Below, piece after piece: positions 1 to 64,000 of a stretch of 64,000 nucleotides of DNA; positions within the stretch are counted from its first letter, which is position 1; every line of letters begins with the position of its first letter. Made by a program: the position numbers and the translations under genes. This DNA comes from Acidobacteriota bacterium (GTDB taxonomy: Bacteria > Acidobacteriota > UBA6911 > RPQK01 > G965218465). Below the pieces are notes generated by a model, which saw only the letters and a list, made by a program, of their open reading frames with translations, did no database searches and was not told the origin of the DNA. The stretch spans positions 2,959,549 through 3,023,548 of the forward strand of contig OZ244623.1 of NCBI GenBank assembly GCA_965218465.1, written 5' to 3'.

Positions 1-692
1 AAGTAGATCGAGTTGCTCCTCCAGCGCGGATCGGTTGCCAGGGTGATGGTGGCAAAGTAGCCTTTCGATTCCAGTTCCAGGGCGGCACAATGGACAAACT
101 CCTGTAGCCTGTGGTTCGAAGGATGGTCCTCCAGCCCCAGGGCGTTGACCTCTTCACTCCAACATGTGCCCGGGAGGTCACGGTGGTAGATTCCCGCGCC
201 GATCGCGGCGGAGATCCCATCCCAGTCGATGCTCTTGATGTAGGAAGCCTTCGGCTCATCCCTGCCGGTCACTGGATTTGGGAACGAGTAGTAGAGCCAG
301 CCCTCGCCGAAGCTGCTCACGATACGCTGCCCTTCACTGAAGAATTCGTTGCCGAAGACATCGACCAGCGGTCCCAACGGTAATCCTTCCCTCGAGGGGT
401 CGGGTGGGAAGACGACCAATTGCTCAGTCATGTGTGTCGCTTCGGCGACGAAGACATAGATCTGGCCGCTTCTCCAGCGCTCGTCCTGGTGGAAGGCCCG
501 GCGGGCCTCCTCAAAGCCCACTTCCTGGACGAACTCGTAGGCGCATTGAACGAATGCTTGAATATCCTTCGTTGTGCTCACGGCGCGTGCACCGATGGAA
601 TTGTCCACGCAAGACAGAGGTTGGTCGGAGGCGCCGAGGGTCGGCGGTGCAACGAACAGTAGAATCAGGGGAATCAGAAGACGATGTTTCAC
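1..692 (-). CDS. Partial (3'-truncated by window edge) secreted/periplasmic sCache_2-like sensor-domain protein; GTG start at 692
   Basis: Hand translation of the minus strand from GTG(692): VKHRLLIPLILLFVAPPTLGASDQPLSCVDN... (signal peptide), then ...GEGWLYYSFPNPVTGRDEPKASYIKSIDWDGISAAIGAGIY, which matches the sCache_2 signature (GEGW..Y.WP.P......K.SYVK...WDWV.GSGVY). Open to position 1. In-frame stop upstream at ~866-868. Absent from the ORF track because it runs off the edge. Confidence 0.5.
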   Translation of the reverse strand, partial: MKHRLLIPLILLFVAPPTLGASDQPLSCVDNSIGARAVSTTKDIQAFVQCAYEFVQEVGFEEARRAFHQDERWRSGQIYVFVAEATHMTEQLVVFPPDPSREGLPLGPLVDVFGNEFFSEGQRIVSSFGEGWLYYSFPNPVTGRDEPKASYIKSIDWDGISAAIGAGIYHRDLPGTCWSEEVNALGLEDHPSNHRLQEFVHCAALELESKGYFATITLATDPRWRSNSIY

Positions 693-959
693 CCTAGCCC
701 AAGAACTATCGTAGCCGGTTGGGGGACTGCCAACCACTCCCTCTTGTCTTGGTGTGGCCACACAGTAGGCCGCCCGGTAGGTGTGATGGCGCCGCCGGAG
801 GTTGCTGCACTTAGGTATGGATCGAGGGTGGTCTTTTCCAGGGGAATACTCCCCAGCTAATCACTGCCGAGAAGTAGCCCTGAGGAAACTGAGTCTGCTG
901 CCACTCGGCGAGCCGGTTATCCCAAATTAGCCAGACCTGCCGAGTCCTCGATGCTCCCG

Positions 960-1121
960 GCTCTAGCGCCAGCGCCTTCTGGAAAATTTGACCATATGGA
1001 AATGTAATTGTATTATGACAGTCCCATTGAATTCAGTCATGGATAAATTTATAAGGGTGGCATTTCCTTCCCGGAATTAGAGAGTTTGGGCTGCGGTTGC
1101 CGGGTCGTGGGAGCGCTTTTG
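960..1121 (+). promoter_or_regulatory. AT-rich divergent intergenic region upstream of gltB (putative promoter region)
   Basis: Local AT-rich stretch (tgaccatatggaaatgtaattgtattatgacag...ataaatttataagggtggcatttcc) between the divergent sensor gene and gltB. No convincing sigma-54 TGGCAC-N5-TTGC match seen. Confidence 0.25.
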
Positions 1122-4100
1122 ATGACAAAGAGGCCATCGCAAATGCAGGGTCTCTATGACCCCAGCTATGAGCACGACAGTTGTGGCGTCGGCTTGGTAG
1201 CCCACATCAAGGGCCGGCGGAGCCACCAGATCATCCGTGATGCCGGGGCCGTGCTGGTCAACATGCAGCATCGCAGCGCCTGCGGTTGTGAACCTGACTC
1301 CGGTGATGGAGCGGGTATCTTGACAGCTCTACCCCATGAGTTCTTGGCCAAAGCGGCCACTCGGGATATGCAGGTCGACCTGCCTCCGGTTGGCCGCTGG
1401 GGAGCAGGGGTCGTCTTCTTGCCGCAATTGGCGGCGGAACGGCGCCAATGCAAGGAGGCGGTGAATCATATAGTTCAGCAGCATGGCCAGCGTCTGCTTG
1501 GTTGGCGGCGGGTGCCGGTCGATCCGGTTGGGGCTGGACTGGGCGCAACCGCGCGGAGTGCCGAACCTGTTATACAGCAGCTTTTTGTGGCTGCAGCCCC
1601 TGGAATGAAGCCGGACGCCTTTGAGCGAATTCTCTACCTGATCCGAAAGCGGGCCAGCCATCTCCTTCGAGTTGAGCAGCCGCTGCGGCAAGGAAAATTC
1701 TTTTACATCTGCTCGCTCTCGACTCAACAACTCATCTACAAGGGAATGCTGCGACCGGTGCAATTGATGGACTACTTTGCCGACTTGCGCGACCGGCATT
1801 ACGCCACCCACTACGCCATCGTGCACTCACGTTTTTCCACCAACACTTTTCCCAGTTGGGATCGGGCCCAGCCCAATCGCATGATGTGCCACAACGGCGA
1901 GATCAACACCCTTAAGGGGAACGTCAACTGGATGCGGGCGCGCCAAGGTGTTGCCCACAGCCCCCTGTTTGGGGACCATCTGCGTCATTTGTTCCCGATA
2001 GCCGAGCCGGATTGCTCCGATTCAGGGAACTTCGACAATGTGCTCGAGTTTCTGCGAATGTCAGGCCGATCATTGCCTGAAGCGGTCATGATGATGATTC
2101 CCGAAGCTTGGCAGGAAAACCGGTTGATGGCCGACGATCGACGTGCCTTTTACGAATACCACTCTTGTCTGATGGAGCCCTGGGACGGACCCGCCTCGAT
2201 CATTTTTAGCGATGGCGGTTACGCGGGAGCGGTCCTGGACCGCAATGGACTGCGACCCAGCCGCTACACCTTGACTCATGATGACCGGGTCATCCTGGCC
2301 AGCGAGGTTGGCGTGCTGCCGACGATCCCGCCCAATTTGATTAAGGCCAAGGGGCGTCTCCAACCGGGGCGGATGTTCCTGATCGATTTCCGACAGGGCC
2401 GGGTGGTTCCGGACCGGGAAGTGAAAACATCGCTTGCCCGGCAGAGGCCTTATCGCTTTTGGTTAGACCGTCATGGATTTGATCTCAAAGACCTGACTGG
2501 ACCTCGCCCCACGGCCAGCCTCGACTCACCTACACTGATTGCCCGACAGCGGGCCTTCGGTTACACCACGGAAACGCTCCAGTTCATGCTCTTGCCACTG
2601 GTTGAGCAACGGCGCGATCCAGTGGGGTCGATGGGTAACGATGCCGCGCTGGCCTGTCTCAGCCAACAACCGCGGCTCATTTACGACTACTTCAAGCAAC
2701 TGTTTGCGCAGGTCACCAATCCGGCAATTGACTCGATCCGTGAACAGTTGGTGATGTCGCTTGAATGCTGGATTGGACCCGAGGGTAATCTGCTTGAAAC
2801 TACTGAAGAGCAAGCCAGCCGGCTCAGGGTTTCTCACCCAGTGTTGACCAATCAGGAGTTGGCGGCGATTCAGGCAATGGATCAGGGGGGCTGGCGCACC
2901 AAGACGATCGACATGACTTTTGACCGCCGCAAGGGTTCTCGCGGATTGCGGCCGGCTCTGCTCCGGATTTGTCAGGAGGCTGAGGACGCTGTAAACGACT
3001 ATGGCCTGCTCGTCCTTTCCGACCGGGCCGTGAGTCCACGACGGGTTCAGGTCAGCTCGCTGCTGGCCTGCGGTGCGGTTCACCAGCATCTGGTACGTCG
3101 GGGGAAACGCACTCGAGTCGGAATCGTAGTCGAGACCGGCGAGGCGCGTGAGGTTCACCACCATTGTCTCTTGGTTGGCTTTGGAGCCGACGCCATCAAT
3201 CCCTACTTGGCTTTTGAATCTCTCTGGGAGGCCCGCCGTCAAGGCTGGTTGGCGCCTCCCGAGTTCAACGATGATGCGCAGGTGGTGAAGGCTTATCGCA
3301 AGGGAGTGGCCAAGGGGATGCTCAAGGTGATGGCCAAAATGGGTATCTCAACCTTGCAATCGTATAAAGGAGCCCAGATCTTCGAGGCCCTGGGGCTGGG
3401 TGACGAAGTGATCGATTTCTGCTTCGCCGGCACCTCCAGTCAGATCCAGGGAGTGGACTTCGAGCTCTTGGCTCGGGAGCTGCTCCGTTTGCACCGTCTG
3501 GGATACCCGAAGCGCGGTGATGCTGATGCTTCACTGCCCAATCCAGGTGAATATCATTGGCGGCCCGGAGGGGAAAAGCGGGCTTGGGATCCTGCCACCA
3601 TAGCGAGTCTGCAGGTGGCAGCGCGCGGGCGTGATAGCGACTCTTACGAGGAATTCGCTCGCCGGGTGAACGACGAAAATCGTGACCGCCATACCTTGCG
3701 TGGCTTGATGGGTTTTCGGTCCCGGAGCAATGGTGTTTCGGTCGACTTGACCGAGGTCGAGCCGGCGAGTGAAATCGTCAAACGGTTCTGTACCGGGGCC
3801 ATGAGTTTCGGATCGATCTCGACCGAGACCCATGAAACGCTGGCCATCGCCATGAACCGAATTGGCGGCAAGAGCAATACCGGTGAAGGAGGCGAAGATC
3901 CGGCACGCTTCCAACCGTTACCCAACGGTGATTCTCGGCGTTCGGCCATCAAGCAGGTCGCCTCGGGACGCTTTGGAGTGACCGCCTGGTATCTCACCAA
4001 CGCCGACGAACTGCAGATCAAGATTGCTCAGGGGGCCAAACCGGGCGAGGGAGGTGAACTTCCCAGCCACAAGGTCGACCAAACCATTGCCCGAATTCGG

Positions 4101-5738
4101 TACTCCACACCGGGTGTGGGGCTGATCAGTCCGCCCCCTCATCACGACATCTACTCCATCGAAGATCTCGCCCAGCTGATCTATGACTTGAAGAACGCCA
4201 ACCCATCGGCGCGGGTCAGCGTCAAGCTGGTTTCCGAAATAGGAGTGGGCACCATCGCCGCCGGCGTGGCCAAAGCTCATGCCGACCAGATTCTGATCTC
4301 CGGCGACTCGGGCGGCACCGGAGCCTCTCCCCTCACCAGCATCAAGAACGCAGGCCTTCCCTGGGAACTTGGGTTGGCCGAAACCCATCAGACTTTGGTC
4401 CTCAACGATCTCCGGAGCCGGGTGGTGTTGCAGACTGACGGCGGAATCAAGACAGGCCGGGATGTAGTGATCGCCGGGTTGCTGGGCGCCGAGGAAATCG
4501 GATTTTCTACTGCGCCCCTAATCTCGCTGGGTTGCATCATGATGCGCAAGTGTCACCTCAACACCTGCCCGGTGGGGATTGCGACCCAGGACCCGGTCCT
4601 ACGCCGGCGGTTCAGCGGCAAGCCGGAACATGTCATCAATTATTTGTTCCTGGTTGCTGAGGAAACACGCACGCTCATGGCGCGGCTTGGCTTCCGCAGG
4701 TTTAAGGAGATGATCGGACGGGTCGATGTGATCGATGCCGAGGATGTCATCGGACACTGGAAGGCCGAGGGATTGAACTTGACCCGGATACTGGCTCCGG
4801 CCCAAAAACCGCACGACCGAGTGGCGGTGACCTGCCAGATCGAGCAGGATCATGGCCTGCGCTATTCTCTGGACAACCGCCGACTGATCCGCCAATGCCG
4901 GCCGGCCTTGTTGCGTAGACAGCCCGTGCGCTTGCGCACACCGATTGCCAACACTGACCGTACGGTGGGGACGACGCTCAGTCATCAGGTGGTCAGGACC
5001 TGGGGTGAGCAGGGCTTGCCGGAGGACACTATTCGAATCAAGTTTCACGGCGCCGCCGGCCAAAGTTTCGGCGCTTGGCTGGCCGACGGGGTCACGTTGG
5101 AATTGGAGGGCGAGGCCAACGACTACGTGGGCAAGGGGCTTTCGGGCGGGAAGCTGATCCTCTATCCCCCGGCCGGCAGTGGTTTTCAGGCTCAGGATCA
5201 GATCATCGCCGGCAACGTCGTACTCTATGGCGCCACTTCCGGTCGTGCTTTCTTTCGGGGTCAGGTAGCCGAGCGATTTTGCGTACGCAACAGCGGAGCC
5301 TGGGCGGTGGTCGAGGGAGTGGGAGATCACGGTTGCGAATATATGACGGGAGGCCGTGTAGTCATCCTGGGTCCTACGGGGCGCAATTTTGCCGCTGGAA
5401 TGAGCGGTGGAATCGCCTACGTTTGGGATCGATCTGGCGACTTTCGATCCCGTTGTCATTTAGGGATGGTGGACCTTGAGCCTCTTGTCGCTGCCGACGA
5501 TATCGTCCCTTTGCGCGAGCTGATACGACAGCACCAGTTGCTGACCGGCTCTCCCGTGGCGGCTGCCCTACTGCAGAACTGGTCCCAGAGCCTGAGTCAG
5601 TTCGTCAAAGTGATGCCTAAAGACTACAAACGGGCGTTGGCCCGGCTTCGGGAGTCGGCTGCGACTGATTCGGCAACCAATCCTCGGTTCTGGTCCAGGG
5701 AAGCGGGTACAGGAATGGACGCCGGGCCTCTTAACTAG
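1122..5738 (+). CDS. gltB: Glutamate synthase (GOGAT) large subunit
   Basis: N-terminus MTKRPSQMQGLYDPSYEHDSCGVGLVAH (Ntn-amidotransferase Cys after a short propeptide), FMN/TIM barrel region, GXGXXG-rich C-terminal domain. ~1540 aa. ATG at 1122 preceded by gggag. The track's TTG(1086) is less likely. Confidence 0.93.
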   Translation: MTKRPSQMQGLYDPSYEHDSCGVGLVAHIKGRRSHQIIRDAGAVLVNMQHRSACGCEPDSGDGAGILTALPHEFLAKAATRDMQVDLPPVGRWGAGVVFLPQLAAERRQCKEAVNHIVQQHGQRLLGWRRVPVDPVGAGLGATARSAEPVIQQLFVAAAPGMKPDAFERILYLIRKRASHLLRVEQPLRQGKFFYICSLSTQQLIYKGMLRPVQLMDYFADLRDRHYATHYAIVHSRFSTNTFPSWDRAQPNRMMCHNGEINTLKGNVNWMRARQGVAHSPLFGDHLRHLFPIAEPDCSDSGNFDNVLEFLRMSGRSLPEAVMMMIPEAWQENRLMADDRRAFYEYHSCLMEPWDGPASIIFSDGGYAGAVLDRNGLRPSRYTLTHDDRVILASEVGVLPTIPPNLIKAKGRLQPGRMFLIDFRQGRVVPDREVKTSLARQRPYRFWLDRHGFDLKDLTGPRPTASLDSPTLIARQRAFGYTTETLQFMLLPLVEQRRDPVGSMGNDAALACLSQQPRLIYDYFKQLFAQVTNPAIDSIREQLVMSLECWIGPEGNLLETTEEQASRLRVSHPVLTNQELAAIQAMDQGGWRTKTIDMTFDRRKGSRGLRPALLRICQEAEDAVNDYGLLVLSDRAVSPRRVQVSSLLACGAVHQHLVRRGKRTRVGIVVETGEAREVHHHCLLVGFGADAINPYLAFESLWEARRQGWLAPPEFNDDAQVVKAYRKGVAKGMLKVMAKMGISTLQSYKGAQIFEALGLGDEVIDFCFAGTSSQIQGVDFELLARELLRLHRLGYPKRGDADASLPNPGEYHWRPGGEKRAWDPATIASLQVAARGRDSDSYEEFARRVNDENRDRHTLRGLMGFRSRSNGVSVDLTEVEPASEIVKRFCTGAMSFGSISTETHETLAIAMNRIGGKSNTGEGGEDPARFQPLPNGDSRRSAIKQVASGRFGVTAWYLTNADELQIKIAQGAKPGEGGELPSHKVDQTIARIRYSTPGVGLISPPPHHDIYSIEDLAQLIYDLKNANPSARVSVKLVSEIGVGTIAAGVAKAHADQILISGDSGGTGASPLTSIKNAGLPWELGLAETHQTLVLNDLRSRVVLQTDGGIKTGRDVVIAGLLGAEEIGFSTAPLISLGCIMMRKCHLNTCPVGIATQDPVLRRRFSGKPEHVINYLFLVAEETRTLMARLGFRRFKEMIGRVDVIDAEDVIGHWKAEGLNLTRILAPAQKPHDRVAVTCQIEQDHGLRYSLDNRRLIRQCRPALLRRQPVRLRTPIANTDRTVGTTLSHQVVRTWGEQGLPEDTIRIKFHGAAGQSFGAWLADGVTLELEGEANDYVGKGLSGGKLILYPPAGSGFQAQDQIIAGNVVLYGATSGRAFFRGQVAERFCVRNSGAWAVVEGVGDHGCEYMTGGRVVILGPTGRNFAAGMSGGIAYVWDRSGDFRSRCHLGMVDLEPLVAADDIVPLRELIRQHQLLTGSPVAAALLQNWSQSLSQFVKVMPKDYKRALARLRESAATDSATNPRFWSREAGTGMDAGPLN

Positions 5739-5905
5739 GGTACGGGAAGTGATGTAGCTGAACAGGAAAGTTTCTTGGCCGTGACACGCGGCAGCCGGCC
5801 TGTCACCGATCAGCCGCATTTCCAGCGGGCACACGGCGTGAGTAGCAGGATGTCTTGGCAATCGGCTGCTCACATGCGGCAAACAGTTGCCGAGAACTCG
5901 GGAAG

Positions 5906-7423
5906 ATGGGAAAACCTACTGGTTTCAGGGAATTCGATCGCAAAACCGTCGGTTACCGTGACCCTCTCCAGAGACTGAAAGACTTCGCCGAAATCCTGGC
6001 GCCGACCGATGAAGACCTGCTCCGCACACAGGGTGCGCGTTGCATGGACTGCGGCGTTCCTTTTTGCCAGTCGCACTGCGGATGTCCCCTGGATAATCTG
6101 ATTCCGGAATGGAACGACTTGGTCTATGAGGGTCGGTGGAAAGAGGCCTTGCACCGATTGCACCAAACCAACAATTTCCCCGAATTCACCGGCCGAACTT
6201 GCCCCGCGCCCTGCGAAAGCGCCTGTGTGTTGGGCATTACCGATCCACCAGTCACCATCAAGAACATCGAGAACGCAATTGTTGACCGTGGTTTCGCGGA
6301 AGGCTGGATTCAACCTGATCCTCCCCAACGGCGCACAGGGAAAAGTGTCGCTATTGTCGGCAGTGGACCTTGCGGTCTGGCGGCAGCAGCCCAGTTGAAC
6401 CAGGCTGGACACTGGGTCACCGTCTACGAAAGGGCTGATCGAGTCGGTGGCCTGCTCATGTATGGAATCCCCAACATGAAGCTGGGCAAGGATGTAGTGC
6501 AACGTCGAGTCGACCTGCTGCGCGCGGAAGGCGTGCAATTTGTTACCGGTATGGAGATCGGACTTTCGCGCTTCCCACCGCCGGCCACTGCGAAAAGATC
6601 CCGGGATGTCGAAACAGGAAAGCACCCGGCGCGATTGCTGGAACAGCATGAAGCCTTATTACTTGCCACCGGAGCAACCCGACCATTCGATCCGATCGAG
6701 AATTGCCCAGGACGCCACCTCAAAGGGATCCATCTTGCCATGGACTTCCTGACTCAAACCACCCGGAGTCTACTGGACTCCAAGCTGCGCGCCGGTAGCT
6801 ATTTGTCGGCAAGCAATCGAAAGGTGATCGTGATCGGTGGGGGCGACACGGGAGCCGACTGCATCGGCACTTGCCTGCGTCATGGCTGCTCCGGCATCGT
6901 CAATTTCGAGTTGATGCCAAAGCCTCCGGTGAAACGAAGCAGTAATAATCCGTGGCCTGAGTGGCCGCGTATCTATCGGGTCGAATACTCCCACCAAGAA
7001 GCCCGCCACCGGTTCGGAGAAGATCCCCGGTCTTTTTCCCTTTTGGCCAAGCGCTTCGAGGCCGACGACCAAGGATGGGTGCGAGGTGTGACCACTACAG
7101 AGGTGGATTGGTCCTGTCCCTCTTCAGTAGCGCCTTTCAGCGAGATTGAGGGGAGTGAACGGTTCTGGCCGGCCGATCTGGTCCTTCTTGCAGCCGGCTT
7201 TCTGGGGCCGGAACTTGATTTGACCAGGGGTCTGGGGCTGGAAACGCAGCGTCCTCGTTCCAACTGGGAGACATTTAAGGCTACCGTCCCAGAGTATTCC
7301 ACCAATGTCGAGGGGGTCTTTGCCGCGGGCGATTGCCGCCGCGGGCAATCGCTGGTGGTTTGGGCTATCCAGGAGGGCCGAGGAGCAGCCCGCGCCATCG
7401 ACAAATTTCTCTGCGACCGGTAA
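5906..7423 (+). CDS. gltD: Glutamate synthase small subunit (NADPH-dependent, FAD/[4Fe-4S])
   Basis: [13 protein letters not shown]... Cys clusters ([13 protein letters not shown]...CPAPCESAC), [14 protein letters not shown] dinucleotide fold, directly downstream of gltB. ATG 5906 with gggaag RBS. Confidence 0.93.
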
Positions 7424-7983
7424 ACCGGCTCTCGGCCCCACTTTGGCAACGGTCATAACAAGCGTCCTGACCCAAGGAAGACCGTAGTCGACATCAATGG
7501 GCTTTGAGTAACGCTCCCCAAAAGCCTCAGTAAGAACAACAACCTCGATCTCAGAGGTTTGCTGTGTTCATGCTGCCAATACGCCCTGATAAACAATTTC
7601 AAACTCTTTTCTTGATTCAACAGGATAATAATCGATTGTCAAGTTGGAATCTTGGAGGTTCAAAGATGATGAAATCATTTACTGAATGAGGTTTCCAGGG
7701 TTGGAATTTCTTGACAGTCAAGATAATTTTATTGTAGAGCTTGGAACACTGTTAGAAAGTCAAACACGACTTGTCTCTGAGGGGGAACCGACATTGCCGA
7801 AACTACGCCTGGAACCTAAGATCAAAGCCCCAATTACGGAAACGGAGTATGGTCAATACAAGGATCTGCTTCAAAAAGCGAAAGCGAACGCAGGCGATCA
7901 TCATGTTCTTGTTGATCTGGAGGAAGGTGAAAACTCCACCTATGTGCGCAAGGCGATCAATTTTGTTGCCGGGAAAGAAGGTA
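7169..7983. repeat. Direct repeat copy 1 (~815 bp, ~96-97% identical to 17734..18549): gltD 3' end + intergenic promoter region + 5' end of wHTH-protein gene
   Basis: By-eye alignment: homology begins at ccggccgatctggtcc (7169 / 17734) and ends at gggaaagaaggta (7983 / 18549). Scattered substitutions and one 1-nt indel, so not an assembly duplicate. Confidence 0.8.
7600..7796 (+). promoter_or_regulatory. AT-rich promoter-like region with TTGACA -35-like hexamer (7711-7716) and strong SD (gaggggga) before a TTG start; duplicated at ~18166..18357
   Basis: ttgacagtcaagataattttattgtagagc; gagggggaaccgacaTTG. Low GC relative to surroundings. The -10 element is not clean. Confidence 0.25.
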
Positions 7984-8078
7984 AGGGGACGGTCATGGGA
8001 ACAGGGGGAGCAGTTTGGAGCGAGGATCGGTTCGAGGGGGTCCAATTCCGGTTTGTCGGCCAAACAAGAGCTGCTTGA
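7797..8078 (+). CDS. Truncated/chimeric paralog of the wHTH protein at 18358..18822 (first 62 aa shared, then unrelated tail); probably a non-functional remnant
   Basis: MPKLRLEPKIKAPITETEYGQYKDLLQKAKANAGDHHV.VDLEEGENSTYVRKAINFVAGKEG is identical to copy 2 up to the repeat boundary at 7983, then diverges. TTG start with SD. Confidence 0.3.
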   Translation, partial: PKLRLEPKIKAPITETEYGQYKDLLQKAKANAGDHHVLVDLEEGENSTYVRKAINFVAGKEGKGTVMGTGGAVWSEDRFEGVQFRFVGQTRAA

Positions 8079-8167
8079 TGTGTCGATTCCGAGCGCCATG
8101 CCCCCTGAGTAGCGCTCTTTGATGATTTATCGAATGGCTGGGACGAATTCAGCCAGCGAGGTAGAGT

Positions 8168-8530
8168 ATGACCAAAGCTGACAAGGACCGTTATCTTGCC
8201 GCCGGCGGCACTCTTGCTACCGTAATCAACGCCTTGGGACTTGCGTTCGGGCTCTTTTACATCGATAGGAATCCCCGGCTCGCCGTGTGGATCGTTGTTG
8301 CCAGTATCGTTATTTACGCTGTTTTGAGGCTCGCCTTGGGCTATTGTGACTTCAAATGGCAGCCCTCCGGATCTGCGGATCAGAGCGATGGCGGTGGCCG
8401 TCTCTTAAAAGGGAACGCTGAGGTCAACTTCCCGGACAAGCTCGTTTATGAGGCAGACCTTTCAGGAACTCGACTGGAGATCGATCTGAGGCGGAAGCAT
8501 AACACCGACTTCATTCCGTCGAGCAATTGA
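8168..8530 (+). CDS. Small membrane protein (2 predicted TM helices), unknown function; first gene of island operon
   Basis: MTKADKDRYLAAGGTLATVINALGLAFGLFYIDRNPRLAVWIVVASIVIYAVLRLALGY... Two hydrophobic helices. Tightly followed by the next ORF (23-nt gap). Confidence 0.5.
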   Translation: MTKADKDRYLAAGGTLATVINALGLAFGLFYIDRNPRLAVWIVVASIVIYAVLRLALGYCDFKWQPSGSADQSDGGGRLLKGNAEVNFPDKLVYEADLSGTRLEIDLRRKHNTDFIPSSN

Positions 8531-8552
8531 TAGTCCGCCAGCCAAGAAAGCG

Positions 8553-10220
8553 TTGATGGAAAGCCTGAACCACGACCGCGACTTCGCCAATCTTCTGCTG
8601 ATCGTTCTGAAGGTTCTGCTGGTCATCTTCATCGGGTTGCAGAGTCTGCTCAATCAACTCGGATTGAGTTCCGATGGCATCACCGGTGTCGTCAACGCGA
8701 CGCCCTCCTCGCAGACGAGCCGCGACGGTGCCTTTCAAGTATCGTTTCATACACTCTTCTACTCCCCGGGAGCCGCATACACGGTCATCGACCTCGACAG
8801 CTACGTCACGGTCTGGCGATGTCTCGAGCAAGGTGCTGCTGATGAGTCCTTCTGTCCGATAACCGATGAGGGCTTGCAGCAACTCGAGAGTCTGGGAAAG
8901 GATGACCTCCTGCCCGACTGGCTTCAGGCCCAATGGAGCCAACTCGACGTTACACGAAAGCTGTCCAGGCCTCAACCGAGGGCGCCGGGTTCCGGTCCAA
9001 GAGCCGGGGAGCGATCGGATTCGCTGCACAATGAGACCTTCGATCTGAATGCGATACCGGGAACGTACCGGGTCATTTACCGCGTCACCTTCGAGGCGCC
9101 GCCCGAGAGTCCTAACCCTGACCGCTACTACGCGCACTGGAAGACGTCTGCCCCCGCTACCGAGTCAGGCGAGCAGTCGGATGGAGACACTTGGGAACAC
9201 CCAACGGGGTTTGAGATCTTCTACGACAGCAAGGATCCGGGGGAGTGGCAACTCCCTCCATTGGAAATCATTCAGGGGCGTTCGGCGCGGATGTCCGCGC
9301 AGCTTGATGGCTTTCGACTCGAGGCAGGAGGGGCTCGCGTCAACGATGGGAAGGCTCGAATCGGGCTTTCGAAGAGAGGCCGGGCCAACTGGGCCTTCGT
9401 CTCGGACTTCAGAAACATCACTTTGGGAAGAGACATTCAACACGACGTACTCATCACATCCAAGATCACTGAGATCGGGGCCAATTTTTTCAAGGTGGAA
9501 GATGATCCCAATCCGATCTTGATCGGGACCGCCGACACTGCGGACAATAGGGAAGTTTATGCAGAGTTCCTGAGATTCGACGATGAGAGCGGAACCTTCA
9601 TCGAGGAAGAATTTCGGGAGATGAACGTTGGCGATGCGGTCTACTATGAATTGAGGCGGGGTTCGTCGCAGCGCGTGGCGCGATTAGTGCGCTTCGGTCA
9701 GAAGGCTGTCCCGGCCACCTTGCCAATCGTCGTCCGCCGAAACCTGCCACCCCGGGGCATCTATAATCCGGCGCCTGGGATTGCGGCGTTCCACTTCCCG
9801 GACGATGCCTATAACCACCCGCTCACCGAGGGTGGAGCGTTGGTCCATTACTTCAATCTCAATTTCCGTATCATCGATCCCGACGGCGCCAATCCTTCAG
9901 GATCCCCCAGTATCCATATTCCAAGAAGCGGATTCGAGAAGGTCGGGACTTGGCCGGAGCACTTCAGTCTCGAAGAGTATAAGAATGACACCCTACTCAC
10001 ATTTACTCCAGATCGTCTCTACGAAGGCGCAGATCAAGAGCAGCGTCTATTAGAGCTTCAACTCAAGGTCTCGGACGAGTGGAACAGGTCGTCGCTGGCT
10101 ACGACCATGGTACTGAGAATCCGGTACCGCACATTGGACACCCTCTACGACGCCATTCGACAGATTCAGGACTTGGAGCTAAAGGTTCTGAGTGGTACCG
10201 GATCGGGAGGCTTGCAGTGA
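8553..10220 (+). CDS. Membrane-anchored (N-terminal TM) 555-aa protein with large extracytoplasmic domain; no recognisable family
   Basis: N-terminal LLLIVLKVLLVIFIGLQSLL anchor. Long ORF with coding-like composition. Stop overlaps the next start (GTGATG at 10218-10222). Confidence 0.5.
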   Translation: MMESLNHDRDFANLLLIVLKVLLVIFIGLQSLLNQLGLSSDGITGVVNATPSSQTSRDGAFQVSFHTLFYSPGAAYTVIDLDSYVTVWRCLEQGAADESFCPITDEGLQQLESLGKDDLLPDWLQAQWSQLDVTRKLSRPQPRAPGSGPRAGERSDSLHNETFDLNAIPGTYRVIYRVTFEAPPESPNPDRYYAHWKTSAPATESGEQSDGDTWEHPTGFEIFYDSKDPGEWQLPPLEIIQGRSARMSAQLDGFRLEAGGARVNDGKARIGLSKRGRANWAFVSDFRNITLGRDIQHDVLITSKITEIGANFFKVEDDPNPILIGTADTADNREVYAEFLRFDDESGTFIEEEFREMNVGDAVYYELRRGSSQRVARLVRFGQKAVPATLPIVVRRNLPPRGIYNPAPGIAAFHFPDDAYNHPLTEGGALVHYFNLNFRIIDPDGANPSGSPSIHIPRSGFEKVGTWPEHFSLEEYKNDTLLTFTPDRLYEGADQEQRLLELQLKVSDEWNRSSLATTMVLRIRYRTLDTLYDAIRQIQDLELKVLSGTGSGGLQ

Positions 10221-11248
10221 TGTCAAGAGCGGTGCTGTGGAGTAAAACTCAAGTCGTGTTGTTGATTGCGATGGTTTTCTTCTCGGTCTTTGCCTCGCCC
10301 TGTCTCGGACAAGAGAGTTGCCCCCCGATCGGAAACAGATCCAGGGTGGTCTCTGACCTCAGTTTCGTCGAGACGATGGCCGAGGGAGAGTTCCTCAGGC
10401 TCGTAGGCAGACGGCTGGTCCGCGATAATATGGCGGATTGTGGAGTCAACCCGAGAGATCTGGACAGTTTCATCCTGCTGGTTTCTCCGCCACTCCAGGG
10501 TGCTGAGCGTGGGAACAACAGCTCTTTTCTCCGCGATATCGAGTTGCAACTCTACTTGGTCAGATCTCGTGAAGAGAAGCGGCCCGATGGCACCAGCGGA
10601 ATCGCCACTCAAGAGATAGCTCTTCCTCAGGCTCCCACGGCATTGACAGAAATATTGGCGGGGTCAGAGCTGGTGGAGGCTACGCTCAACAGGATTGAGT
10701 CGCTTACCATGGTCTTCATTCCTCGCATCTTCGTCGGAGAGCCCATCCGGCGGCTGAGCTCTCCCCAGATCGGAAACGGTCCTGGGACGCCCACTCCAGG
10801 CGACACCGAAGAGCCCACGATCTATGTTTCGCCCGTTGTCTTGGTCCCCACGCGAGCGCTCCGGAGCCGCACTGAGAATCCGCCGGTGTTGCTCAGTACT
10901 TGGATGACCAACCTGGAACGGCTCGGAATCAAGTACCTCAAAGCGATGTTGGACGACTTCGAGAAATCGTCTGGACAGAAGCTCTTGACGCGTCGGACTC
11001 TGATGTTGTTCAGAGGTTGGCAGCCTGTGGAGGGACCCATCGGTTTGGGAAGGAGCGAACAGCCCGGGCTACCCTACACCTGGACCGAGTTAGTCAATCT
11101 TGAGCAGGCCGTTGGAGCAAGAGAGACCGGCCAGTACCTTCAGCGTTTCCAAGACTTCTGGAAAGCGGTCGAGAAAAACATCGATACTTTCCGTCAAGAG
11201 GACCAGGACAAACTCAAGGCTATTTTTGATCAAGAGAAGTCAAACTAG
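10220..11248 (+). CDS. Secreted hypothetical protein (signal peptide MSRAVLWSKTQVVLLIAMVFFSVFASPCLG)
   Basis: ATG overlaps the upstream stop. Classic Sec signal peptide. The track ORF 10079.. is extended upstream by alternate-start logic. Confidence 0.5.
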   Translation: MSRAVLWSKTQVVLLIAMVFFSVFASPCLGQESCPPIGNRSRVVSDLSFVETMAEGEFLRLVGRRLVRDNMADCGVNPRDLDSFILLVSPPLQGAERGNNSSFLRDIELQLYLVRSREEKRPDGTSGIATQEIALPQAPTALTEILAGSELVEATLNRIESLTMVFIPRIFVGEPIRRLSSPQIGNGPGTPTPGDTEEPTIYVSPVVLVPTRALRSRTENPPVLLSTWMTNLERLGIKYLKAMLDDFEKSSGQKLLTRRTLMLFRGWQPVEGPIGLGRSEQPGLPYTWTELVNLEQAVGARETGQYLQRFQDFWKAVEKNIDTFRQEDQDKLKAIFDQEKSN

Positions 11249-11269
11249 ATCGGGATCGCTCTGTCCGTG

Positions 11270-12859
11270 ATGCTAACCTCAATCTATCAGCACAAGACTC
11301 ATAACCGTAGGGAGGTGGACGGTTCACGTTCCAGAAGAATCGTCGGGTTGCTCTTGTTGCTGTTAACGGTGCTGACGGGAGAGGGGCTGTCACAGTGCAC
11401 ACGAGACCGGATTGCCGAAGCGGCCCGCAAAGTCGGTGCGCTCGAATCATCGACTCTCGACATTTTCGGGGCAGGCCGCTTCACCGTCGCCGACGAGGGT
11501 AGCGCTCGCGCCTTCCTGGTGGAGGCCAACCATCTGGCGGCGCGTCTCAGAGAGGTCCTCGGAATCGTCACCCCTCCCTCGAGGGACGAGGTGGTTCCCA
11601 ATGAAGCGGCCGGGCGAGGGTTCAATGCAAGTGAAAAACAAGGACTACTCTGCCTGCAAGACACACTGCAGAAATTTTATGAAAAGGTCGGGGAGGGCCT
11701 GTTGAGGGCGGAAGATCATCTCGCCCGGGCATCGATCCTATTGCATCACAGCGTCATTTTTCCGGAAACCGACTTTCCGCGAACTCCCGGCGCCTTGCTC
11801 GGTCGTGCACTGCGCGACTATGAATCCGTCTACACGGCCGCGCTCCAGGTTTTAGAAGATAGAGGTGGAAACTATGCAACCTATGGCTTGGCCGTCAAGC
11901 TCGGAATCGACCTCAACCGCCCGGCGCCTGCTTTCGAGCATCTCGACGAATTCGTCAAGCTTGCGGTTGCGACCTCGATTCAGTGGCCCGATCACGGCTC
12001 TCAGATCGGAACTGTCCTGAAACAGGTTTTGTGCGCCGGCTACCACCTCTATCCCGGCCGGCGCGATACCATCGAACGCGCCGACCAGATCTTGATTCGC
12101 CTGGATCGGGGCAATCTAGCCGTCTCCGCCCCGGTTTTCCGATTCGTCGGGCGCGTCAACAAGATTCTGCGGCTCTCCGAGATATCGTTCGAGAAAGTCG
12201 GTTCGCCTTGCGAAAGCGGGTCTCCGGGTCGGCTTCTCCGGTTTGGAGAACCGATGGTCGAACTTACCGCCCCGGAGGTGCTGCTGGAAAGGCTGGCAGA
12301 AGCCGAGGAGGAGCTGAGCTCTTCTCTCAGTCTGGTGTCGGAGAGGGGCCTGGGATACTCTTCTTCTTCCCTCAAACGCTGGATGCCGTTCGAGTCATAT
12401 AGCGAGCTTCTTTACCGGATTGCTGAGACGCTCGCACCATCCTATAGCGCGGATAGCGAGACCTGGGAACTCAGGAGTGCCCTCAGGACGCGATCTTGCA
12501 TGGCGCTGATTCGCGGGCTCCAATCGATCGGGATCACAGTCGAGTCTGAGTCGAGGGAACGTCTTCGACGAACCCTCCTTGAGCGAATCGACGAACATGT
12601 CGGCGATCTCTTTGCCCGACTATGGTTCAAGAAAGCAGCCGAGTTCGCGGCTCACTTTTCCCAGCAGAACTATCGAATGTTGCTCCAGGAAAGCCAGTGG
12701 AAACGGCTCAACACTCTTCTAGCTCGGGCCTATTTCATGGACTGTCAGAATGCGAACGCGCTCAGGCGTCTCCGTTCCTCGGACACCACCATAACCAAGC
12801 TGCGAGAGTTCAAAACAACCTATCATGAGAACGGCCTCGACGTCAGCTGCCCGGACTGA
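11270..12859 (+). CDS. Secreted, predominantly alpha-helical hypothetical protein (~529 aa)
   Basis: Hydrophobic N-terminus (RIVGLLLLLLTVLTGEG). 19-nt gap after the previous gene. ATG at 11270; the track's 11267 is a GTG. Confidence 0.45.
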   Translation: MLTSIYQHKTHNRREVDGSRSRRIVGLLLLLLTVLTGEGLSQCTRDRIAEAARKVGALESSTLDIFGAGRFTVADEGSARAFLVEANHLAARLREVLGIVTPPSRDEVVPNEAAGRGFNASEKQGLLCLQDTLQKFYEKVGEGLLRAEDHLARASILLHHSVIFPETDFPRTPGALLGRALRDYESVYTAALQVLEDRGGNYATYGLAVKLGIDLNRPAPAFEHLDEFVKLAVATSIQWPDHGSQIGTVLKQVLCAGYHLYPGRRDTIERADQILIRLDRGNLAVSAPVFRFVGRVNKILRLSEISFEKVGSPCESGSPGRLLRFGEPMVELTAPEVLLERLAEAEEELSSSLSLVSERGLGYSSSSLKRWMPFESYSELLYRIAETLAPSYSADSETWELRSALRTRSCMALIRGLQSIGITVESESRERLRRTLLERIDEHVGDLFARLWFKKAAEFAAHFSQQNYRMLLQESQWKRLNTLLARAYFMDCQNANALRRLRSSDTTITKLREFKTTYHENGLDVSCPD

Positions 12860-12910
12860 AATGGATCATGCAGCTCGAAGAACTCACGATGTGACCCTGG
12901 GAGCGCAACT

Positions 12911-15900
12911 ATGACTCGGAAATTTTTCCGGATTTGGCTGGCAGTCATAGTCTCTGTGGGCGTGATCTCCAACGTGAGCTCTTCGCCCGTCCTTCCAGCG
13001 ACCCAACCGCCAGCAACCGTCGCCCAACAAGTCTCGAGCCGGAGCCAAGTTCAGGTATTGGACCGACTCGTTCGGGAGTATGCGAGCCTACCCGTTTTCG
13101 ACTTGACCCTTGCTCATCGCCACCAGAGCTTCGAACTTCAGTACGACCGGGCCTACTCGATCGCCCGGGAGATGCAGCAACTGGCAAACACAGCCGAGCA
13201 GTCTTTTCTGAGAAGCTACCCCACGACTCTGAACCGGCAGGAAATGGAAGCGAACGTCAGAATCCATGTTCTGATGGCCATCGTCGGCGCTCGGCTCGGC
13301 TATGAGGAGTTTTTCGAAAGACACCTGGAAGTCGCTTTGGATAGAATTCGGCGCCACTATGGCTACCGCGGTCGTGACGCACGGCTGGAGTTGAAAAAAA
13401 TCGCTGATGGGGGGTCAAGTATCGAAAACTCCTCCCTTGCGGACACGTTCTGTCGCCAGGCGAGTACGATTCTCTCGCAGCCCACCGTGGGGCATCCCCG
13501 CAATCCGCCTTCCTGCCTTTCTCCGGACCCGGAGCCGAGTTTCTTCGAGCGCTTGCTGAGAAATGCTGGCGATCCCAAAGAGCTGGTCTTCGACCGCAGC
13601 GCGAACATAACCAATCTCTCCGGGTTCGCCATCCGGGTAGCCAATTACGCCACGGCCTCGCCACAGTCGATTCTTTTCGCCAACGCGCTGACGAAGGTGC
13701 TTGCCGACCCTCTGGTCACGAACTGGTTCATCCGTTTCTACCGGGATCAGGCTGTCGACGTTCCGACGGTAGACAGGCGCATCCGTTCGGATGTTCCGTC
13801 GTCATCGGATCGGCAACAACCTCCTCCGCTCTATGCACAGCAAGGTCGGGTCAATATTCAATCGAGCGACTACTTCGTCGTCGACCGGGGTGATCGGCAG
13901 AAAATCGAGTGGCTAGGCCATGTCCGGAACCTTTTTGAGCTGAAGCAGCAGATCTCTATCAAAGTTCGGATACCGGTTGGTGAATATCTGGTTTATCCGA
14001 CTAGACAGGCCTTTCCAACAGAGTTCTCACTCAAGCCGAACCTGATCGTCACGACCAGTTCCTTCGAGCCCATGCCGGGGTTTGACCTCTATTTGAGTCC
14101 CTCGGAATCGAGTGTCAGCGTCGTCCCGAAACAGAAACCTGGTTCAATCAAGGCTTCTCTGTTCAAACCGGACTTCAAGCTCCTTCGTTTCGATGTTGGA
14201 ATTGACGACAGTTCAAGGGACATCAGTGGAGGCGTCGAGCTCCGACTATTTCACCGCATCAATCGCTACCTCGCGGTTCAAACTCAATTGGAAGGCGTTT
14301 TTCTCAAACACCACGACAACATCAACCCGCTCAACCCCCGGATTTTCCGCCGCGACTCTATTCCGTTTGAGAATTTCACAAGCCGTGAGGTCCAGTTCGA
14401 TATCGGTCCCGTCATGCGTTTCGACCGTTGGCAACTGGCGGTCATGGAGAGCTTTCGCCTGGTTAATCGCAGTGGCTGGGATTCTTCGGGAGAGATCGGC
14501 CAGTTCTTCTTCAACCTCGGTTATCTGATCCCTGCGCGGGGTCAGGTCGGCCTTTACGCAACACGTGCCAACAAACAAGAGTCGGTCGTGAATCGGGTGC
14601 GCCTCGAAACGACTCTCGTTGAAGAGATCTATCTCAGGGTCACAGATCAGATTGGAGTGAACTTCAATATTCACTTGGGAAAGGGTTTTTCCGTGGAAGG
14701 GGCGTTTGGCCATCTCGACACGATTCGGCGGAAAAATGCCTGGGGTGGGGTCGTGCGCACTTACCTGCCACCGATCTGGAAAAGGGTTCAACTGACGACC
14801 GAGTTCGGCTTCAACGAAGGCTTTGTTGCTCAGAGTAACAACTGGCGGTTCGGCGTAGGCCTTCGTTTTGGAGGATGGGGCCGGGCCGGGGGGCCGGCAC
14901 CTTCGACCGTGCTCGGCCGCTCGGCCGGGCCTGAACCGGTATTCGTACCCCGTGTGCGCTATGAGACTCTGACGCGAGTCGTGCGAGATGGGAATCGCAG
15001 GCCAGTGGCCGATGCCGGGCCCGATCAATTGGACTTGGTTCCGTCCGAACGGTTGCCGGGCGGAGATCTCGGGAGGAAGGTCGTTATCGACGGAAGCAGT
15101 TCCTTTGATCCGGATGGCGACGAGATCAGCTACGAGTGGACTAAATTGGACGACTGCCCTGATTCCATCACGTTCGAGGATTTACAGGGAACCGGATCGG
15201 TGGGACCTGCGTCGGCCGCCATCTCCTTCGCGATCAACAATGGTGAGAGCTGTAGTGTCCAGTTGATCGTCGAAGATAGCCTGGGGTTGAAGGGCGATCC
15301 CGACATCGTCCGGGTGTCGGTCCAACGGGGGCCTCTCCCGGTCATCGTCAGTTTCACCGCCCAACCGGCGACGATCCCAATGGGCGCGGAGTCGACGTTG
15401 AGCTGGGAAACCCGCGATGCGGAAACGGTTGAAATCACTAATGTTTCGAACTCGAGTACGCTTCCGGTCAATGGAAGTGTCTCCGTAACGCCCTCGGTCA
15501 CGACCACTTACGTCCTTTCGGCCTGCAACGCGGCGAGAGAGTGTGCGACAGCGCAGACCACCGTGGTCGTCAAGGCAGATTTGCCGGTCATCGTCAGTTT
15601 CACCGCCCAACCGGCGACGATCCCAATGGGCGCGGAGTCGACGTTGAGCTGGGAAACCCGCGATGCGGAAACGGTTGAAATCACTAATGTTTCGAACTCG
15701 AGTACGCTTCCGGTCAATGGAAGTGTCTCCGTAACGCCCTCGGTCACGACCACTTACGTCCTTTCGGCCTGCAACGCGGCGAGAGAGTGTGCGACAGCGC
15801 AGACCACCGTGGTCGTCAAGGCAGATTTGCCGGTCATCGTCAGTTTCACCGCCCAACCGGCGACGATCCCAATGGGCGCGGAGTCGACGTTGAGCTGGGA

Positions 15901-17095
15901 AACCCGCGATGCGGAAACGGTTGAAATCACTAATGTTTCGAACTCGAGTACGCTTCCGGTCAATGGAAGTGTCTCCGTAACGCCCTCGGTCACGACCACT
16001 TACGTCCTTTCGGCCTGCAACGCGGCGAGAGAGTGTGCGACAGCGCAGACCACCGTGGTCGTCAAGGCAGATTTGCCGGTCATCGTCAGTTTCACCGCCC
16101 AACCGGCGACGATCCCAATGGGCGCGGAGTCGACGTTGAGCTGGGAAACCCGCGATGCGGAAACGGTTGAAATCACTAATGTTTCGAACTCGAGTACGCT
16201 TCCGGTCAATGGAAGTGTCTCCGTAACGCCCTCGGTCACGACCACTTACGTCCTTTCGGCCTGCAACGCGGCGAGAGAGTGTGCGACAGCGCAGACCACC
16301 GTGGTCGTCAAGGCAGATTTGCCGGTCATCGTCAGTTTCACCGCCCAACCGGCGACGATCCGAGTGGGCGCGGAGTCGACGTTGAGCTGGGAGGTGCAAA
16401 ACGCGACCCGAGTGGACATCACCAACAGCCAAGACTTTGTACCATCCTTGCCCAGCACCATCCCGCTAATCTCCAGCGGAGTTGTGATGCCTTCGGCGAC
16501 CACGACCTACACGCTGACCGCGTCCAATGATGACGGAGCGACCGCATCGGCCCAGTTGACCGTGCTGGTTCTACCCGTTCTTCCGCAGATTCTGAGTTTC
16601 GCTGCGACTCCAACACAGATCCTGACCGGGGAGTGCACGACTTTGAGTTGGGAGACAGAGGGAGCAGATTCGGTCTTCCTTACGAATTTGACCTCCGGTG
16701 ATACTCCAATCGCCGTCAACCCGGACGACAGCGTGATCGTTTGTCCCACTCAAACGACGGCTTTCACTCTCACAGCGACGAATTCCGCAGATGAGGTCTC
16801 GACGGCGCAGGTGACGGTCTATGTCCAAGAAGACTTGCCTGTGATCGTCAGCTTTACCGCCAAACCTACTGACATCTTCCAAGGTAAGAGTAGTGAGTTG
16901 TGCTGGGAGGTGGAAAATGTAGAAAGAGTGTCCATTACCAATATCCCCAACGGCGACAACCTGCCCGCCATGGGATGCAAGACCGTCCAGCCAACGGGAA
17001 CGACGACCTATACGCTGACCGCAGTGGGTAATGGGGGCGTCGTCCAAGCCACGGCGACGGTGGTGGTGAGATCCACACCCTCGTTCCCATTCTAG
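12911..17095 (+). CDS. Giant (1394 aa) secreted repeat protein: signal peptide, predicted outer-membrane beta-barrel-like segment, PKD-like module, 7 Ig-like ~82-aa modules; candidate inverse-autotransporter-like adhesin
   Basis: Signal peptide MTRKFFRIWLAVIVSVGVISNVSS. Amphipathic alternating-hydrophobic stretch ~14100-14900 ending ...NNWRFGVGLRFGGW (aromatic-terminated, typical of a last beta-strand). VIDGSSSFDPDGDEISYEW PKD-like motif. Seven modules of pattern P.I.SF.A.P..I..G...TL.WE......V.I.N.......G......P..TTTY.L.A.N......A...V.V. Confidence 0.65.
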   Translation: MTRKFFRIWLAVIVSVGVISNVSSSPVLPATQPPATVAQQVSSRSQVQVLDRLVREYASLPVFDLTLAHRHQSFELQYDRAYSIAREMQQLANTAEQSFLRSYPTTLNRQEMEANVRIHVLMAIVGARLGYEEFFERHLEVALDRIRRHYGYRGRDARLELKKIADGGSSIENSSLADTFCRQASTILSQPTVGHPRNPPSCLSPDPEPSFFERLLRNAGDPKELVFDRSANITNLSGFAIRVANYATASPQSILFANALTKVLADPLVTNWFIRFYRDQAVDVPTVDRRIRSDVPSSSDRQQPPPLYAQQGRVNIQSSDYFVVDRGDRQKIEWLGHVRNLFELKQQISIKVRIPVGEYLVYPTRQAFPTEFSLKPNLIVTTSSFEPMPGFDLYLSPSESSVSVVPKQKPGSIKASLFKPDFKLLRFDVGIDDSSRDISGGVELRLFHRINRYLAVQTQLEGVFLKHHDNINPLNPRIFRRDSIPFENFTSREVQFDIGPVMRFDRWQLAVMESFRLVNRSGWDSSGEIGQFFFNLGYLIPARGQVGLYATRANKQESVVNRVRLETTLVEEIYLRVTDQIGVNFNIHLGKGFSVEGAFGHLDTIRRKNAWGGVVRTYLPPIWKRVQLTTEFGFNEGFVAQSNNWRFGVGLRFGGWGRAGGPAPSTVLGRSAGPEPVFVPRVRYETLTRVVRDGNRRPVADAGPDQLDLVPSERLPGGDLGRKVVIDGSSSFDPDGDEISYEWTKLDDCPDSITFEDLQGTGSVGPASAAISFAINNGESCSVQLIVEDSLGLKGDPDIVRVSVQRGPLPVIVSFTAQPATIPMGAESTLSWETRDAETVEITNVSNSSTLPVNGSVSVTPSVTTTYVLSACNAARECATAQTTVVVKADLPVIVSFTAQPATIPMGAESTLSWETRDAETVEITNVSNSSTLPVNGSVSVTPSVTTTYVLSACNAARECATAQTTVVVKADLPVIVSFTAQPATIPMGAESTLSWETRDAETVEITNVSNSSTLPVNGSVSVTPSVTTTYVLSACNAARECATAQTTVVVKADLPVIVSFTAQPATIPMGAESTLSWETRDAETVEITNVSNSSTLPVNGSVSVTPSVTTTYVLSACNAARECATAQTTVVVKADLPVIVSFTAQPATIRVGAESTLSWEVQNATRVDITNSQDFVPSLPSTIPLISSGVVMPSATTTYTLTASNDDGATASAQLTVLVLPVLPQILSFAATPTQILTGECTTLSWETEGADSVFLTNLTSGDTPIAVNPDDSVIVCPTQTTAFTLTATNSADEVSTAQVTVYVQEDLPVIVSFTAKPTDIFQGKSSELCWEVENVERVSITNIPNGDNLPAMGCKTVQPTGTTTYTLTAVGNGGVVQATATVVVRSTPSFPF
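15338..16358. repeat. Perfect tandem DNA repeat, 246-bp unit x4 (15338, 15584, 15830, 16076) plus identical first 37 nt of a 5th unit; inside the giant-protein gene
   Basis: Unit start ccggtcatcgtcagtttcacc recurs at an exact 246-nt period. Three minus-strand ORFs (15508..15753, 15754..15999, 16000..16245) have identical translations, confirming 100% identity. Diverged copies continue to ~17090. Confidence 0.9.
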
Positions 17096-17296
17096 TCTAG
17101 ATCGCATCCGGGAAGTCGGGTTTTTTGAGATTGATAGAGTGAGGGAAGGTGCGAGAAGCTGCAAAAAGGCAGAGCGGATGGGGCAGCTGGCAAGAGTTTC
17201 AACTCCGGTGAGAGCCGATACTGGTTTGTGAAGAGACTGGTCCCTGACAGTAGTTGCTGGTGCTGAATCCATCGGCGCTTACAGCAGCAGGCGTGC

Positions 17297-17733
17297 CAGG
17301 ACCAGCAAGTTGAAGCTGGTGACCGACAGGTGCACATACTGCTGAAAGTGCTGCCAGCCTTTCCAGGGGCAGCGTTTGACTGCGAAGACTCGCTTGAGCA
17401 TCGAGATGCAGCCTTCGATGCCGGCCCGGAAACGTCGCAGTTGACGGTAGACCCAGCTGGAGCGCACCATCTGGTGGACCTTCAGGCGGCCTTTCTTGGC
17501 GAAGGCGACTCTTGAATGCCTTGCTCCTTGGCCCACTGCAGATTGGCGCGGGTGGCAAAGCCGCCGTCGAAGCTGGCCTGTCGAGGCCAGCCGCGGCCGT
17601 AGAGGTCAAAACTGGCGCTGGAGCAAGGGCTGGAGCTGAGACTGATCAGCCGGGTTGCCTGCCACGACCTCACAGTCCAGAATCAGTCTGGAGGCTCCGC
17701 AGGTTAAAAACAGCTTGTGGCCAAAGACTGTTT
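17297..17733 (-). mobile_element. IS remnant (DDE_Tnp_1-type transposase, IS5/IS1182/IS4-like), 5'-truncated and frameshifted
   Basis: Minus-strand frames give ...[35 protein letters not shown] (G.K.H..VD....P....T.ANVHD motif), SFDGGFATRANLQWAKEQGI (DxGYxSxxNxxxLxxxGI motif) and C-terminal GIEGCISMLKRVFAVKRCPWKGWQ...NLLVLARLL, in three different frames. Abuts the gltD-fragment repeat at 17733/17734. Confidence 0.6.
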
Positions 17734-17992
17734 TCCGGCCGATCTGGTCCTTCTTGCAGCCGGCTTTCTGGGGCCGGAACTTGATTTGACCAGGGGTCTG
17801 GGGCTGGAAACGCAGCGTCCTCGTTCCAACTGGGAGACATTTAGGGCTACCGTCCCAGAGTATTCCACCAATGTCGAGGGGGTCTTTGCCGCGGGCGATT
17901 GCCGCCGCGGGCAATCGCTGGTGGTTTGGGCTATCCAGGAGGGCCGAGGAGCAGCCCGCGCCATCGACAAATTTCTCTGCGACCGGTAAACC
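17734..17992 (+). pseudogene. gltD 3'-terminal fragment (last ~86 codons) within direct repeat copy 2
   Basis: [83 protein letters not shown] is near-identical to the gltD C-terminus. No 5' part present. Confidence 0.8.
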
Positions 17993-18549
17993 GGCTCTCG
18001 GCCCCACTTTGGCAACGGTCATAAAAAGCGTCCTGACCCAAGGAAGACCGTAGTCGACATCAATGGGCTTTGAGTAACGCTCCCCAAAAGCCTCAGTAAG
18101 AACAACAGCATCGATCTCAGAGGTTTGCTGTGTTCATGCTGCCAATACGCCCTGATAAACAATTTCAAACTCTTTTCTTGATTCAACAGGATAATAATCG
18201 ATTGTCAACTTGGAATCTTGGAGGTTCAACGATGATGAGATCATTTACTGAATGAGGTTTCCAGGTTGGAATTTCTTGACAGTCAAGATAATTTTATTGT
18301 AGAGCTTGGAACACTGTTAAAAAGTCAATCACGACTGTCTCTGAGGAGGAACCGACATTGCCGAAACTACGCCTGGAACCTAAGATCAAAGCCCCAATTA
18401 CGGAAACGGAGTATGGTCAATACAAGGATCTGCTTCAAAAAGCGAAAGCGAACGCAGGTGATCATCATGTTTTTGTTGATCTGGAGGAAGGTGAAAACTC
18501 TACCTATGTGCGGAAGGCGATCAATTTTGTTGCCGGGAAAGAAGGTATC
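17734..18549. repeat. Direct repeat copy 2 (see 7169..7983)
   Basis: See copy 1. Confidence 0.8.
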
Positions 18550-18822
18550 TCTCTCAGATTGACGTTGCGCAGGGGGCAGAATACCTTTTCCCTGCGCTTC
18601 GGCAAATCCGATAGGTCACCGGTACGGCGATCGGCTCGGGAGGCTCGCGACCTGATCATTGACGCTCTCAAGAAGGCCGGCACCCAACTGCAACGCTCCC
18701 AGATTCTCAAGCATACTGGACTGAGTGCCGGAACTTGGAACATCCGAATTCGCGAACTGCTACGGGACGGCTTGGTGAAGAAAGAAGGTAAGGGCCGGGA
18801 TACCAGCTACACGGTAGATTGA
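18358..18822 (+). CDS. Winged-helix DNA-binding protein (154 aa), unknown regulon
   Basis: C-terminus SAREARDLIIDALKKAGTQLQRSQILKHTGLSAGTWNIRIRELLRDGLVKKEGKGRDTSYTV resembles a wHTH (MarR/PadR-like recognition helix + wing). TTG start with gaggagg SD. Confidence 0.5.
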   Translation: MPKLRLEPKIKAPITETEYGQYKDLLQKAKANAGDHHVFVDLEEGENSTYVRKAINFVAGKEGISLRLTLRRGQNTFSLRFGKSDRSPVRRSAREARDLIIDALKKAGTQLQRSQILKHTGLSAGTWNIRIRELLRDGLVKKEGKGRDTSYTVD

Positions 18823-18831
18823 AGTCAGGCT

Positions 18832-18848
18832 CAATGCTGCAGGCATTG
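18832..18848 (+). terminator. Hairpin CAATGC-tgcag-GCATTG 10 nt after the wHTH gene stop
   Basis: 6-bp perfect inverted repeat followed by a GC-rich stretch. No U-run. Confidence 0.2.
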
Positions 18849-19258
18849 AGGGGCGCCGGGGAGCCCCGCCCGGCACCAATCGATCCATTGCACTTGAAAG
18901 AAGTGTTGGTTGTCTCTTCCCCTTCTTCGTCAACAAGCGGGCTCAACTCGCCCCGATTGGCTCTTGGACTGGACTAGCCAAACTCTTGGACCTCGCCGGT
19001 GAACCCATTTCATCGGCAACCCCGTAAGGCTGAAGGGCTCTTGCAATTAAGCTGCCGAGTGCATGCCGCAGATCCGACCGGATCCCGGAGGTTCCTGACA
19101 CAGGTGACCGCTCATCCTTGGGCTGTCTCTTGGGGCCTGTTGTCAATTGGGGACGAGGCTTGCCGCTTCCCACCAGCCTTTTCCGCCCTAAGGAATGTAG
19201 GAGACAAAGACAGTTTTGTAGACCCGGCATTCCACCCGCTCGGCAGAAAACACTGAAA

Positions 19259-19738
19259 ATGAAAACTCGAGCCGCAGTCCATTCCGACCTGGAAGCAATT
19301 GCCCGCCTGCAAGCCGTCACAAGAGTGACGACGCCTTACTACGGCCGCTCGACCCACCAAGACCTTGAATATGAACGACTGTACCCGCGTGTGGCGGGCT
19401 ACTTGTCCGGTACTTATCACCCCAGCTTTGCACTCGATGATCGGTCGATGTTTGTTGCCCTGGATCAAAGCCAAATTATCGGTTTCAGCGCCGGTCACCG
19501 CTCAACCCGAATGGGCTGTCTGGCTGAGCTGCAATGGACATTTGTTCTTCCTGAGCGGCAACGGCAGGGAATCGGTGCACCGTTGTTGTCTCTGTTGCAG
19601 GCTTGGTTTAGATCGCACCAAGCAACGCGTGTCATCGTCGATGCTGCTCCCAATAATCCGTAGCGGGCGTTTTACATCAAGCACGGAGCGATACCACTTG
19701 ACCGGTATTGGCTCTACTGGCCCGACATCAGCCAGTGT
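19259..19738 (+). pseudogene. GNAT-family N-acetyltransferase interrupted by an in-frame TAG (19661-19663) inside the conserved C-terminal motif; reading frame continues to TAA at 19738
   Basis: MKTRAAVHSDLEAIARL...RQRQGIGAPLLSLLQAWFRSH (motif A Q/RxxGxG), then ...DAAPNNP*RAFYIKHGAIPLDRYWLYW. The stop falls just before the GNAT FY.K.GF-like segment. Confidence 0.4.
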
Positions 19739-19944
19739 CGAATCTAAATCTTGTAGTTGGGTATTGAGTAAGACCGGCCTGGGAAGACTGACCAACGGCG
19801 GCTCGGTGCATCCTCTCCCGAGATAATTGTGAGGACTGGGCTGCGTTTTTTGGAAAAGGGAAACGTTCAGCGTCGAAGATTTTGCGCTGATGGTCTGTTA
19901 CTATTTTTTCCATTAACATCTTCAATCTTGTGTGATCTGAATTC

Positions 19945-22900
19945 ATGCCTATGAAAAGCAATCGTCTCTTTTTCTGGATTGGGTTGGTGCTCCTCTCACT
20001 GGTTTCTCTGTTGGGAGCCTATCGTTATTTTGGCGAGGCCTTCCCGCTGATCAACCTGGATCTTCAAATGGATAGGGCCACTGCGCTGGAGCGGGCCCGC
20101 CAAGTGGCCGATCGTCTCCAATGGGGTCCGACGGAATTTGAGCAGGCGGCTTCTTTCGGTTCCGATTCGCAGGTCCAGAATTATGTCGAACTGGAGGGCG
20201 GAGGTAAGGCAGCTTTTGCGCGGTTGCTGGAGAGTAACCTCTTCTCTGCCTACACCTGGCGAGTTCGTCACTATCGTGAGCAGGAGACCACTGAGAGTCT
20301 GATTCGCTTTACGCCGGCTGGTGAGCTGTGGGGATTTCGCGAGCAACTTCCCGAAGATCAACCTGGCGCGACGCTGACGGAGGAAGAGGCTCGAAACCTG
20401 GCCGAAACCCGTGCCACCGGGGAGCTAGGTATCGAGCTGGAGCCCTACCAACTGGTGGAGCATGCCCAGGAAGTGCAACCCGGAGGCCGCACCGATCACA
20501 GGCTGGTTTACGAGCACCGTCGCCGGGATATTGGAGAAGCTCGTTATCGCCTGCGTTTGATGGTTAGTGGAGACCGCTTCACGGAACTAGAGCGCTTTAT
20601 TAAGGTTCCTGAGGCGTTCACCCGACGCTACCAGGAGATGCGCTCTTCCAATAACACGATTGGAGTGGTTGGAGGCCTGGCGATGGTGCTGGTCTATATC
20701 CTGGGTGGATGCGTCATCGGGCTCTTTTTCCTCCTGCGGCAGGGTTGGGTGTTGTGGAAGAAGGCGCTTTTCTGGGGTCTTTTCGTCGCCTTTCTGCAGG
20801 GTCTGGTGGTTCTCAACCAGCTCCCACTGGCTTGGATGAATTATGACACGGCTTTATCTCGCCAGGGCTTTCTAGCTAATCAAGTGACGGCGGCGCTGCT
20901 TCAGTTCGTGGTGCTGGGAGTTCTGTTGACGCTTTCTTTCATGGCCGCCGAGACGCTCTCACGGAAAGCTTTCCCCCACCATATTCAGTTCTGGCGGTTG
21001 GGATCTGCAGGCGTCGCCAATACGACGCCCGTCTTGGGGTCTACCATTGCAGGATACCTGTTGGTACCGGTCTTCTTCGGGTATGAAGTGGCCCTTTATT
21101 TCTTCTCCAACAATGTTTTGGGTTGGTGGTCCCCTTCCAATGCCCTGTTGCAGCCGGACGTCTTGGCCAACTATCTTCCCTGGCTTTCCTCGATAGCCAT
21201 TTCTTTTCAGGCCGGTTTTTGGGAGGAATGTCTGTTTCGAGCAGTTCCCTTGGCAGGTGCGGCGTTGTTGGGACGACATTTCGGTAAACCCAAACTCTGG
21301 ATCGCCGTCGCCTTGGTCGTTCAGGCACTGATTTTCGGTGCGGGACACGCCCCTTATCCGACCCAGCCTGCCTATGCGCGAGTGGTGGAGTTGATCATCC
21401 CCTCGCTGTTCTTTGGAGCCATCTACTTGAGGTTTGGTCTGTTACCGGCCATCGTGCTTCACTACGCCTTTGACGTGGTTTGGTTTGCGATCCCCCTGTT
21501 TGTTTCCACCGCCGCCGGGGTCTGGATCGATCAGGTCCTGGTCGTGATTCTCGCCTTGGCGCCGCTGGCGGCTATTGGAGTGGTCCGATGGCGCGCGGGC
21601 AAATGGAGCGGGTTGTCACCCGACAAGCTGAATGGATCTTGGGAGCCAGCTCCGCCTTCAGAACCCGAAATCGAGCCGGAGGCGCCGCCCGAACGGAGCG
21701 CCCCCACTCTGCTCCCGGCCTTACGCTCCGGGTTGCTGGTGAGTGGAGTTGTCGGCTTGGTGGTTTGGGCCTTATTGGGACGATTCCAAACCGACGTCCC
21801 TGAGTTGAAGGTTGATCGGAAGCAGGCACTGGAGATTGCCCGGGGCACGCTGGAGGATCGAGGCGTTCAAATTCCCGCAACTTGGCAGGAGATGGCCTCG
21901 ATTGAAGAAGGATCGACAGAGGTGGAACGCTTTATCTGGCAAACGGCCGGCAAGGAAACCTATCGGGAACTGGCCGGTTCTTATCTCCGTGGCGCCCGCT
22001 GGAAAATCCGCTATGTAACTTTCGAAGGAAATGTGGAGGATCGTGCTGAGGAGTACCAGATTTTTGTCGGCGATTCGCAATCGGTTCCCCGTCTTCTCCA
22101 TAGGCTTCCCGAGGCCAAGGAGGGCGTTTCCTTGGCCGAAGAGGAGGCGCGTTCGGCTGCTCTGACGGCGATTTCAGCGCGTTTTGGACTCAACCCTGAA
22201 GATCTGGAGGAGATTTCCGCCAAACCGTCCAAGCGCCCCGCCCGCCAGGACTGGACCTTTACCTTCGCCGATCAGACCCGGCAACTACCTCGGGGCGAGG
22301 CACGGGTAGCGGCTGTGATAGCCGGAGATGAAGCGGCCCACGTCTACCGCTTGATTCACGTGCCCGAGGAATGGGAGAGGGAGGAACGCAGCCGGCGCAA
22401 TTTGGCCAGAATCATCGGGATTCTGTGTGGAGTGCTGATCGCTCTGGGGGCAGTCGCCGGAGGGGTTGTGGCCGTGGTCAGTTGGACCCGAGGGAAGTTC
22501 TCGCCTCGGACATTGCTGTGGTTGGCTCCGGCTCTGTTTCTGCTCAATCTGGCGGGTTTATTGAATGGATGGCCGAGTCTGAAGTCGAATTTGAGCACTG
22601 CTCAGCCTCTTAGCCACCAGTTACTGGCACTGATAGCGGGCGGAGTGATCGGGATGCTCCTGCTCTCTCTCCTGTTGGCGTTGTTGTTCGGCTGGGTCAA
22701 GACTGCCCTCCACTGGGGTGGTGGGCGCACAACCAGCAGAATCGCCTTGGGAATTGCTCTGGGAGTGGTGGCCAAGTCGCTCCAGGTGCTGGCCGCCGCC
22801 TTTAGTCCCGCCACGGTTCCCGCTTGGCCCGAGTTCGGTGCTCTGGACGATTTTCTGCCCGTGTTGAGTCCGTTGGTCGCTTCGGTTACCCAATACCTCA

Positions 22901-23313
22901 CGTTGCTGGCCGTCCTGCTGCTGGTGATGGCCGCAGTGGACGTCCTGACACACCGCTGGAGCCGTCGTCGGCTCGCCGGAGGTCTCCTTCTCCTGGTGGG
23001 GCTGGCGCAGCAGGGTTCCAGCTTTGAAAGCCTGGGTGGATGGCTGATCAAAGGCCTGCTATTGGGTACTGCTCTGCTGGCGGCCTACTTCTTTTTGCGT
23101 GCTGATGTGGGCCTGATCCCGTTGGCTCTCGCGTCCTATCTGGCACTCGGTCTTTTGCAGCAGGCAGTCGATCAAGCTTATCCAGGAGCCTGGCTCCACT
23201 ACAGCTTGGCGGCGGTGGGTCCGTTGATAGCCGGTTGGCTTTGTTGGAGACATTTGGACGCCCCAAGTGAAGAAGCTGTCGCCGTCTTGCCCTCGTTGGA
23301 AGCGGAAATCTGA
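19945..23313 (+). CDS. Large (1122 aa) polytopic membrane protein with CPBP (CAAX protease / Abi, PF02517-like) intramembrane metalloprotease domain and two related extracytoplasmic domains
   Basis: FWEECLFRAVPL (EExxxR motif) and FGAGHAPYP (FxxxH motif) within a block of TM helices. Internal repeat of a soluble region (LESNLFSAYTWRVRHYREQETTESLIRF... vs ...LAGSYLRGARWKIRYVTFEGNVEDRAEEYQIF...). More TM helices at the C-terminus. Confidence 0.65.
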   Translation: MPMKSNRLFFWIGLVLLSLVSLLGAYRYFGEAFPLINLDLQMDRATALERARQVADRLQWGPTEFEQAASFGSDSQVQNYVELEGGGKAAFARLLESNLFSAYTWRVRHYREQETTESLIRFTPAGELWGFREQLPEDQPGATLTEEEARNLAETRATGELGIELEPYQLVEHAQEVQPGGRTDHRLVYEHRRRDIGEARYRLRLMVSGDRFTELERFIKVPEAFTRRYQEMRSSNNTIGVVGGLAMVLVYILGGCVIGLFFLLRQGWVLWKKALFWGLFVAFLQGLVVLNQLPLAWMNYDTALSRQGFLANQVTAALLQFVVLGVLLTLSFMAAETLSRKAFPHHIQFWRLGSAGVANTTPVLGSTIAGYLLVPVFFGYEVALYFFSNNVLGWWSPSNALLQPDVLANYLPWLSSIAISFQAGFWEECLFRAVPLAGAALLGRHFGKPKLWIAVALVVQALIFGAGHAPYPTQPAYARVVELIIPSLFFGAIYLRFGLLPAIVLHYAFDVVWFAIPLFVSTAAGVWIDQVLVVILALAPLAAIGVVRWRAGKWSGLSPDKLNGSWEPAPPSEPEIEPEAPPERSAPTLLPALRSGLLVSGVVGLVVWALLGRFQTDVPELKVDRKQALEIARGTLEDRGVQIPATWQEMASIEEGSTEVERFIWQTAGKETYRELAGSYLRGARWKIRYVTFEGNVEDRAEEYQIFVGDSQSVPRLLHRLPEAKEGVSLAEEEARSAALTAISARFGLNPEDLEEISAKPSKRPARQDWTFTFADQTRQLPRGEARVAAVIAGDEAAHVYRLIHVPEEWEREERSRRNLARIIGILCGVLIALGAVAGGVVAVVSWTRGKFSPRTLLWLAPALFLLNLAGLLNGWPSLKSNLSTAQPLSHQLLALIAGGVIGMLLLSLLLALLFGWVKTALHWGGGRTTSRIALGIALGVVAKSLQVLAAAFSPATVPAWPEFGALDDFLPVLSPLVASVTQYLTLLAVLLLVMAAVDVLTHRWSRRRLAGGLLLLVGLAQQGSSFESLGGWLIKGLLLGTALLAAYFFLRADVGLIPLALASYLALGLLQQAVDQAYPGAWLHYSLAAVGPLIAGWLCWRHLDAPSEEAVAVLPSLEAEI

Positions 23314-23518
23314 GCCTTTCTCCGGGCTCCATTGAGAGCCGACCAACCTCCAAGTGGAAGCCGAGCCATCAGTCGTCCCCTGGAGGGAGGCGAACCTGCG
23401 GAAGAGCGCCAGAGGCTTGATTGGGAGTGACCCTTGTCCCCGCAGATGACTTGTCGGGGGGAAGCGACGCAAGCGGGCGATGACTCGAATCGAGTCGCAC
23501 AATAACTGCCAGTCCAAG

Positions 23519-23683
23519 TGTGCCAGGACCAGCAAGTTGAAGTTGGTGACTGACAGAGGCACATACTGCCGAAAGTGCTGCCAGCCTTTCCAGCGACAGC
23601 GTTTGACTGCGAAGACTCGCTCGAGCATCGAGATGCAGTCTTCGGTGTCGGCCCGAAAACGGCATAGCTGTCGGTTACCCCCA
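23519..23683 (-). mobile_element. Second IS remnant: ~165 bp of the same transposase 3' end as at 17297..17460
   Basis: gccaggaccagcaagttgaag(c/t)tggtgac(c/t)gacag...cgtttgactgcgaagactcgct(t/c)gagcatcgagatgcag aligns to 17297-17460. Encodes MLERVFAVKRCRWKGWQHFRQYVPLSVTNFNLLVLAHL. Confidence 0.55.
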
Positions 23684-23735
23684 CTGCCTCGACATCATCG
23701 CGACCGGAACAGGTGACACTGAGCATCACGATGAA

Positions 23736-24212
23736 TTGGGTCGCATCGTTCTGACAGGGACGGAGAATTCTGCTGGAGACAATGCGACCATAGACACCCA
23801 GGACTACATCGATTGGGTCGGCACGGAATTCGACGACAACCAGCGGCCCTGCCGGAGCAGCAATCCGATCAGTCTGGGCTCATCGGTCGAACCTGTTTCC
23901 AGCTCATTCAGTTGGACCACCAACAGCTACGATGGTCTGGACCGGGTCACCTCGATCACGACTCCCGACGGGCAATCGGTCACGATGACTTATGAAGACA
24001 ACCGGGGGCTGGTGACCGATCAGGTTGGGGCCAAGAAGCTGATTTTCTACGATGGGTTGGGTCGAATCAGTCAATTTCGAATGGCCAACCCGGCCACTAA
24101 CTCCGTGACGGCAGCCAGCGCCTACGATACCGGCTACAGCTACGACGAGGAGGTCCGGAGAAGGGGAGGTCCGGAGAAGGGGAGGTCCGGAGAAGGGGAC
24201 AGTTATCATTAA
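23736..24212 (+). pseudogene. RHS/YD-repeat protein fragment (internal piece only)
   Basis: YDGLDRVTSITTPDGQSVTMTYEDNRGLVTDQVGAKKLIFYDGLGRISQF...AYDTGYSYD are YD-repeat motifs. No N-terminal domain and no C-terminal toxin/RHS core. Ends in a 16-bp x3 tandem repeat. Abuts the IS remnant. Confidence 0.5.
24141..24188. repeat. 16-bp tandem repeat (ggtccggagaagggga) x3
   Basis: Read directly. Period not a multiple of 3. Confidence 0.8.
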
Positions 24213-24274
24213 GAAAGGAGAAAACGAGGAAAAAGGCAGATCCCGACTGTGCTGCTGGGAGCCGACTAGTTAAG

Positions 24275-25279
24275 TTAACGAACAGCGATAGGTCGGGCTG
24301 GTGACCCAGTGGCTCCCTTGAAGCGGATCGGTGTGTGAATAAAGAGAAACTCGTAAACTCCGTCGCCGACCAATTCTTCGAAAACCATGTTTTCCAGATT
24401 GAAGATTCCGTTTTTGGTAATGAGTTCCTGGTGAACCGGGACTTGGAACTCCGGGTTGGGATTGGGCCAGACCTCGGTTGGCCAGGAGTCCGAACCCACC
24501 ATCGAAGCCTTTTTCTCTATCACCCAGGCAGCGACTTCCAGGCCGATGCCGGGAGGGTTCAGGTTGTACGTTTCGGGATCACGCCACAACTTTGCCCAGC
24601 CGTAACGGAAGAAAAGAGCGTCTCCCGGCTCGATCCCAGCCTCTTGAATCCGCTGTTTGGCCAGTGCTCCTCTGACGTCGGCCACCGTGACTTCATAACT
24701 ATGCGGCAAATGGCTGAGTCCTCTGTAGCCGGCGATATCGATCAGAACGCCGCGGGTGATAAAGGGTTTGACCTTCTCAATTCCCAACTTCCGCAGGCCG
24801 TAGGGCGCGCCCATGTCGTCTTCCTGCGTGAAGCCGTTGTAAAAGACGCTCTTGCCGGAACCGTCAGCCATGTTCAAGTGCTTGCCGATGTGGCCTAAAC
24901 CGTCGAACTGGGTACCCACCTGACCTATTTCGGTGCAGACAAACTCTTCGTTGCTCACAAGTCGGTTTTCGCCGCCGGGAGGGCCGGGTTCAGGAATCAG
25001 AATCGAGTAGTTGCGTTGACCGTAAAGCGGCATGCCTCGCTCATACACTTGCCCTAGTTCGTAAGTTCTTCCGGTCTTGGCCAAGCGCAAGGCGCCCAAC
25101 ACCTTTTCAGGTGTGATCCAGTTGGAGCCCCCGGCTTCATCTCCGGCACCCCAGATGGGATGAGGCCACCAGGGTCCCTTTTCCTGAATCTGGGCCACCA
25201 GGGAGAATTGTGTCAGGACCATCAGTAGTAACGGTAGCGTGATTCCAATTAGCCCAGTGAACTTTGATTTTTGTCGCAT
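24275..25279 (-). CDS. Cyclase-family protein (kynurenine formamidase-like fold), with signal peptide
   Basis: GTQFDGLGHIG (HxGTHxDxPxH-type cyclase motif). N-terminal MRQKSKFTGLIGITLPLLLMVLTQFSLVAQ. ATG at 25279 chosen over the upstream TTG. Confidence 0.65.
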   Translation of the reverse strand: MRQKSKFTGLIGITLPLLLMVLTQFSLVAQIQEKGPWWPHPIWGAGDEAGGSNWITPEKVLGALRLAKTGRTYELGQVYERGMPLYGQRNYSILIPEPGPPGGENRLVSNEEFVCTEIGQVGTQFDGLGHIGKHLNMADGSGKSVFYNGFTQEDDMGAPYGLRKLGIEKVKPFITRGVLIDIAGYRGLSHLPHSYEVTVADVRGALAKQRIQEAGIEPGDALFFRYGWAKLWRDPETYNLNPPGIGLEVAAWVIEKKASMVGSDSWPTEVWPNPNPEFQVPVHQELITKNGIFNLENMVFEELVGDGVYEFLFIHTPIRFKGATGSPARPIAVR

Positions 25280-25514
25280 CCGGTCCTCCTCAAGTCCTGA
25301 CATAGTAGTGGTTTTTGCCTGAATTGAAAGACAATAGAGTCGGAAAAATCCGATCCGGCTTACCCGCGCGGTCCTTGGCAAGGGAACTCCGACTTACTTA
25401 CACCGACTTGTGACCGTGGAGCCTACGGCGGCGCGCATCCAGCAACGGAAAATCATGACGATCAAGTTTTCCTTCTAAGTCCCAAGTCCGAAGAATCGAT
25501 GGCAGATCCAAGCT

Positions 25515-26459
25515 TCAGAGTGAATTAGGGCCATTCCAGAAAAAGGCCTTAAAGCTCTTGCAAAGCCTGAAACCAAGCCGCCGGTAGAGCTTGTAGGCTC
25601 CATGGTTGGTTTCGGTTACCGATAACGCTGTGCGCTCAATCGATTGACCCGCGGCCAATGCAAAATAGCGCTTCAAAAGAAAGGTTCCCAGACCTCGGCC
25701 TTGGGCGTTTCGGCGGATCGAGATCTGGGGGATCATGCCCATTTGGGGTCCGATCCGAGTCGAGAGCAAGATTCCCACTAGAGACCCGGAGTTGTCGAAA
25801 GCCATCAAGCTGGTCCTGGATTGAAACTCACCACAGCCCGGGCTGTCGATGAGATTGCGCAAGAATCGTGTACAGCCTTGCAGGCTCTGATAGTCCTGAC
25901 AAATTTGGAAATCTTGTGAATTACGATAGCTGTCCAGTATTACCGAGGCGGCGGTGACGAAGAAGCGCGGCTTCCATTGGGTCACCTCAAAACCCGTGGG
26001 TGGGGCGCCGATCGGCTCCGGCGAGCCTAGATCCCGGTGCAGGAAAAGACGATCCAGCATTTCGAATCTGTGGCGCCGGAAGAGAGGCGCCAAGTCGCAG
26101 TTGAAGGGAAAGATTTGGCATTCAATGCGCCGCAGCAACGGTTTATTCCGGCGCAAAGATGTCAAAGTTGGAGTCAAGAGCTTGTGATAGGCTTGCAAAT
26201 CGGCGTAGCTCCGGCTGACAAAGATGTTGCCGATATAGCCCACCGAGGAGTTCAGGACGTAATAGGTGTAGCCCACAGCACGTCCCGAAGGCGCAGTCAA
26301 GACATAGCCGGTCAGGCTGCGGGCCTTGAGATATTTCTTGATCACTTGGGCTGCCGGTCGATAATTCCAGTCCAGCTCATGCTGCCAGCAGCCAATCTCC
26401 TCTTCCAAGACCGGGCTTAGATCTGGGTTGGGAGACGAGGAAAAAGGCTCCACCCGCAT
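25515..26459 (-). CDS. GNAT-family acetyltransferase (two-domain, ~314 aa)
   Basis: C-terminal QGRGLGTFLLKRYFALAAGQSIERTALSVTETNHGAYKLYRRLGF (GNAT motifs A/B). Confidence 0.6.
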   Translation of the reverse strand: MRVEPFSSSPNPDLSPVLEEEIGCWQHELDWNYRPAAQVIKKYLKARSLTGYVLTAPSGRAVGYTYYVLNSSVGYIGNIFVSRSYADLQAYHKLLTPTLTSLRRNKPLLRRIECQIFPFNCDLAPLFRRHRFEMLDRLFLHRDLGSPEPIGAPPTGFEVTQWKPRFFVTAASVILDSYRNSQDFQICQDYQSLQGCTRFLRNLIDSPGCGEFQSRTSLMAFDNSGSLVGILLSTRIGPQMGMIPQISIRRNAQGRGLGTFLLKRYFALAAGQSIERTALSVTETNHGAYKLYRRLGFRLCKSFKAFFWNGPNSL

Positions 26460-26602
26460 GGCATTATTCTAACATTGCGAGGGTTAACCGCACCGCCTCT
26501 CAGGGGTGGCCGTGCGCGGTCAGGTGTCGGGCAGTCGGGCAGCACCCTTGATGCCGGCCGCGCTGTTGTCCCCTTTTGGTGCCAACGTCTATAATTGGGG
26601 CG

Positions 26603-27559
26603 ATGCAATTAAAGCTTCAGCCCAAGAACATGGAACTCTCGTCGAGCCTGGAGAAGCTGGTGGAGCGGAAGGCGCGCAAGGTCCGCAAGATGCTACCGAC
26701 TTTCCAATCCGAGGACCTGAGTTTGCACGCCAATCTGGAGCAACTTCCCCGGGGAAAACAGTTTCAGTCGGCGTTGATTTTGTCGACGCCACAAAAAGTA
26801 ATCCGAGTCGAGGACATTGAAGAGAACGCGGTGACCAGTGTTGTTCGCGCTTTCGACGAATTGCTGCGACGAGTCAAGAAATTCAAGAGTCAGCTTAACC
26901 GGGAGCGTTATCATCACCGCCCGACCCGAGCCACGCTTGCCGATCATTCCGCGGTTTCTCGGCCAATGGAACAAGAGGTCGAAAGGCATTTGGATACCAT
27001 CGACAATTTTGTTCGGCGGGAGCTGTACCATCGCGCCCTGGCTGGCGATTTTCAACCTGGCTCTCTCCGTTCCCAGGCGGTGGTGGACGAGGTTTTTCTG
27101 GAAGTGACCGCGCGCGTTGCCACTCGCTCTAAAAAGTCTGCGATGCGACCTTGGATTTTCCGGATTGCCCGTGAGGTGATGGCCCGACGCATCGCGGAAC
27201 ATCCCTTCCGCCAGGGCCAAGATGAGAGTGCTGGCAAGGAGCCATCAAGCGACCACGACGAGGTGCTGAATTTTTACCAGCCTGAGGAAACACTTCAGTT
27301 GGAAAATCTGTTGCCGGACCTGGATGCCGACCCGGAAGAACTGCTTCGAAAAGACGCCAGGGAAGAACACTTGCACAGAGCAATTGCCGCGCTCCCCACT
27401 TCCCTGCGAGAGTCGTTCGTGCTGTTTGTACTGGAAGGCCTGGGCTCGGAGGAAGTGGCCCAAATCACCGGCAGGAGTGCCCAAGAGGTGCGGGAAGACG
27501 TCAAACAAACTCGGCAGCAATTGCGCCGGTGGTGGACTGAACGAAGTCAACCCTGCTGA
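26603..27559 (+). CDS. Fusion protein: N-terminal ribosome hibernation factor (HPF/RaiA, S30AE) domain + C-terminal ECF-type sigma-70 regions 2 and 4
   Basis: MQLKLQPKNMELSSSLEKLVERKARKV...ALILSTPQKVIRVEDIEENAVTSVVRAFDELLRRVKKFKSQL matches the HPF pattern (M.I.I.G.N.E.T.AL..YV..K..KL...VIRAE....D.Y.AID...DKLERQL.K.K). Downstream AVVDEVFLEVTARV...MRPWIFRIAREVMARRI (region 2) and LRESFVLFVLEGLGSEEVAQITGRSAQEVREDVKQTRQQLRR (region 4). Single uninterrupted frame. Internal ATG at 26966 could also initiate a stand-alone sigma. Confidence 0.55.
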   Translation: MQLKLQPKNMELSSSLEKLVERKARKVRKMLPTFQSEDLSLHANLEQLPRGKQFQSALILSTPQKVIRVEDIEENAVTSVVRAFDELLRRVKKFKSQLNRERYHHRPTRATLADHSAVSRPMEQEVERHLDTIDNFVRRELYHRALAGDFQPGSLRSQAVVDEVFLEVTARVATRSKKSAMRPWIFRIAREVMARRIAEHPFRQGQDESAGKEPSSDHDEVLNFYQPEETLQLENLLPDLDADPEELLRKDAREEHLHRAIAALPTSLRESFVLFVLEGLGSEEVAQITGRSAQEVREDVKQTRQQLRRWWTERSQPC

Positions 27560-27602
27560 GTCCCGGCAGTCCCAGTGTCGGAAAAGAAACGGGAGAAAAT
27601 GC

Positions 27603-28784
27603 ATGAAACTGTCACGACGTGTAGAAATGATTTCACCATCAGCGACCATCTCGGTGATGCAGGAGACCCAGAAATTGCGGGCCCAGGGTGCAGACATCAT
27701 TGATCTGGGGCCGGGGGAGCCCGACTTTCCCACGCCTGAGCCGATCAAAGCGGTGGCGCGTCAGGCGTTGGCTCAAAATTTCACTCGCTACACGGCCTCC
27801 TCAGGTACCCAGGAACTGCGACAGTCAGTAGCCAACCGGCTTAATCGTCTCTATGGCAGCCGTTTCGGGAGCGAGAACGTGGTCATCACCTGTGGCGCCA
27901 AACACGCCATTTACGACGTTTGTATGGCCTGCTTCGAGGAGGGAGATGAGGTTCTGATACCCGCCCCTTATTGGGTGACTTTCCCGGAAGTCGTCCGGCT
28001 TGCGGGTGCGACACCCCGAAGCTTCGCGACTCGGGCAGAAGATGACTTCGTCCTTCACACCTCCGCCGTGAAATCGAAGGTTACCGAGTCCACTCGGGGA
28101 CTGATAATCAATTCCCCCAACAACCCGACCGGTGCGGTGATCCCGGCAGTTCAAATGGAATCGCTGACAGAGTTCTGCCGCAACTCCGGCGTGTTCCTGC
28201 TCTCTGATGAGACCTATGATCTCTTTGTTTATGATGGCTATCAGCACACCTCGTTGGCTTCACTGGTCGATCCGTCGGACGACTTCTACGCAATCGTTGG
28301 GTCGGCTTCCAAGACTTTTTCCATGACCGGCTGGCGGATCGGATTCTGTGTTGGCCACCCGACGCTGATGCGAAAGATCGGGGCATTTCAGAGTCATCAG
28401 AGCGGCAACCCCAACTCTATCGCGCAAAAGGCGGCGGTGGCCGCTTTCGATAGCGGATTGGAACTGATCGAGGAGATGAGACAGGAATATGCCAGACGAC
28501 GAACCCTGGTTTTGGACCGGTTGGCTGAGATTCCGGGTTTCTCGTGCCCCCGTCCCAACGGAGCTTTCTATGCCTTCCCAAACGTGAGCCAAGCCCTTGA
28601 AAACAACGGGATCAGCAATTCCGTAGAATTCTCAAAGTTTCTTATCCGTGATGCCGGGGTGGCCACCGTACCGGGATCCGCCTTTGGGATGGAAGGCTAT
28701 ATTCGACTCTCCTACGCAACTTCGACCGAGAATCTCCGCGAAGCGTTGTCCCGAATCCGTCGCGCGGTCACCCAAGGCGGCTGA
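27603..28784 (+). CDS. Pyridoxal-phosphate-dependent aminotransferase class I/II (aspartate aminotransferase-like)
   Basis: IIDLGPGEPDFPTPEPIKAVA...NSPNNPTGAV...SKTFSMTGWRIGF (PLP-Lys motif). Confidence 0.85.
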   Translation: MKLSRRVEMISPSATISVMQETQKLRAQGADIIDLGPGEPDFPTPEPIKAVARQALAQNFTRYTASSGTQELRQSVANRLNRLYGSRFGSENVVITCGAKHAIYDVCMACFEEGDEVLIPAPYWVTFPEVVRLAGATPRSFATRAEDDFVLHTSAVKSKVTESTRGLIINSPNNPTGAVIPAVQMESLTEFCRNSGVFLLSDETYDLFVYDGYQHTSLASLVDPSDDFYAIVGSASKTFSMTGWRIGFCVGHPTLMRKIGAFQSHQSGNPNSIAQKAAVAAFDSGLELIEEMRQEYARRRTLVLDRLAEIPGFSCPRPNGAFYAFPNVSQALENNGISNSVEFSKFLIRDAGVATVPGSAFGMEGYIRLSYATSTENLREALSRIRRAVTQGG

Positions 28785-28952
28785 AATCCTTGTCCCGTGC
28801 GCAGTGGGCCAAGTTGGATTATTCGACTCGCCGGCTACCACCGATGGGACCAGGCATGGTTCTTATCGGGCCGCTTGATCTATTTGGAATTGTCTCGCCG
28901 GAGCCGGAGGCAACCGGGCTGGGTCGGGCTTCAGTGACACCGCTCGGGTTGG

Positions 28953-29759
28953 ATGCCGTGCTATAGGGTACTGGGCTTAGTGGAGAACACCTCAGATTCC
29001 GACTTGGACAAGAGCCTCCGAAATGTTTCGGTGATCCTGGTCAAGACGTTACAACCCGGCAACATTGGTTCCGTCGCACGGGCCATGGACAACATGGGTC
29101 TGCGACGGCTTCTCTTGGTAGCCCCGGCGCAGGAGATCAACGACGAGTGTCGGCGCATGGCCGGCAAATCGATTTGGCTGGTGGAAGATGCGCCGCGTTT
29201 CGCGAACTTCGATTCCGCCGTAGCCGATGAACATATGCTGGTGGCCGCCACCTCAGCTCGCAACCGGCATCTAAGGCGGCCAATCTGCACACCGCGAGAG
29301 GCAGCGCCATTGATCCTTGCGAGGGCTCGCAAGCAGCGTGTGAGTTTGGTCTTTGGGCCGGAACAGGCGGGTTTGACCTCAAGCCAGTTGGCCCGCTGTC
29401 AGCTGTGGGTGTCGATTCCGGCCAACCCCGCCGTGCCCGTGCTCAATCTGTCTCAAGCAGTGCTAATTCTCTGTTACGAGCTGGCTTTGAGCCGAATCAG
29501 GCAACTTCCGCCCCGTCTCTCGACGATCTCGCAGAGGGAGCGGCGTCAGCTGTTTGAACAGGTGGAAAGGGTGCTTTTGAGCATTGGATTCCTGAGTTCC
29601 CGCGACACCGAGCGGATGATGCAAAAGATCGAAGATTTTTGGGGCGGTCCTGAACTCACTGCTGACGGTCTCAAGATCCTGCGAGGCATCATGAGCCAGA
29701 TGGAGTGGTTCGCCCGAGAGGGCCGGCTTCGCGATCCCGATAGCATCCGTAAGCCCTGA
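28953..29759 (+). CDS. SpoU/TrmH-family RNA 2'-O-methyltransferase, TrmJ-like (with C-terminal extension)
   Basis: VILVKTLQPGNIGSVARAMDNMGL...LVFGPEQAGLTSSQLARCQLWVSIPANPAVPVLNLSQAV (SPOUT knot motifs). Confidence 0.7.
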   Translation: MPCYRVLGLVENTSDSDLDKSLRNVSVILVKTLQPGNIGSVARAMDNMGLRRLLLVAPAQEINDECRRMAGKSIWLVEDAPRFANFDSAVADEHMLVAATSARNRHLRRPICTPREAAPLILARARKQRVSLVFGPEQAGLTSSQLARCQLWVSIPANPAVPVLNLSQAVLILCYELALSRIRQLPPRLSTISQRERRQLFEQVERVLLSIGFLSSRDTERMMQKIEDFWGGPELTADGLKILRGIMSQMEWFAREGRLRDPDSIRKP

Positions 29760-29780
29760 TCCGCGTGCTAGGATTCAACC

Positions 29781-31526
29781 ATGAAGAGGCCCCCGAAGAG
29801 GATAGTTCTGCTTTGCGCCGTGGCCGGTTTTAGTTTTGGCTGGGCAGAAAGGCCGGTTCAGTTTGAGGATGTGACCCGGCGGGCAGGGATCAACTGGACT
29901 CATGTTGCAGGCGAGACTCGCGAAAAGTATCTGATCGAGACGATGGGGGCGGCTGCCGCCTTTCTCGACTATGATCGGGACGGTCGGCTCGATATTTTCC
30001 TTGTCAACAGCGGCCCTCACGCACGCTCGCTGCATCCCGAGGCTCCAGCCCCTCATGCGCTTTATCGTAACCAGGGTAGCGGACTCTTCCGGAACGTTAC
30101 TGAGTCGGCGGGGCTGGTGCGGCGAGGTTACGGAAATGGGATTGCGGTGGGAGACTATGACAATGACGGCTGGCCTGATCTCTACGTGACTGGTTTCGGC
30201 CGCAACACGCTCTTCCGCAATCGGGGCAACGGCAGTTTCGAAGACGTCACCGAGAGAGCAGGTGTGGGTCTGGACGGTTGGTCGACAAGCGCGGCTTTTT
30301 TTGACAGCGAAAATGACGGCGATCTTGATCTTTTTGTTTGTCTCTATCTCGATTGGGACTACGCCCGTAATGTCTGGTGTGGCGAGCGTCGTAAGGGTTA
30401 CCGCTCCTATTGTCATCCAGACTACTTCGAGGCTCTTCCGAGTCGGCTCTTTCGCAACAATGGCGATGGCACCTTTAGTGATGCAACCCGACAAGCCGGG
30501 GTTGACGCTCGGGGGAAAGCCTTGGGCGTTGTGACAGGCGACATCGACGGCAATGGCTTGGCTGATATCTATGTCGCCAACGATGCAACTGCCAACCACC
30601 TGTTTCTCAATCGTGGTGGGGGCCGTTTCGAGGAGATGGCCTTGTTGGCAGAGGTGGCTTACGGGGCTGGTGCCGAGCCTGAATCCGGAATGGGCACGGA
30701 TCTCGGAGACGTCAACGGCGACGGCCGTCTCGATCTGATCGTGACCAACATTGATTACGAACTGAACAATCTGCACATCAACCAAGGCGACGGTTTTTTC
30801 TCCGATCACACGGTGGTGGCCGGGCTGGCTCAGGACGCCTTGCTGTTGAGCGGTTTTGGTGTTCGGTTGGTAGATTACGATCTCGACGGCGACCTTGACC
30901 TTGTGGTCCTCAACGGTCATCCCCTGGATACGATTGAGCTTTACCGAAATGGAGTCACCTGGAAGGAGCTACCCTTGCTGTTCGAGAATCGAGGGAACCG
31001 GTTTGCTTCAGTAGGCTCTGAGTCGGGACCCGTCTGGCGCCAACCCCTGGCGGGACGTGCCCTGGCAACCGGGGATTATGACAACGACGGAGACCCCGAT
31101 TTTATTTTTGCCAACAACCGTGGTCCGGCCTTGCTGATCCAAAATCGGAGGGACAATGCCAACCAATGGTTGGGTTTTGAGATGGAGGGCGTGGTCAGCA
31201 ACCGGGACGCTGTGGGAACGGTAATCACGCTGACCACTAACCGCCGACGCTTGGTTCGCCACCGTCAGGGAGGCGGAAGCTATCAGTCATCCCACGACCC
31301 ACGCCTGGTGTTTGGTTTGGGTCCCGATGAATCGGTCCGGTCAATTGAGATCCGTTGGCCGAGTGGGCGGCTAAGCAAGATCCCGCAGTTGGCCCTGAAC
31401 CGTTACCATAGAGTCACCGAACCCAGGTCAGTGGAGTTTGCAAAACCTCGAACCAAGGGCTCAGAAACCACCCGGAAGCCTTTAGAAGCTTGGCAGCCCC
31501 AGGTTGGCAACCACATTAATCCTTAG
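29781..31526 (+). CDS. FG-GAP/VCBS-repeat protein with C-terminal ASPIC/UnbV domain (CRTAC1-like), signal peptide
   Basis: Repeated DYDxDGxxDL(Y/F)V(T/A)N motifs (FLDYDRDGRLDIFLVNSG, VGDYDNDGWPDLYVTGFG, ...). C-terminal ...GGGSYQSSHDPRLVFGLGPDESVRSIEIRWPSG. Confidence 0.8.
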   Translation: MKRPPKRIVLLCAVAGFSFGWAERPVQFEDVTRRAGINWTHVAGETREKYLIETMGAAAAFLDYDRDGRLDIFLVNSGPHARSLHPEAPAPHALYRNQGSGLFRNVTESAGLVRRGYGNGIAVGDYDNDGWPDLYVTGFGRNTLFRNRGNGSFEDVTERAGVGLDGWSTSAAFFDSENDGDLDLFVCLYLDWDYARNVWCGERRKGYRSYCHPDYFEALPSRLFRNNGDGTFSDATRQAGVDARGKALGVVTGDIDGNGLADIYVANDATANHLFLNRGGGRFEEMALLAEVAYGAGAEPESGMGTDLGDVNGDGRLDLIVTNIDYELNNLHINQGDGFFSDHTVVAGLAQDALLLSGFGVRLVDYDLDGDLDLVVLNGHPLDTIELYRNGVTWKELPLLFENRGNRFASVGSESGPVWRQPLAGRALATGDYDNDGDPDFIFANNRGPALLIQNRRDNANQWLGFEMEGVVSNRDAVGTVITLTTNRRRLVRHRQGGGSYQSSHDPRLVFGLGPDESVRSIEIRWPSGRLSKIPQLALNRYHRVTEPRSVEFAKPRTKGSETTRKPLEAWQPQVGNHINP

Positions 31527-31647
31527 GTAACCTCGAAACCGACGTCAGTAAGGCGAACCGTCAACCGGAGACGAGGCAAATGCCGGACAACGGCGGCCAT
31601 CGTCCAGAGTGCGACCGGCAGAAAGGGCAACAGAAGGAGAGAAAAGG

Positions 31648-32367
31648 ATGGAATTGAAGGGTAAGCGAGCGCTGGTTACGGGAGGCACGACCGGAATCGG
31701 TTTGGCTGTCGTCCGCGCCTTGTTGCGCCAACAGGTTGAGGTAGCGCTTTGCTCCCGCACTGCGTCACAGATCGAGGCTGTGGTCAACAGTCTCGGTCGG
31801 GGTGGGCGTCCAGTGGTGGGAAGGGCCTGTGATGTCGGAGACCCGCGGCAGGTCAAGGCGCTGATTGAGTTCTGCCGTCGCGAGCTGGGAGGACTGGAAA
31901 TCCTGATCAACAACGCGGGTGTAGGAATCTTCGCACCGGTAGAGCAGCTGACGGTGGCCCAGTGGCAAACTACGATTCGAACCAATCTTGACGGCGTCTT
32001 TTACTGCTGTCACTACGCCTTGCCCCTGTTGCTCAAGTCCAACGGCTTCATTATCAATATCAGCAGTTTGGCAGGGAAAAACGCCTTTGCGGGTGGGGCC
32101 GCCTACAACGCTTCCAAGTTTGCTTTGACCGGTTTTAGCGAAGCCCTCATGCAGGAGGTCCGGCAACAAGGAGTGCAAGTGGCTTACCTGATGCCCGGTA
32201 GTGTGGACACCGGTTTTTCCCGCAAGAGCCGGAAGTCCCAGCGAGACAATTCCTGGAAAATTTCCGTAGACGATGTTGCTCAGGTAGTGATCGAAACTCT
32301 CTCTCGGTCTTCGACCTGTCTGACCAGCCGAGTTGAGCTGCGCCCGCCACGCCCGCCTGGCCGCTGA
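31648..32367 (+). CDS. Short-chain dehydrogenase/reductase (SDR)
   Basis: MELKGKRALVTGGTTGIGLAV (TGxxxGxG). NNAG, S...YxxxK (YNASK). Confidence 0.8.
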   Translation: MELKGKRALVTGGTTGIGLAVVRALLRQQVEVALCSRTASQIEAVVNSLGRGGRPVVGRACDVGDPRQVKALIEFCRRELGGLEILINNAGVGIFAPVEQLTVAQWQTTIRTNLDGVFYCCHYALPLLLKSNGFIINISSLAGKNAFAGGAAYNASKFALTGFSEALMQEVRQQGVQVAYLMPGSVDTGFSRKSRKSQRDNSWKISVDDVAQVVIETLSRSSTCLTSRVELRPPRPPGR

Positions 32368-32381
32368 GGCGATGGTCCGGC

Positions 32382-33356
32382 TTAGCCGGCTTCCAGATAT
32401 TCGACCTTCGCTTTTTGGGGGAAGAAACGGGCAACGAACACTTGTTGACAGTTGCGGCAGTGGCACGACACTTCCCGGTATTCGCCCGACAACGATTCTA
32501 TTGGCTGCGAAAAGTCCTGTTGGGTTATGTCGTGAGAGCGACACGTTTGGCAACAAATAAGCTTGGCAGGGATGGTGATGGGCGGGACTGGCTGGAGAGG
32601 GGCTTTGAAGCTTGGCCCGGTTTCTTGATTTTCCAATCGAGCGTCCGGTCCTTTGATTTCGAGGACCTTGCACATTTCGCGAATTCGGGAATAAAGCCGC
32701 TGTCCAATCCGTTCAGCCAAGTCGTGATCGGTTGGCGAACCGGTCCCGGGCGCTGGTCGTTGGGGACCAGGTAGAGTGCGGTTGGTGGTGAAGATAGATA
32801 ACTTGCTGGAGGTGTACCGGTAGTTGATGATGGTATGCACGGTTTCACGCACCCATTCGGTGGGCCGTCCGGTACCCAGGTCATCCCAAACCAGAAGATC
32901 GCAATTCATCAAGGGCAAAAGGACTTCACGCTCTGTTTCAGGGGCGCCGGGACCGTAGGAGTATTGCAATCGACGCAGCAGCTCAGTTTCGTCGACAAAG
33001 CGGGCTGTAATCTGTTTCTCCACAACCAAGGCTTTGAGTAAGGCTGCTGCCAGATGGGTTTTCCCCACACCGCAGGGGCCCATCATTAGCAGCCCCTGTT
33101 GGATCCGGGGGTGGTTCTCAACGAACTGGATGGAGGTTTTCAAGGCACTTTCCTGGCCTTTGTTTCGAGGGGCATAGGCGTCAAAGCCTTTGTCCAGGTA
33201 GCGGCGTGGGATTTCGGCTGCCTTAAGAAGCCGCTTTAATCGCAATTCCGCTTGACACCAAGCACACCGCTGGACACTGCTGATTTGGGTATCGTCGTCA
33301 ACGAGCCAGCCTATCCCTTGACATTGGGGACAATCGGCTAAAGCCTGGGTTGTCAT
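32382..33356 (-). CDS. DnaC/DnaI/IstB-like AAA+ ATPase flanked by N-terminal and C-terminal Cys4 zinc-ribbon motifs
   Basis: CPQCQGIGW...CAWCQ (N-terminal Zn ribbon), MMGPCGVGKTHLAAAL (Walker A), LLVWDDLG (Walker B), C-terminal CCQTCRSH...CHCRNCQ. ATG(33356) overlaps the PduO gene stop in ATGA. Confidence 0.6.
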   Translation of the reverse strand: MTTQALADCPQCQGIGWLVDDDTQISSVQRCAWCQAELRLKRLLKAAEIPRRYLDKGFDAYAPRNKGQESALKTSIQFVENHPRIQQGLLMMGPCGVGKTHLAAALLKALVVEKQITARFVDETELLRRLQYSYGPGAPETEREVLLPLMNCDLLVWDDLGTGRPTEWVRETVHTIINYRYTSSKLSIFTTNRTLPGPQRPAPGTGSPTDHDLAERIGQRLYSRIREMCKVLEIKGPDARLENQETGPSFKAPLQPVPPITIPAKLICCQTCRSHDITQQDFSQPIESLSGEYREVSCHCRNCQQVFVARFFPQKAKVEYLEAG

Positions 33357-33904
33357 CGTTGCCTGCCAGTTTTCCAAAGGACCTCGTTACCGCCTTGCGT
33401 GAAGTTCTCGAATCGGGCCAGCACGAAGAGCAGGTCGGAGAGTCGGTTGAAAAAGACCAGGAGGTCGTCGTTGATCTTTTCTTCACGCTTCAGCCCTACG
33501 AGCTCGCGTTCAGCCCGCCGACAAACGGCCCGGGCCACTTGTAGCATTGAGGCTCCCGCCGTGCCGGTCGGCAAAATGAAGGCCCGCAAGGGGGGCAGGG
33601 ATTCACTCAACTGGTCGATAAGTGTTTCTTGAGATTTCCAGTCGGCGGCTTCTATCCGTCGGGGCTGGATGCGACCTTCGAAACTGGTTGCCAGATCGGC
33701 TCCGGCCCGGAAGAGCTGATGCTGAAGCTCTTGTAGGATTGTCCCTACGCGGCGGTCGGCACAAAGAGCGTGAGCCAGTCCGAGTAGAGAATTCAACTCG
33801 TCGACGGTCCCATAAGCTGCGACTCGCAGTTGATCCTTGGTCACCCGTTCTCCACTGAAGAGTGCGGTCTTACCCTGATCTCCGGTGCGTGTATAGATTT
33901 TCAT
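33353..33904 (-). CDS. ATP:cob(I)alamin adenosyltransferase, PduO-type (MMAB-like)
   Basis: MKIYTRTGDQGKTALFSGERV...AAYGTVDELNS...RLSDLLFVLAR are typical PduO-type motifs. ATG at 33904; the track's 33916 is a TTG. Confidence 0.8.
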   Translation of the reverse strand: MKIYTRTGDQGKTALFSGERVTKDQLRVAAYGTVDELNSLLGLAHALCADRRVGTILQELQHQLFRAGADLATSFEGRIQPRRIEAADWKSQETLIDQLSESLPPLRAFILPTGTAGASMLQVARAVCRRAERELVGLKREEKINDDLLVFFNRLSDLLFVLARFENFTQGGNEVLWKTGRQR

Positions 33905-34002
33905 CACTCTAACCAATGCGAGGGCGCCGGACGAGTCCTGAGAATCGCTCGACAGGAAACCCGACCGACACCAGCCGCTATCGGCGCCCCTCGGTCCACC
34001 AT

Positions 34003-34266
34003 TCAGTCCCGTTGTTGACCTGCCGGCGCCAGCAGGGTTTGACGCAGTTGCCGGCGTTGGACCCGATGCCGGAACAACTCCTGCTCTGACACTGTAGCGA
34101 CCGGAACATGCCCGCCATAGAATTCCTCCAGTTGGGGAGATTCGGAGACATCTATTTCAATCAGTTGGAAGCCGATCTCATCACGCAGCGAATTCAGTAC
34201 CTCCAGGGCAGGCTGACAAAGATGACAACCTGGCCGAGTAAAGAAATTAATTTGAATGGGATCCAT
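34003..34266 (-). CDS. Glutaredoxin-like small thioredoxin-fold protein (CxxC = CHLC)
   Basis: INFFTRPGCHLCQPALEVL...IEIDVSESPQLEEFYGGHVPV matches glutaredoxin-family (DUF836/YruB-like) topology. Start codon 20 nt from the divergent Prx start. Confidence 0.55.
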   Translation of the reverse strand: MDPIQINFFTRPGCHLCQPALEVLNSLRDEIGFQLIEIDVSESPQLEEFYGGHVPVATVSEQELFRHRVQRRQLRQTLLAPAGQQRD

Positions 34267-34286
34267 GACTCAACTAAAATTGACAA

Positions 34287-34799
34287 ATGACGTATCTGTT
34301 TCGACTTGCCGTACTGATGCTTCCTTTGGGCTTGGTAATGGGTCAGTCTACCACTCTCAAGGTTGGGGACGTAGCTCCTGATTTCGAACTGATGAACCAC
34401 AATCGAGAGGTCGTCAAGTTGAGCGATTATCGAGGCAGCAGCAACGTCATTATCGCTTTTTACGTTTTTGCTTTTACCGGTGGTTGACGGACCGAGTTGA
34501 GCCGGTATCAGTCTGATATCGAGTACTTCAAAGAACGCGACACCGAAATCCTGGCGATTAGTGTTGATGCTCTACCCAGCCAGAAAAAATTTGCCGAGGA
34601 GCTGGGGGCTCAGTATCACTTCTTGGCCGATTGGCCTGATCGCAAGGTCAGCCGGTTGTATGGTGTGTTGTCCGAGCGTGGATTTGCCCGTCGAACGAGC
34701 TTTTTGATCGACAAACAGGGGATTATCCGGCGGATCGATTCGGGTCGGGACGCGATTGACATTGAAGGGATCAAGTCGAGCTGCGACCGACTCAATTAA
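34287..34799 (+). CDS. BCP/PrxQ-type peroxiredoxin with in-frame TGA (34485-34487) at the peroxidatic-Cys position; candidate selenocysteine peroxiredoxin (or inactivated gene)
   Basis: ...[14 protein letters not shown][TGA][27 protein letters not shown]... aligns with the BCP motif FYPKDDTPGCTTE: T-x-G-[C->U]-x-T-E. Same frame continues through the TGA; the track splits it into 34287..34487 + 34497..34799. Possible N-terminal signal peptide. Confidence 0.5.
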
Positions 34800-35089
34800 G
34801 GCCTCCGATAAGACTACGAGCTAGCAACAATCGGGTGCGTTTCTTGCGGCGAAAGCGATTTTTGCCGCCTGACCTCCAATTGGGGTTTGTCGATTCGTGC
34901 TGTTTTCCCGGGGTTCAGAGGCGTGCCCTGAAAAGGATGTCTCCGGAAGGGAATGTGGCAAGGGCTCTTTTTGTTGACGGGCAGGGACGCGTTGCCTGCA
35001 ACCACCGTCGGAGTGAGAATCACTCGTTCATTGGCTTACGCAGGCCGCATCGAATGGACTGCCGAAGATGGTAGGAAACGGGAGATGCC

Positions 35090-35521
35090 ATGAGTAGAAA
35101 GTATCGACATCGAGGGTACCAGGATAGCAGCGACGGGCGTGATCGTCCGCAACCGAACCGCTCCAGGTCGAGATCGTTCTCCGATCGTCCCCGTGCTCCC
35201 CGTATGACCAAATTCCAAGAGGTGTTTCGGTGCGCGTTGTGTGGCGCCAATTTGCCGGCCACTTTTGACGATATCTCTGTTGGTAGCCGTTGCCCTCGGT
35301 GTCGGTCAGCCCTGCACACTTGCAAGAACTGTGCCTTCTTTGATCCGTCCAGCCGTTTTGAATGTACTCAGCCGGTGACCAAGCGGGTTAGCGCCAAGGA
35401 CCAGGGCAACCAATGCCGTTTCTTTGAGGCCCGTACCACCGTAGAAAAAGAAGTGTCCTCTTCCAAATCACTCAATGCTGACGATGCCAGATCGGCATTT
35501 GAAAGGTTATTCAAGAAATGA
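35090..35521 (+). CDS. Small zinc-ribbon protein with Arg/Ser-rich disordered N-terminus; translationally coupled to etfB
   Basis: CALCGAN...CPRCRSALHTCKNCAFF...C..C (three CxxC pairs). N-terminal RHRGYQDSSDGRDRPQPNRSRSRSFSDRPRAPR. Stop overlaps the etfB ATG (ATGA at 35518-35521). Confidence 0.45.
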   Translation: MSRKYRHRGYQDSSDGRDRPQPNRSRSRSFSDRPRAPRMTKFQEVFRCALCGANLPATFDDISVGSRCPRCRSALHTCKNCAFFDPSSRFECTQPVTKRVSAKDQGNQCRFFEARTTVEKEVSSSKSLNADDARSAFERLFKK

Positions 35522-36300
35522 AGATCATCTGCTGTCTCAAGGCCGTGGCCGGAAGGGATCTTCGCCATCGAATCAGGGATGACGGTCGCTGGATCCGCGA
35601 AGATGGAAATACTCTGGAAATCAACGAGTGTGACGAGTATGGGCTGGAAGAGGCGCTCAAACTGCAGGAAAAGCACGGAGGCGAGGTTACTCTGGTCACA
35701 CTGGGGCGGGTGCAGGCCGAAAAATCGATGCGCAAAGGCTTGGCCATGGGAGCGGGACGGGGTGTCCTTATCGTAGATGAGGAAGACCAGGCCCAATCTC
35801 CTCACGCTGTGGCCTCGGCGCTAGCTGAAGTGATCCGCCGGGAAGAATACGATCTGATCCTGTGCGGAACCCAGTCGGACGACTATAGCTATGCTCAAAC
35901 GGGAGTCATGCTGGCCGAGTATTTAGACCTTCCCCATGCCACCATCGTGATGGAAATAAACGTTGACCCGGAAGCGACCCGTGTCAAGGCCTTGAGTGAA
36001 TTGGAGAATGGCCGCTTTCAATGGGTCGAATTGTCTTTGCCCGCCGTCTTGACAATTCAGTCCGGTATCTCCCAGGTCCGCTATGCCTCCCTCAGAGGAA
36101 TCATGCAGGCCAAACGAAAGGAAATCCGCCAAATTAGTCTTTCCGATCTGGAGATCGATTGGAAGACACTGCCAATGCTGGAGTTAGTTGGGTTGTCTCT
36201 GCCCGAGACCGACTCGAAAGCGGAGATGCTGAAAGGCGACGCTTCTCAGGTTGCAGCTCAACTGGTCGACAAATTCAAGAAAGACGCCAAAGTTCTTTAA
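35518..36300 (+). CDS. etfB: Electron transfer flavoprotein beta subunit
   Basis: MKIICCLKAV...EINECDEYGLEEALKL...VTLVTLG is typical EtfB/FixA. Confidence 0.9.
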   Translation: MKIICCLKAVAGRDLRHRIRDDGRWIREDGNTLEINECDEYGLEEALKLQEKHGGEVTLVTLGRVQAEKSMRKGLAMGAGRGVLIVDEEDQAQSPHAVASALAEVIRREEYDLILCGTQSDDYSYAQTGVMLAEYLDLPHATIVMEINVDPEATRVKALSELENGRFQWVELSLPAVLTIQSGISQVRYASLRGIMQAKRKEIRQISLSDLEIDWKTLPMLELVGLSLPETDSKAEMLKGDASQVAAQLVDKFKKDAKVL

Positions 36301-36352
36301 TCTGGTGCCGCGGTTTGGAAGCTTTGGCGCGGGCACGAGGAATAAATCAGGT

Positions 36353-37333
36353 ATGAATGGCGAGATCTATGTCCTGTTTGACCACGCCCAAGGGAAGATC
36401 CACGATATTTCCTGGGATGCTTTGGCCCTAGCCGGGGAGATTTCTAAACAGACCGGATATTCGCTGCGGGCACTAGTGCTAGGTGCTGGACTGGACCGGC
36501 TCACTAGTCGGATTTCGGCCACCCAAGTCGAATCTGTCCTTCAGATCGAAAACCCCCAATTGGAATTTTATGATCCGGACTGTTACTCGACGGCCCTGGC
36601 CCAAATAGTGCAACAGGATCAGCCCCGAATGTTGCTAATGGGGCACACCTATCAGAACATCGATTTGGCCCCAAAGTTGGCTGCGCGTTTACAGATCGGC
36701 TTGGTCACCGATTGCGTTGGGTTCAGGCCCTCGGCTGAAGGGTTGGTTTTTGTCCGGCGGATGTTCCGCAACAAACTCAACGCATCCATACAGGTGCATT
36801 CGGACTTGACTTGGTTGGTGACGGTCCAGTCGGGGGCCGGTAAAGGCGCTCGATTCGAGGCCGGTCAGGCCAAGGTCGAAAAGCGTAGCGTCGACTTGCG
36901 TGCCGTCCGGATCAGGCGGCGCCAACTGGAGACAATTGAAGGCGCCAAGGGGACCGTTGATCTGTCCCAGGCCAAAGTGATCGTCGGAGTCGGGCGCGGC
37001 ATCAAGAAGGCGGAAAATCTCGCTCTGATCCGGGAGTTGGCAGAAGTGTTGGGCGCCGAAATTGGAGCCAGCCGACCCGTCGTGGACAACGAGTGGCTGG
37101 ATCGGGAACGACAGATTGGCAGCTCGGGCCAGAGTGTCAGTCCACGTCTTTATATCGCTTGTGGTATTTCAGGGGCCATTCAACATATCGTAGGCATGAG
37201 GGGGGCGGATTACGTAGTTGCTATCAACACGGATCCGAATGCGCCTATTTTCAGTGTTTCCAATTGCGGGGTCGTAGGTGACTTGTTCGAGATTGTGCCC
37301 GCCTTGATCAAGCAACTACGCGCCATCCAATGA
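36353..37333 (+). CDS. etfA: Electron transfer flavoprotein alpha subunit
   Basis: C-terminal FAD-binding ...IVGVGRGIKKAENL...SRPVVDNEWLDRERQIGSSGQSVSPRLYIACGISGAIQH. ATG at 36353. Confidence 0.9.
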   Translation: MNGEIYVLFDHAQGKIHDISWDALALAGEISKQTGYSLRALVLGAGLDRLTSRISATQVESVLQIENPQLEFYDPDCYSTALAQIVQQDQPRMLLMGHTYQNIDLAPKLAARLQIGLVTDCVGFRPSAEGLVFVRRMFRNKLNASIQVHSDLTWLVTVQSGAGKGARFEAGQAKVEKRSVDLRAVRIRRRQLETIEGAKGTVDLSQAKVIVGVGRGIKKAENLALIRELAEVLGAEIGASRPVVDNEWLDRERQIGSSGQSVSPRLYIACGISGAIQHIVGMRGADYVVAINTDPNAPIFSVSNCGVVGDLFEIVPALIKQLRAIQ

Positions 37334-37676
37334 AGGCGCTGAACATCGACCGTGGGGAAAGGCTGCATCAGGATCGAATGGGGAATGGTTGCCGTTCCCG
37401 ACCCCAGTTATTAAGGTCCGCTCTTGTCCAAGTGACGGCCCTTTTGGACTCGACCTTTCGGTGGTAACGAAATTCTCTGCGAGAATCCTTTCCAAGTTGG
37501 GTGCATCCGGCCGATGCGACCGGTGTCCTAAGGCCGATCTGTCTGTGTGTCTCCCGTTTCGAAAGCTTGAGATCCAGTTCGATTGCCATAGGGTGCGATT
37601 TTGAATTTCACTTTGGCAAAGTGTGGCTCGTTTCTTCATAATCGGAGTATCGAAGCCTTTTTTCTGGAGAATGCCT

Positions 37677-38840
37677 ATGTCGGCAAATGAGAGTGTCTGC
37701 CAACCGCTGTCTCGACTTAGCGAAGAGGAAGAACTTTTTCGTCGCACGGTCGCCGATTTCGCCCGGGAACGACTCAAGCCTCACGTTGCCGCTATGGACC
37801 GCGAGGGGGCCTTTCGCAAGGATTTGCTCCAGGAGTTCTTTGAGTTGGGATTGATGGGAATAGAGATTCCGGAAGAATTTGGCGGTGCCGGTGCGAGTTT
37901 TTTTATGTCTGTTCTGGCGGTGGAAGAACTGAGTCGGGTCGATGCCTCCGCAGGAGTGATTGTCGACGTCCAGAACACGCTGGTCAACAATGCCCTCTTG
38001 CGTCACGGAACTGACGAGCTAAAACGGCGCTATCTGCCCAAACTAGCCAGCGACTGGCTGGGGGCCTATGCCCTTTCGGAAGCCGGCTCCGGAAGCGACG
38101 CTTTCGCCTTGACCACTCAGGCCACCCGGCAGGGAGATCAATTTGTTCTTAATGGGCGCAAACTTTGGATCACCAATGCCCAAGAAGCTTCACTCTTCAT
38201 CGTATTCGCGACGGTGGATCCAAAGCTTGGTTACAAAGGAATTACGGCCTTTTTGGTGGAAAGAGATTTCCCCGGGTTCGGTGTGGGCAAGAAGGAAGAA
38301 AAACTGGGGATTCGTTCCTCATCCACCTGTGAGTTGCTGTTGGACGATTGTCAGGTGCCGGCCGAGAATATCCTGGGACAGGTCGGAAAAGGCTACAAGG
38401 TTGCGATCGAGACGCTCAATGAAGGACGAATTGGTATCGGTGCCCAGATGGTGGGAGTCTGCCGCGGAGCGACGGAGTGTGCCTTGGAGTACGCTCAGGA
38501 GCGGGAGGCTTTTGGCCGACCTATCGCGCAGTTCCAGGGAATCCAATTTCAGCTGGCGCAGATGGCGACCGAAACCGAAGCGGCCCGTCTCATGGTCTAC
38601 AACGCAGCCCGCTTGTGCGATGCCGACCAGGACTTCTTGACCGAAGCTGCAATGGCCAAGTATCAAAGCTCGGTGGTGGCTGAACGGGTCAGCTCCCAAG
38701 CCGTCGAGATCTACGGCGGCTATGGATACAGCCAGGACTATCCGGTCGAGAAGTACTACCGCGACGCCAAGATCGGAAAGATTTACGAGGGTACCTCCAA
38801 CATGCAATTGGCCACCATCGCCAAACAACTGCTGCGCTGA
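37677..38840 (+). CDS. Acyl-CoA dehydrogenase (short/branched-chain type)
   Basis: ...EEFGGAGASFFMSVLAVEELSRVDAS...YALSEAGSGSDAFA...YGGYGYSQDYPVEKYYRDAKI. Follows etfBA. ATG 37677 with GGAGA 6 nt upstream (37671 also possible). Confidence 0.85.
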   Translation: MSANESVCQPLSRLSEEEELFRRTVADFARERLKPHVAAMDREGAFRKDLLQEFFELGLMGIEIPEEFGGAGASFFMSVLAVEELSRVDASAGVIVDVQNTLVNNALLRHGTDELKRRYLPKLASDWLGAYALSEAGSGSDAFALTTQATRQGDQFVLNGRKLWITNAQEASLFIVFATVDPKLGYKGITAFLVERDFPGFGVGKKEEKLGIRSSSTCELLLDDCQVPAENILGQVGKGYKVAIETLNEGRIGIGAQMVGVCRGATECALEYAQEREAFGRPIAQFQGIQFQLAQMATETEAARLMVYNAARLCDADQDFLTEAAMAKYQSSVVAERVSSQAVEIYGGYGYSQDYPVEKYYRDAKIGKIYEGTSNMQLATIAKQLLR

Positions 38841-38851
38841 TCGGACCGCCG

Positions 38852-39934
38852 ATGTCGCTTCTGAGGTTTCCCCAGTCCCGCTCCCAGTTCGGGGCCCTCC
38901 TGCTTGGTTGGTACCAGCGCCACAAGCGGGACTTGCCTTGGAGAGAGAATCCTTCACCGTATCGGATTTGGCTGTCCGAGGTGATGTTGCAGCAGACTCA
39001 GGTTGGCACCATGGTGCCGTTTTTCAACCGCATCCTGGAGCGCTTTCCTGATCTGGAGACACTGGCCCGGGCACCGCTGGAAGAGTTGCTCTCGCTCTGG
39101 TCAGGTTTGGGCTATTACAACCGGGCCCGGAATCTACACCGCGCAGCCAAGCAGGTCAGGCGTGACTTTGGCGGAAACTTTCCCCGGTCTTTCCAGCAAG
39201 CGCTCAAGCTGCCGGGCGTGGGCCGTTATACTGCCGGAGCGGTTCTTTCGATTGCCTACCACCTGCCCTATCCGGTGCTGGACGGCAACGTGCGGCGGCT
39301 AATGGCACGTTATCTCAAGATCGAAGGCCCGATCGACAGTGCCGTTGAGCAGCAGCTGTGGGACACTTTGGCGGATTTGGTGGCTTTGCCCGGTCTTCGA
39401 TCTCGGGTGGCGGACTTCAATCAGGCATTAATGGAACTAGGCTCGCTGGTTTGTCGGCCGCGTCATCCCCAGTGCCTGCTCTGTCCTCTAAAAGAAAAAT
39501 GTCGTGCCCGGCGACAGGGCCGGCAGCACGATTTGCCCCATAGGGTCGGCAGCCGGAATTCAGTACAGCTTCATTTTTCGGCGGCAGTGATTTGTCGGGA
39601 CGGCAACCGCTATCTAATGCATCAGAATCACCAGGGACCCTATCTGAAAGGGTTCTGGGAATTCCCCAAAGTGGAAGGAAGGCCGGAAAAAGATCTGACC
39701 CATCGTTTTCTGATGACGCACCGGTTGCACTTGCGAGTCGAGAGCGTGTTGCCTCCAATTCGTCACCAAATCACCTTTCGCCGACTCTACCTGCACCCCG
39801 TTATTGGCCGGCTTTCCCAGCCTCCTGAGGAATCGAAGTGGGTGTGGAGCAAGTTAGGCGCCACGGGACGACCCGCTTCCGCATTTGTGACCAAGATCGC
39901 CAAGGCCGTGACGTGTAGCCGGGCGGCCCAATAA
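38852..39934 (+). CDS. mutY: A/G-specific adenine DNA glycosylase
   Basis: LLGWYQRHKRDLPWR...YRIWLSEVMLQQTQVGTMVPFF...LPGVGRYTAGAV, Fe-S loop C..C..C..C (CRPRHPQCLLCPLKEKC), NUDIX-like C-terminal domain. Confidence 0.85.
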   Translation: MSLLRFPQSRSQFGALLLGWYQRHKRDLPWRENPSPYRIWLSEVMLQQTQVGTMVPFFNRILERFPDLETLARAPLEELLSLWSGLGYYNRARNLHRAAKQVRRDFGGNFPRSFQQALKLPGVGRYTAGAVLSIAYHLPYPVLDGNVRRLMARYLKIEGPIDSAVEQQLWDTLADLVALPGLRSRVADFNQALMELGSLVCRPRHPQCLLCPLKEKCRARRQGRQHDLPHRVGSRNSVQLHFSAAVICRDGNRYLMHQNHQGPYLKGFWEFPKVEGRPEKDLTHRFLMTHRLHLRVESVLPPIRHQITFRRLYLHPVIGRLSQPPEESKWVWSKLGATGRPASAFVTKIAKAVTCSRAAQ

Positions 39935-39984
39935 TCCTCTCAGATACTGGTGCTGCTCTCCTGATCCGTTATACTGATGCCCCG

Positions 39985-40947
39985 ATGAGGCGAACACTGC
40001 TTCTGTTCTTGGGGTTGCTGGTTTCACTGACACCGGTCCTGCAGGGGCAGCGAGGGGGGGGCCTTCCCCGTCGACTTGCCGACCCCCAGACTATTTACCT
40101 GGCCGCCGAGGCGCGGGTCGAATTCCTCGAATTCACGTCAGCGGCCTTGGGCCGCCCCATGAGTTACAGCGTCTATTTGCCTCCCAGCTACCGGAAAGAG
40201 AAAGAGAAGGAAGGATCGTTTCCCGTTATCTACTTTCTTCATGGTATGAACAACGATGAGACCAGTTGGTGCGTCGAGCGGTATGGCAACTTCCCGGCAG
40301 CCATTACCGAGCTGATAACCAGCCACAAGAGCCCCGAGTTCGTGATGGTGCATCCGCGAGGAGAAAGCAGCTTCTACACTGACTCGGCGGATGGCACTCA
40401 GAAATTCGAAGAATACATCCGCGTAGATCTGCTGCAAGAAGTCGAGCGGCGTTTTCGCGTGTCAACTGCAAGCAGCGGTCGGGCCATCGTCGGGACCTCC
40501 ATGGGAGGTTACGGGGCTCTGAAGATTGCCTTCAAATACCCTCAGCTTTTTGCCGCCGTGGCGGCCGGGTCGCCCATTGTCTTGTTGGGTGACAATCCTA
40601 TGGAGCAGCTCTGGTCCAGCTCATCCAGGTTCGGCGAGCGCTTTGGCCGACTCTTGGGCCGGATTTATGGCAATCCGTTCGATCAGGAGCACTGGAGGCA
40701 AAACAGTCTTGAGCGATTGGCCAGCCAGTCAGATTTGGGTGGCCTCCAAGTGCTGCTGCTTTACGGCAAGCAGGATCGTTACAATAGACTGATCCCGATG
40801 GAGCAGGGTATTCGGCGGCTGAACGCGATTCTGCAAGAACGGCAAGTCCAAAGCCGCCTTGAAGTTTTCGAGGCTGAGAACCATGGCTGGAGCCTGTTGT
40901 TCAATCGCCTGGAGAGTGTGATTCATTTCCTGACGGCGAGTTTTTGA
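39985..40947 (+). CDS. Secreted putative esterase (esterase D / enterochelin-esterase-like alpha/beta hydrolase)
   Basis: Signal peptide. FPVIYFLHGMNNDETSW...GTSMGGYGAL (GxSxG). Confidence 0.7.
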   Translation: MRRTLLLFLGLLVSLTPVLQGQRGGGLPRRLADPQTIYLAAEARVEFLEFTSAALGRPMSYSVYLPPSYRKEKEKEGSFPVIYFLHGMNNDETSWCVERYGNFPAAITELITSHKSPEFVMVHPRGESSFYTDSADGTQKFEEYIRVDLLQEVERRFRVSTASSGRAIVGTSMGGYGALKIAFKYPQLFAAVAAGSPIVLLGDNPMEQLWSSSSRFGERFGRLLGRIYGNPFDQEHWRQNSLERLASQSDLGGLQVLLLYGKQDRYNRLIPMEQGIRRLNAILQERQVQSRLEVFEAENHGWSLLFNRLESVIHFLTASF

Positions 40948-40978
40948 GCGACTGTCGATCATGCCTCGAAGCTGAAAC

Positions 40979-42148
40979 CTACTGCAAGGCCAGCCATGCG
41001 GGGTCTTCGAGCAGGGAAATCAATTTGTTCATGAAGCGGGCCGCAACCGCTCCGTCAATCACCCGGTGATCCGCCGATAACGAAAGATTCATCATCTGCC
41101 GGATCACGATCTGATCTTCGCGGACTACTGCCCGCGGCCCGATCCGATGGACACCCAGAATTGCCACTTCCGGATAATTGATAATTGGGGTCGCAAAGAT
41201 ACCTCCCAACGCTCCTAGACTGGTGATGGTGAAGGTTCCATCGCGCAGGTCGTCCAAATTGGCTTTGCCTTGGCTGGTCCTTTCAGCCAATTCTCCAATG
41301 GCTTGCCCCAATTCAAGCAGGGAAAGGCGGTCGGCCTGCTTAACCACCGGGACCATCAGGCCTTCCGCGGTCGCCGTCGCGATTCCGATGTTGTAAGACT
41401 TCTTAAGGTGAATGACCTGCTTTTCCTCATCCAAGGTGGCATTGAGAAACGGAAACTCCCGGAGACCGGAAATGAGGGCCTTGGCAACAAAAGGCAAATA
41501 GGTGATTTGTTCTGCGGGGTGGCGCTCGTTAAAGCGACGTCGGCTCTCGACCATTGAAGTGACGTCCATTTCATCACAGTATGTGTAATGGGGCGCAAAG
41601 CGTTTGGCGGCCAGCAAGTGATCGCCAATTTTCCTGCGCAATCCTCGGTAGGGGATGCTCTCAACTTGCTCGGAAGGAGGCGGGGGCCCCGTGGCGATGC
41701 CTTCAGCTGCCCTTAACACGTCCTGGTTGGTTACCCTTCCTCCCCTACCGGTTCCAACCACCGTAGTCAGATCGACTCCCTTTTGGCGGGCCAGCCGGCG
41801 AGTAGCGGGGGTGGCCAGGATCCTCTTGTCCGTTGCCCTGGGTAGGCGCGGTTTGGGTGGAGCCGAGACGGATGGTGTGGCTGCGACCTCTGGGCTCGAT
41901 TCGGGGGCGGAGTCGGACTCGATGACGACTAGCGTGGCGCCGACTTCCACCACACTTCCTTCCTGACCGTTGGTCTCCAGGACTTGGCCGGCCACGGGAG
42001 CGGGAATCTCAACGGTGGCCTTGTCAGTCATGATCTCGACCATGGGCTGGTCTTCGTCAATGCGTTCGCCTTTACAGATCAACCATTTGACAATCTCACC
42101 CTCGACCACACCTTCGCCGATATCAGGTAGTTTGAATTCAAAAGCCAT
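40979..42148 (-). CDS. 2-oxoacid dehydrogenase E2 (dihydrolipoamide acyltransferase), branched-chain type
   Basis: Lipoyl domain MAFEFKLPDIGEGVVEGEI...EIMTDKATVEIPAPVAG. Catalytic SLSADHRVIDGA. Confidence 0.9.
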   Translation of the reverse strand: MAFEFKLPDIGEGVVEGEIVKWLICKGERIDEDQPMVEIMTDKATVEIPAPVAGQVLETNGQEGSVVEVGATLVVIESDSAPESSPEVAATPSVSAPPKPRLPRATDKRILATPATRRLARQKGVDLTTVVGTGRGGRVTNQDVLRAAEGIATGPPPPSEQVESIPYRGLRRKIGDHLLAAKRFAPHYTYCDEMDVTSMVESRRRFNERHPAEQITYLPFVAKALISGLREFPFLNATLDEEKQVIHLKKSYNIGIATATAEGLMVPVVKQADRLSLLELGQAIGELAERTSQGKANLDDLRDGTFTITSLGALGGIFATPIINYPEVAILGVHRIGPRAVVREDQIVIRQMMNLSLSADHRVIDGAVAARFMNKLISLLEDPAWLALQ

Positions 42149-42176
42149 GTTGTCTTAGACCTCGCGCGGGCAGGGA

Positions 42177-43154
42177 TTAATAGCCGAGGCTTTGGTGCGC
42201 TGCGCTCAGAATGCGATGTTGGCTCGGCAAGTAGTGTTCTTCGAGCGCATAAGGGAAAGGAACATCATAACCGGTTACCCGAAAAACCGGCGCTTGGAGA
42301 TGGAGCATGGCCCTTTCGCTGATAACCGCCGCCAATTCGGCTCCAAAGCCGCAAGTTCGCGGGGCTTCATGAACGATCACGACCCGACCGGTTTTCTCAA
42401 CTGAGGCCAAGACGGTCTCGATGTCATAGGGCATCAGGGTTCGCAGATCAATCACTTCGATGTCAAGTCCTTCATCGGCTGCCGCCTTTTCCGCCGTCTG
42501 CAAGGTCAACGGGACCATGGCGCCGTAGCAAAGGATTGTGAGATGACTCCCTGGTCGCACCACTTGGGCCTTGCCCAGCTCAATCGTGTAGTCCCCTTCC
42601 GGAACTTCGCCTCGAGCTGCCCTATAGATTTTCTTGGGCTCCAAGAAAATCACCGGATTATCATCCCGGATCGATGCCAGGAGCAAGCCCTTGGCATCAT
42701 GGGGACTAGAGGGGACGACTACCTTGAGGCCGGGAGTGTGGATGAAGTAGGCCTCGGGGCTTTGGGAATGATAGTGCCCGCCACGAATGCCGCCGCCGTA
42801 GGGTGTCCGGATGACCATGGGACAGGTGATCTGTCCTCCCGACCGGTATCGCATTTTGGCGGCCTCATTGACGATCTGATCGAAGGCCGGAAAAATAAAA
42901 TCCACGAACTGGATCTCGGGGACGGCACGAAGTCCGTAAAGCGCCATGCCGATCGCGCAGCCGATGATGCCCCCTTCAGACAGCGGAGTATCGCAGACAC
43001 GTTCGGTTCCAAACTCTTTCTGGAGTCCTTGGGTGGCACGAAAGACGCCGCCAAAATGGCCGACATCTTCGCCTAGGATGACAACCCTTTCGTCGCGTCT
43101 CATCTCAAGACGCAAGGCATCGTTTATGGCCTGAATAATATTGAGTGTCGGCAT
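42177..43154 (-). CDS. 2-oxoisovalerate dehydrogenase E1 beta subunit
   Basis: MPTLNIIQAINDALRLEMRRDERVVILGEDVG...DTPLSEGGIIG is transketolase-like. Confidence 0.9.
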   Translation of the reverse strand: MPTLNIIQAINDALRLEMRRDERVVILGEDVGHFGGVFRATQGLQKEFGTERVCDTPLSEGGIIGCAIGMALYGLRAVPEIQFVDFIFPAFDQIVNEAAKMRYRSGGQITCPMVIRTPYGGGIRGGHYHSQSPEAYFIHTPGLKVVVPSSPHDAKGLLLASIRDDNPVIFLEPKKIYRAARGEVPEGDYTIELGKAQVVRPGSHLTILCYGAMVPLTLQTAEKAAADEGLDIEVIDLRTLMPYDIETVLASVEKTGRVVIVHEAPRTCGFGAELAAVISERAMLHLQAPVFRVTGYDVPFPYALEEHYLPSQHRILSAAHQSLGY

Positions 43155-43168
43155 CTGGAGGATCGGAC

Positions 43169-44254
43169 TTATCGCTCTACCGTTATTGCGTTCTCGAGCT
43201 CTTGCTGTTGTTCGGTCAAATGCCAGGGCTGTTGGTCAAAAACATCTTGAAAAAGACTATCAACGTCCGGGCTTCCCACCGCTTCGGCCTGGCGAATGTT
43301 GTCCAGGATTTGATTCTGAATCTCCTTCTCCAGCCGCTGGTCTTCTTTTTCAGACCACCGTTTGGTGTTGATGAGATAGTTCTTCAACCGTCGCAGCGGA
43401 TCACGAGGTTCCCACTTATCTACCTCTTGCGCATCGCGGTAAGCCCTTGGATCATCGGAAGTTGAGTGTCCGCTCATTCGATAAGTGACCGCCTCGATCA
43501 ATGTCGGACCATCTCCTCGACGAGCCTTCTCGACTGCCTTCCGAGTCACTGAATATACTCCGAGCAGGTCGTTGCCATCGACTCGTACTCCATCAATGCC
43601 ATAGGCGAGGCCCTTAATAGCCAAGTTCTTGCTGGCCGTCTGCTTGGCCAGCGGAACGGAGATCGCCCACTGGTTGTTGCGGCAAAAAAACACTGCCGGA
43701 ACCTTGAAGGTTGCGGCGAAATTAAGGCCGACGTGAAAGTCGCCCTGGGAAGTAGCCCCGTCGCCGAAGTACACCAATACAGCTTCTTTTTTTCCCAAGA
43801 TCTTGGCTGCCCAAGCCACTCCCGTGGCCTGAGGGATCTGAGTGCCGACTGGACTGGAAACCGAGCCGTAGTAGAGTTCCGCTGCCGCAAAATGATTCGG
43901 CATTTGACGACCCTGAATAGGATCCTCCCGGTTGCCAAACAATTGGCAACAGAAGTCGTGAATTGGGAAGCCTCGCAAGAGCGCGGCGCCCAGTTCGCGA
44001 TAGGCGGGTATGATCCACTCATTGGCTCGCAGGGCAAAGGCGCTGCCGACAACCGCGGCTTCTTCGCCGATTGAGCCGATGTAGAAACCGATGCGCCCTT
44101 GACGCTGCAGGGTGATCATCCGCTGGTCGAGGCGGCGGGTGAAGAGCATAGTGCGGTAGAGCTTTAGCAGGTCTCTATCGCCGATTTGAGGAGCCTTAAT
44201 CCCGTCGGCCAACTTCCCATCAGGACGCAGAATCTGCACAATTGAATCGGCCAT
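43169..44254 (-). CDS. 2-oxoisovalerate dehydrogenase E1 alpha subunit (TPP-binding)
   Basis: ...YFGDGATSQGDFHVGLNFAA...YRMSGHSTSDDPRAYR. Confidence 0.9.
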   Translation of the reverse strand: MADSIVQILRPDGKLADGIKAPQIGDRDLLKLYRTMLFTRRLDQRMITLQRQGRIGFYIGSIGEEAAVVGSAFALRANEWIIPAYRELGAALLRGFPIHDFCCQLFGNREDPIQGRQMPNHFAAAELYYGSVSSPVGTQIPQATGVAWAAKILGKKEAVLVYFGDGATSQGDFHVGLNFAATFKVPAVFFCRNNQWAISVPLAKQTASKNLAIKGLAYGIDGVRVDGNDLLGVYSVTRKAVEKARRGDGPTLIEAVTYRMSGHSTSDDPRAYRDAQEVDKWEPRDPLRRLKNYLINTKRWSEKEDQRLEKEIQNQILDNIRQAEAVGSPDVDSLFQDVFDQQPWHLTEQQQELENAITVER

Positions 44255-44355
44255 TGGGCGAGATTATATATTTGGTCAAACCGGAGACTCAAGGCTGCAG
44301 CGAGAACATTTGTGGCCAGTATGGCTTGGTCCGAATCAGGAAGGGGAGGTCCACA

Positions 44356-44973
44356 ATGAACGGCCAACTCGGTCCCGTTGATGTCATTCTGTTGGCCGCC
44401 GGGGGCTCCTCCCGATTGGGTCGTCCCAAACAACTATTGCCCTTGGGTGAGCGGACGCTGGTTGAAGTGGTCGCCGACCAAGCTCTTCGTTCTCAAGCTC
44501 GTCGCGTGACCGTTGTGCTGGGAGCTCAAGCCGACCGGCTGATCCCTCTCTTGGAAAAACTGGAACTATCCGTTTGCCTCAACCCTGCCTGGGAATCAGG
44601 CTTGGGCTGCTCGATCCGGGTCGGAATGGAACACTTGCTGAACATGTCTCGACCCCGGCCCCAAGCGGTCGTTTGTCTAGCCGTGGACCAACCGCTGGTT
44701 ACTAGTCAGACCATTGACGGATTGATCAAGGAAGCTGTGGCCAGCCAAGCGCGAATCGTCGCTTCGAGCTATGCCGGTACTGTTGGTGTCCCAGCTCTTT
44801 TCCAGGCTTTCTTTTTTCCCCAGCTCTTGCAGCTTGACGGCGACCAGGGAGCACGCTCTCTGATCCATCAACACCGTTCCCAGGTTAAGCTATTTCCTTT
44901 TCCTGAGGGAGCTGTGGACATCGATACCGAGAAGGACTACGCTCGACTGCTGGCGCGACTTGGTCGAGGCTGA
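44356..44973 (+). CDS. MobA-like NTP-transferase (molybdenum cofactor guanylyl/cytidylyltransferase family)
   Basis: VILLAAGGSSRLGRPKQLLPLGERTLVE. aggggagg RBS before ATG 44356. Confidence 0.65.
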   Translation: MNGQLGPVDVILLAAGGSSRLGRPKQLLPLGERTLVEVVADQALRSQARRVTVVLGAQADRLIPLLEKLELSVCLNPAWESGLGCSIRVGMEHLLNMSRPRPQAVVCLAVDQPLVTSQTIDGLIKEAVASQARIVASSYAGTVGVPALFQAFFFPQLLQLDGDQGARSLIHQHRSQVKLFPFPEGAVDIDTEKDYARLLARLGRG

Positions 44974-45014
44974 CCGCAAGTGACTGATCCTCCGCACGGG
45001 CGCGAGCGAAGGGC

Positions 45015-45821
45015 ATGAAGATAGCATTGGTCCAGCAGAGAGCCGGCTCGGATCCGGTTGCCAACCGAGAACGGGGTATTCAGGCCCTTCACGAAGCGGC
45101 CCGAGAAGGCGCCAAGCTGGCGGTGTTCCCCGAGTTGGCTTTCCTCCCCTTTTTCCCGCAACTTCCCAAACGAAATCGGCCCCTGGGTTGGGCTGAAACC
45201 ATTCCTGGGCCGACCACAGAGCTTTTCTGCCGGCTGGCAGCCCAACTGGAAATGGTGATCGTACTCAACCTTTTTGAATCCGGGGGACAGCATACTTTTG
45301 ATTCCTCGCCTGTGATTGACAGTGATGGATGCTTGTTGGGCACCACCAGAATGGTCCATATTCCGGAAATGCGCGGTTTTCACGAGCAGGACTATTACAC
45401 ACCGGGTGATACGGGGGCCCCGGTCTACGAGACGTGCGTGGGGCGAATTGGTGTGTCGATCTGCTACGACCGGCACTATCCCGAATATTTGAGGGCGCTG
45501 GCTTTGAAAGGTGCTGAACTGGTGGTTGTTCCGCAGGCGGGATCGGTTGGTGAGTGGCCGGCAGGTTTGTTTGAGGCCGAAATGCAAGTGGCGGGATTTC
45601 AGAACGGATACTTCACTGCCTTGGCCAATCGGGTGGGAGCGGAAGAACACTTGATCTTCGCCGGCGAGTCTTTCGTGACTGATCCGGCCGGACGCGTGGT
45701 AGCCCGAGCACCGACCGGCGAGGAATTCATTCTTTTTGCCGACCTCGATCTTGCCTCTGCCCACCAAAGCCACGCGCGCCGTCACTTCCTGGCCGACCGG
45801 CGACCGGAAGTGAAGTTCTAA
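45015..45821 (+). CDS. Carbon-nitrogen hydrolase family protein (nitrilase/amidase superfamily)
   Basis: MKIALVQQ...VFPELAF (catalytic Glu), GVSICYDRHYPE (Cys). Confidence 0.8.
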   Translation: MKIALVQQRAGSDPVANRERGIQALHEAAREGAKLAVFPELAFLPFFPQLPKRNRPLGWAETIPGPTTELFCRLAAQLEMVIVLNLFESGGQHTFDSSPVIDSDGCLLGTTRMVHIPEMRGFHEQDYYTPGDTGAPVYETCVGRIGVSICYDRHYPEYLRALALKGAELVVVPQAGSVGEWPAGLFEAEMQVAGFQNGYFTALANRVGAEEHLIFAGESFVTDPAGRVVARAPTGEEFILFADLDLASAHQSHARRHFLADRRPEVKF

Positions 45822-45841
45822 CCCGGCTTTTTTCGGGGCCC

Positions 45842-48391
45842 TCAAATTTCCGAGCGTAAGACTTCCAGCGGAGGACGGTTGATCACACCGCGGCTGTTGA
45901 GAATGCCGATGGCGATGGTCAGGCCGATCACCATCACTAAGGACAGCCCCAACATGAGCCAGTCGGCCTGAAAACCGATCTCGAAAACAAAGCGAGCCAG
46001 AGCCCAGCCCGCTCCAATCGCCAGCAGCAGCCCACTGCTTGCTCCCAAGGTTCCCAGCAAGAAATATTCAATTGCCACAATCTTGAGTACTTGACCTTGG
46101 GACGCTCCTAAAGTTCTCAGTAGCGTTGACTCGCGAAGCCGTTGATAACGGCTGGTGATGACCGCCACTGCCAGTACCGTTAGCCCGGTAATGATGCTGA
46201 ACAAGGCCATAAAGCGAATCACGAAGGCGACGCGATCAAGGATGGTGTCTACCGTATTGACAATCAACGCGAGATCGATGGCCGAAACGTTGGGATAATC
46301 AACAACCACCGCCCTTTGCAGGTCCGCTGAGGCCTCGGTGTCGGCCACACGTGTCACCAAGACATGAAATTGTGGTGCTTGTTCCAGTATTCCGGCGGGA
46401 AAGACAGCGAAGAAGTTCGGTTGGACGCGTCCCCACTCCACTTGACGCAGACTCGACACCCGGGCTGCTACTTTCATGCCCTGAACGTCGAACTCCAGGT
46501 CATCGCCTACGCCGATCGCCAACTCATCCGCGATTTCCTCCTCGAGTGAGATCGGAACGGGTGTCTGACCGGGGAGTACCCTTCCCACCCATTGTCCGGT
46601 CACGACCTTCTCCGAATCACTTAGGTGCCGCCGGTAAGTCGATCGATATTCCCGGTTGAGAGCCCACCTGGGTCTCCCGGGCTGAGAATCTTGCAGGATT
46701 TCGGAGACCGTTTGCCCTTTGAGACCCGACAACCGCATTGAAACGATAGGAACGTCCTGAAGAATTGGGGCTCCCTCCGACTCCAGCAGCGCTCTAATTT
46801 CAGCTTTTTGCTCACTCTGAATATCGAAGAAGACCAAGTTGGGCTTGGAGCCACTGCCACTGAGCTCGGCCTGTGCCAAAAGGGTCTTCTGACTCAAGTT
46901 AAGTGTGGTGACGAGAAAAGTACCTAGTCCCAAAGCCAGAATCAGTACCAGGGTCTGGTTGTGCGGGCGGTAAAGATTAGCCAACCCTTGCCGCCATTCA
47001 TAGGCCCCGGAACTGAGGACGGCCTTTCTTAAAACCACGGTGATAGCCTTGGCCACCAAGACCAATAGGCCGAAGGTGGCCGCCAGACCCAGGAAAAAGG
47101 CCAACCCTACCCACCAGAGGCTAGTATGAGTCAAAGAGAACACCAGCAAAGCAATCCCGAGAAGAGAATAGATGACCAGGCGCCAAGGATCTCGACGGGG
47201 GGATGCCAACGATTCAAAATCCAAACGGAGGGCCAGCAAGGGTGAGGTTAGACGTACTCGCAACAAGGGCAACAAAACGAACAGCAACGCTATCCCCATA
47301 CTGATCGATATGCCCTTGATGACTGCGCTTGGCGCCACCACTACACTCACCTCCAAGGGCAGGAATTCGGCCAACACCGCCGGGATTAGATACTGGATCC
47401 CCATCCCCAACAACGCTCCCCCCAGAGCTCCTGCCAGACCTATGGCGAAGGCCTGTATCAAGTAGACAAGAAAGGTTTCCGCGGAGGTAAATCCGAGGCA
47501 TCGGAGAATCGCAACAGTGGGCAGTTTCTGTCTGATATAGAGATGGATCGAACTGGAAATGCCGACCGACCCCAGCAGCAAAGCGACAAAGCCCACCAAG
47601 TTGAGAAAATGGTAGAGGTTGGCCATCGCCCTGCCCAAGCGTCGCTGGCGGCGCTCAACTGTGTCATGGCGAATACGATTGGCCGCGAGGTGATCTTCCC
47701 ATTCCTCAACTACTTCTCCGGCTTTGATGGAGTCAGGCAATTTAATGAAAATGCGGTAGCCCACCCGGCTCCCGGTCTGGATTAGGCCAGTCTGTTCGAG
47801 ATACCTCAAGGGGATATAGACCCGGGGAGAAACGATTCTGACTGCTAACGACTCTCCCGGGATATTGTTCAGGGTGCCCGCAATGGTGAAGGTGAAGTCG
47901 CCCAGTTTGATGGGATCGCCTTGGCGGGCGTCGAATTGACGAAGTAAACCCTCATCGACCAGGGCAAAAGGTCCATCGCGGTAGCTGACGCCTGCCTCCA
48001 CCGGAGTTGTTTCGAGTTTACCGTAATAGGGGAAATCACCTTCCAGAGCTCGCACCTGGACCAGTCGTAGTCCCTCCGTATTGGGCAAGTAGGCCATCGA
48101 AGAGAAATTGGTTTGTCGGGTGTAGGCGGTAGCCAAGGGATCAACCTTCTGTAGAGTCTCAGACCCGAACGGCTGCCGCTTGATCAGTACTAAATCAGCT
48201 CCCAGCAATGTCCGAGCTTGACGGTCGATGGCCGACTCGAGGTTGACGCCAAAAGAACTGATGGCTACCAGAGCAGCCACCCCGAGCATGATAGAGGAGA
48301 CAAAAAGCAATAATCGCTTTCGGCTGCTGCGACTGTCGCGCCAAGCCATTCGCCAGAGCCAGAGCTGAAACAGCAGGCGAAATGTCTTCAT
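45842..48391 (-). CDS. ABC transporter permease, YbbP-like (two FtsX domains, ~849 aa)
   Basis: Size and duplicated FtsX-like TM blocks. 4-nt overlap with the upstream ATPase gene. Confidence 0.85.
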   Translation of the reverse strand: MKTFRLLFQLWLWRMAWRDSRSSRKRLLLFVSSIMLGVAALVAISSFGVNLESAIDRQARTLLGADLVLIKRQPFGSETLQKVDPLATAYTRQTNFSSMAYLPNTEGLRLVQVRALEGDFPYYGKLETTPVEAGVSYRDGPFALVDEGLLRQFDARQGDPIKLGDFTFTIAGTLNNIPGESLAVRIVSPRVYIPLRYLEQTGLIQTGSRVGYRIFIKLPDSIKAGEVVEEWEDHLAANRIRHDTVERRQRRLGRAMANLYHFLNLVGFVALLLGSVGISSSIHLYIRQKLPTVAILRCLGFTSAETFLVYLIQAFAIGLAGALGGALLGMGIQYLIPAVLAEFLPLEVSVVVAPSAVIKGISISMGIALLFVLLPLLRVRLTSPLLALRLDFESLASPRRDPWRLVIYSLLGIALLVFSLTHTSLWWVGLAFFLGLAATFGLLVLVAKAITVVLRKAVLSSGAYEWRQGLANLYRPHNQTLVLILALGLGTFLVTTLNLSQKTLLAQAELSGSGSKPNLVFFDIQSEQKAEIRALLESEGAPILQDVPIVSMRLSGLKGQTVSEILQDSQPGRPRWALNREYRSTYRRHLSDSEKVVTGQWVGRVLPGQTPVPISLEEEIADELAIGVGDDLEFDVQGMKVAARVSSLRQVEWGRVQPNFFAVFPAGILEQAPQFHVLVTRVADTEASADLQRAVVVDYPNVSAIDLALIVNTVDTILDRVAFVIRFMALFSIITGLTVLAVAVITSRYQRLRESTLLRTLGASQGQVLKIVAIEYFLLGTLGASSGLLLAIGAGWALARFVFEIGFQADWLMLGLSLVMVIGLTIAIGILNSRGVINRPPLEVLRSEI

Positions 48392-49119
48392 GGGGTGGAA
48401 ACTGGTCGAGCGGCAACCGAATCCACATGAGATTGGGAGGTGTCAGAGATCACCTGCCCGGCACGCAGCTTGATCACTCGTTCGGTCCGCTCCGCCAGCT
48501 CCGGATCGTGGGTGACCAGAAGCAGGGTAGTATCCATATCACGATTGAGAGCGAACATCAGATCGACAATCGTGCGGCTGGTTTCGCCATCGAGGTTGCC
48601 GGTGGGCTCATCGGCAAAGAGGACTCTGGGGCCATTGACGAAGGCGCGGGCGAGCGCCACTCGCTGTTGTTCTCCACCCGAGAGCTGGATCGGATAGTGG
48701 TGTAGGCGATCCTCCAGCCCAACCTGTTGCAGGAGCCGGGTTGCCCGCTCTGCGACCCTGTGGTCACCTCGCAACTCGATTGGCACCATCACGTTCTCAA
48801 GTGCTGAGAGCGTGGGAATCAACTGAAAGGTTTGAAAGACAAAGCCCACTTTTCGGTTGCGGATTCGGGCCAACTCCTCCTCATCCAGTTGGTTGAGGCG
48901 GACTCCGTCCAGTACGACCGATCCCGAAGTGGGGCGATCGAGCCCGGCACACAGCCCTAACAGTGTCGTTTTTCCACTACCGGAGGGGCCCACGATGGCG
49001 CAGGTCTCACCCTCGCTCACCGCAAACGAAACATCCTTGAGAACGGTCAGCGACTTGTTTCCATTTGAGTAGGTTTGAGTCAAACCTTCAACCTGTAGCG
49101 TCATGATCGAAGACATCAT
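48388..49119 (-). CDS. ABC transporter ATP-binding protein, YbbA/LolD-like
   Basis: GPSGSGKTTLL (Walker A), LSGGEQQRVALARA (signature), LLFADEPTGNLD (Walker B). ATG at 49119; the track ORF is extended ~90 codons upstream by alternate start. Confidence 0.85.
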   Translation of the reverse strand: MMSSIMTLQVEGLTQTYSNGNKSLTVLKDVSFAVSEGETCAIVGPSGSGKTTLLGLCAGLDRPTSGSVVLDGVRLNQLDEEELARIRNRKVGFVFQTFQLIPTLSALENVMVPIELRGDHRVAERATRLLQQVGLEDRLHHYPIQLSGGEQQRVALARAFVNGPRVLFADEPTGNLDGETSRTIVDLMFALNRDMDTTLLLVTHDPELAERTERVIKLRAGQVISDTSQSHVDSVAARPVSTP

Positions 49120-49234
49120 ATCAGCTAACAAGGATGATGAATCGGACTCGGCGGATTCTCCATCGACTCGCCTTCTTGTCGCTGCCTTTGCCTCCTTTGT
49201 GTGTCCGGTCCTCAATCGGAGTTGCTGCTGTAGA

Positions 49235-49930
49235 ATGACGGTGGTGAGAAACCTTCGATTGGGTTGGGTGGTGCTGCTTTTGTCCGCCGGTTGCCGGGAT
49301 AATTCACCAGCTTCGTCACCCACTTTCCCTGCCCTGCAGGCTACCCCTCCGGCTCTTGAGAACTCCGCCCCCACATTCAAACGCATCGTCTTTCTAGGGA
49401 ACAGCCTCTCGGCCGGCTACGGACTCGAGGAATCTCAGGCTTTTCCGGCCCTATTGCAGCAGAAGATCAACGCCAGTGGGGGCGGATATCAGGTGGTCAA
49501 TGCCGGTGTCAGCGGCGATACCTCGGCTGGTGGCCTGAGCCGGATAGACTGGCTCCTGCGGCAACCGCTGGAGGTGCTTTTTTTGGAACTGGGGGCAAAC
49601 GATGGCTTGCGGGGGGTGAACCTGGCTGTCATTCGCCGCAATCTTCAAGCCATCATCGACAAGACTCTCGACCGTTATCCGCAAGCTCAAATCGTGATTG
49701 CCGGCATGAGGATGCCTCCCAATATGGGCCGACGTTACACTGAAGGTTTTCACTCGATTTTCTCCGATCTGGCTAAACGCAACGGAGCGGTGTTGATTCC
49801 CTTCTTGCTCGAGGAGGTCGGTGGCCGGCCGGAACTCAACCAACCCGACGGCATCCACCCCACTGCCCAAGGCCACCAGCTGATAGCTGCGCACGTGTGG
49901 CTGTTTCTGGAACCTTTGTTGAAGCGTTAG
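49235..49930 (+). CDS. tesA: SGNH/GDSL arylesterase - acyl-CoA thioesterase I / lysophospholipase L1-like (lipoprotein signal)
   Basis: LLSAGC lipobox. IVFLGNSLSAGYG (GDSL block I), GVSGDT (II), GANDGL (III), DGIHPT (V). Divergent from ybbA-ybbP as in E. coli. Confidence 0.75.
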   Translation: MTVVRNLRLGWVVLLLSAGCRDNSPASSPTFPALQATPPALENSAPTFKRIVFLGNSLSAGYGLEESQAFPALLQQKINASGGGYQVVNAGVSGDTSAGGLSRIDWLLRQPLEVLFLELGANDGLRGVNLAVIRRNLQAIIDKTLDRYPQAQIVIAGMRMPPNMGRRYTEGFHSIFSDLAKRNGAVLIPFLLEEVGGRPELNQPDGIHPTAQGHQLIAAHVWLFLEPLLKR

Positions 49931-50063
49931 CACGATTACGCTTCTTCCACTTCTTTATCCGAAAGGCAACGGGCAGGATGCCCGGTTCATCGAAGAGGGA
50001 TTCACCGCTACCGAAGGTCCGACTTCGCCGGGTCACTGCGCTATGCGCCGAACCGGAGGGGAA

Positions 50064-51044
50064 TCAGGGGATCTCCTGAATCCGACCTTCCGCCAGATGT
50101 CGGCGAAAACTCTCGAATGTTTCCGCGGCGCCCTGCGAAAAAGGAGTCCGATAGACTCTGGGGAAGCTCCGGCGCAAAGGCGTATCGTCGGCGGCGGCCG
50201 CAAAAGGGAGCTGGAGCGGGCGATAGCTGATTTGTGACCCTGGCGCCAGCCGCTCAATCTCGGCTATGACTTCTTCCATATTGAGTGCTTCACCTCCCAG
50301 GTTGAAAACCAGCGCGCCGGACAATTTGCTGCGGCTGGCTTCAATGAACTGGAGTGCTACATCGGAGGCATATTGGATCTGCAGTCGATTGCTGAACTGA
50401 ATCTCGAAGGCCCGGTCAGCGGCTGCGGCCAGCAACGCCTTGGTTGGGTCGCTGGTAATTCCTTGGTCCCGTCCTACGCCATAGACGGTGTTGGGTCTCA
50501 AGCCGGTGCTGTCGATCTGGTGGTCTTGGTAGTAAATACGAGCGGTGGCCTCATTGGCCTGTTTGTAAACACCGTAGAGAGTGGCGGGAGCCAGCGGCGA
50601 GTCGGCGGTCAGGGAGCCGGGAGGATAAAGATCGGGAGGGCCGTAAACTGCATTGGAAGAGGCATAGACGAAGTGCTTCAAACCAGCCCGCCGGACGGCT
50701 TCGAACAGGTTGACCGTACCCACCACGTTGACTTGTGCCCCCAACCCGGGATCAGCCCGGCAAAAGGGTACCTGAAGAGCGGCCAGATGAATGACGTGGG
50801 TGATGGGATAATCCTCAAAAAGCCGGGCAACTGCCTTGCTGTCCGAGAGATCCCCCCTGACTATCTCCAGGCCTTGCTGCTCAACCGGTGACAACACCAG
50901 ATCGAGACGGTGCCTGCTGGTGCCCAAATCGAAACCGATAGTCCTCTCGCCCTCACCCACAAGATGATGCGCTACCCAGGTGCCAATGCACCCCAGGGCT
51001 CCAGTGACCAGATAAGTGTTGGATGAACTCATGACTTGGGTCAA
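50064..51044 (-). CDS. NAD-dependent epimerase/dehydratase family protein (extended SDR)
   Basis: YLVTGALGCIGTWVAHHL (GxxGxxG), ...YASSNAVYG...Y..SK. The start may be the internal ATG at 51032. Confidence 0.75.
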   Translation of the reverse strand: MTQVMSSSNTYLVTGALGCIGTWVAHHLVGEGERTIGFDLGTSRHRLDLVLSPVEQQGLEIVRGDLSDSKAVARLFEDYPITHVIHLAALQVPFCRADPGLGAQVNVVGTVNLFEAVRRAGLKHFVYASSNAVYGPPDLYPPGSLTADSPLAPATLYGVYKQANEATARIYYQDHQIDSTGLRPNTVYGVGRDQGITSDPTKALLAAAADRAFEIQFSNRLQIQYASDVALQFIEASRSKLSGALVFNLGGEALNMEEVIAEIERLAPGSQISYRPLQLPFAAAADDTPLRRSFPRVYRTPFSQGAAETFESFRRHLAEGRIQEIP

Positions 51045-51266
51045 TCGCGTTGCAATTTCATTAAAAAGATTCGATCTTGCCGAACTGCATCAGCCACCCT
51101 TGAGCACCTCGACTCCAACTCTATTCCAGTCAATCTACGGTGCACAATGTTTTCAATCCAGGCGGGCTCTCAAACCGGTCGTCTACGGTTGAACTGCCGC
51201 ATGTCTTATAATGGCGCAGGCACGGCTGTGAAATTCCGTCAGTCGATCGCGAAAGAAATATCGACG

Positions 51267-52931
51267 ATGCGCAAAATCCTTCCGGTAATGGCAGCTGTTC
51301 TCGGGTTATTGTCGGCCCACGCCCTGGTTGTCCCATCCGGGGTGATGGGTTGGCCTCAGAAAGCCCAGCGGCAGCAACAGCAAGAAGACCAAGAGGACTA
51401 TTTCAAGAAATGGCTCAATGAGGATGTCGTTCATCTCATCACGTCAGCCGAGCTCAACGTCTTTAACAAGCTGGAAAGCGCTGAAGAGAAGGAACAGTTC
51501 ATAGAGCAGTTTTGGTATCGTCGCGACCCGGACCTGCGCACCGCCGTCAACGAGTTTAAGGAGGAGCACTACCGGAGAATTGCCTACAGCAATGAGCGCT
51601 TTACCAGCGGCATCCCCGGCTGGAAAACGGATCGCGGCCGGATTTACATCATTCACGGGCCGCCTGCTGAGGTGGAAAAGCACCGGTCAGGAGAGAGCTA
51701 CCAACGGCCCTCTCACGAGGGAGGCGGATTTACCGCCGTTTTCCCCTTTGAAATCTGGCGCTATCGCTACATCGAGGGGATTGGCACCGATATCGAGCTG
51801 GAATTCGTGGACCCGAGCGGTAGCGGGGAATTTCGTCTTGCCCGAGATGCCTCCGAGAAGGACGCTTTTCTTTTTACACCTGGTACCGGTTTGACGACGG
51901 CAGAATCCCTTGGCTTGGCGGCTCGTGACGAACGTCCCTACTTCCAGCCTGCTCGGGCCGATCGCTACCCGGGAATGAGCCTACGGAGCAAGGACGACCC
52001 TTTTACTCGCTATAGCATTTATGCCCGCATGCAGCGGCCACGCCCTGTCAAGTATAAAGACCTCCAGCAAATTGTTGATACTCGGGTTGGTTTCAACACG
52101 CTGCCATTTGATATCCGGACGGACTACTTTAGTCTCAACGAAAGTAACGTGTTGGTCCCCATCACCTTTGAGTTGGACAACCGCAATCTGACCTTTCAGC
52201 AAGAAAACGGCCTTTGGGTGGCGCGAGTGGCGGTTTACGGTATTGTCACCAGCATCACCAACCGAATCGTGCTCGAATTTGACGACGACCTTATTGTCAG
52301 CTACCGGCCCGAGCACCTGGAGACCGGCCGGCATGGCCGGTCGATCTACCAGAAGGTTATCTCTATCGACCGCAAGATCCGGCACAAGGTTGATCTGGTG
52401 CTCAAGGATTTGGCCAGCAATAGTGTGGGCGTCCAGCGTAAGGCCATCATTGCCCCCCAACACTCGTCAGCCAAATTGGCGCTCAGCTCGGTGATTCTCA
52501 CTGACTATGTACGCCGAGTAAGCGAGAACACTCCTCTCGACGAGATGTTTGTCATCGGCGATCTCAAGGTCAGGCCCAATCTTCGTCGAAGTTTTTCGCA
52601 CGGTCGTTCGGTGGCGGTCTATCTGCATGTCTACAATGCCACCGTCGATCAGAGCACGCTCAGACCCTCTCTAGCTCTACGCTATCGGGTGACCCGAGAT
52701 GGGAAACAAATAAAATATTGGTTTGAAGAGCAGGGCGAGTCGATCCAGTTCGAGTCGGGACAACGAGTCGTTGTACTCAAGAACCTGCATGCTGAAACTC
52801 TCTCCACGGCCACTTATCGTCTTGAGGTGGAGATTGAAGATCAACTGAGTGAAGACATGATTTCCGTCGATCAGACCTTTGAGATCACACCGGTTGCGGA
52901 AGCAGTTTCCGGTGGGTCGGAGCGTGAGTGA
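51267..52931 (+). CDS. GWxTD domain-containing secreted protein
   Basis: Signal peptide MRKILPVMAAVLGLLSAHA. FWYRRDPD...GWKTDRGRIYIIHGPPAEVEKH (GWxTD motif). Confidence 0.7.
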   Translation: MRKILPVMAAVLGLLSAHALVVPSGVMGWPQKAQRQQQQEDQEDYFKKWLNEDVVHLITSAELNVFNKLESAEEKEQFIEQFWYRRDPDLRTAVNEFKEEHYRRIAYSNERFTSGIPGWKTDRGRIYIIHGPPAEVEKHRSGESYQRPSHEGGGFTAVFPFEIWRYRYIEGIGTDIELEFVDPSGSGEFRLARDASEKDAFLFTPGTGLTTAESLGLAARDERPYFQPARADRYPGMSLRSKDDPFTRYSIYARMQRPRPVKYKDLQQIVDTRVGFNTLPFDIRTDYFSLNESNVLVPITFELDNRNLTFQQENGLWVARVAVYGIVTSITNRIVLEFDDDLIVSYRPEHLETGRHGRSIYQKVISIDRKIRHKVDLVLKDLASNSVGVQRKAIIAPQHSSAKLALSSVILTDYVRRVSENTPLDEMFVIGDLKVRPNLRRSFSHGRSVAVYLHVYNATVDQSTLRPSLALRYRVTRDGKQIKYWFEEQGESIQFESGQRVVVLKNLHAETLSTATYRLEVEIEDQLSEDMISVDQTFEITPVAEAVSGGSERE

Positions 52932-54690
52932 GCATCTAGGAGGGGCCGCTCGAAAACCGTCAGCACGGCGATGGTTTTCTTCCAGCTTCCGGAGAGTCGG
53001 GGCGTTGGGTGAACTTTTTCGAGCTACAACTCTGTTCGCTCGATTCTTATTCATTTTTCTTGGTTTGACAGCGGCCACCAGTTGGCAGACGGTCGCCTCC
53101 CAAGGCGATATTTTCAGCGAAGTCCCTGCCTTTGTCAGTGGAGTCGACTGGAGACACCACAGCGGCCGCTCCGATCAACACTATCTACCTGAAACCATGG
53201 GTCCGGGAGCGGCGCTCTTGGATTACGACGGTGACGGCTGGCTCGATCTCTATCTTGTCAATAGCGGTCCCTCCGACTTTTTTCAACCCCGCCAGCCTTT
53301 GCGCAATGCTCTCTATCGCAACCGCGGCGACGGGAGCTTTATTGATGTCACCCTCCAGGCCGGCGTTGAGGGCGGCAACTTCGGAATGGGTGCTGCAGCT
53401 GCCGACTTTGATAACGACGGGGATCAAGATCTGTTTGTCACCGGTTACGGTAAGACTTTGCTCTACCTCAACCGCGGCGATGGCACTTTTAAAGAGTGGG
53501 CCAGGCAGGCCGGAGTGGAGGTATCGGGTTGGACCACTAGCGCGGTCTGGTTCGATTTCGACAACGATGGCTGGCTGGATCTATTTGTTTGCAGCTTTGT
53601 GGTTTTCGGTGCCGACCGGCATATCTCCTGTGGCCTCAATGCTCTTGGAAAGGCCTACTATTGCGTGCCGCGCGTCTTCCAGCCGACCACCAGTTTTCTC
53701 TTCCGGAACAATCGCAACGGCACTTTCACCCGCGTCGACGGGAACTCTGCCATTGGGCGCACTCCGGGTAAGGCTCTGGGTGCGGTCGCCGCAGATCTCA
53801 ACAACGACGGCTGGCTGGATCTGTTCGTAGCCAATGACACGGTACAAGACTTTCTCTTTTTCAACCGAGGCCAGGAACGTTTCGAGGAGAGTGCTCTTTT
53901 CGCCGGGGTAGGTTTTTCCATCGATGGAGAAGCACAATCGGGAATGGGCGTGGACGCTGCTGATTTTGACCAGAACGGGTTTCAGGATCTGTACGTAGCC
54001 AACATCGATCATCAGTACTATTCACTCTTTTTGAACCGTGACGGAGAAGTCTTTACGGATGAGGCAATTACCCAAGGCGTGGGCCAACCAACTTTTCTCC
54101 TCAGTGGTTGGGGGCTGAAGTTTGTCGACTATGACAACGATGCCGACCTCGATCTTCTGATCGCCAATGGGCATCCCGATGACATGATTGCCGAGTACGC
54201 CAAGAACGTCACCTACCGGGAACCGATGCTCCTTTTTGAGAACAGGAGTGGGAGGCTGCATGACATCAGCGCTTCGGCCGGCAAAGTGTTTGCCAAAGTC
54301 CTTTCAGCGAGGGGACTGGCGCTAGGAGATTACGACAATGACGGTCGTTCCGATGCAGTCGTGACAACCAACGCTGGCGGTGTGCTGATACTGCGCAATA
54401 CGGCGCCCGTTTCTCACCATTGGCTGGGTGTCAAGCTGCAGGGAAACCGCAGTAATCGCGATGCGATTGGGGCCCGTCTGAGTTGGTCAGCGGGTGGTCG
54501 CCAATATTCTCGTCACCTGAATAGCGGAGGCAGCTATTTGTCTTCTCATGATCGACGACTCCTGCTTGGGTTGGGGAAGGCGCAGTCGGTGGATTGGTTG
54601 GAGATTCGCTGGCCGTCCGGTACTACCCAAAGGCTTGAGAAGCTGGAGGTGGATCGCTACTTGACGGTTGAAGAGCCCTCTCGTCCCTGA
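52879..54690 (+). CDS. Second ASPIC/UnbV FG-GAP repeat (CRTAC1-like) protein; start uncertain (TTG ~53005 before the signal peptide is possible)
   Basis: LLDYDGDGWLDLYLVNSG, ADFDNDGDQDLFVTGYG, ..., C-terminal GGSYLSSHDRRLLLGLGKAQSVDWLEIRWPSG. Paralog of 29781..31526. Confidence 0.75.
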   Translation: MRSHRLRKQFPVGRSVSEHLGGAARKPSARRWFSSSFRRVGALGELFRATTLFARFLFIFLGLTAATSWQTVASQGDIFSEVPAFVSGVDWRHHSGRSDQHYLPETMGPGAALLDYDGDGWLDLYLVNSGPSDFFQPRQPLRNALYRNRGDGSFIDVTLQAGVEGGNFGMGAAAADFDNDGDQDLFVTGYGKTLLYLNRGDGTFKEWARQAGVEVSGWTTSAVWFDFDNDGWLDLFVCSFVVFGADRHISCGLNALGKAYYCVPRVFQPTTSFLFRNNRNGTFTRVDGNSAIGRTPGKALGAVAADLNNDGWLDLFVANDTVQDFLFFNRGQERFEESALFAGVGFSIDGEAQSGMGVDAADFDQNGFQDLYVANIDHQYYSLFLNRDGEVFTDEAITQGVGQPTFLLSGWGLKFVDYDNDADLDLLIANGHPDDMIAEYAKNVTYREPMLLFENRSGRLHDISASAGKVFAKVLSARGLALGDYDNDGRSDAVVTTNAGGVLILRNTAPVSHHWLGVKLQGNRSNRDAIGARLSWSAGGRQYSRHLNSGGSYLSSHDRRLLLGLGKAQSVDWLEIRWPSGTTQRLEKLEVDRYLTVEEPSRP

Positions 54691-54691
54691 T

Positions 54692-54711
54692 CGGGTCTCC
54701 AGCGAGACCCG
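54692..54711 (+). terminator. Perfect 8-bp stem hairpin (CGGGTCTC-cagc-GAGACCCG) 2 nt after the stop of 52879..54690
   Basis: Read directly. No U-tract, so function (terminator vs RNA stability element) is uncertain. Confidence 0.3.
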
Positions 54712-54999
54712 GGCCGATCAACTTACAGCACTCGAATTCTTGGAGGCAGATCGTTAAGGAGTTGGGGCGCAATCGCTGAGGTCGACTCAACAGCACCACA
54801 AGGCACTTTGTCAGGCTATTGAGTTGGCACCGGCCCCAAACGGCCTCCGAAGCGCTCAAGTCAGCCTTGAACCTCCAGTCGATTGTTCCAATCCGTTAGC
54901 TGATTGGTAAGACCTTTTGCTATCTTCGCCATTGAGCCTCGGGCGTTGCCTATGCCGGTTGTCTGGGATTGGTCTCTCAGTGTGGGTTGATTTAGCACC

Positions 55000-56301
55000 A
55001 TGAGTTTTCCTCAAACTTTCACCTGCAAACAGCGTTTTCCTCGCCCTCGCCTCGACTCAATTGAAGCCGAGGTGCAACGGTTGGGCCACAAGCACCGTTC
55101 GGAATTACCCGACTGGACGGGGAAAAAGGTGAGTGTGGCAGTTGGGAGTCGTGGAATTGCCAACTTGGCCCAAATCGTCAAGGCGGTGGTCAAGCTTTTG
55201 CTTGACTTGGGGTCCCAGCCTCAGTTGGTGCCGGCCATGGGGAGCCATGGAGGAGGTACGGCCACGGGCCAAGCTGGAGTTCTTGCCCAGTATGGTGTCA
55301 CGGCCGAGACGATGGGCGTGCCGCTGCGGGCGACAATGGAGACGGTGGGTGTGGGTGAAACTCTGGAAGGGGTGCCGGTTGAGATCGACCGGGAAGCATT
55401 TGAGTCGGACGGAATCGTCGTCATCAATCGGGTCAAGCCCCATACCGACTTCAGCGGTGAAGTCGAAAGTGGGATGCTCAAAATGATGGCGGTCGGTTTG
55501 GGAAACCGGCAGGGGGCCGACAGCTTCCACAGCTTTACTTTAAGCTATCCTTACGACCAGCTGATTCTCTCCAAGGCTCGTGTTCTATTGTCCACCGCTA
55601 AAGTCGGCTTTGGTTTGGGAATCATCGAGAACGCCTATCACGAGACAGCCCGATTGGAGTTGCTGCCTGCGGGGAGATTGGTCGACGGCGAGAAGGCCTT
55701 GCTGGTGGAGGCGCGCCGGCTGATGCCCTCGCTCCCGGTCGAGAGTTTGGATATTCTGGTCATCGATCGTATCGGTAAAGATATCAGTGGTGCCGGTCTG
55801 GATCCCAACGTTACCGGACGCCGGTTTCTTAACCATTCCCGCTGGCAGGATAAGCCCGACATACACCGCATAGTGGTGCTGGGATTGAGCGAAAAGACCC
55901 AGGGCAACGCCATTGGAATCGGTTTGGCTGATTTTACGACTGAGCGGCTGGTGCACGCGATCGATCGATCGGCCACTTATCTCAATCTGATCACTTCCCG
56001 GAATATCGTGGCCGGCAATATACCGCCCTATTTCGACTCGGACCAAAGTACCCTCAAGCAAGCGATGGCGTCTTTGGCCAGTGGGATAGGAGCCCAAGAG
56101 GTTCGCCTTATGCGAATTAGGGACACTTTGAATCTTGGCCAACTAGAGGCCTCCTGGGCGCTTCGCGAGGAACTCCAAAACCACTCCCGAATCGAAGAAT
56201 TCAGTCCATTGCAATCCATGCGCTTTGGGGCCGGCGGTGAATGGTTGCCTTCGTGGGAACGAAGTCGGAAGAGCCCAATTCAGAATGGCGCTACGGCTTG
56301 A
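55000..56301 (+). CDS. LarA-like (lactate racemase N-terminal domain / DUF2088 family) protein - putative nickel-pincer-cofactor hydroxy-acid racemase/epimerase homolog
   Basis: VVINRVKPHTDFSGEVESGMLKMMAVGLGNRQGADSFH resembles the LarA core (I..G.RPH...GFSGG.K...PG........H). AMGSHGG region ~ LarA ALGTHR. Remote similarity judged by eye. Confidence 0.45.
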   Translation: MSFPQTFTCKQRFPRPRLDSIEAEVQRLGHKHRSELPDWTGKKVSVAVGSRGIANLAQIVKAVVKLLLDLGSQPQLVPAMGSHGGGTATGQAGVLAQYGVTAETMGVPLRATMETVGVGETLEGVPVEIDREAFESDGIVVINRVKPHTDFSGEVESGMLKMMAVGLGNRQGADSFHSFTLSYPYDQLILSKARVLLSTAKVGFGLGIIENAYHETARLELLPAGRLVDGEKALLVEARRLMPSLPVESLDILVIDRIGKDISGAGLDPNVTGRRFLNHSRWQDKPDIHRIVVLGLSEKTQGNAIGIGLADFTTERLVHAIDRSATYLNLITSRNIVAGNIPPYFDSDQSTLKQAMASLASGIGAQEVRLMRIRDTLNLGQLEASWALREELQNHSRIEEFSPLQSMRFGAGGEWLPSWERSRKSPIQNGATA

Positions 56302-56593
56302 GCGCAACACTCCCAGACAGCAACTTGAATCAACGGCTTTTTCTAACAAGCTGGAACCTGAATCTACTTCTATCCCCTCCATCTGGCGCCTTGGTGAGTG
56401 AATCGGGTTGTCTGGGAAAAGCCCGCCCCCTTTTCGTCCTCGGCCCCTGCGGTCTTGCTTAGACTTTTTTGACCATTCAAGGCTCCAAAAATACAATTCT
56501 TGCTTGGTTTTGGACGCGTCGGGAGACCCACTAGGCCGTCATTAAGGTTGATAGTCCGGCCGGTGCCAAGAACCTGAAGGAAAAGGGGGACAG

Positions 56594-57343
56594 ATGAGAC
56601 GACTGGAGAACCAGGTGGCGGTTGTCACCGGTGCCGGGCAGGGATTGGGGAAAGCGATAGCGCTGCGTCTGGCCCAGGAGGGCAGCCATGTGGCGGTAGT
56701 GGATATCGAGACGGTCCAGGCTGGCCATGTAGCCGACGAGATCGAGCAAGCAGGTCAACGCGCTGCTGTCTTCGACACCGACGTAACCGACTGGGATGAA
56801 GTTCGGAAACTGGCCGTTGCGGTCAACAACCAATTCGGCAAAGTTGACATTCTTGTTAACAACGTAGGCTGGCCAAACCAGGGTGCGGCCATTCAAGAAC
56901 AATCCAACGAAGTTTGGGAAAAGAGCCTCCGTACTTGTCTTACCAGCCAGTTTTATTGCTGCAAAGCGTTTCTGCCATTGATGCTGGACAAGGGTTATGG
57001 CCGCATTACCAATATTTCATCGATGGCTGGCAAGGAAGGTAACCCACATCTGGTCCCGTATTCGTCGGCCAAAGCCGGAGTTATCGGTCTCACCAAGGCG
57101 CTAGGAAAAGAGGTGGCTACCTCTGGGGTAGCAGTCAACTGCATTTGTCCGGCGGTAATCGAGACGGAGGGAGCCAAGTTAGTGGGCCCGGAAACTCAAA
57201 AAGTCCTGATTGGTAAGATCCCGATGGGTCGGATGGGGCAACCTCACGAAGTGGCGGCATTGGTGGCCTACCTCTCCAGTCCTGAATGTTCCTTTTCGAC
57301 CGGAGCTGTCTATGATATCTCGGGAGGACGCGCCACCTACTGA
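56594..57343 (+). CDS. SDR oxidoreductase (FabG-like 3-oxoacyl reductase family)
   Basis: VAVVTGAGQGLGKAIA. NNVG, S..YSSAK catalytic tetrad. Confidence 0.85.
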   Translation: MRRLENQVAVVTGAGQGLGKAIALRLAQEGSHVAVVDIETVQAGHVADEIEQAGQRAAVFDTDVTDWDEVRKLAVAVNNQFGKVDILVNNVGWPNQGAAIQEQSNEVWEKSLRTCLTSQFYCCKAFLPLMLDKGYGRITNISSMAGKEGNPHLVPYSSAKAGVIGLTKALGKEVATSGVAVNCICPAVIETEGAKLVGPETQKVLIGKIPMGRMGQPHEVAALVAYLSSPECSFSTGAVYDISGGRATY

Positions 57344-57648
57344 ACTTGCGTTGCACCAACGGGGAGACACAATAGTCGTGGCCAACGCACTGATTTGCGG
57401 GTACCCGCCAGTAGCTATTGCCGGCTGCGGGGAGAGATCGGCTACTCACGTCGCTGGCCGTAAGCCAACCGGCAATCCAATCCGTTTAAATACAAGAATT
57501 AGTACAAGCACTGCCCCTTGACGCCGAGCGGGGAGGCTCGGGGGATTGACTGATAGGTGGATGAGAGGAGCAAAGACTGGTTTGCCGCCGGAAACGGCTC
57601 AACGAGAATCTGGAAGACGGGTTGGGAGGTGGTGACTTGCGTGAGAAA

Positions 57649-57978
57649 GTGAGCCAGAAAACACCGTTACGAAGTAGCCAGTGGTTTGGTTTGACGGACC
57701 GCGACGGCTTCATTCACCGCAGCTGGATGAAGAACCAGGGGTTTCCTCACGACGTTTTCGAAGAGCGGCCTGTGATCGGCATCTGCAATACTTGGTCGGA
57801 GTTGACTCCTTGCAACCACCATTTTCGCAAGCTGGCTGAACATGTCAAACGTGGCGTCTGGCAGGCTGGCGGCTTTCCTTGGGAATTCCCTGAACACGTG
57901 CTGCAGGCCGATCGAGGAGTCGACCTCGATTTTCTGGTGGGCAAGAGCGGTACCCCCAGACTTCGGGAGTCACACTGA
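57649..57978 (+). pseudogene. N-terminal ~110-codon fragment of an IlvD/EDD-family (sugar-acid/dihydroxy-acid) dehydratase
   Basis: LRSSQWFGLTDRDGFIHRSWMKNQGFPHDVFEERPVIGICNTWSELTPCNHHFRKLAEHVKRGVWQAGGFPWEFP closely matches the N-terminus of arabinonate/xylonate dehydratases. Frame ends at 57978 and no continuation is recognisable downstream. Confidence 0.5.
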
Positions 57979-58123
57979 GACTACCCTTACGGACAAAGAG
58001 CATCCCGGTTTAGCCTTGAGCGTTCGATCTTTGCTCTTATTGTTGATTTTGCCGACGATGCCGCACGAATACCGGATTCGGTTTTGCTGCCGCTCCCGTC
58101 CAGTTGGAGACGGCGGGGCAACT

Positions 58124-58981
58124 TCAGGGTACTGTTATGCGAGTGCGTGACCAGCTTGGGGTCTGCACATGGATGAGATGACCGTAAACCTTTCCGAAAC
58201 GGACGTCAGCCTCGAATTTGATGGGAAAACGTTCCTGGCCGGATGAGTACCAGATCCGAAAATCGCCACCTCCTTTGAAAATACCCTCCTGGGTGGACAC
58301 TCGGTAGGTCTGGTACCGGCCCAAGGGGACGGTAAGCTGCTCTTTTTCCCCAACAACAATGTCAACTTCCTTGACCCGACCCGTATCGCTGAGATGAATT
58401 CGGTATTGATCGCCCTTTCGCAGCTGTCGCAGGCGGGTGACGTAGAAAACCGAAAGCGTGTCGACCACCGGTTGACTCAGGCCAGGGAGGGCCTGCTTGT
58501 GCAGCCGGCGGGGTGGATTGACCGAGACGTCTTTTTCCTCCACCAGAGCTTTGCCGCTACGGTAGTCGAAAAGCACTTCCAAGTCGCGCTTTTTCTGGTT
58601 TCGGCGGATTTGATGGAGAAACCGAAGCGAGCGAAAGTTGTTACCGTCGATCATGGATTCGAAATAGTCTTGGATGTCGAACCCAGTGACCGACTTGAGT
58701 GCTCCTTCACTCCTGAACCAGGCTGAAATCTTGAAGACTTTTTGGTTTTGAAAGTAAGTCTGGTTCAGTTCCAGCCGCAGTTCGCCGGCCTTGAAGGCAG
58801 GGATCAGAAATAGCGGCTTCCAGTTCACCTCGTAGCGAACTGACTCTCCAGGGACGAAAGGCAATCGAAGCGGCTGCAAGCTGGTTGCTAGAAGTGGCGG
58901 GGGAGCATCCTGGAAGGGTTGACTGATGGCCAAGGCCAACCCGCTCAGGCCCGCGCAGGTCAGCATCAAGGATCTCACCAT
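58124..58981 (-). CDS. DUF3108-like secreted protein
   Basis: Signal peptide MVRSLMLTCAGLSGLALA, then a beta-rich region (YEVNWKPLFLIPAFKAGELRLEL...YRIHLSDTGRVKEVDIVVGEKEQLTVPLGRYQTYRV). Commonly LPS-cluster associated. ATG at 58981. Confidence 0.55.
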   Translation of the reverse strand: MVRSLMLTCAGLSGLALAISQPFQDAPPPLLATSLQPLRLPFVPGESVRYEVNWKPLFLIPAFKAGELRLELNQTYFQNQKVFKISAWFRSEGALKSVTGFDIQDYFESMIDGNNFRSLRFLHQIRRNQKKRDLEVLFDYRSGKALVEEKDVSVNPPRRLHKQALPGLSQPVVDTLSVFYVTRLRQLRKGDQYRIHLSDTGRVKEVDIVVGEKEQLTVPLGRYQTYRVSTQEGIFKGGGDFRIWYSSGQERFPIKFEADVRFGKVYGHLIHVQTPSWSRTRITVP

Positions 58982-59505
58982 CGCATCTTGGCTCCCACCA
59001 AGAGCGTGATGATCATCAATCCGAGCACTGCTTGGTACTCCCGGTTGCGAACCACTTGCACCCAGGAAAATCTGATCTTTTCTGAAGTCGGCCGATATCG
59101 GCAACCACGGGGCCAGAAGAGTGGAACCCGTTGCCGATATTCTGCAAAGGCTGCTCCGTACGCTTGTTCCAGTTCTTCTTCCTCCCGCTGCATGACTGGT
59201 CTGTAGATGATGATGAAGAGGACGAGGAAAACGATCATCAAAAAGGGACGTGTCCCTGCAAGCGTGAAACCTGTCCCGATCAGAAACGAACCCAAATAGA
59301 GTGGGTTGCGAGTCCATCGGTAGGGACCGTTGACCGCCAAGAAACGCCATTTCCGCAGATGTCCCGCAGCCCAAATGCGGAGTGCTGCTCCCAGCCAAGC
59401 CAAAGAGATTCCGGCTACGAACCAACCCGGTGAAGGCTGCGCCAAATAGAGATAAACCAAGCTGAAAAGGATGCCGACAGGCACTCGAATCCGCTGTAAG
59501 TTCAT
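58975..59505 (-). CDS. Isoprenylcysteine carboxyl methyltransferase (ICMT)/phospholipid methyltransferase-family membrane protein
   Basis: LAVNGPYRWTRNPLYLGSFLIGTG is the ICMT/PEMT signature. Multiple TM helices. Confidence 0.7.
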   Translation of the reverse strand: MNLQRIRVPVGILFSLVYLYLAQPSPGWFVAGISLAWLGAALRIWAAGHLRKWRFLAVNGPYRWTRNPLYLGSFLIGTGFTLAGTRPFLMIVFLVLFIIIYRPVMQREEEELEQAYGAAFAEYRQRVPLFWPRGCRYRPTSEKIRFSWVQVVRNREYQAVLGLMIITLLVGAKMRW

Positions 59506-60566
59506 GACCCTGGCAGGACCGTCAGTGGGGTTTCCAGCTCGAGCCGCTGCCGTACAGTGCTCACCACCTTTGCCACTGGAATGTCCATGCAGATGAAACG
59601 GTCACAGGTCCGTTTATAGGAATTCGAGCAGGGCAGGTCACGCTTGACAACGCGGTCACGGGGATTGAAAGGGCCATTACGAGTCGGGCAGGTAGGACCC
59701 AAAATGGCGACTGTTGGAGTCCCCAATGCCACCGCCAAGTGAAGCGGACCCGAATCGCCCCCAATTAACAGCCGGGAGCGCTGACAAAGATAAGCCAACT
59801 GGAGGATGGTGGTCGGAAAAGTTACCAGCGGTTGGGGCGCCAGATGGGCAGCAACCTTTTTTAAAATCGGTTCTTCGCCCGGGCCGTAGACAAAGAGCGG
59901 GTCAAGGCCCCTTCCCCGCAGCCAGCTCGCCAACCGGGCGTAGTGGGACGCCGGCCAAATCTTGGTGACCCAACCGGCGGCCGGGTGGATGAGTACCGGA
60001 GCCTGGTCCAATTCCTCCAGATGATGGTCGACATGGTCGCGGTCGCGATCGGAAATCTCCAACGTCAAGCGGCCGTCGACGGGAGCCAGCGGCGTCACGC
60101 GCGCGGCTAGCTCAAGATTCTTCTCAATCACGTGCCGACTCAGGTCCGACTCGCCCGGATGTGATTCATGGTAAAACCATCCAATCCCTTTCTCCTTGAA
60201 TCTTTCGGGCCGATAGCCCAGCACTCTTCTAGCACCTGAGAGGCGGCTGAGAAGCGCGGACTTGAGCAATCCCTGGAAGTCGAGAGCCAGTGTGAAGCGT
60301 TGTCTTCGTAAACTGCCAAGCAAGTCCACCAACTCGACTATCCGGTGGGGGTGTTGCCGCCAAACTCGAGTGTTGATGGACCAAACTCGATCTACTCCCC
60401 GCACTGCGCTCAAAAAGGGGACATAGGCCGATTCGGCCAGCCAGTGCAGTCGGACTCTCCCCAGCGTGCGGCGAAGCTGTAGAGCCGCCGGAAGCGAGTG
60501 AAGGATGTCGCCAAGCGCGCCCATCCGTACCGCTAGAATCTGCTGTTGCCGTTCAGAGTCAACCAT
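59502..60566 (-). CDS. Glycosyltransferase family 9 (ADP-heptose:LPS heptosyltransferase)
   Basis: ILAVRMGALGDILHSLPA (N-terminal GT9 motif). ...LIGGDSGPLHLAVALGTPTVAILGPT. Confidence 0.8.
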   Translation of the reverse strand: MVDSERQQQILAVRMGALGDILHSLPAALQLRRTLGRVRLHWLAESAYVPFLSAVRGVDRVWSINTRVWRQHPHRIVELVDLLGSLRRQRFTLALDFQGLLKSALLSRLSGARRVLGYRPERFKEKGIGWFYHESHPGESDLSRHVIEKNLELAARVTPLAPVDGRLTLEISDRDRDHVDHHLEELDQAPVLIHPAAGWVTKIWPASHYARLASWLRGRGLDPLFVYGPGEEPILKKVAAHLAPQPLVTFPTTILQLAYLCQRSRLLIGGDSGPLHLAVALGTPTVAILGPTCPTRNGPFNPRDRVVKRDLPCSNSYKRTCDRFICMDIPVAKVVSTVRQRLELETPLTVLPGS

Positions 60567-60615
60567 CGTGTCTTCGTTGTCGCCTAGCATACCTCAGCAG
60601 CCATTCAGGCCTTGC

Positions 60616-61101
60616 TTAGGAAAGCTCTTCGTCGCGGATTTTCCGCAGCAAATCACGGGTCGAGTGGTCTTTGGGATCTCCCACGATGGCTATTCTTCCT
60701 CCTGTTGAGCGGACCGTCTCTCGCTCGGGAACCGTTCGTGCGGTGTAATCGGTCCCCTTAGCGTGCACATCGGGGCGGAGTTGACGCAGCAGATGGTCGA
60801 CGGTGAGGTCATTAAAGATCACCAAATGATCGATACAACTCAAGGCGCTCAAGATCTCGGCCCGCTCGTGCTGGGGCGTCAGTGGTCGTCCGGGGCCTTT
60901 GAGTCGGCGAACGGCGCGGTCGCTGTTGATTCCCACCACCAGAACGTCACCCTCGTGCCGCGCTCCTTCGAGGTAACGGATGTGTCCCACGTGAAGGAGA
61001 TCGAAGCAACCGTTGGCCAGCACTACCGACTTTCCCGCCCTACGATGCTCCTGGACAAGAGAGACCAATTGCGCCACTGATTTCAGTAGTTTGCTGGGCA
61101 T
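60616..61101 (-). CDS. D-glycero-beta-D-manno-heptose 1-phosphate adenylyltransferase (RfaE domain II / HldC)
   Basis: [23 protein letters not shown] (cytidylyltransferase HxGH). Confidence 0.85.
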
Positions 61102-61162
61102 GGTCTTGACGAAATTGGCGGCCGGTCGGCGACTGGAAGACCGCTGGCCGGAACCGCAACGA

Positions 61163-62233
61163 TCACAGCGAATGTTTTACAGGCACGTCGACTTTTCGTA
61201 AACGTAAATCGTTTGAGTCCAACTCGAATCGGTCCAGCGCCTGACGCAGTTCGGTTGCCGAAACGGTAGCAGTGCCTCGTTTAGTCACTACGATTCCGGC
61301 CGCGCAATTAGCCAACAAAGCGGCTTGGCAAAAATCGGCACCGGCAGCCAGCGCGGTTGTCAGAGTGCTGGTGACCGTATCTCCGGCGCCGGTAACGTCG
61401 GTCACTTGATCACTACCGTAGATCGGAATGTGGCGGGCGCCTTCCTCGGTAAAGAGCGTCATTCCCAGTTTTCCCCGAGTAATCAGAAGTGCCTCCAGAT
61501 CCCATTGAGAGCGCAAACTGAGTCCCGTTCTTAGCAGAAGCTGGGTATCGTTTCCCATTCGTAGACCAGTAGCGTGTTCCACTTCGGTGATGTTGGGAGT
61601 GATCGCAGTGGCGCCGCCAAAGCCTCCAGGGTCGAAACGAGAATCCACCACCACGGGCAAGCCGTGGGCGCGGGCTACCTCTAGGGCTACCCGCCGCACC
61701 TCTGAAGTAGTTGTACCCAGGCTGTAATCTGAGATGACCAATGCATCCACCTGGGGTAGCAGTCTCCTCAGAACCTCTTTCAATTGTTGCTGCTGCTGGC
61801 GAGTCAGTTGCAAAGGATGTTCATGGTCAATCCGGACCACTTGCTGACGGAAAGAGTGGGAAGATCCGGCCAGGATCCGTTTCTTGAGTGTGGTGTGCAG
61901 ACCGGACTCCCGAATCAGATGGGCCGGATCGACTCGATCGGGCCACAGTTCCAACAATTTTTGGGCCCCATCATCCTCCCCCAGATAACCCACCGGATAG
62001 GTCAGGGCTCCTAGAGCTGCGACACCAGCCACGGTATTGGCTCCACCTCCAGGTTTCGATTCGGTCTCGCGATAAGAGAGGATTAGGACCGGGGCTTCCC
62101 GGGAAACTCTGGAGATTTCGCCAAAGAGAAATTGGTCAAGCAGGAAATCCCCCAGGATTGCCAGCCGGCAGCGGGAAAAACGGTCCACGATCTTAAGCAG
62201 TTCTCGTTTCAAGGTTGCTGCTCCAAGGCCCAT
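61163..62233 (-). CDS. D-glycero-beta-D-manno-heptose 7-phosphate kinase (RfaE domain I / HldA, PfkB family)
   Basis: [21 protein letters not shown]...GGGANTV...DVTGAGDTV (PfkB motifs). Confidence 0.85.
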
Positions 62234-62820
62234 TCCACTGCCTCCAAGAGGTGGCGCGCTCGATGGTCGGGACTACAGTCTTCGTCGGCACCTTCACAAG
62301 GCCCTGCTTGCAAAAGGATAGTCTGGCACCCTGCCCGTTTTCCGGCCTCGATATCACGCCCATTGTCGCCGATCATGATACTGTTCCCCAGGTCCAGATT
62401 GAGTTCCTTGGCGGCCTGTAGGAGTAACCCGGGAGCGGGCTTGCGGCAACTGCACCGGCTCTTATAGGCGACCACGGTAGCTTCGGGGTGGTGAGGGCAA
62501 TAGTAAAACGCTTCCAACAAGGCCCCTTTCAGACGAAACTCTCCCCGTAATCTTCGGTGAATCTGTTGCAATTGAGATTCGGCCAGCCAACCTCTTGCCA
62601 CTACTGACTGATTGGTAGCCACTATGGCGGGCAAACGCTGCTGATTGAGCCGGCGAACGGCTTCGATCGCGTTGGGCAGAATTTCCACCTCTTTCCAGTG
62701 ACGCAAGTAGGACACCTCCTTGATCAAAGTCCCATCCCGATCAAGAAAAACTGCCGGTCGAGGCCCCGTGGAGTCGATCGGGAACAAGGCGGAATCAAGA
62801 AAGGAGGTGTCATTTGGCAT
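62209..62820 (-). CDS. gmhB: D,D-heptose 1,7-bisphosphate phosphatase (HAD family)
   Basis: AVFLDRDGTL (HAD motif I). ...VATNQSV...GDNGRDIEAG. Confidence 0.8.
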   Translation of the reverse strand: MPNDTSFLDSALFPIDSTGPRPAVFLDRDGTLIKEVSYLRHWKEVEILPNAIEAVRRLNQQRLPAIVATNQSVVARGWLAESQLQQIHRRLRGEFRLKGALLEAFYYCPHHPEATVVAYKSRCSCRKPAPGLLLQAAKELNLDLGNSIMIGDNGRDIEAGKRAGCQTILLQAGPCEGADEDCSPDHRARHLLEAVEWALEQQP

Positions 62821-62883
62821 TTTCTTGCCGCCTCGATGGTGCGGAGCTGTGCAGTGGATTCTGGCAGAGAGAGTTGTGAGGCT

Positions 62884-63972
62884 TCAAGTTCTAAAGGAGT
62901 CACCACGACGGGAACCCGCCAACAATTGCAGGGCTCGATCGGTAACTTCATCCACTCCTATCGAATCGAAACAACGAAGATCGATGGGACATTCGCGGAG
63001 CAAACAAGGGCTGCAAGCCACGTGTTTGTGAATGACATGGGCGTCCGTATCAAAAGGCGCTGTGGCGCGATCGTCGGTGGATCCGAACAGCGCGACTTGG
63101 GGAAGACCCAGCGCCGCCGCCAAGTGCATTGGGCCGGAATCGTTGGTGATAAGCAACGCGGATTGGCTGAGTACTCCCATCAACGTCGGTAGATCGGTGT
63201 GTCCCACCAAAATGATGGGGTTGTGGCGCATTCCTGCAGCAATTTGTTGTGCCGTGAGCCGTTCGCCGGCGGAACCGATGATAGCAACGTCGACGCCCCG
63301 ACACGTGATCAGGTTGTCGGCCACCTGGGCAAAGCGCTCGTTGAACCAGCATTTGGCTGGACCAAAGGTAGCGCCGGCATGGATCGTCACCAGCGGATGT
63401 CCCCGCTTAGCCCCTTTTTCGAGCAGAAGACGGCTGGCCTGCTCCCTGCCCAGCCGAGGAGCCTTAAGGCGGATGTTTGGGTGAAAGTTGTCGTCGTCCA
63501 GATAGTTGAGTTCGGATAGGCCGCAGAGATAGAGAAGATCAAGATAGTGAAAGACCTGATGATGGCCTAGCTCCACGGCCCGTGGCCGAAATCGCCTGGT
63601 GAGTAGCGGGCTTCGTCCGTCGCCACGAAAACCCCATCGTTCAGGAATGCGAGCTGAGAACGCTTCCAGCGCAGGGCCCAGAGCGTTCGGGAACAGCAAA
63701 GCCAAGTCGAATTGTGGCAGGCGGGACGCGATCCACGTGAGCCGCCGCCAGCTGCTCAGCCGGCTGGGGAATTCTATCAGCTCGTCAACCAGTCCCTGCT
63801 CACGGAACAAACCGGCCACCCAGTCGCGTGCCAAAAGGGTGAGGTGGTTATCTGGGCAGAGTCGTCGCAGTTCGCGCAGAGCTGCGACAGACATCACGGC
63901 ATCTCCGATCCAGTTGGTGCTACGGATCAGAATTCGGGCTAAAGGCGGACGGTGGCAAGGGTGCCTTGACAT
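62884..63972 (-). CDS. Second GT9 heptosyltransferase
   Basis: ILIRSTNWIGDAVMSVAALREL. ...ITNDSGPMHLAAALGLPQVALFGST. Confidence 0.8.
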   Translation of the reverse strand: MSRHPCHRPPLARILIRSTNWIGDAVMSVAALRELRRLCPDNHLTLLARDWVAGLFREQGLVDELIEFPSRLSSWRRLTWIASRLPQFDLALLFPNALGPALEAFSARIPERWGFRGDGRSPLLTRRFRPRAVELGHHQVFHYLDLLYLCGLSELNYLDDDNFHPNIRLKAPRLGREQASRLLLEKGAKRGHPLVTIHAGATFGPAKCWFNERFAQVADNLITCRGVDVAIIGSAGERLTAQQIAAGMRHNPIILVGHTDLPTLMGVLSQSALLITNDSGPMHLAAALGLPQVALFGSTDDRATAPFDTDAHVIHKHVACSPCLLRECPIDLRCFDSIGVDEVTDRALQLLAGSRRGDSFRT

Positions 63973-64000
63973 CTTTGTGATTCGCGTTAGCCGTGTCTTG

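Follow-up and report, generated by a model that had tools for sequence, protein, structure and literature searches.

In a 64-kb stretch of DNA from an Acidobacteriota genome (here called the window), a single protein contains both an HPF/RaiA-type domain and a sigma-factor module of ECF type, as the preliminary description had observed. The gene, its domains, its upstream elements and its conserved neighbours are located as follows.

25515..26459, - strand: GNAT acetyltransferase, conserved divergent upstream neighbour in Acidobacteriota (PF00583, 59.5 bits; synteny)
26566..26571, + strand: -35-like hexamer TTGTCC (family consensus TTGCCx; promoter match 10/12, spacer 18)
26590..26595, + strand: perfect -10 box TATAAT, 7 nt before the ATG, which predicts a leaderless or near-leaderless mRNA
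26603..27559, + strand: coding sequence of the 318-aa HPF-domain/ECF-like sigma fusion (stop codon TGA, 27557-27559)
26603..26914, + strand: HPF/RaiA-fold (S30AE) domain, aa 1-104 (PF02482, PDB sequence matches to HPFs, AlphaFold2, Foldseek)
26915..26956, + strand: inter-domain linker, aa 105-118, variable and predicted to be disordered (pLDDT <50 for residues 103-118)
26957..27202, + strand: sigma region-2-like domain, aa 119-200 (TIGR02937, AlgU/sigmaE profile match, four helices in the AlphaFold2 model)
26966..26968, + strand: internal ATG (Met122), an alternative start in the preliminary description, not conserved
27203..27337, + strand: acidic sigma2-sigma4 linker, aa 201-245 (family mean net charge -11)
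27338..27547, + strand: sigma region-4 HTH domain, aa 246-315, LPxxxRESFVLxxLEGFxxxEVAMI (PF08281, 33.9 bits)
27603..28784, + strand: class I/II aminotransferase, conserved downstream neighbour in Acidobacteriota (PF00155, 246 bits; synteny)
28953..29759, + strand: SpoU/TrmH-family RNA methyltransferase, conserved second downstream neighbour in Acidobacteriota (PF00588, 86.5 bits; synteny)

A single open reading frame (26576..27559, + strand) covers the fusion, and translation from the ATG at 26603 yields the 318-aa product. The TTG at 26576 was considered as start codon and rejected; since the conserved -10 box lies downstream of it and every homologue begins at the aligned ATG, ATG 26603 is taken as the true start. 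The frame is uninterrupted, and no stop codon or frame break occurs in the sequence around 26900-26970.

It is hardly credible that the fusion is an artefact in which an hpf and an ECF sigma gene were joined by a frameshift or a lost stop codon, or that its sigma part is normally made from the internal ATG. Such an architecture is rare a priori and the in-frame ATG at 26966 is indeed present in the window, but the same uninterrupted architecture, at the same length, recurs in ~96 independent homologous clusters, in 61 genomes at species level and in 57 contigs from metagenomes. In addition, the junction between the modules is the best-conserved motif of the protein, and an independent 415-kb contig contains a 98%-identical copy with the same open reading frame. 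On these grounds, the frameshift or two-gene artefact was rejected. Separate expression of the sigma part from ATG 26966, which had been proposed from the sequence of the window, is not borne out by the family: methionine occupies this column in only 2 of the 77 aligned members (Leu in 52, Phe in 9 and Val in 8), and separate expression is therefore no conserved feature.

A search for the same fusion in relatives recovered the ~96 clusters at 90% identity and 115 representatives at 50% identity (E<=1e-30), the latter mostly full length. Its conservation thus extends to more than 100 such 50%-identity clusters, in which at least four bacterial phyla are represented. The carriers belong to the Acidobacteriota, Calditrichota, Verrucomicrobiota (including cultured Limisphaera) and Acetobacteraceae (cultured Caldovatus), and in the latter three groups the HPF and sigma modules stay linked at 23-29% identity. 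Judged from the alignments, both modules and their junction are under purifying selection across 40-98% identity. Pfam and NCBIfam matches, homologues, the AlphaFold2 model and Foldseek agree that the in-frame joining of HPF and ECF-like sigma domains is genuine and selectively maintained. Many genomes besides that of the window carry it, and members already bear automatic names in NCBI and JGI. Sigma-only relatives of the same clade, without an HPF domain, exist as well. A word-indexed search for the closest non-fused sigma factor returned the fusion family only, and the sigma-only relatives were found by exhaustive profile search.

Promoter and gene neighbourhoods

In 60 of 62 Acidobacteriota-type loci (42/44 and 18/18), a perfect TATAAT precedes the ATG by 6-13 nt, and this hexamer occurs only four times in the whole 64-kb window. 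The -35-like hexamer is conserved at a spacer of 17-18 in most Acidobacteriota loci. In the Acidobacteriota-type loci the start codon is always ATG, no Shine-Dalgarno sequence precedes it, and no ECF-type (autoregulatory) promoter was seen upstream of the fusion. This arrangement predicts that the Acidobacteriota fusion is translated from a leaderless mRNA made from a housekeeping-type promoter, TTGCCx-N17/18-TATAAT. The leaderless arrangement is absent outside the Acidobacteriota; the Calditrichota genes have a GGAGGA Shine-Dalgarno sequence. Because the housekeeping-type promoter is conserved and the mRNA is predicted to be leaderless, control of the fusion is expected to be post-translational and not by ECF autoregulation.

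The aminotransferase gene follows the fusion after 43 nt and has its own GGGAG Shine-Dalgarno sequence. No terminator was found between the two genes on the + strand, and they are probably co-transcribed. None of the Acidobacteriota neighbours (the aminotransferase, the SpoU-family methyltransferase, the GNAT acetyltransferase and an HD-OB protein) is an obvious stress gene. No anti-sigma gene is present in the conserved neighbourhoods according to Acidobacteriota synteny, which fits a regulator that is supplied in cis, and no NepR-like or EcfG-like neighbour is conserved near the fusion. ECFs often have a co-encoded cognate anti-sigma factor or an autoregulated ECF-type promoter, though neither is obligatory. 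A tblastn search detected no canonical HPF either in the window or at the Acidobacteriota loci, and no baeRF-1 in the window or within 6 kb at the Acidobacteriota loci. PADLOC gave no meaningful matches to anti-phage defence systems for the fusion, the baeRF proteins or a 127-aa unknown protein.

In 13 Verrucomicrobia-type loci, a baeRF family-12/Host_attach gene adjoins the fusion or lies one gene upstream, and a baeRF family-10 eRF1-like gene directly follows both the fusion P0134 and the sigma-only relatives P0230 and P0188. The verrucomicrobial and Caldovatus fusions are situated among genes for Hsp20, DnaJ-like, MerR-like, FtsH, Lon, HtrA and M50 proteins, and the Caldovatus cluster combines the fusion with a sigma-only paralogue and a small DUF5335 protein. 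This heat-shock neighbourhood could equally mean that the fusion is a member of the regulon and not its regulator. Neighbourhoods of HPF and baeRF-1 were published as a likely ribosome-shutdown association (Burroughs & Aravind 2019, PMC6514570). Fusion members likewise have baeRF family 10/12 genes as immediate neighbours; the Acidobacteriota lineage of the window departs from this association, with no baeRF-1 nearby. The text of PMC6514570 mentions no sigma domain on the HPF partner and describes no pairing of sigma-only proteins with baeRF-1. The earlier idea that the fusion couples the ribosome to transcription is strengthened by the baeRF-1 and heat-shock neighbours of the relatives, and its mechanism is conjectural.

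The HPF-type domain and the sigma-like module

The Pfam profile PF02482 (Ribosomal_S30AE) matches aa 4-98 over profile positions 2-87 of 88 at 35.4 bits (cut-off 23.7), in agreement with the earlier assignment of the N-terminal ~105 aa to the HPF/RaiA family, and matches the outgroup fusions at 28.8-47.4 bits. In the AlphaFold2 model of the window protein (mean pLDDT 80.5, pTM 0.55), this domain has a pLDDT of ~90 and a beta-alpha-beta-beta-beta-alpha order (E2-8, H14-30, E40-47, E54-61, E66-73, H76-104). Foldseek against the PDB returned HPF/YfiA/pY structures, among them 2ywq, 4hei, 2rql, 8rd8 and 8uu7, at target-normalised TM scores of 0.80-0.90 and an rmsd of 1.5-2.7 A. The same N-terminal 104-aa fold is thus shared with the long HPFs of S. 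aureus, B. subtilis and Listeria and with the short HPF/YfiA proteins (RaiA, pY). The fusion differs from these HPFs in that it scores below the cut-off of the NCBIfam yfiA/HPF equivalog TIGR00741 (30.3 bits versus 40.9) and is only 13-25% identical to solved HPFs; the likeness lies in sequence and predicted fold. Where the K/R-rich terminal helix of Listeria HPF reads RQIRKHKTKVNRK, the window protein has RRVKKFKSQLNRE.

In characterised homologues, the HPF/RaiA domain binds the 30S decoding channel. The HPF domain of the fusion is strongly basic (mean net charge +8.6 and pI 10.5, counted domain-wide in 77 members), with conserved K26, R89, K92, K95 and R100, and may bind ribosomes too. It ends in an invariant FKSQLNRE, the best-conserved stretch mentioned above. 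The subsequent linker to the sigma module is flexible, ~15-20 residues, and in the family alignment its sequence is variable and its length conserved. A flexible linker to a second domain is also present in long HPF, but in the fusion this second domain is sigma2-sigma4 and not the dimerisation domain; no Pfam match to the long-HPF C-terminal dimerisation domain (Ribosom_S30AE_C) was obtained even at E<=10.

In the C-terminal part of the model, sigma2 (116-199) forms four helices and is joined to sigma4 (246-315) by an acidic linker that is disordered for the most part. The NCBIfam model TIGR02937 (sigma70-ECF) spans sigma2 and sigma4 (aa 123-309; 55.1 bits, cut-off 42.9), PF08281 (Sigma70_r4_2) matches aa 257-307 at 33.9 bits (cut-off 25.7), and PF07638 (Sigma70_ECF) reaches 21.3 bits (cut-off 21.1). 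PF04542 (Sigma70_r2) scores 12.7 bits, below its cut-off of 24. Of the Pfam domains foreseen in the preliminary description, PF02482 and PF08281 therefore stand and PF04542 does not; the assignment of a putative sigma region 2 is based on TIGR02937, the AlgU/sigmaE profile match and the predicted fold. Foldseek matched the module to the ECF sigma factors CnrH, an EcfG-type RpoE and SigW (TM 0.69, 0.65 and 0.63). The best specific NCBIfam model is PRK12513 (57.6 bits versus a cut-off of 206), and no named group or equivalog was reached.

Region 2 is conserved in the family. It contains NY(I/V)RRE; by column counts, D162 of region 2.2 and W184 of region 2.3 are invariant or nearly invariant, and they precede EVFL and xxxIAR, respectively. 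An Asn directly after the IAR motif is conserved in many ECFs, and the corresponding residue of the family (aa 191) is variable. In canonical ECFs the acidic DAED motif of sigma2.2 is needed for the contact with beta' (PMC8999054). At the equivalent positions 156-159 the window protein has RSQA and the family consensus is QPQA, with A159 in 75 of the 77 members; the adjoining D162-E163 pair is conserved. The -35 recognition helix reads EVREDVKQTR in the window and EVLxDVExAR in the family consensus, compared to TVRSRIFRAR in sigmaE, and has a mean net charge of -1.2 in the family versus +3 in sigmaE; R269 and R304 are retained. Between the two sigma domains, the acidic linker motif (W)DDExLNFYQPDExLxLEDLLxD...PEE is conserved and is common to the Calditrichota fusions and the sigma-only relatives. 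With family mean net charges of -3.2 for sigma2, -11.2 for the linker and -4.6 for sigma4, the sigma part carries ~-19 in total, opposite to the basic HPF domain.

Taken by its sequence, the sigma part is complete but non-canonical: its recognition helix is acidic or neutral, DAED is replaced and Sigma70_r2 stays below threshold. Coupling of a ribosome-silencing module to a transcription initiation factor had been proposed earlier. The ECF-like sigma2/sigma4 architecture is present, but since the recognition helix is not basic and DAED is missing, the term transcription initiation factor is an inference, and RNA polymerase would be a presumed partner of the sigma module.

The same features point to a second reading, in which the protein is primarily a ribosome hibernation factor whose sigma-derived domain replaces the long-HPF dimerisation domain and has lost the ability to initiate transcription. 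Its sigma-like part might then serve as a protein-protein module that dimerises ribosomes, docks baeRF-1 or chaperones, or tethers or sequesters RNA polymerase on dormant ribosomes (co-hibernation). A recognition helix without basic DNA-contact residues, the missing DAED and the sub-threshold Sigma70_r2 are consistent with this, as is the order of an N-terminal HPF domain, a flexible linker and a second domain, which mirrors long HPF. The persistent pairing with baeRF-1, which was proposed to act with HPF on ribosomes, the lack of a canonical HPF in the window and at the loci, the strong housekeeping-type promoter and the name that NCBI gives to many members, 'HPF/RaiA family ribosome-associated protein', also favour it. 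Near-invariance of DEVFL in region 2.2 and of the Trp in region 2.3 would be unexpected in a mere dimerisation module, the whole sigma2 and sigma4 profile matches working ECFs, and no long-HPF C-terminal domain is matched. Moreover, since sigma-only relatives without an HPF domain exist in the same clade, the sigma module functions in its own right. A hibernation factor in this sense is rather unlikely, though it deserves serious consideration.

A third reading takes the module as a PhyR-like sigma mimic (anti-anti-sigma), which does not bind DNA and titrates an anti-sigma factor off a true ECF, with the HPF domain (ribosome state) as input in place of the receiver (phosphorylation). PF22233 (PhyR_sigma-like, cut-off 27 bits) is at or above its cut-off in many members (Calditrichota 28.7-31.4, Verrucomicrobia 28.4 and 27.6, P0134 46.8 bits), but the window protein scores 16.4 bits, against 33.9 for Sigma70_r4_2. 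An acidic recognition helix is consistent with a sigma4 that does not bind DNA, and this helix and the LEGF...E.A motif also resemble, we assume, the PhyR sigma-like domain. The profile of the sigma part meets PhyR over sigma4 only (34-39 bits), whereas it matches true ECFs over both domains (AlgU at 63 bits over positions 38-198, sigmaE at 61 bits). According to Foldseek, sigma2 and sigma4 are arranged in the prediction similarly to the compact state of a sigma factor bound by its anti-sigma factor. AlphaFold2 models of ECFs are commonly compact, and this match is therefore weak evidence for a mimic. The DUF5335 protein of the Caldovatus cluster could be a partner, but no NepR-like or other anti-sigma gene is conserved nearby, and the Caldovatus sigma-only paralogue has an equally non-basic recognition helix and is not an obvious 'true' partner sigma. 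Altogether, a PhyR-like mimic is improbable.

Known systems and a candidate mechanism

Extensions fused to ECFs have been described, such as the SnoaL-like C-terminal domains of ECF41 and ECF42 and the N-terminal extensions of BldN (ECF121) and SigC (ECF36) (PMC7826278; PMC8999054). The fusion resembles these extended ECFs in its sigma2/sigma4 core without regions 1.1 and 3, in the lack of an adjacent anti-sigma gene, and in an extra domain through which the polypeptide could regulate its sigma part in cis. It differs from them in that its extension is N-terminal, ~105 aa long and a recognisable ribosome-binding fold, whereas the described N-terminal extensions are short or transmembrane anti-sigma domains (PMC7826278; PMC8999054). 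No matching ECF group was found in the text of the ECF classification paper. ECF270 was considered as the home group and rejected; it is a ZAS-regulated group and a different family.

Another parallel is EcfP of ECF43, which is intrinsically inactive and lacks DAED; STTA is found there and RSQA or QPQA in the fusion, in both cases an uncharged replacement (PMC8999054). By analogy, the loss of DAED suggests a sigma factor that may need an activating input to bind core RNA polymerase. Unlike EcfP, the fusion has no nearby Ser/Thr kinase and no conserved Ser/Thr at positions 156-159, and its candidate input domain is the HPF module. PhyR, in which a sigma-like domain and a receiver act in the EcfG/NepR partner switch, likewise joins a sigma-derived module to a signal-input domain and shares with the fusion a non-basic recognition helix and, for many members, a match to PF22233. 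In comparison with PhyR, the two domains come in the opposite order, the input is an unrelated domain and not a receiver, the profile is closer to working ECFs, and no NepR-like partner was found.

The explanation that is tentatively preferred, as quite possibly correct, is an ECF-like sigma module that is gated by its own ribosome-binding domain. The HPF domain would take over, in cis, the usual role of an anti-sigma factor. In the free protein, the basic HPF domain (+9) would mask the acidic sigma part (~-19), which includes the conserved, nucleic-acid-like acidic linker. With a pTM of only 0.55 and inter-domain confidence absent, this contact between the HPF domain and the sigma part is pure conjecture. 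Under stress or dormancy, vacant or stalled ribosomes would compete for the HPF domain, and this competition would alter the availability of the sigma module to RNA polymerase, either by release or by sequestration. The altered availability would in turn switch a stress or proteostasis programme, the regulon being a supposition from the gene neighbourhoods of relatives.

A more far-reaching version, which is unlikely as it stands, takes the ribosome as the signalling partner of the sigma factor. The module would be restrained through the HPF-type domain in cis or, in the sigma-only relatives, through the eRF1-like baeRF-1 in trans, and would be handed to or withdrawn from RNA polymerase when vacant or stalled ribosomes appear. 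If true, this would be a direct protein-level partner switch between ribosome and RNA polymerase that depends neither on (p)ppGpp nor on classical anti-sigma factors and controls a dormancy or proteostasis regulon in at least four phyla.

Both halves of the protein belong to well-studied families, and their joining is undescribed in the searchable literature. The view of the preliminary description that this architecture had not been reported was upheld, as no mention was found there, the texts of PMC7826278, PMC8999054 and PMC6514570 included. The fusion is neither rare nor accidental, given its more than 100 clusters in four phyla and the conservation of modules and junction. Since cultured carriers exist (Limisphaera spp., Caldovatus sediminis and C. 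aquaticus), the idea of ribosome gating is directly testable.

The published and unexplained association of HPF with baeRF-1 gains a third component, the sigma-like module, and a link to heat-shock and proteostasis clusters. Should one of the more conservative readings hold, the fusion would still be new, either as a class of hibernation factor or as a sigma mimic with no forerunner outside the PhyR system. The fusion may link the state of the ribosome directly to stress transcription and, if the model of a ribosome-gated sigma module is right, it would represent a new way of sigma-factor regulation with the ribosome as input and a new output for a hibernation-factor domain.

Architecture and conservation of the fusion protein

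A single open frame extends from 26576 to 27559 on the forward strand of the window and encodes, from the ATG at 26603, a protein of 318 aa. The preliminary description had proposed an in-frame fusion of an HPF/RaiA domain to sigma-70 regions 2 and 4, and indeed no stop or frame change was found anywhere in the ORF, including 26900-26970. The HPF domain was recovered by the Pfam model Ribosomal_S30AE at aa 4-98 with 35.4 bits (cut-off 23.7), the match being near-complete (positions 2-87 of 88); the NCBIfam HPF equivalog TIGR00741 stayed below its cut-off (30.3 vs 40.9 bits). In the C-terminal half, Pfam identified Sigma70_r4_2 at aa 257-307 (33.9 vs 25.7 bits) and, narrowly, Sigma70_ECF (21.3 vs 21.1 bits), and Sigma70_r2 scored below threshold (12.7 vs 24 bits). 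The ECF superfamily model TIGR02937 covered aa 123-309 with 55.1 bits (cut-off 42.9), and none of the specific ECF equivalogs of NCBIfam came close to its own cut-off. Region 4 is thus borne out by Pfam; region 2 is not, and is recognized by the superfamily model as well as by profile and fold.

When solved structures were searched by sequence, the N-terminal half matched HPFs, among them Listeria HPF (E 6.5e-5), with the end of helix 2, RQIRKHKTKVNRK, aligned with RRVKKFKSQLNRE; the C-terminal half matched AlgU, sigmaE and SigE. An AlphaFold2 model calculated from 77 homologues (mean pLDDT 80.5, pTM 0.55) contained the following parts.

Parts of the fusion protein in the AlphaFold2 model
aa 1-104, beta-alpha-beta-beta-beta-alpha domain
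aa 103-118, disordered stretch
aa 116-199, four sigma2 helices
between sigma2 and sigma4, poorly ordered linker
aa 246-315, sigma4 domain

Foldseek comparison of this model with the PDB yielded HPF/YfiA/pY structures (TM 0.80-0.90, rmsd 1.5-2.7 A), and ECF sigma factors were matched best in compact anti-sigma-bound states (CnrH/CnrY 0.69, EcfG-type RpoE/NepR 0.65, SigW/RsiW 0.63). Since Pfam and NCBIfam matches, structure searches, AlphaFold2 and Foldseek agree, the HPF-sigma architecture is confirmed, with the caveat that region 2 lacks Pfam support.

Among 5.8 billion proteins searched, 96 clusters of the same length (∼310-330 aa) and 40-98% identity all contained the S30AE and sigma domains, and their named members are Acidobacteriota throughout. 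A 98%-identical copy with the same neighbours lies on an independent 415-kb contig. Distant fusions (23-29% identity), with S30AE and sigma4 confirmed by Pfam, are alignable end to end. These clusters, the independent copy and the distant full-length members led to rejection of an assembly artefact. That relatives might carry the same fusion, a check proposed in the preliminary description, was verified at 61 loci.

Fusion loci in the scan of one genome per species
Acidobacteriota, 46/61
Calditrichota, 5/61
Verrucomicrobiota, 7/61, two of them cultured Limisphaera strains
Acetobacteraceae, 3/61 (Caldovatus sediminis, C. aquaticus and one MAG)

When 1.84 billion representatives at 50% identity were searched exhaustively with a profile, 115 proteins reached E<=1e-30 and 672 reached E<=1e-10; of the top 150, most cover the entire profile (310-390 aa). 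With these counts and this phylum spread, the fusion is a sizeable, old, multi-phylum family. Conservation spans the whole protein length in the alignments, with invariant or near-invariant residues at the domain junction (F94 K95 S96, L98 N99 R100 E101), in sigma2 (R139, E140; D162 E163 V164 F165 L166; W184, A189, R190), in a linker motif (W217, D219 E220, F224, P227, E229, E234 D235, D239, P244 E245) and in sigma4 (L264, R269, E278 G279, E284, A286 M287, R304).

Start codon and promoter

The start is aligned in all homologues (Met-Asn/Gln-hydrophobic-Lys), and a promoter lies directly before it.

Promoter elements of the window gene
26566-26602, forward strand, promoter-to-start region
TTGTCC, forward strand, 18 nt upstream of the TATAAT
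26590-26595, forward strand, perfect TATAAT, 7 nt 5' of the ATG at 26603

Counted in the window and at the equivalent position of the homologous loci L001-L042, L055 and L070-L089, a perfect TATAAT is located 6-13 nt 5' of the ATG in 42/44 genome loci and 18/18 further metagenome loci (60/62 Acidobacteriota-type) and is usually preceded, at 17-18 nt, by the -35-like hexamer TTGCCx. In these Acidobacteriota-type loci the start codon is always ATG and no Shine-Dalgarno sequence precedes the fusion. A transcript initiated ∼7 nt past the -10 box would have its 5' end on the AUG or a few bases away from it, and the Acidobacteriota fusion mRNA is accordingly predicted to have no leader or almost none; this predicted leaderless mRNA encodes a protein with a ribosome-binding-type domain. 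The layout is lineage-specific, the Calditrichota copies having a GGAGGA Shine-Dalgarno sequence instead. The TTG at 26576 was rejected as start because both the homologue starts and the TATAAT position point to the ATG at 26603, and by the same TATAAT/ATG layout the proximal promoter is of the housekeeping type rather than an ECF-type autoregulated one. The internal ATG at 26966 (Met122), suggested earlier as a separate start for the sigma part, is conserved in only 2/77 sequences, and both an artefact and separately expressed halves can essentially be dismissed.

The whole 64-kb window contains four TATAAT hexamers, two of which are 7-8 nt 5' of the ATG of a long ORF. The second of these precedes the ATG at 44254 by 8 nt and, since it repeats the arrangement, leaderless genes may be recurrent in this genome. 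By eye, the two ORFs here are as follows.
43169-44268, reverse strand, TATAAT hexamer with a 361-aa ORF resembling the E1 alpha subunit of a TPP-dependent 2-oxoacid dehydrogenase
42177-43154, E1 beta-like ORF that comes after it

Gene neighbourhoods

The genes around the fusion are conserved among Acidobacteriota but say little about its function.

Conserved neighbours of the fusion in Acidobacteriota
lytic transglycosylase-like gene (assigned by eye)
fumarylacetoacetase-like gene (assigned by eye)
GNAT gene, divergent from the fusion
HD-domain + OB-fold protein, ∼335 aa, between GNAT and fusion on the fusion strand, in many loci
class I/II aminotransferase, 43 nt downstream of the fusion, with its own Shine-Dalgarno sequence
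SpoU methyltransferase, after the aminotransferase

No terminator was found between fusion and aminotransferase. The HD + OB gene lies directly 5' of the fusion in L004, L005, L009, L011-L016, L025, L026, L031, L035, L038 and L041 and is absent from the window and its lineage; where present, its 3' end is overlapped by the conserved fusion promoter. The HD + OB-fold combination is typical of YhaM-type exoribonucleases. Neither the window nor the Acidobacteriota loci contain an anti-sigma-like gene, a baeRF gene or a canonical HPF.

Outside Acidobacteriota, the fusion recurs together with factors of the ribosome A-site type and with proteostasis genes. A gene of baeRF family 10/12 (bacterial eRF1-like) directly follows the fusion P0134. 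Thirteen loci of the Verrucomicrobia type have a baeRF family-12/Host_attach gene of 161 aa that adjoins the fusion or lies one gene upstream; in L056 and L117 it overlaps the fusion by 4 nt. This conserved stress cluster (L050-L057, L096-L126; e.g. L050 4264-10579, L117 5495-8163) has an M50-CBS peptidase or FtsH upstream of the fusion, a MerR-type regulator and a DnaJ-like (J + DnaJ_C) gene downstream, and Hsp20, Lon, HtrA, a PLD-family enzyme and a rhomboid nearby. A conserved protein of ∼127 aa (MSDFRE..LL.RAFR.V.GV.YNRARREL...), without a Pfam or PADLOC match, recurs in Verrucomicrobia-type loci beside the fusion or the baeRF family-12 gene and could be a candidate partner protein (L057 5079-5462; L096 704-1087; L106 7180-7536; L115 7070-7456; L124 3667-4053; also L052, L053, L122 and L108).

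In C. aquaticus the fusion (L062 2701-3660, cluster to 6576) is followed by three Hsp20 genes, DUF5335 and a sigma-only paralogue, a cluster also noted in L060 (C. sediminis) and L125; both Caldovatus strains are cultured. A locus that holds both the fusion and a same-clade paralogue is reminiscent of a partner-switch arrangement. Such sigma-only relatives (220-260 aa, no HPF domain) have the clade motifs NFVRRE, VVDE, WLxxLA, FYQPDE...ED..PD..PEE and REAFVL..EGF. A baeRF family-10 gene directly follows the sigma-only P0230 and P0188, the distance being ∼20-40 nt (L063 315-2207; L064; L068 269-1526), which suggests a sigma/baeRF-1 pair whose ribosome-binding partner comes in trans. Directly upstream of P0188, on a short contig, L068 1-268 encodes another sigma2-like fragment (KPDKVTLEPWLYLLSRAAIDRLA), an indication of tandem paralogues or of a rearrangement there. 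Conserved HPF--baeRF-1 neighbourhoods, with a proposed joint ribosome shutdown, were described by Burroughs and Aravind (PMC6514570), whose text does not mention a sigma domain. In the present loci, at least some 'HPF' partners of baeRF-1 turn out to be HPF-sigma fusions, and a sigma module without HPF can pair with baeRF-1 as well.

Properties of the two halves and possible function

The HPF-like domain is strongly basic (mean net charge +8.6, pI 10.5), with conserved Lys/Arg on both helices, and the sigma part is acidic (mean net charge -3.2 in sigma2, -11.2 in the sigma2-sigma4 linker, -4.6 in sigma4). A profile of the sigma part, built including distant fusions and sigma-only relatives, matched true ECFs over both domains (AlgU 63 bits, E 3e-16; sigmaE 61 bits) and PhyR sigma-like domains over sigma4 only (34-39 bits); by descent the sigma part is thus an RpoE-like ECF module. 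In many relatives the PhyR_sigma-like Pfam model scores at or above its threshold, but for the window protein its score is too low (16.4 bits); a PhyR-like mimic is considered improbable.

At three functionally important points the sigma part differs from working ECFs. Canonical ECFs contact beta' through the acidic DAED motif of sigma2.2, and ECF43 EcfP, which lacks it, is inactive until phosphorylated (PMC8999054). At the aligned positions the window protein has RSQA and the family QPQA; the last residue is Ala in 75/77 members. In the sigma-only relatives these positions are still acidic (RAED, TPED, RVEE, TPEE). Where sigmaE has the -35-contacting recognition helix TVRSRIFRAR, the fusion family has EVLxDVExAR (window EVREDVKQTR). 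Many ECFs have a conserved Asn directly after the IAR motif; in the fusion family this position (aa 191) is variable.

Taken together, the joining of an HPF-fold domain to a sigma2/sigma4 module of ECF origin is real and ancient; its charge asymmetry is strong and it has no anti-sigma neighbour. The favoured, though tentative, reading is that the HPF domain is the regulatory input of an ECF-like sigma factor. It would bind vacant or stalled ribosomes, and this binding would exclude, or unmask, RNA polymerase binding by the acidic sigma module, which on its own looks activation-dependent because the DAED motif is absent. In this way a shutdown of translation would be turned into a stress response at the level of transcription. 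The main rival, somewhat unlikely, is a hibernation factor whose sigma-derived domain serves for docking or sequestering and has no initiation activity. We rate the fusion either as an ECF sigma factor that has gained a regulatory extension or as an HPF whose second domain is a different one.

The author of the preliminary description was not aware of an earlier account of the architecture, and no paper in the searchable literature mentions it; the texts of the ECF reclassification and of the non-canonical ECF review contain only short or transmembrane N-terminal extensions. Database names are automatic ('HPF/RaiA family ribosome-associated protein' or 'sigma-70 family RNA polymerase sigma factor'). 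What makes the fusion highly interesting is the testable, direct connection that it offers between ribosome state and transcription, together with the existence of cultured carriers.

Follow-up and report, generated by a model that had tools for sequence, protein, structure and literature searches.

This locus raises a simple question: is an in-frame TGA at the very position where a peroxiredoxin keeps its catalytic cysteine a genuine stop codon, an error in the sequence, or a codon for selenocysteine (Sec)? In the whole stretch of Acidobacteriota DNA that was analysed (64,000 nucleotides, referred to here as the window), translation of a frame of 170 codons meets one internal stop, a TGA at codon 67. 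We predict, with a probability of about 0.9, that the frame encodes a Sec-containing peroxiredoxin of the AhpE type, and that its UGA is decoded with the help of a hairpin that resembles a bacterial SECIS element (bSECIS). This prediction is drawn from comparisons of sequences. The features of the coding sequence that matter for the question are:

34287-34799, plus strand: coding sequence of the predicted AhpE-like peroxiredoxin, 170 codons including the putative Sec67 and then TAA, in a single frame
34464-34466, plus strand: codon for Val60, which by comparison with the orthologues takes the place of the conserved Pro of the PxxxTxxC/U motif
34476-34487, plus strand: active-site motif T-G-G-U, from Thr64 to the putative Sec67, of the TxxU type and conserved in the Sec forms
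34485-34487, plus strand: UGA, putative Sec codon for residue 67, assigned to the peroxidatic position by the alternation of TGA with TGC and by alignment with AhpE
34692-34694, plus strand: codon for Arg136, the conserved peroxiredoxin active-site arginine, invariant in alignments A1 and A3

An earlier note, made from the letters of the window, had described a peroxiredoxin frame of about 170 residues that is continuous except for the TGA. This description is borne out by the Pfam AhpC-TSA model (PF00578), which matches residues 26-149, and hence runs across the TGA, with E = 6.9e-34 and 116.9 bits against a cutoff of 26 when codon 67 is scored as Cys. The same note placed the TGA at the catalytic Cys. 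In the alignment with Mycobacterium tuberculosis AhpE, the TGA does lie opposite the peroxidatic Cys of FFPLAFTGIC, and seven orthologous species have TGC there. Arg136 is aligned with the Arg of ANRGTF in AhpE, and by our reading of this alignment it would be the counterpart of AhpE Arg116. The Thr, the Gly and the TGA of the T-G-G-U motif are invariant in 31 of 31 Sec forms, and the three residues of the peroxiredoxin active site (Thr64, Sec67 and Arg136) do not vary among the orthologues, codon 67 being TGA or TGC. In the PxxxTxxC/U motif the window protein departs from the conserved Pro and has Val60. At this position the 31 Sec forms have Val (26), Pro (4) or Ala (1), and all seven Cys forms have Pro. 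A scan for promoters and terminators around the gene gave a result at chance level.

The earlier note also took the protein to be of the BCP type, and this assignment has to be changed. The best match in the PDB is M. tuberculosis AhpE (phmmer E = 1.8e-26), about six orders of magnitude better than the best BCP (8.5e-20). The window protein is linked to AhpE by sequence, and the fold comparison used the AF2 model of a Cys orthologue, P0001, which Foldseek superimposes on AhpE with a TM score of 0.90-0.92, an rmsd of 1.5-1.7 A and 41% identity. On the sequence, and on the model of this Cys orthologue, the predicted protein is a member of the AhpE-like subfamily. The NCBIfam models for BCP (NF006960, 68 bits against a cutoff of 140) and PrxQ (NF053650, 37.1 against 260) both stay below their cutoffs, and orthology to PrxU was rejected as well (peroxi_PrxU, NF040737, 56.3 bits against 270). 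None of the NCBIfam models scored on the peroxiredoxin reaches its own cutoff.

The protein has likenesses to three known groups and is identical with none of them. The AFTGxC(U)xxEL motif is common to it and to M. tuberculosis AhpE (Rv2238c; PDB 1XVW, 1XXU and 4X1U), and so is the active-site Arg. However, AhpE is a 1-Cys peroxiredoxin with Cys at the Sec position and with Pro where the motif of the window protein has Val; it starts at the catalytic domain without an N-terminal extension, and it lacks a C-terminal Cys. With BCP/PrxQ it shares the general peroxiredoxin fold and a small monomer, and after AhpE the best structural matches are Sulfolobus Bcp1 and Bcp4, but there is no Cys five residues after the peroxidatic position (Cp+5), which is occupied by Ser72. 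The third group is the TxxU Prx family, an experimentally verified family of bacterial selenoproteins with the motif PxxxTxxU (PMC13188914), whose prototype is PrxU of Eubacterium acidaminophilum (Sohling et al. 2001, as cited in PMC13188914). The earlier note was therefore right that Sec-containing Prx proteins are already established in bacteria. Like the members of this family, the window protein has the AhpC/TSA fold, a predicted Sec in place of the peroxidatic Cys, a UGA followed by an in-frame bSECIS-like hairpin, and orthologues with Cys. Unlike them, it is AhpE-like, has Val for the motif Pro, is found in Acidobacteriota, and carries an N-terminus that resembles a signal peptide and, near its C-terminus, a conserved Cys.

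Comparison with related species carries much of the argument. Codon 67 is TGA in 30 of 37 related Acidobacteriota species and TGC in the other seven, and no other codon occurs there; together with the window, this makes 31 Sec forms. The earlier note had proposed an alignment with Cys-containing orthologues, and the alignment gives exactly such a Sec/Cys pair across the 37 species; P0001 and P0002, for example, carry Cys. Contigs OZ240092.1, OZ252114.1 and OY760074.1 are among those with orthologues. The orthologues are continuous in the same frame, without extra stops or frameshifts, even though the TGA forms of the 30 species have only 43-75% protein identity. Both upstream and downstream of the TGA the residues are conserved and the synonymous sites vary freely, and therefore both halves of the gene would be translated in frame. 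The sequences thus indicate that purifying selection at the level of the protein is acting on both halves, and pseudogenised orthologues, which the earlier note had thought would speak against its proposal, were not what the 37 species contained.

The second line of evidence is an RNA structure that lies in the coding sequence just past the TGA.

34503-34521, plus strand: core of the bSECIS-like hairpin, CGGUAUCA / GUC / UGAUAUCG, with an 8-bp stem and a 3-nt loop in the fold of the window sequence

The earlier note could see only a weak 4-bp stem here, and folding the sequence after the TGA replaces it with a conserved stem of 8 bp. The hairpin begins 15 nt past the TGA, its apical loop starts with G (34511), and in the window the stem, with bulges, extends to 34498-34530. 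It stands at a fixed distance in all of the TGA forms, with a triloop of the form G(U/G)N, which is GUC in the window and GGA or GGC in other clades. Across the TGA forms, 95.4% of the cells of the alignment are paired, compared with 10-48% when the register is slid. Further support comes from L041, which is 47% identical and in which two compensatory pairs keep the hairpin despite a differing peptide (YQSGLA versus YQSDID); these compensatory pairs come from this single sequence, and the remaining support for the hairpin is mostly invariance and frozen synonymous sites.

This freezing of synonymous sites is confined to the hairpin codons and to the TGA forms. Synonymous entropy at hairpin codons +7, +8, +10 and +11 is 0-0.21 bit, and all of the 36 other conserved codons have at least 0.37 (Mann-Whitney U = 0, p = 6e-4). 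The codons used are UAU (30 of 31), CAG (31 of 31), GAU (30 of 30) and AUC (29 of 30), and Arg is written as CGG or CGA only. When the window peptide was recoded 20,000 times with synonymous codons drawn according to codon usage, 1.3% of the recodings folded equally well and 2.4% retained all eight pairs. The Cys forms do not have the hairpin. In L015, the nearest of them, the G of the loop is gone (CAG to CAA), as is the base of the stem.

How closely does this hairpin resemble a bacterial SECIS? The published constraints are a loop of 3-9 nt with G in its first two positions, a stem of 4-16 bp, a UGA-to-loop spacing of 16-37 nt and an MFE of -7.5 kcal/mol or lower (PMC13188914). The window hairpin lies within all four of these criteria, with a 3-nt loop that starts with G[U/G], an 8-bp stem, a UGA-to-loop distance of 23 nt and an MFE of -9.8 kcal/mol. 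Thus, it is like the Zhang and Gladyshev consensus (summarised in PMC13188914; the prototype is E. coli fdhF) in being a stem-loop within the coding sequence just past the UGA, with a small apical loop that has G and then U or G, a 23-nt spacing between UGA and loop, and an MFE below -7.5 kcal/mol. It differs in that its loop of 3 nt is the minimum allowed and in that no Rfam SECIS model matches it, either in the whole window at gathering thresholds or in 34440-34600 at permissive E-values. The bacterial SECIS models of Rfam are lineage-specific.

The machinery for Sec was looked for in the window and, for SelB, in the phylum. Neither selA, selB, selD nor a gene for tRNA-Sec lies within the 64-kb window: ARAGORN finds no tRNA and no tRNA-Sec there, and none of the 52 non-overlapping window ORFs of at least 90 aa, surveyed with Pfam or precomputed annotation, is a SelA, SelB or SelD. 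A scan of 118 pairs of window ORFs separated by an in-frame TGA, judged by eye, found a redox motif at the TGA only in the peroxiredoxin. The Acidobacteria are known to include Sec users; selenoproteins have been counted for the phylum, and the Solibacter usitatus sequences include an fdhA with U (PMC1794560 supplement). Two SelB queries were used, that of Solibacter usitatus (PMC1794560 supplement) and then the Acidobacteriota SelB P0252. The word-indexed search with the Solibacter SelB returned only Solibacter-like matches (at least 74% identity), and protein searches found SelB to be widespread in Acidobacteriota metagenome-assembled genomes (MAGs). When the contigs that carry SelB were compared with those that carry the peroxiredoxin fragments, no contig was common to both.

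Several other explanations for the TGA have to be weighed against these results. The least probable is that the TGA is a sequencing or assembly error for TGC or TGT, which the earlier note had listed as an alternative. Its only recommendation is the prior probability of single-base errors. The split gene with its TGA recurs in five assemblies made independently for this one species, whose coverage labels run from 10x to 50x and which include a circular 3.19-Mb contig (ERZ25067264:ctg836578_50x_c, 50x) and a Logan run assembly. A base-by-base comparison of four of the five with the window shows 1-3 nt of difference inside the gene, so the TGA is shared by assemblies that differ elsewhere, and it recurs in the 30 other species. 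It is also very improbable that the TGA has disabled a former Cys codon and that the gene is now decaying, the other alternative of the earlier note. Such a pseudogene would explain why gene callers give ORFs of 66 and 100 aa, the TGA is one substitution away from a Cys codon, and there are no sel genes within the window; however, it would have to explain as well why species that have diverged so far share this one TGA without any further stop or frameshift, why conserved residues stand over variable synonymous sites in both halves, and why a constrained RNA hairpin goes with the TGA and has been lost where the codon is for Cys. This conservation effectively refutes it.

The public annotation implies a different outcome, namely that there are two products, an N-terminal peptide of 66 residues and a protein of 100 residues that starts at TTG 34497, and in all of the public assemblies examined the gene is annotated in this way. 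We regard this as no more credible than a decaying gene. The supposed start codes for the Leu of the conserved TEL motif, and this codon (+4) varies by species among TTG, CTG, TTA, CTA, CTT and CTC, so that there is no conserved start. Furthermore, both the Pfam match and the AhpE alignment run across the TGA, so that neither fragment holds the whole domain, and the C-terminal piece would be without the catalytic residue. The alternative with the best remaining chance, although still an unlikely one, is that the UGA is recoded without selenium, either by read-through with a near-cognate tRNA for Trp or Cys or by insertion of Cys via the Sec pathway. In the 64-kb window of this genome that was searched, no Sec machinery turned up, and one public caller puts Trp in orthologue P0003, which is a genetic-code artefact of the caller. 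However, an enzyme with Trp as its peroxidatic residue would lose its catalytic activity, the orthologues exchange this codon for a Cys codon and no other, the hairpin matches the SelB-type bSECIS consensus including the G[U/G] loop, and SelB is common in the phylum. TGA is also the commonest ordinary stop, ending 26 of 41 window genes including that of the glutaredoxin-like neighbour, and therefore the UGA codon is not reassigned. Taken together, the Sec/Cys pair in 37 species, the purifying selection on both sides and the constrained hairpin favor the proposal of the earlier note that the TGA is a Sec codon at the peroxidatic position.

If the Sec reading is right, the UGA at 34485-34487 would not be read as a stop during translation, and the hairpin at 34503-34521 would act as a bacterial SECIS that brings SelB.GTP.Sec-tRNA(Sec) to the ribosome for the insertion of Sec at residue 67. 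Sec67, together with Thr64 and Arg136, would then form the peroxidatic center, in which the selenolate would reduce a hydroperoxide and become a selenenic acid. Three further features bear on what would happen next:

34782-34784, plus strand: codon for Cys166, a candidate resolving Cys in the C-terminal helix, noted for its conservation
34287-34343, plus strand: predicted signal peptide, with cleavage before QS, from sequence features that would be consistent with export
34003-34266, minus strand: divergent gene for a glutaredoxin-like (Glrx-like, DUF836) CxxC protein, Pfam Glrx-like E = 7.4e-16

The selenenic acid would probably be resolved by Cys166 to give a selenenylsulfide, which would in turn be reduced by a thiol-disulfide oxidoreductase. 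The earlier note saw no second, resolving Cys nearby; there is a second Cys at a distance, and it is close to invariant. Cys166 is present in 37 of 38 full-length forms, Sec and Cys alike, with Ser only in L012, and is invariant in alignment A1. In the AF2 model of P0001 the C-terminal Cys sits in the last helix, and the consensus of the actinobacterial AhpE-like proteins has no counterpart of it. We infer from these patterns that Cys166 may be the resolving residue, as we infer SelB-dependent insertion of Sec, export and the kind of reductant from the features described here.

In the N-terminal extension a basic residue is combined with a hydrophobic core, whose Kyte-Doolittle mean over 10 residues peaks at 2.54, and positions -3 and -1 are occupied by small residues. 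Nearly all of the orthologues have a similar extension, in some cases with a lipobox-like Cys, and it is absent from AhpE and from the paralogues L033 and L034. This would suggest that the peroxiredoxin is exported to the periplasm or anchored in the membrane.

The glutaredoxin-like gene is more difficult to fit in. As the earlier note stated, it encodes a CxxC protein and is divergently placed, its start being 20 nt from the ATG of the peroxiredoxin, and these points stand. The role of reductant partner that was suggested for it does not fare as well. Among 29 syntenic genomes the gene adjoins the peroxiredoxin in 11, namely in the window and at 10 of the other 28 loci; the remaining 18 loci have no glutaredoxin-like match, and in 17 of these 18 a cob(I)alamin adenosyltransferase gene lies upstream. 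The glutaredoxin-like protein also has no hydrophobic N-terminal extension. Because of the 11 of 29 adjacency, and because only the peroxiredoxin has the signal-peptide-like N-terminus, the gene is downgraded as a dedicated reductant, and its functional coupling to the peroxiredoxin is doubtful. The reductant of AhpE is the mycothiol/mycoredoxin system, which is not expected in Acidobacteriota. The survey of the 52 window ORFs found no thioredoxin and no partner of the DsbD or CcdA type.

A broader reading, to which we would give somewhat less than even odds, is that these proteins make up a distinct and unannotated Acidobacteriota clade of exported AhpE-type selenoperoxiredoxins. Its members would have given up the conserved Pro for the motif VxxxTxxU, would be periplasmic or lipid-anchored, would form an intramolecular selenenylsulfide with a Cys of the C-terminal helix, and would be reduced outside the cytoplasm by a thiol-disulfide system and not by the cytoplasmic glutaredoxin-like neighbour. 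Within the clade, Sec and Cys forms would have changed into one another, with decay of the SECIS once Cys was in place.

The number of kinds of selenoprotein that are known does not change with this gene, because Sec-peroxiredoxins have been established since 2001. What the gene does bring to light is a conserved antioxidant selenoenzyme, predicted in at least 30 Acidobacteriota species and pointing also to an extracytoplasmic selenoperoxidase. It is invisible in current annotation because the gene calls split it into ORFs of 66 and 100 aa in every public assembly examined and because it falls below the cutoffs of the NCBIfam models. Recognising it would extend the known use of selenium in Acidobacteriota, and the natural series of Sec and Cys forms, in which the SECIS appears to be lost after conversion to Cys, may serve the study of why selenium is retained at a peroxidatic site.

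We consider the peroxiredoxin of the window to be a true selenoprotein, with a probability of about 0.9. The gene (34287-34799, plus strand) translates as a single frame of 170 codons with one internal stop, the TGA at 34485-34487. With Cys put in at that codon beforehand, the Pfam AhpC-TSA match straddles it (residues 26-149, E = 6.9e-34). TGA is the ordinary stop in 26 of the 41 window genes, the glutaredoxin-like neighbour among them, and the codon is therefore not reassigned. The gene is part of a block that is conserved among the syntenic loci, in this order:

32382-33377, minus strand: DnaC/IstB-like ATPase
34003-34266, minus strand: glutaredoxin-like DUF836 gene with a CHLC motif, divergent, 20 nt from the peroxiredoxin start; at this place the block has a cob(I)alamin adenosyltransferase and/or the glutaredoxin-like gene
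34287-34799, plus strand: peroxiredoxin
35090-35521, plus strand: Cys-rich 143-aa ORF
then ETF-beta, ETF-alpha and acyl-CoA dehydrogenase

The sequence description in the earlier note, i.e., a frame with one TGA, a domain running across it and a divergent glutaredoxin-like gene 20 nt away, was accurate. It had also allowed for a base-call error or a gene inactivated by a nonsense mutation. Contigs of four ENA assemblies and of a Logan run assembly, among them a circular one (3.19-Mb, at 50x), carry the C-terminal 100-residue ORF with identical sequence. The same split into 66 + 100 aa is found in all five, and the TGA is kept in all four assemblies that were compared base by base, whose copies of the gene are 1-3 nt different from that of the window; this speaks against an error. 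When one genome of each GTDB species was scanned, 37 orthologous loci were obtained, every one from Acidobacteriota, with TGA at this codon in 30 and TGC in seven; none had another codon, a second stop or a frameshift. The alignment with Cys-containing orthologues thus places TGC exactly at the TGA codon. On both sides of it the amino acids are kept and the synonymous sites are free to vary (for example, Val-13, Gly-1 and Pro+30 are each written with four codons), and so both halves are under purifying selection as a single protein, which argues against inactivation. Judged by these comparisons, the TGA is neither a sequencing error nor the sign of a pseudogene. A word-indexed search of proteins turned up about 16 clusters of "C-terminal halves" (100-102 residues, 60-95% identity), two full-length Cys forms, P0001 and P0002 (FFPLAFTSGCRTEL), and one full-length orthologue with Trp at the TGA position. 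The latter (P0003, ENA/metaclust) is a public gene call on an Acidobacteriota contig, and its Trp comes from the caller's TGA=Trp code.

Folding of the 76 nt counted from the TGA gave an 8-bp stem beginning 15 nt past the UGA (core CGGUAUCA-GUC-UGAUAUCG, 34503-34521), and not just the 4-bp stem noticed earlier. A bSECIS element is described as having a loop of 3-9 nt with a G in its first two positions, usually followed by G or U, a stem of 4-16 bp, a distance from UGA to loop of 16-37 nt and an MFE of -7.5 kcal/mol or lower (PMC13188914). The hairpin lies within every one of these constraints (loop 3 nt starting GU or GG, stem 8 bp, distance 23 nt, MFE -9.8 kcal/mol). Rfam had no match to it, which we regard as uninformative for bacterial SECIS elements. 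All TGA forms have the same hairpin in the same register, with a GUC, GGA or GGC loop; in the 31-sequence alignment 95.4% of the cells pair, against 10-48% after a shift of the 3' arm by 1-3 columns, and RNAalifold recovers the helix too.

Most of the pairs are invariant, and invariance alone carries little information; what we take as decisive is its position, namely the hairpin codons. Codons +7, +8, +10 and +11 are UAU (30/31), CAG (31/31), GAU (30/30) and AUC (29/30), and Arg+6 is restricted to CGG and CGA, the two that end in a base able to pair with U35; Arg at other places in the gene is also written CGC and CGU. The synonymous entropy of the conserved hairpin codons is 0-0.21 bit; the 36 other conserved codons all lie higher, with a median of 1.07 and a minimum of 0.37 (Mann-Whitney U = 0, p = 6e-4). 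When the window's own peptide and codon usage were held, 1.3% of 20,000 synonymous recodings folded as well and 2.4% kept all eight pairs. In L041, a Bryobacteraceae TGA form of only 47% identity whose peptide differs at this site (YQSGLA), the hairpin stands at the same place, with an unchanged GUC loop and two pairs kept by compensatory changes. No comparable hairpin is seen in the six neighbouring Cys forms; in L015, a Cys form nested among the Sec forms, the loop G is gone (CAG to CAA), and so is the base of the stem. The recodings, the compensation and the absence from Cys forms all support a constraint on the RNA.

The protein had been taken for a BCP type; as to subfamily, it belongs with neither PrxU nor BCP and is AhpE-like. 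The top matches among PDB sequences are all M. tuberculosis AhpE (E = 1.8e-26; best BCP 8.5e-20), and the AlphaFold model of P0001 (pLDDT >95 across the domain) superposes on AhpE with a TM of 0.90-0.92 and an rmsd of 1.5-1.7 A. The NCBIfam models for BCP, PrxQ, PrxU and Prx-SUH all scored far under their cutoffs. Thr64, Sec67 and Arg136 are invariant among the orthologues. The clade differs from AhpE in three features: replacement of the motif Pro, Cys166 and an N-terminal extension. The conserved Pro of the PxxxTxxC motif corresponds to Val60 (34464-34466) in the window; this position is Val in 26 of the 31 Sec forms and Pro in all seven Cys forms, a correlation that is confounded by phylogeny.

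The earlier statement that no second Cys lies nearby holds for the vicinity of Sec67 and does not extend to the whole protein, as Cys166 in the last helix is kept in all forms except L012 (Ser); the actinobacterial AhpE-like consensus has no equivalent. Human PRDX5 is a peroxiredoxin with its resolving Cys in the C-terminal helix, and by analogy Cys166 may resolve the selenenic acid as an Se-S bond. Nearly all orthologues have an extension of 25-42 residues that contains a basic residue and a hydrophobic core and closes with an AxS/AxA-like or a lipobox-like end (e.g., ...SPLAWS|QS, ...LFYGC). It looks like a signal peptide, and from this pattern we predict export.

The glutaredoxin-like gene does lie 20 nt away, but it adjoins the peroxiredoxin in only 10 of 28 syntenic loci (or 11 of 29 genomes once the window is counted). 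A glutaredoxin-like match is missing from the remaining 18 loci, 17 of which have an upstream match to the cob(I)alamin adenosyltransferase gene. Since its product also lacks a signal-like N-terminus, a role as dedicated reductant is weakly supported. The Cys-rich ORF has several CxxC pairs, no Pfam match and a 4-nt overlap with the ETF-beta start; it adjoins the peroxiredoxin in 27 related loci and may be a zinc-ribbon protein coupled to ETF. The ATPase has Cys-rich segments at both its N- and its C-terminal end. Nearly all the related genomes keep it in synteny with the peroxiredoxin, so that it is probably a housekeeping gene and not a piece of an IS21 element. A sigma-70-like TTGAAT-17-TAAAAT (34252-34280, plus strand) ends 6 nt ahead of the peroxiredoxin ATG and, if a promoter, would yield a nearly leaderless mRNA; such sites are no commoner around the gene than in shuffled sequence.

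Elsewhere in the window, an 815-bp direct repeat of 98% identity (7169-7983 and 17735-18547) flanks about 10.5 kb; it may have arisen by duplication or mark the two ends of an inserted element. Between the copies are several ORFs without a Pfam match and a 1394-aa repeat protein (12911-17095), also without one, in which a 246-nt (82-aa) unit is repeated in tandem at 15338-16375, with at least four copies that are nearly identical. A 118-aa ORF (57622-57978, plus strand) has a match to ILVD_EDD_N, the N-terminal domain of dihydroxy-acid dehydratase, only over the first 45 positions of the domain and is probably the remnant of a gene.

No tRNA, SelA, SelB or SelD was found within the 64-kb window. 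A Solibacter usitatus SelB sequence is given in the supplement of PMC1794560, and many Acidobacteriota MAGs proved to carry full-architecture SelB. Two of these are circular genomes of 5.25 Mb and 5.52 Mb, from ENA assemblies that again have the same style of contig names. Among the matches listed, a fraction of the cluster members, no contig was shared between the SelB variants and the peroxiredoxin fragments.

A neighbour-joining tree groups 29 species and the window in one large Sec clade, with L015 as its lone Cys form, and has a Bryobacterales clade that is Cys except for L041. This distribution agrees with the dynamic exchange of Sec and Cys that PMC1794560 describes in peroxiredoxins. 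In each of two MAGs there is a second Sec paralogue, without the N-terminal extension (L033 and L034). Both members of each pair contain TGA (L016 and L034 in JAYZBY01, L017 and L033 in JAPYTY01), and the second copies differ from the first in gene neighbourhood. The pairs suggest one exported and one cytoplasmic selenoperoxiredoxin.

Acidobacteria were credited with selenoproteins in 2006 (PMC1794560), and the TxxU-motif peroxiredoxin (PrxU) is an experimentally verified bacterial selenoprotein family (PMC13188914). The peroxiredoxin of the window would work like these PrxU-type enzymes; at the sequence level it shows every feature by which selenoproteins are called, and its place in the known kind of Sec peroxiredoxins is well supported. 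It represents an AhpE-like, probably signal-bearing, Val-for-Pro clade that present annotation cuts into fragments.
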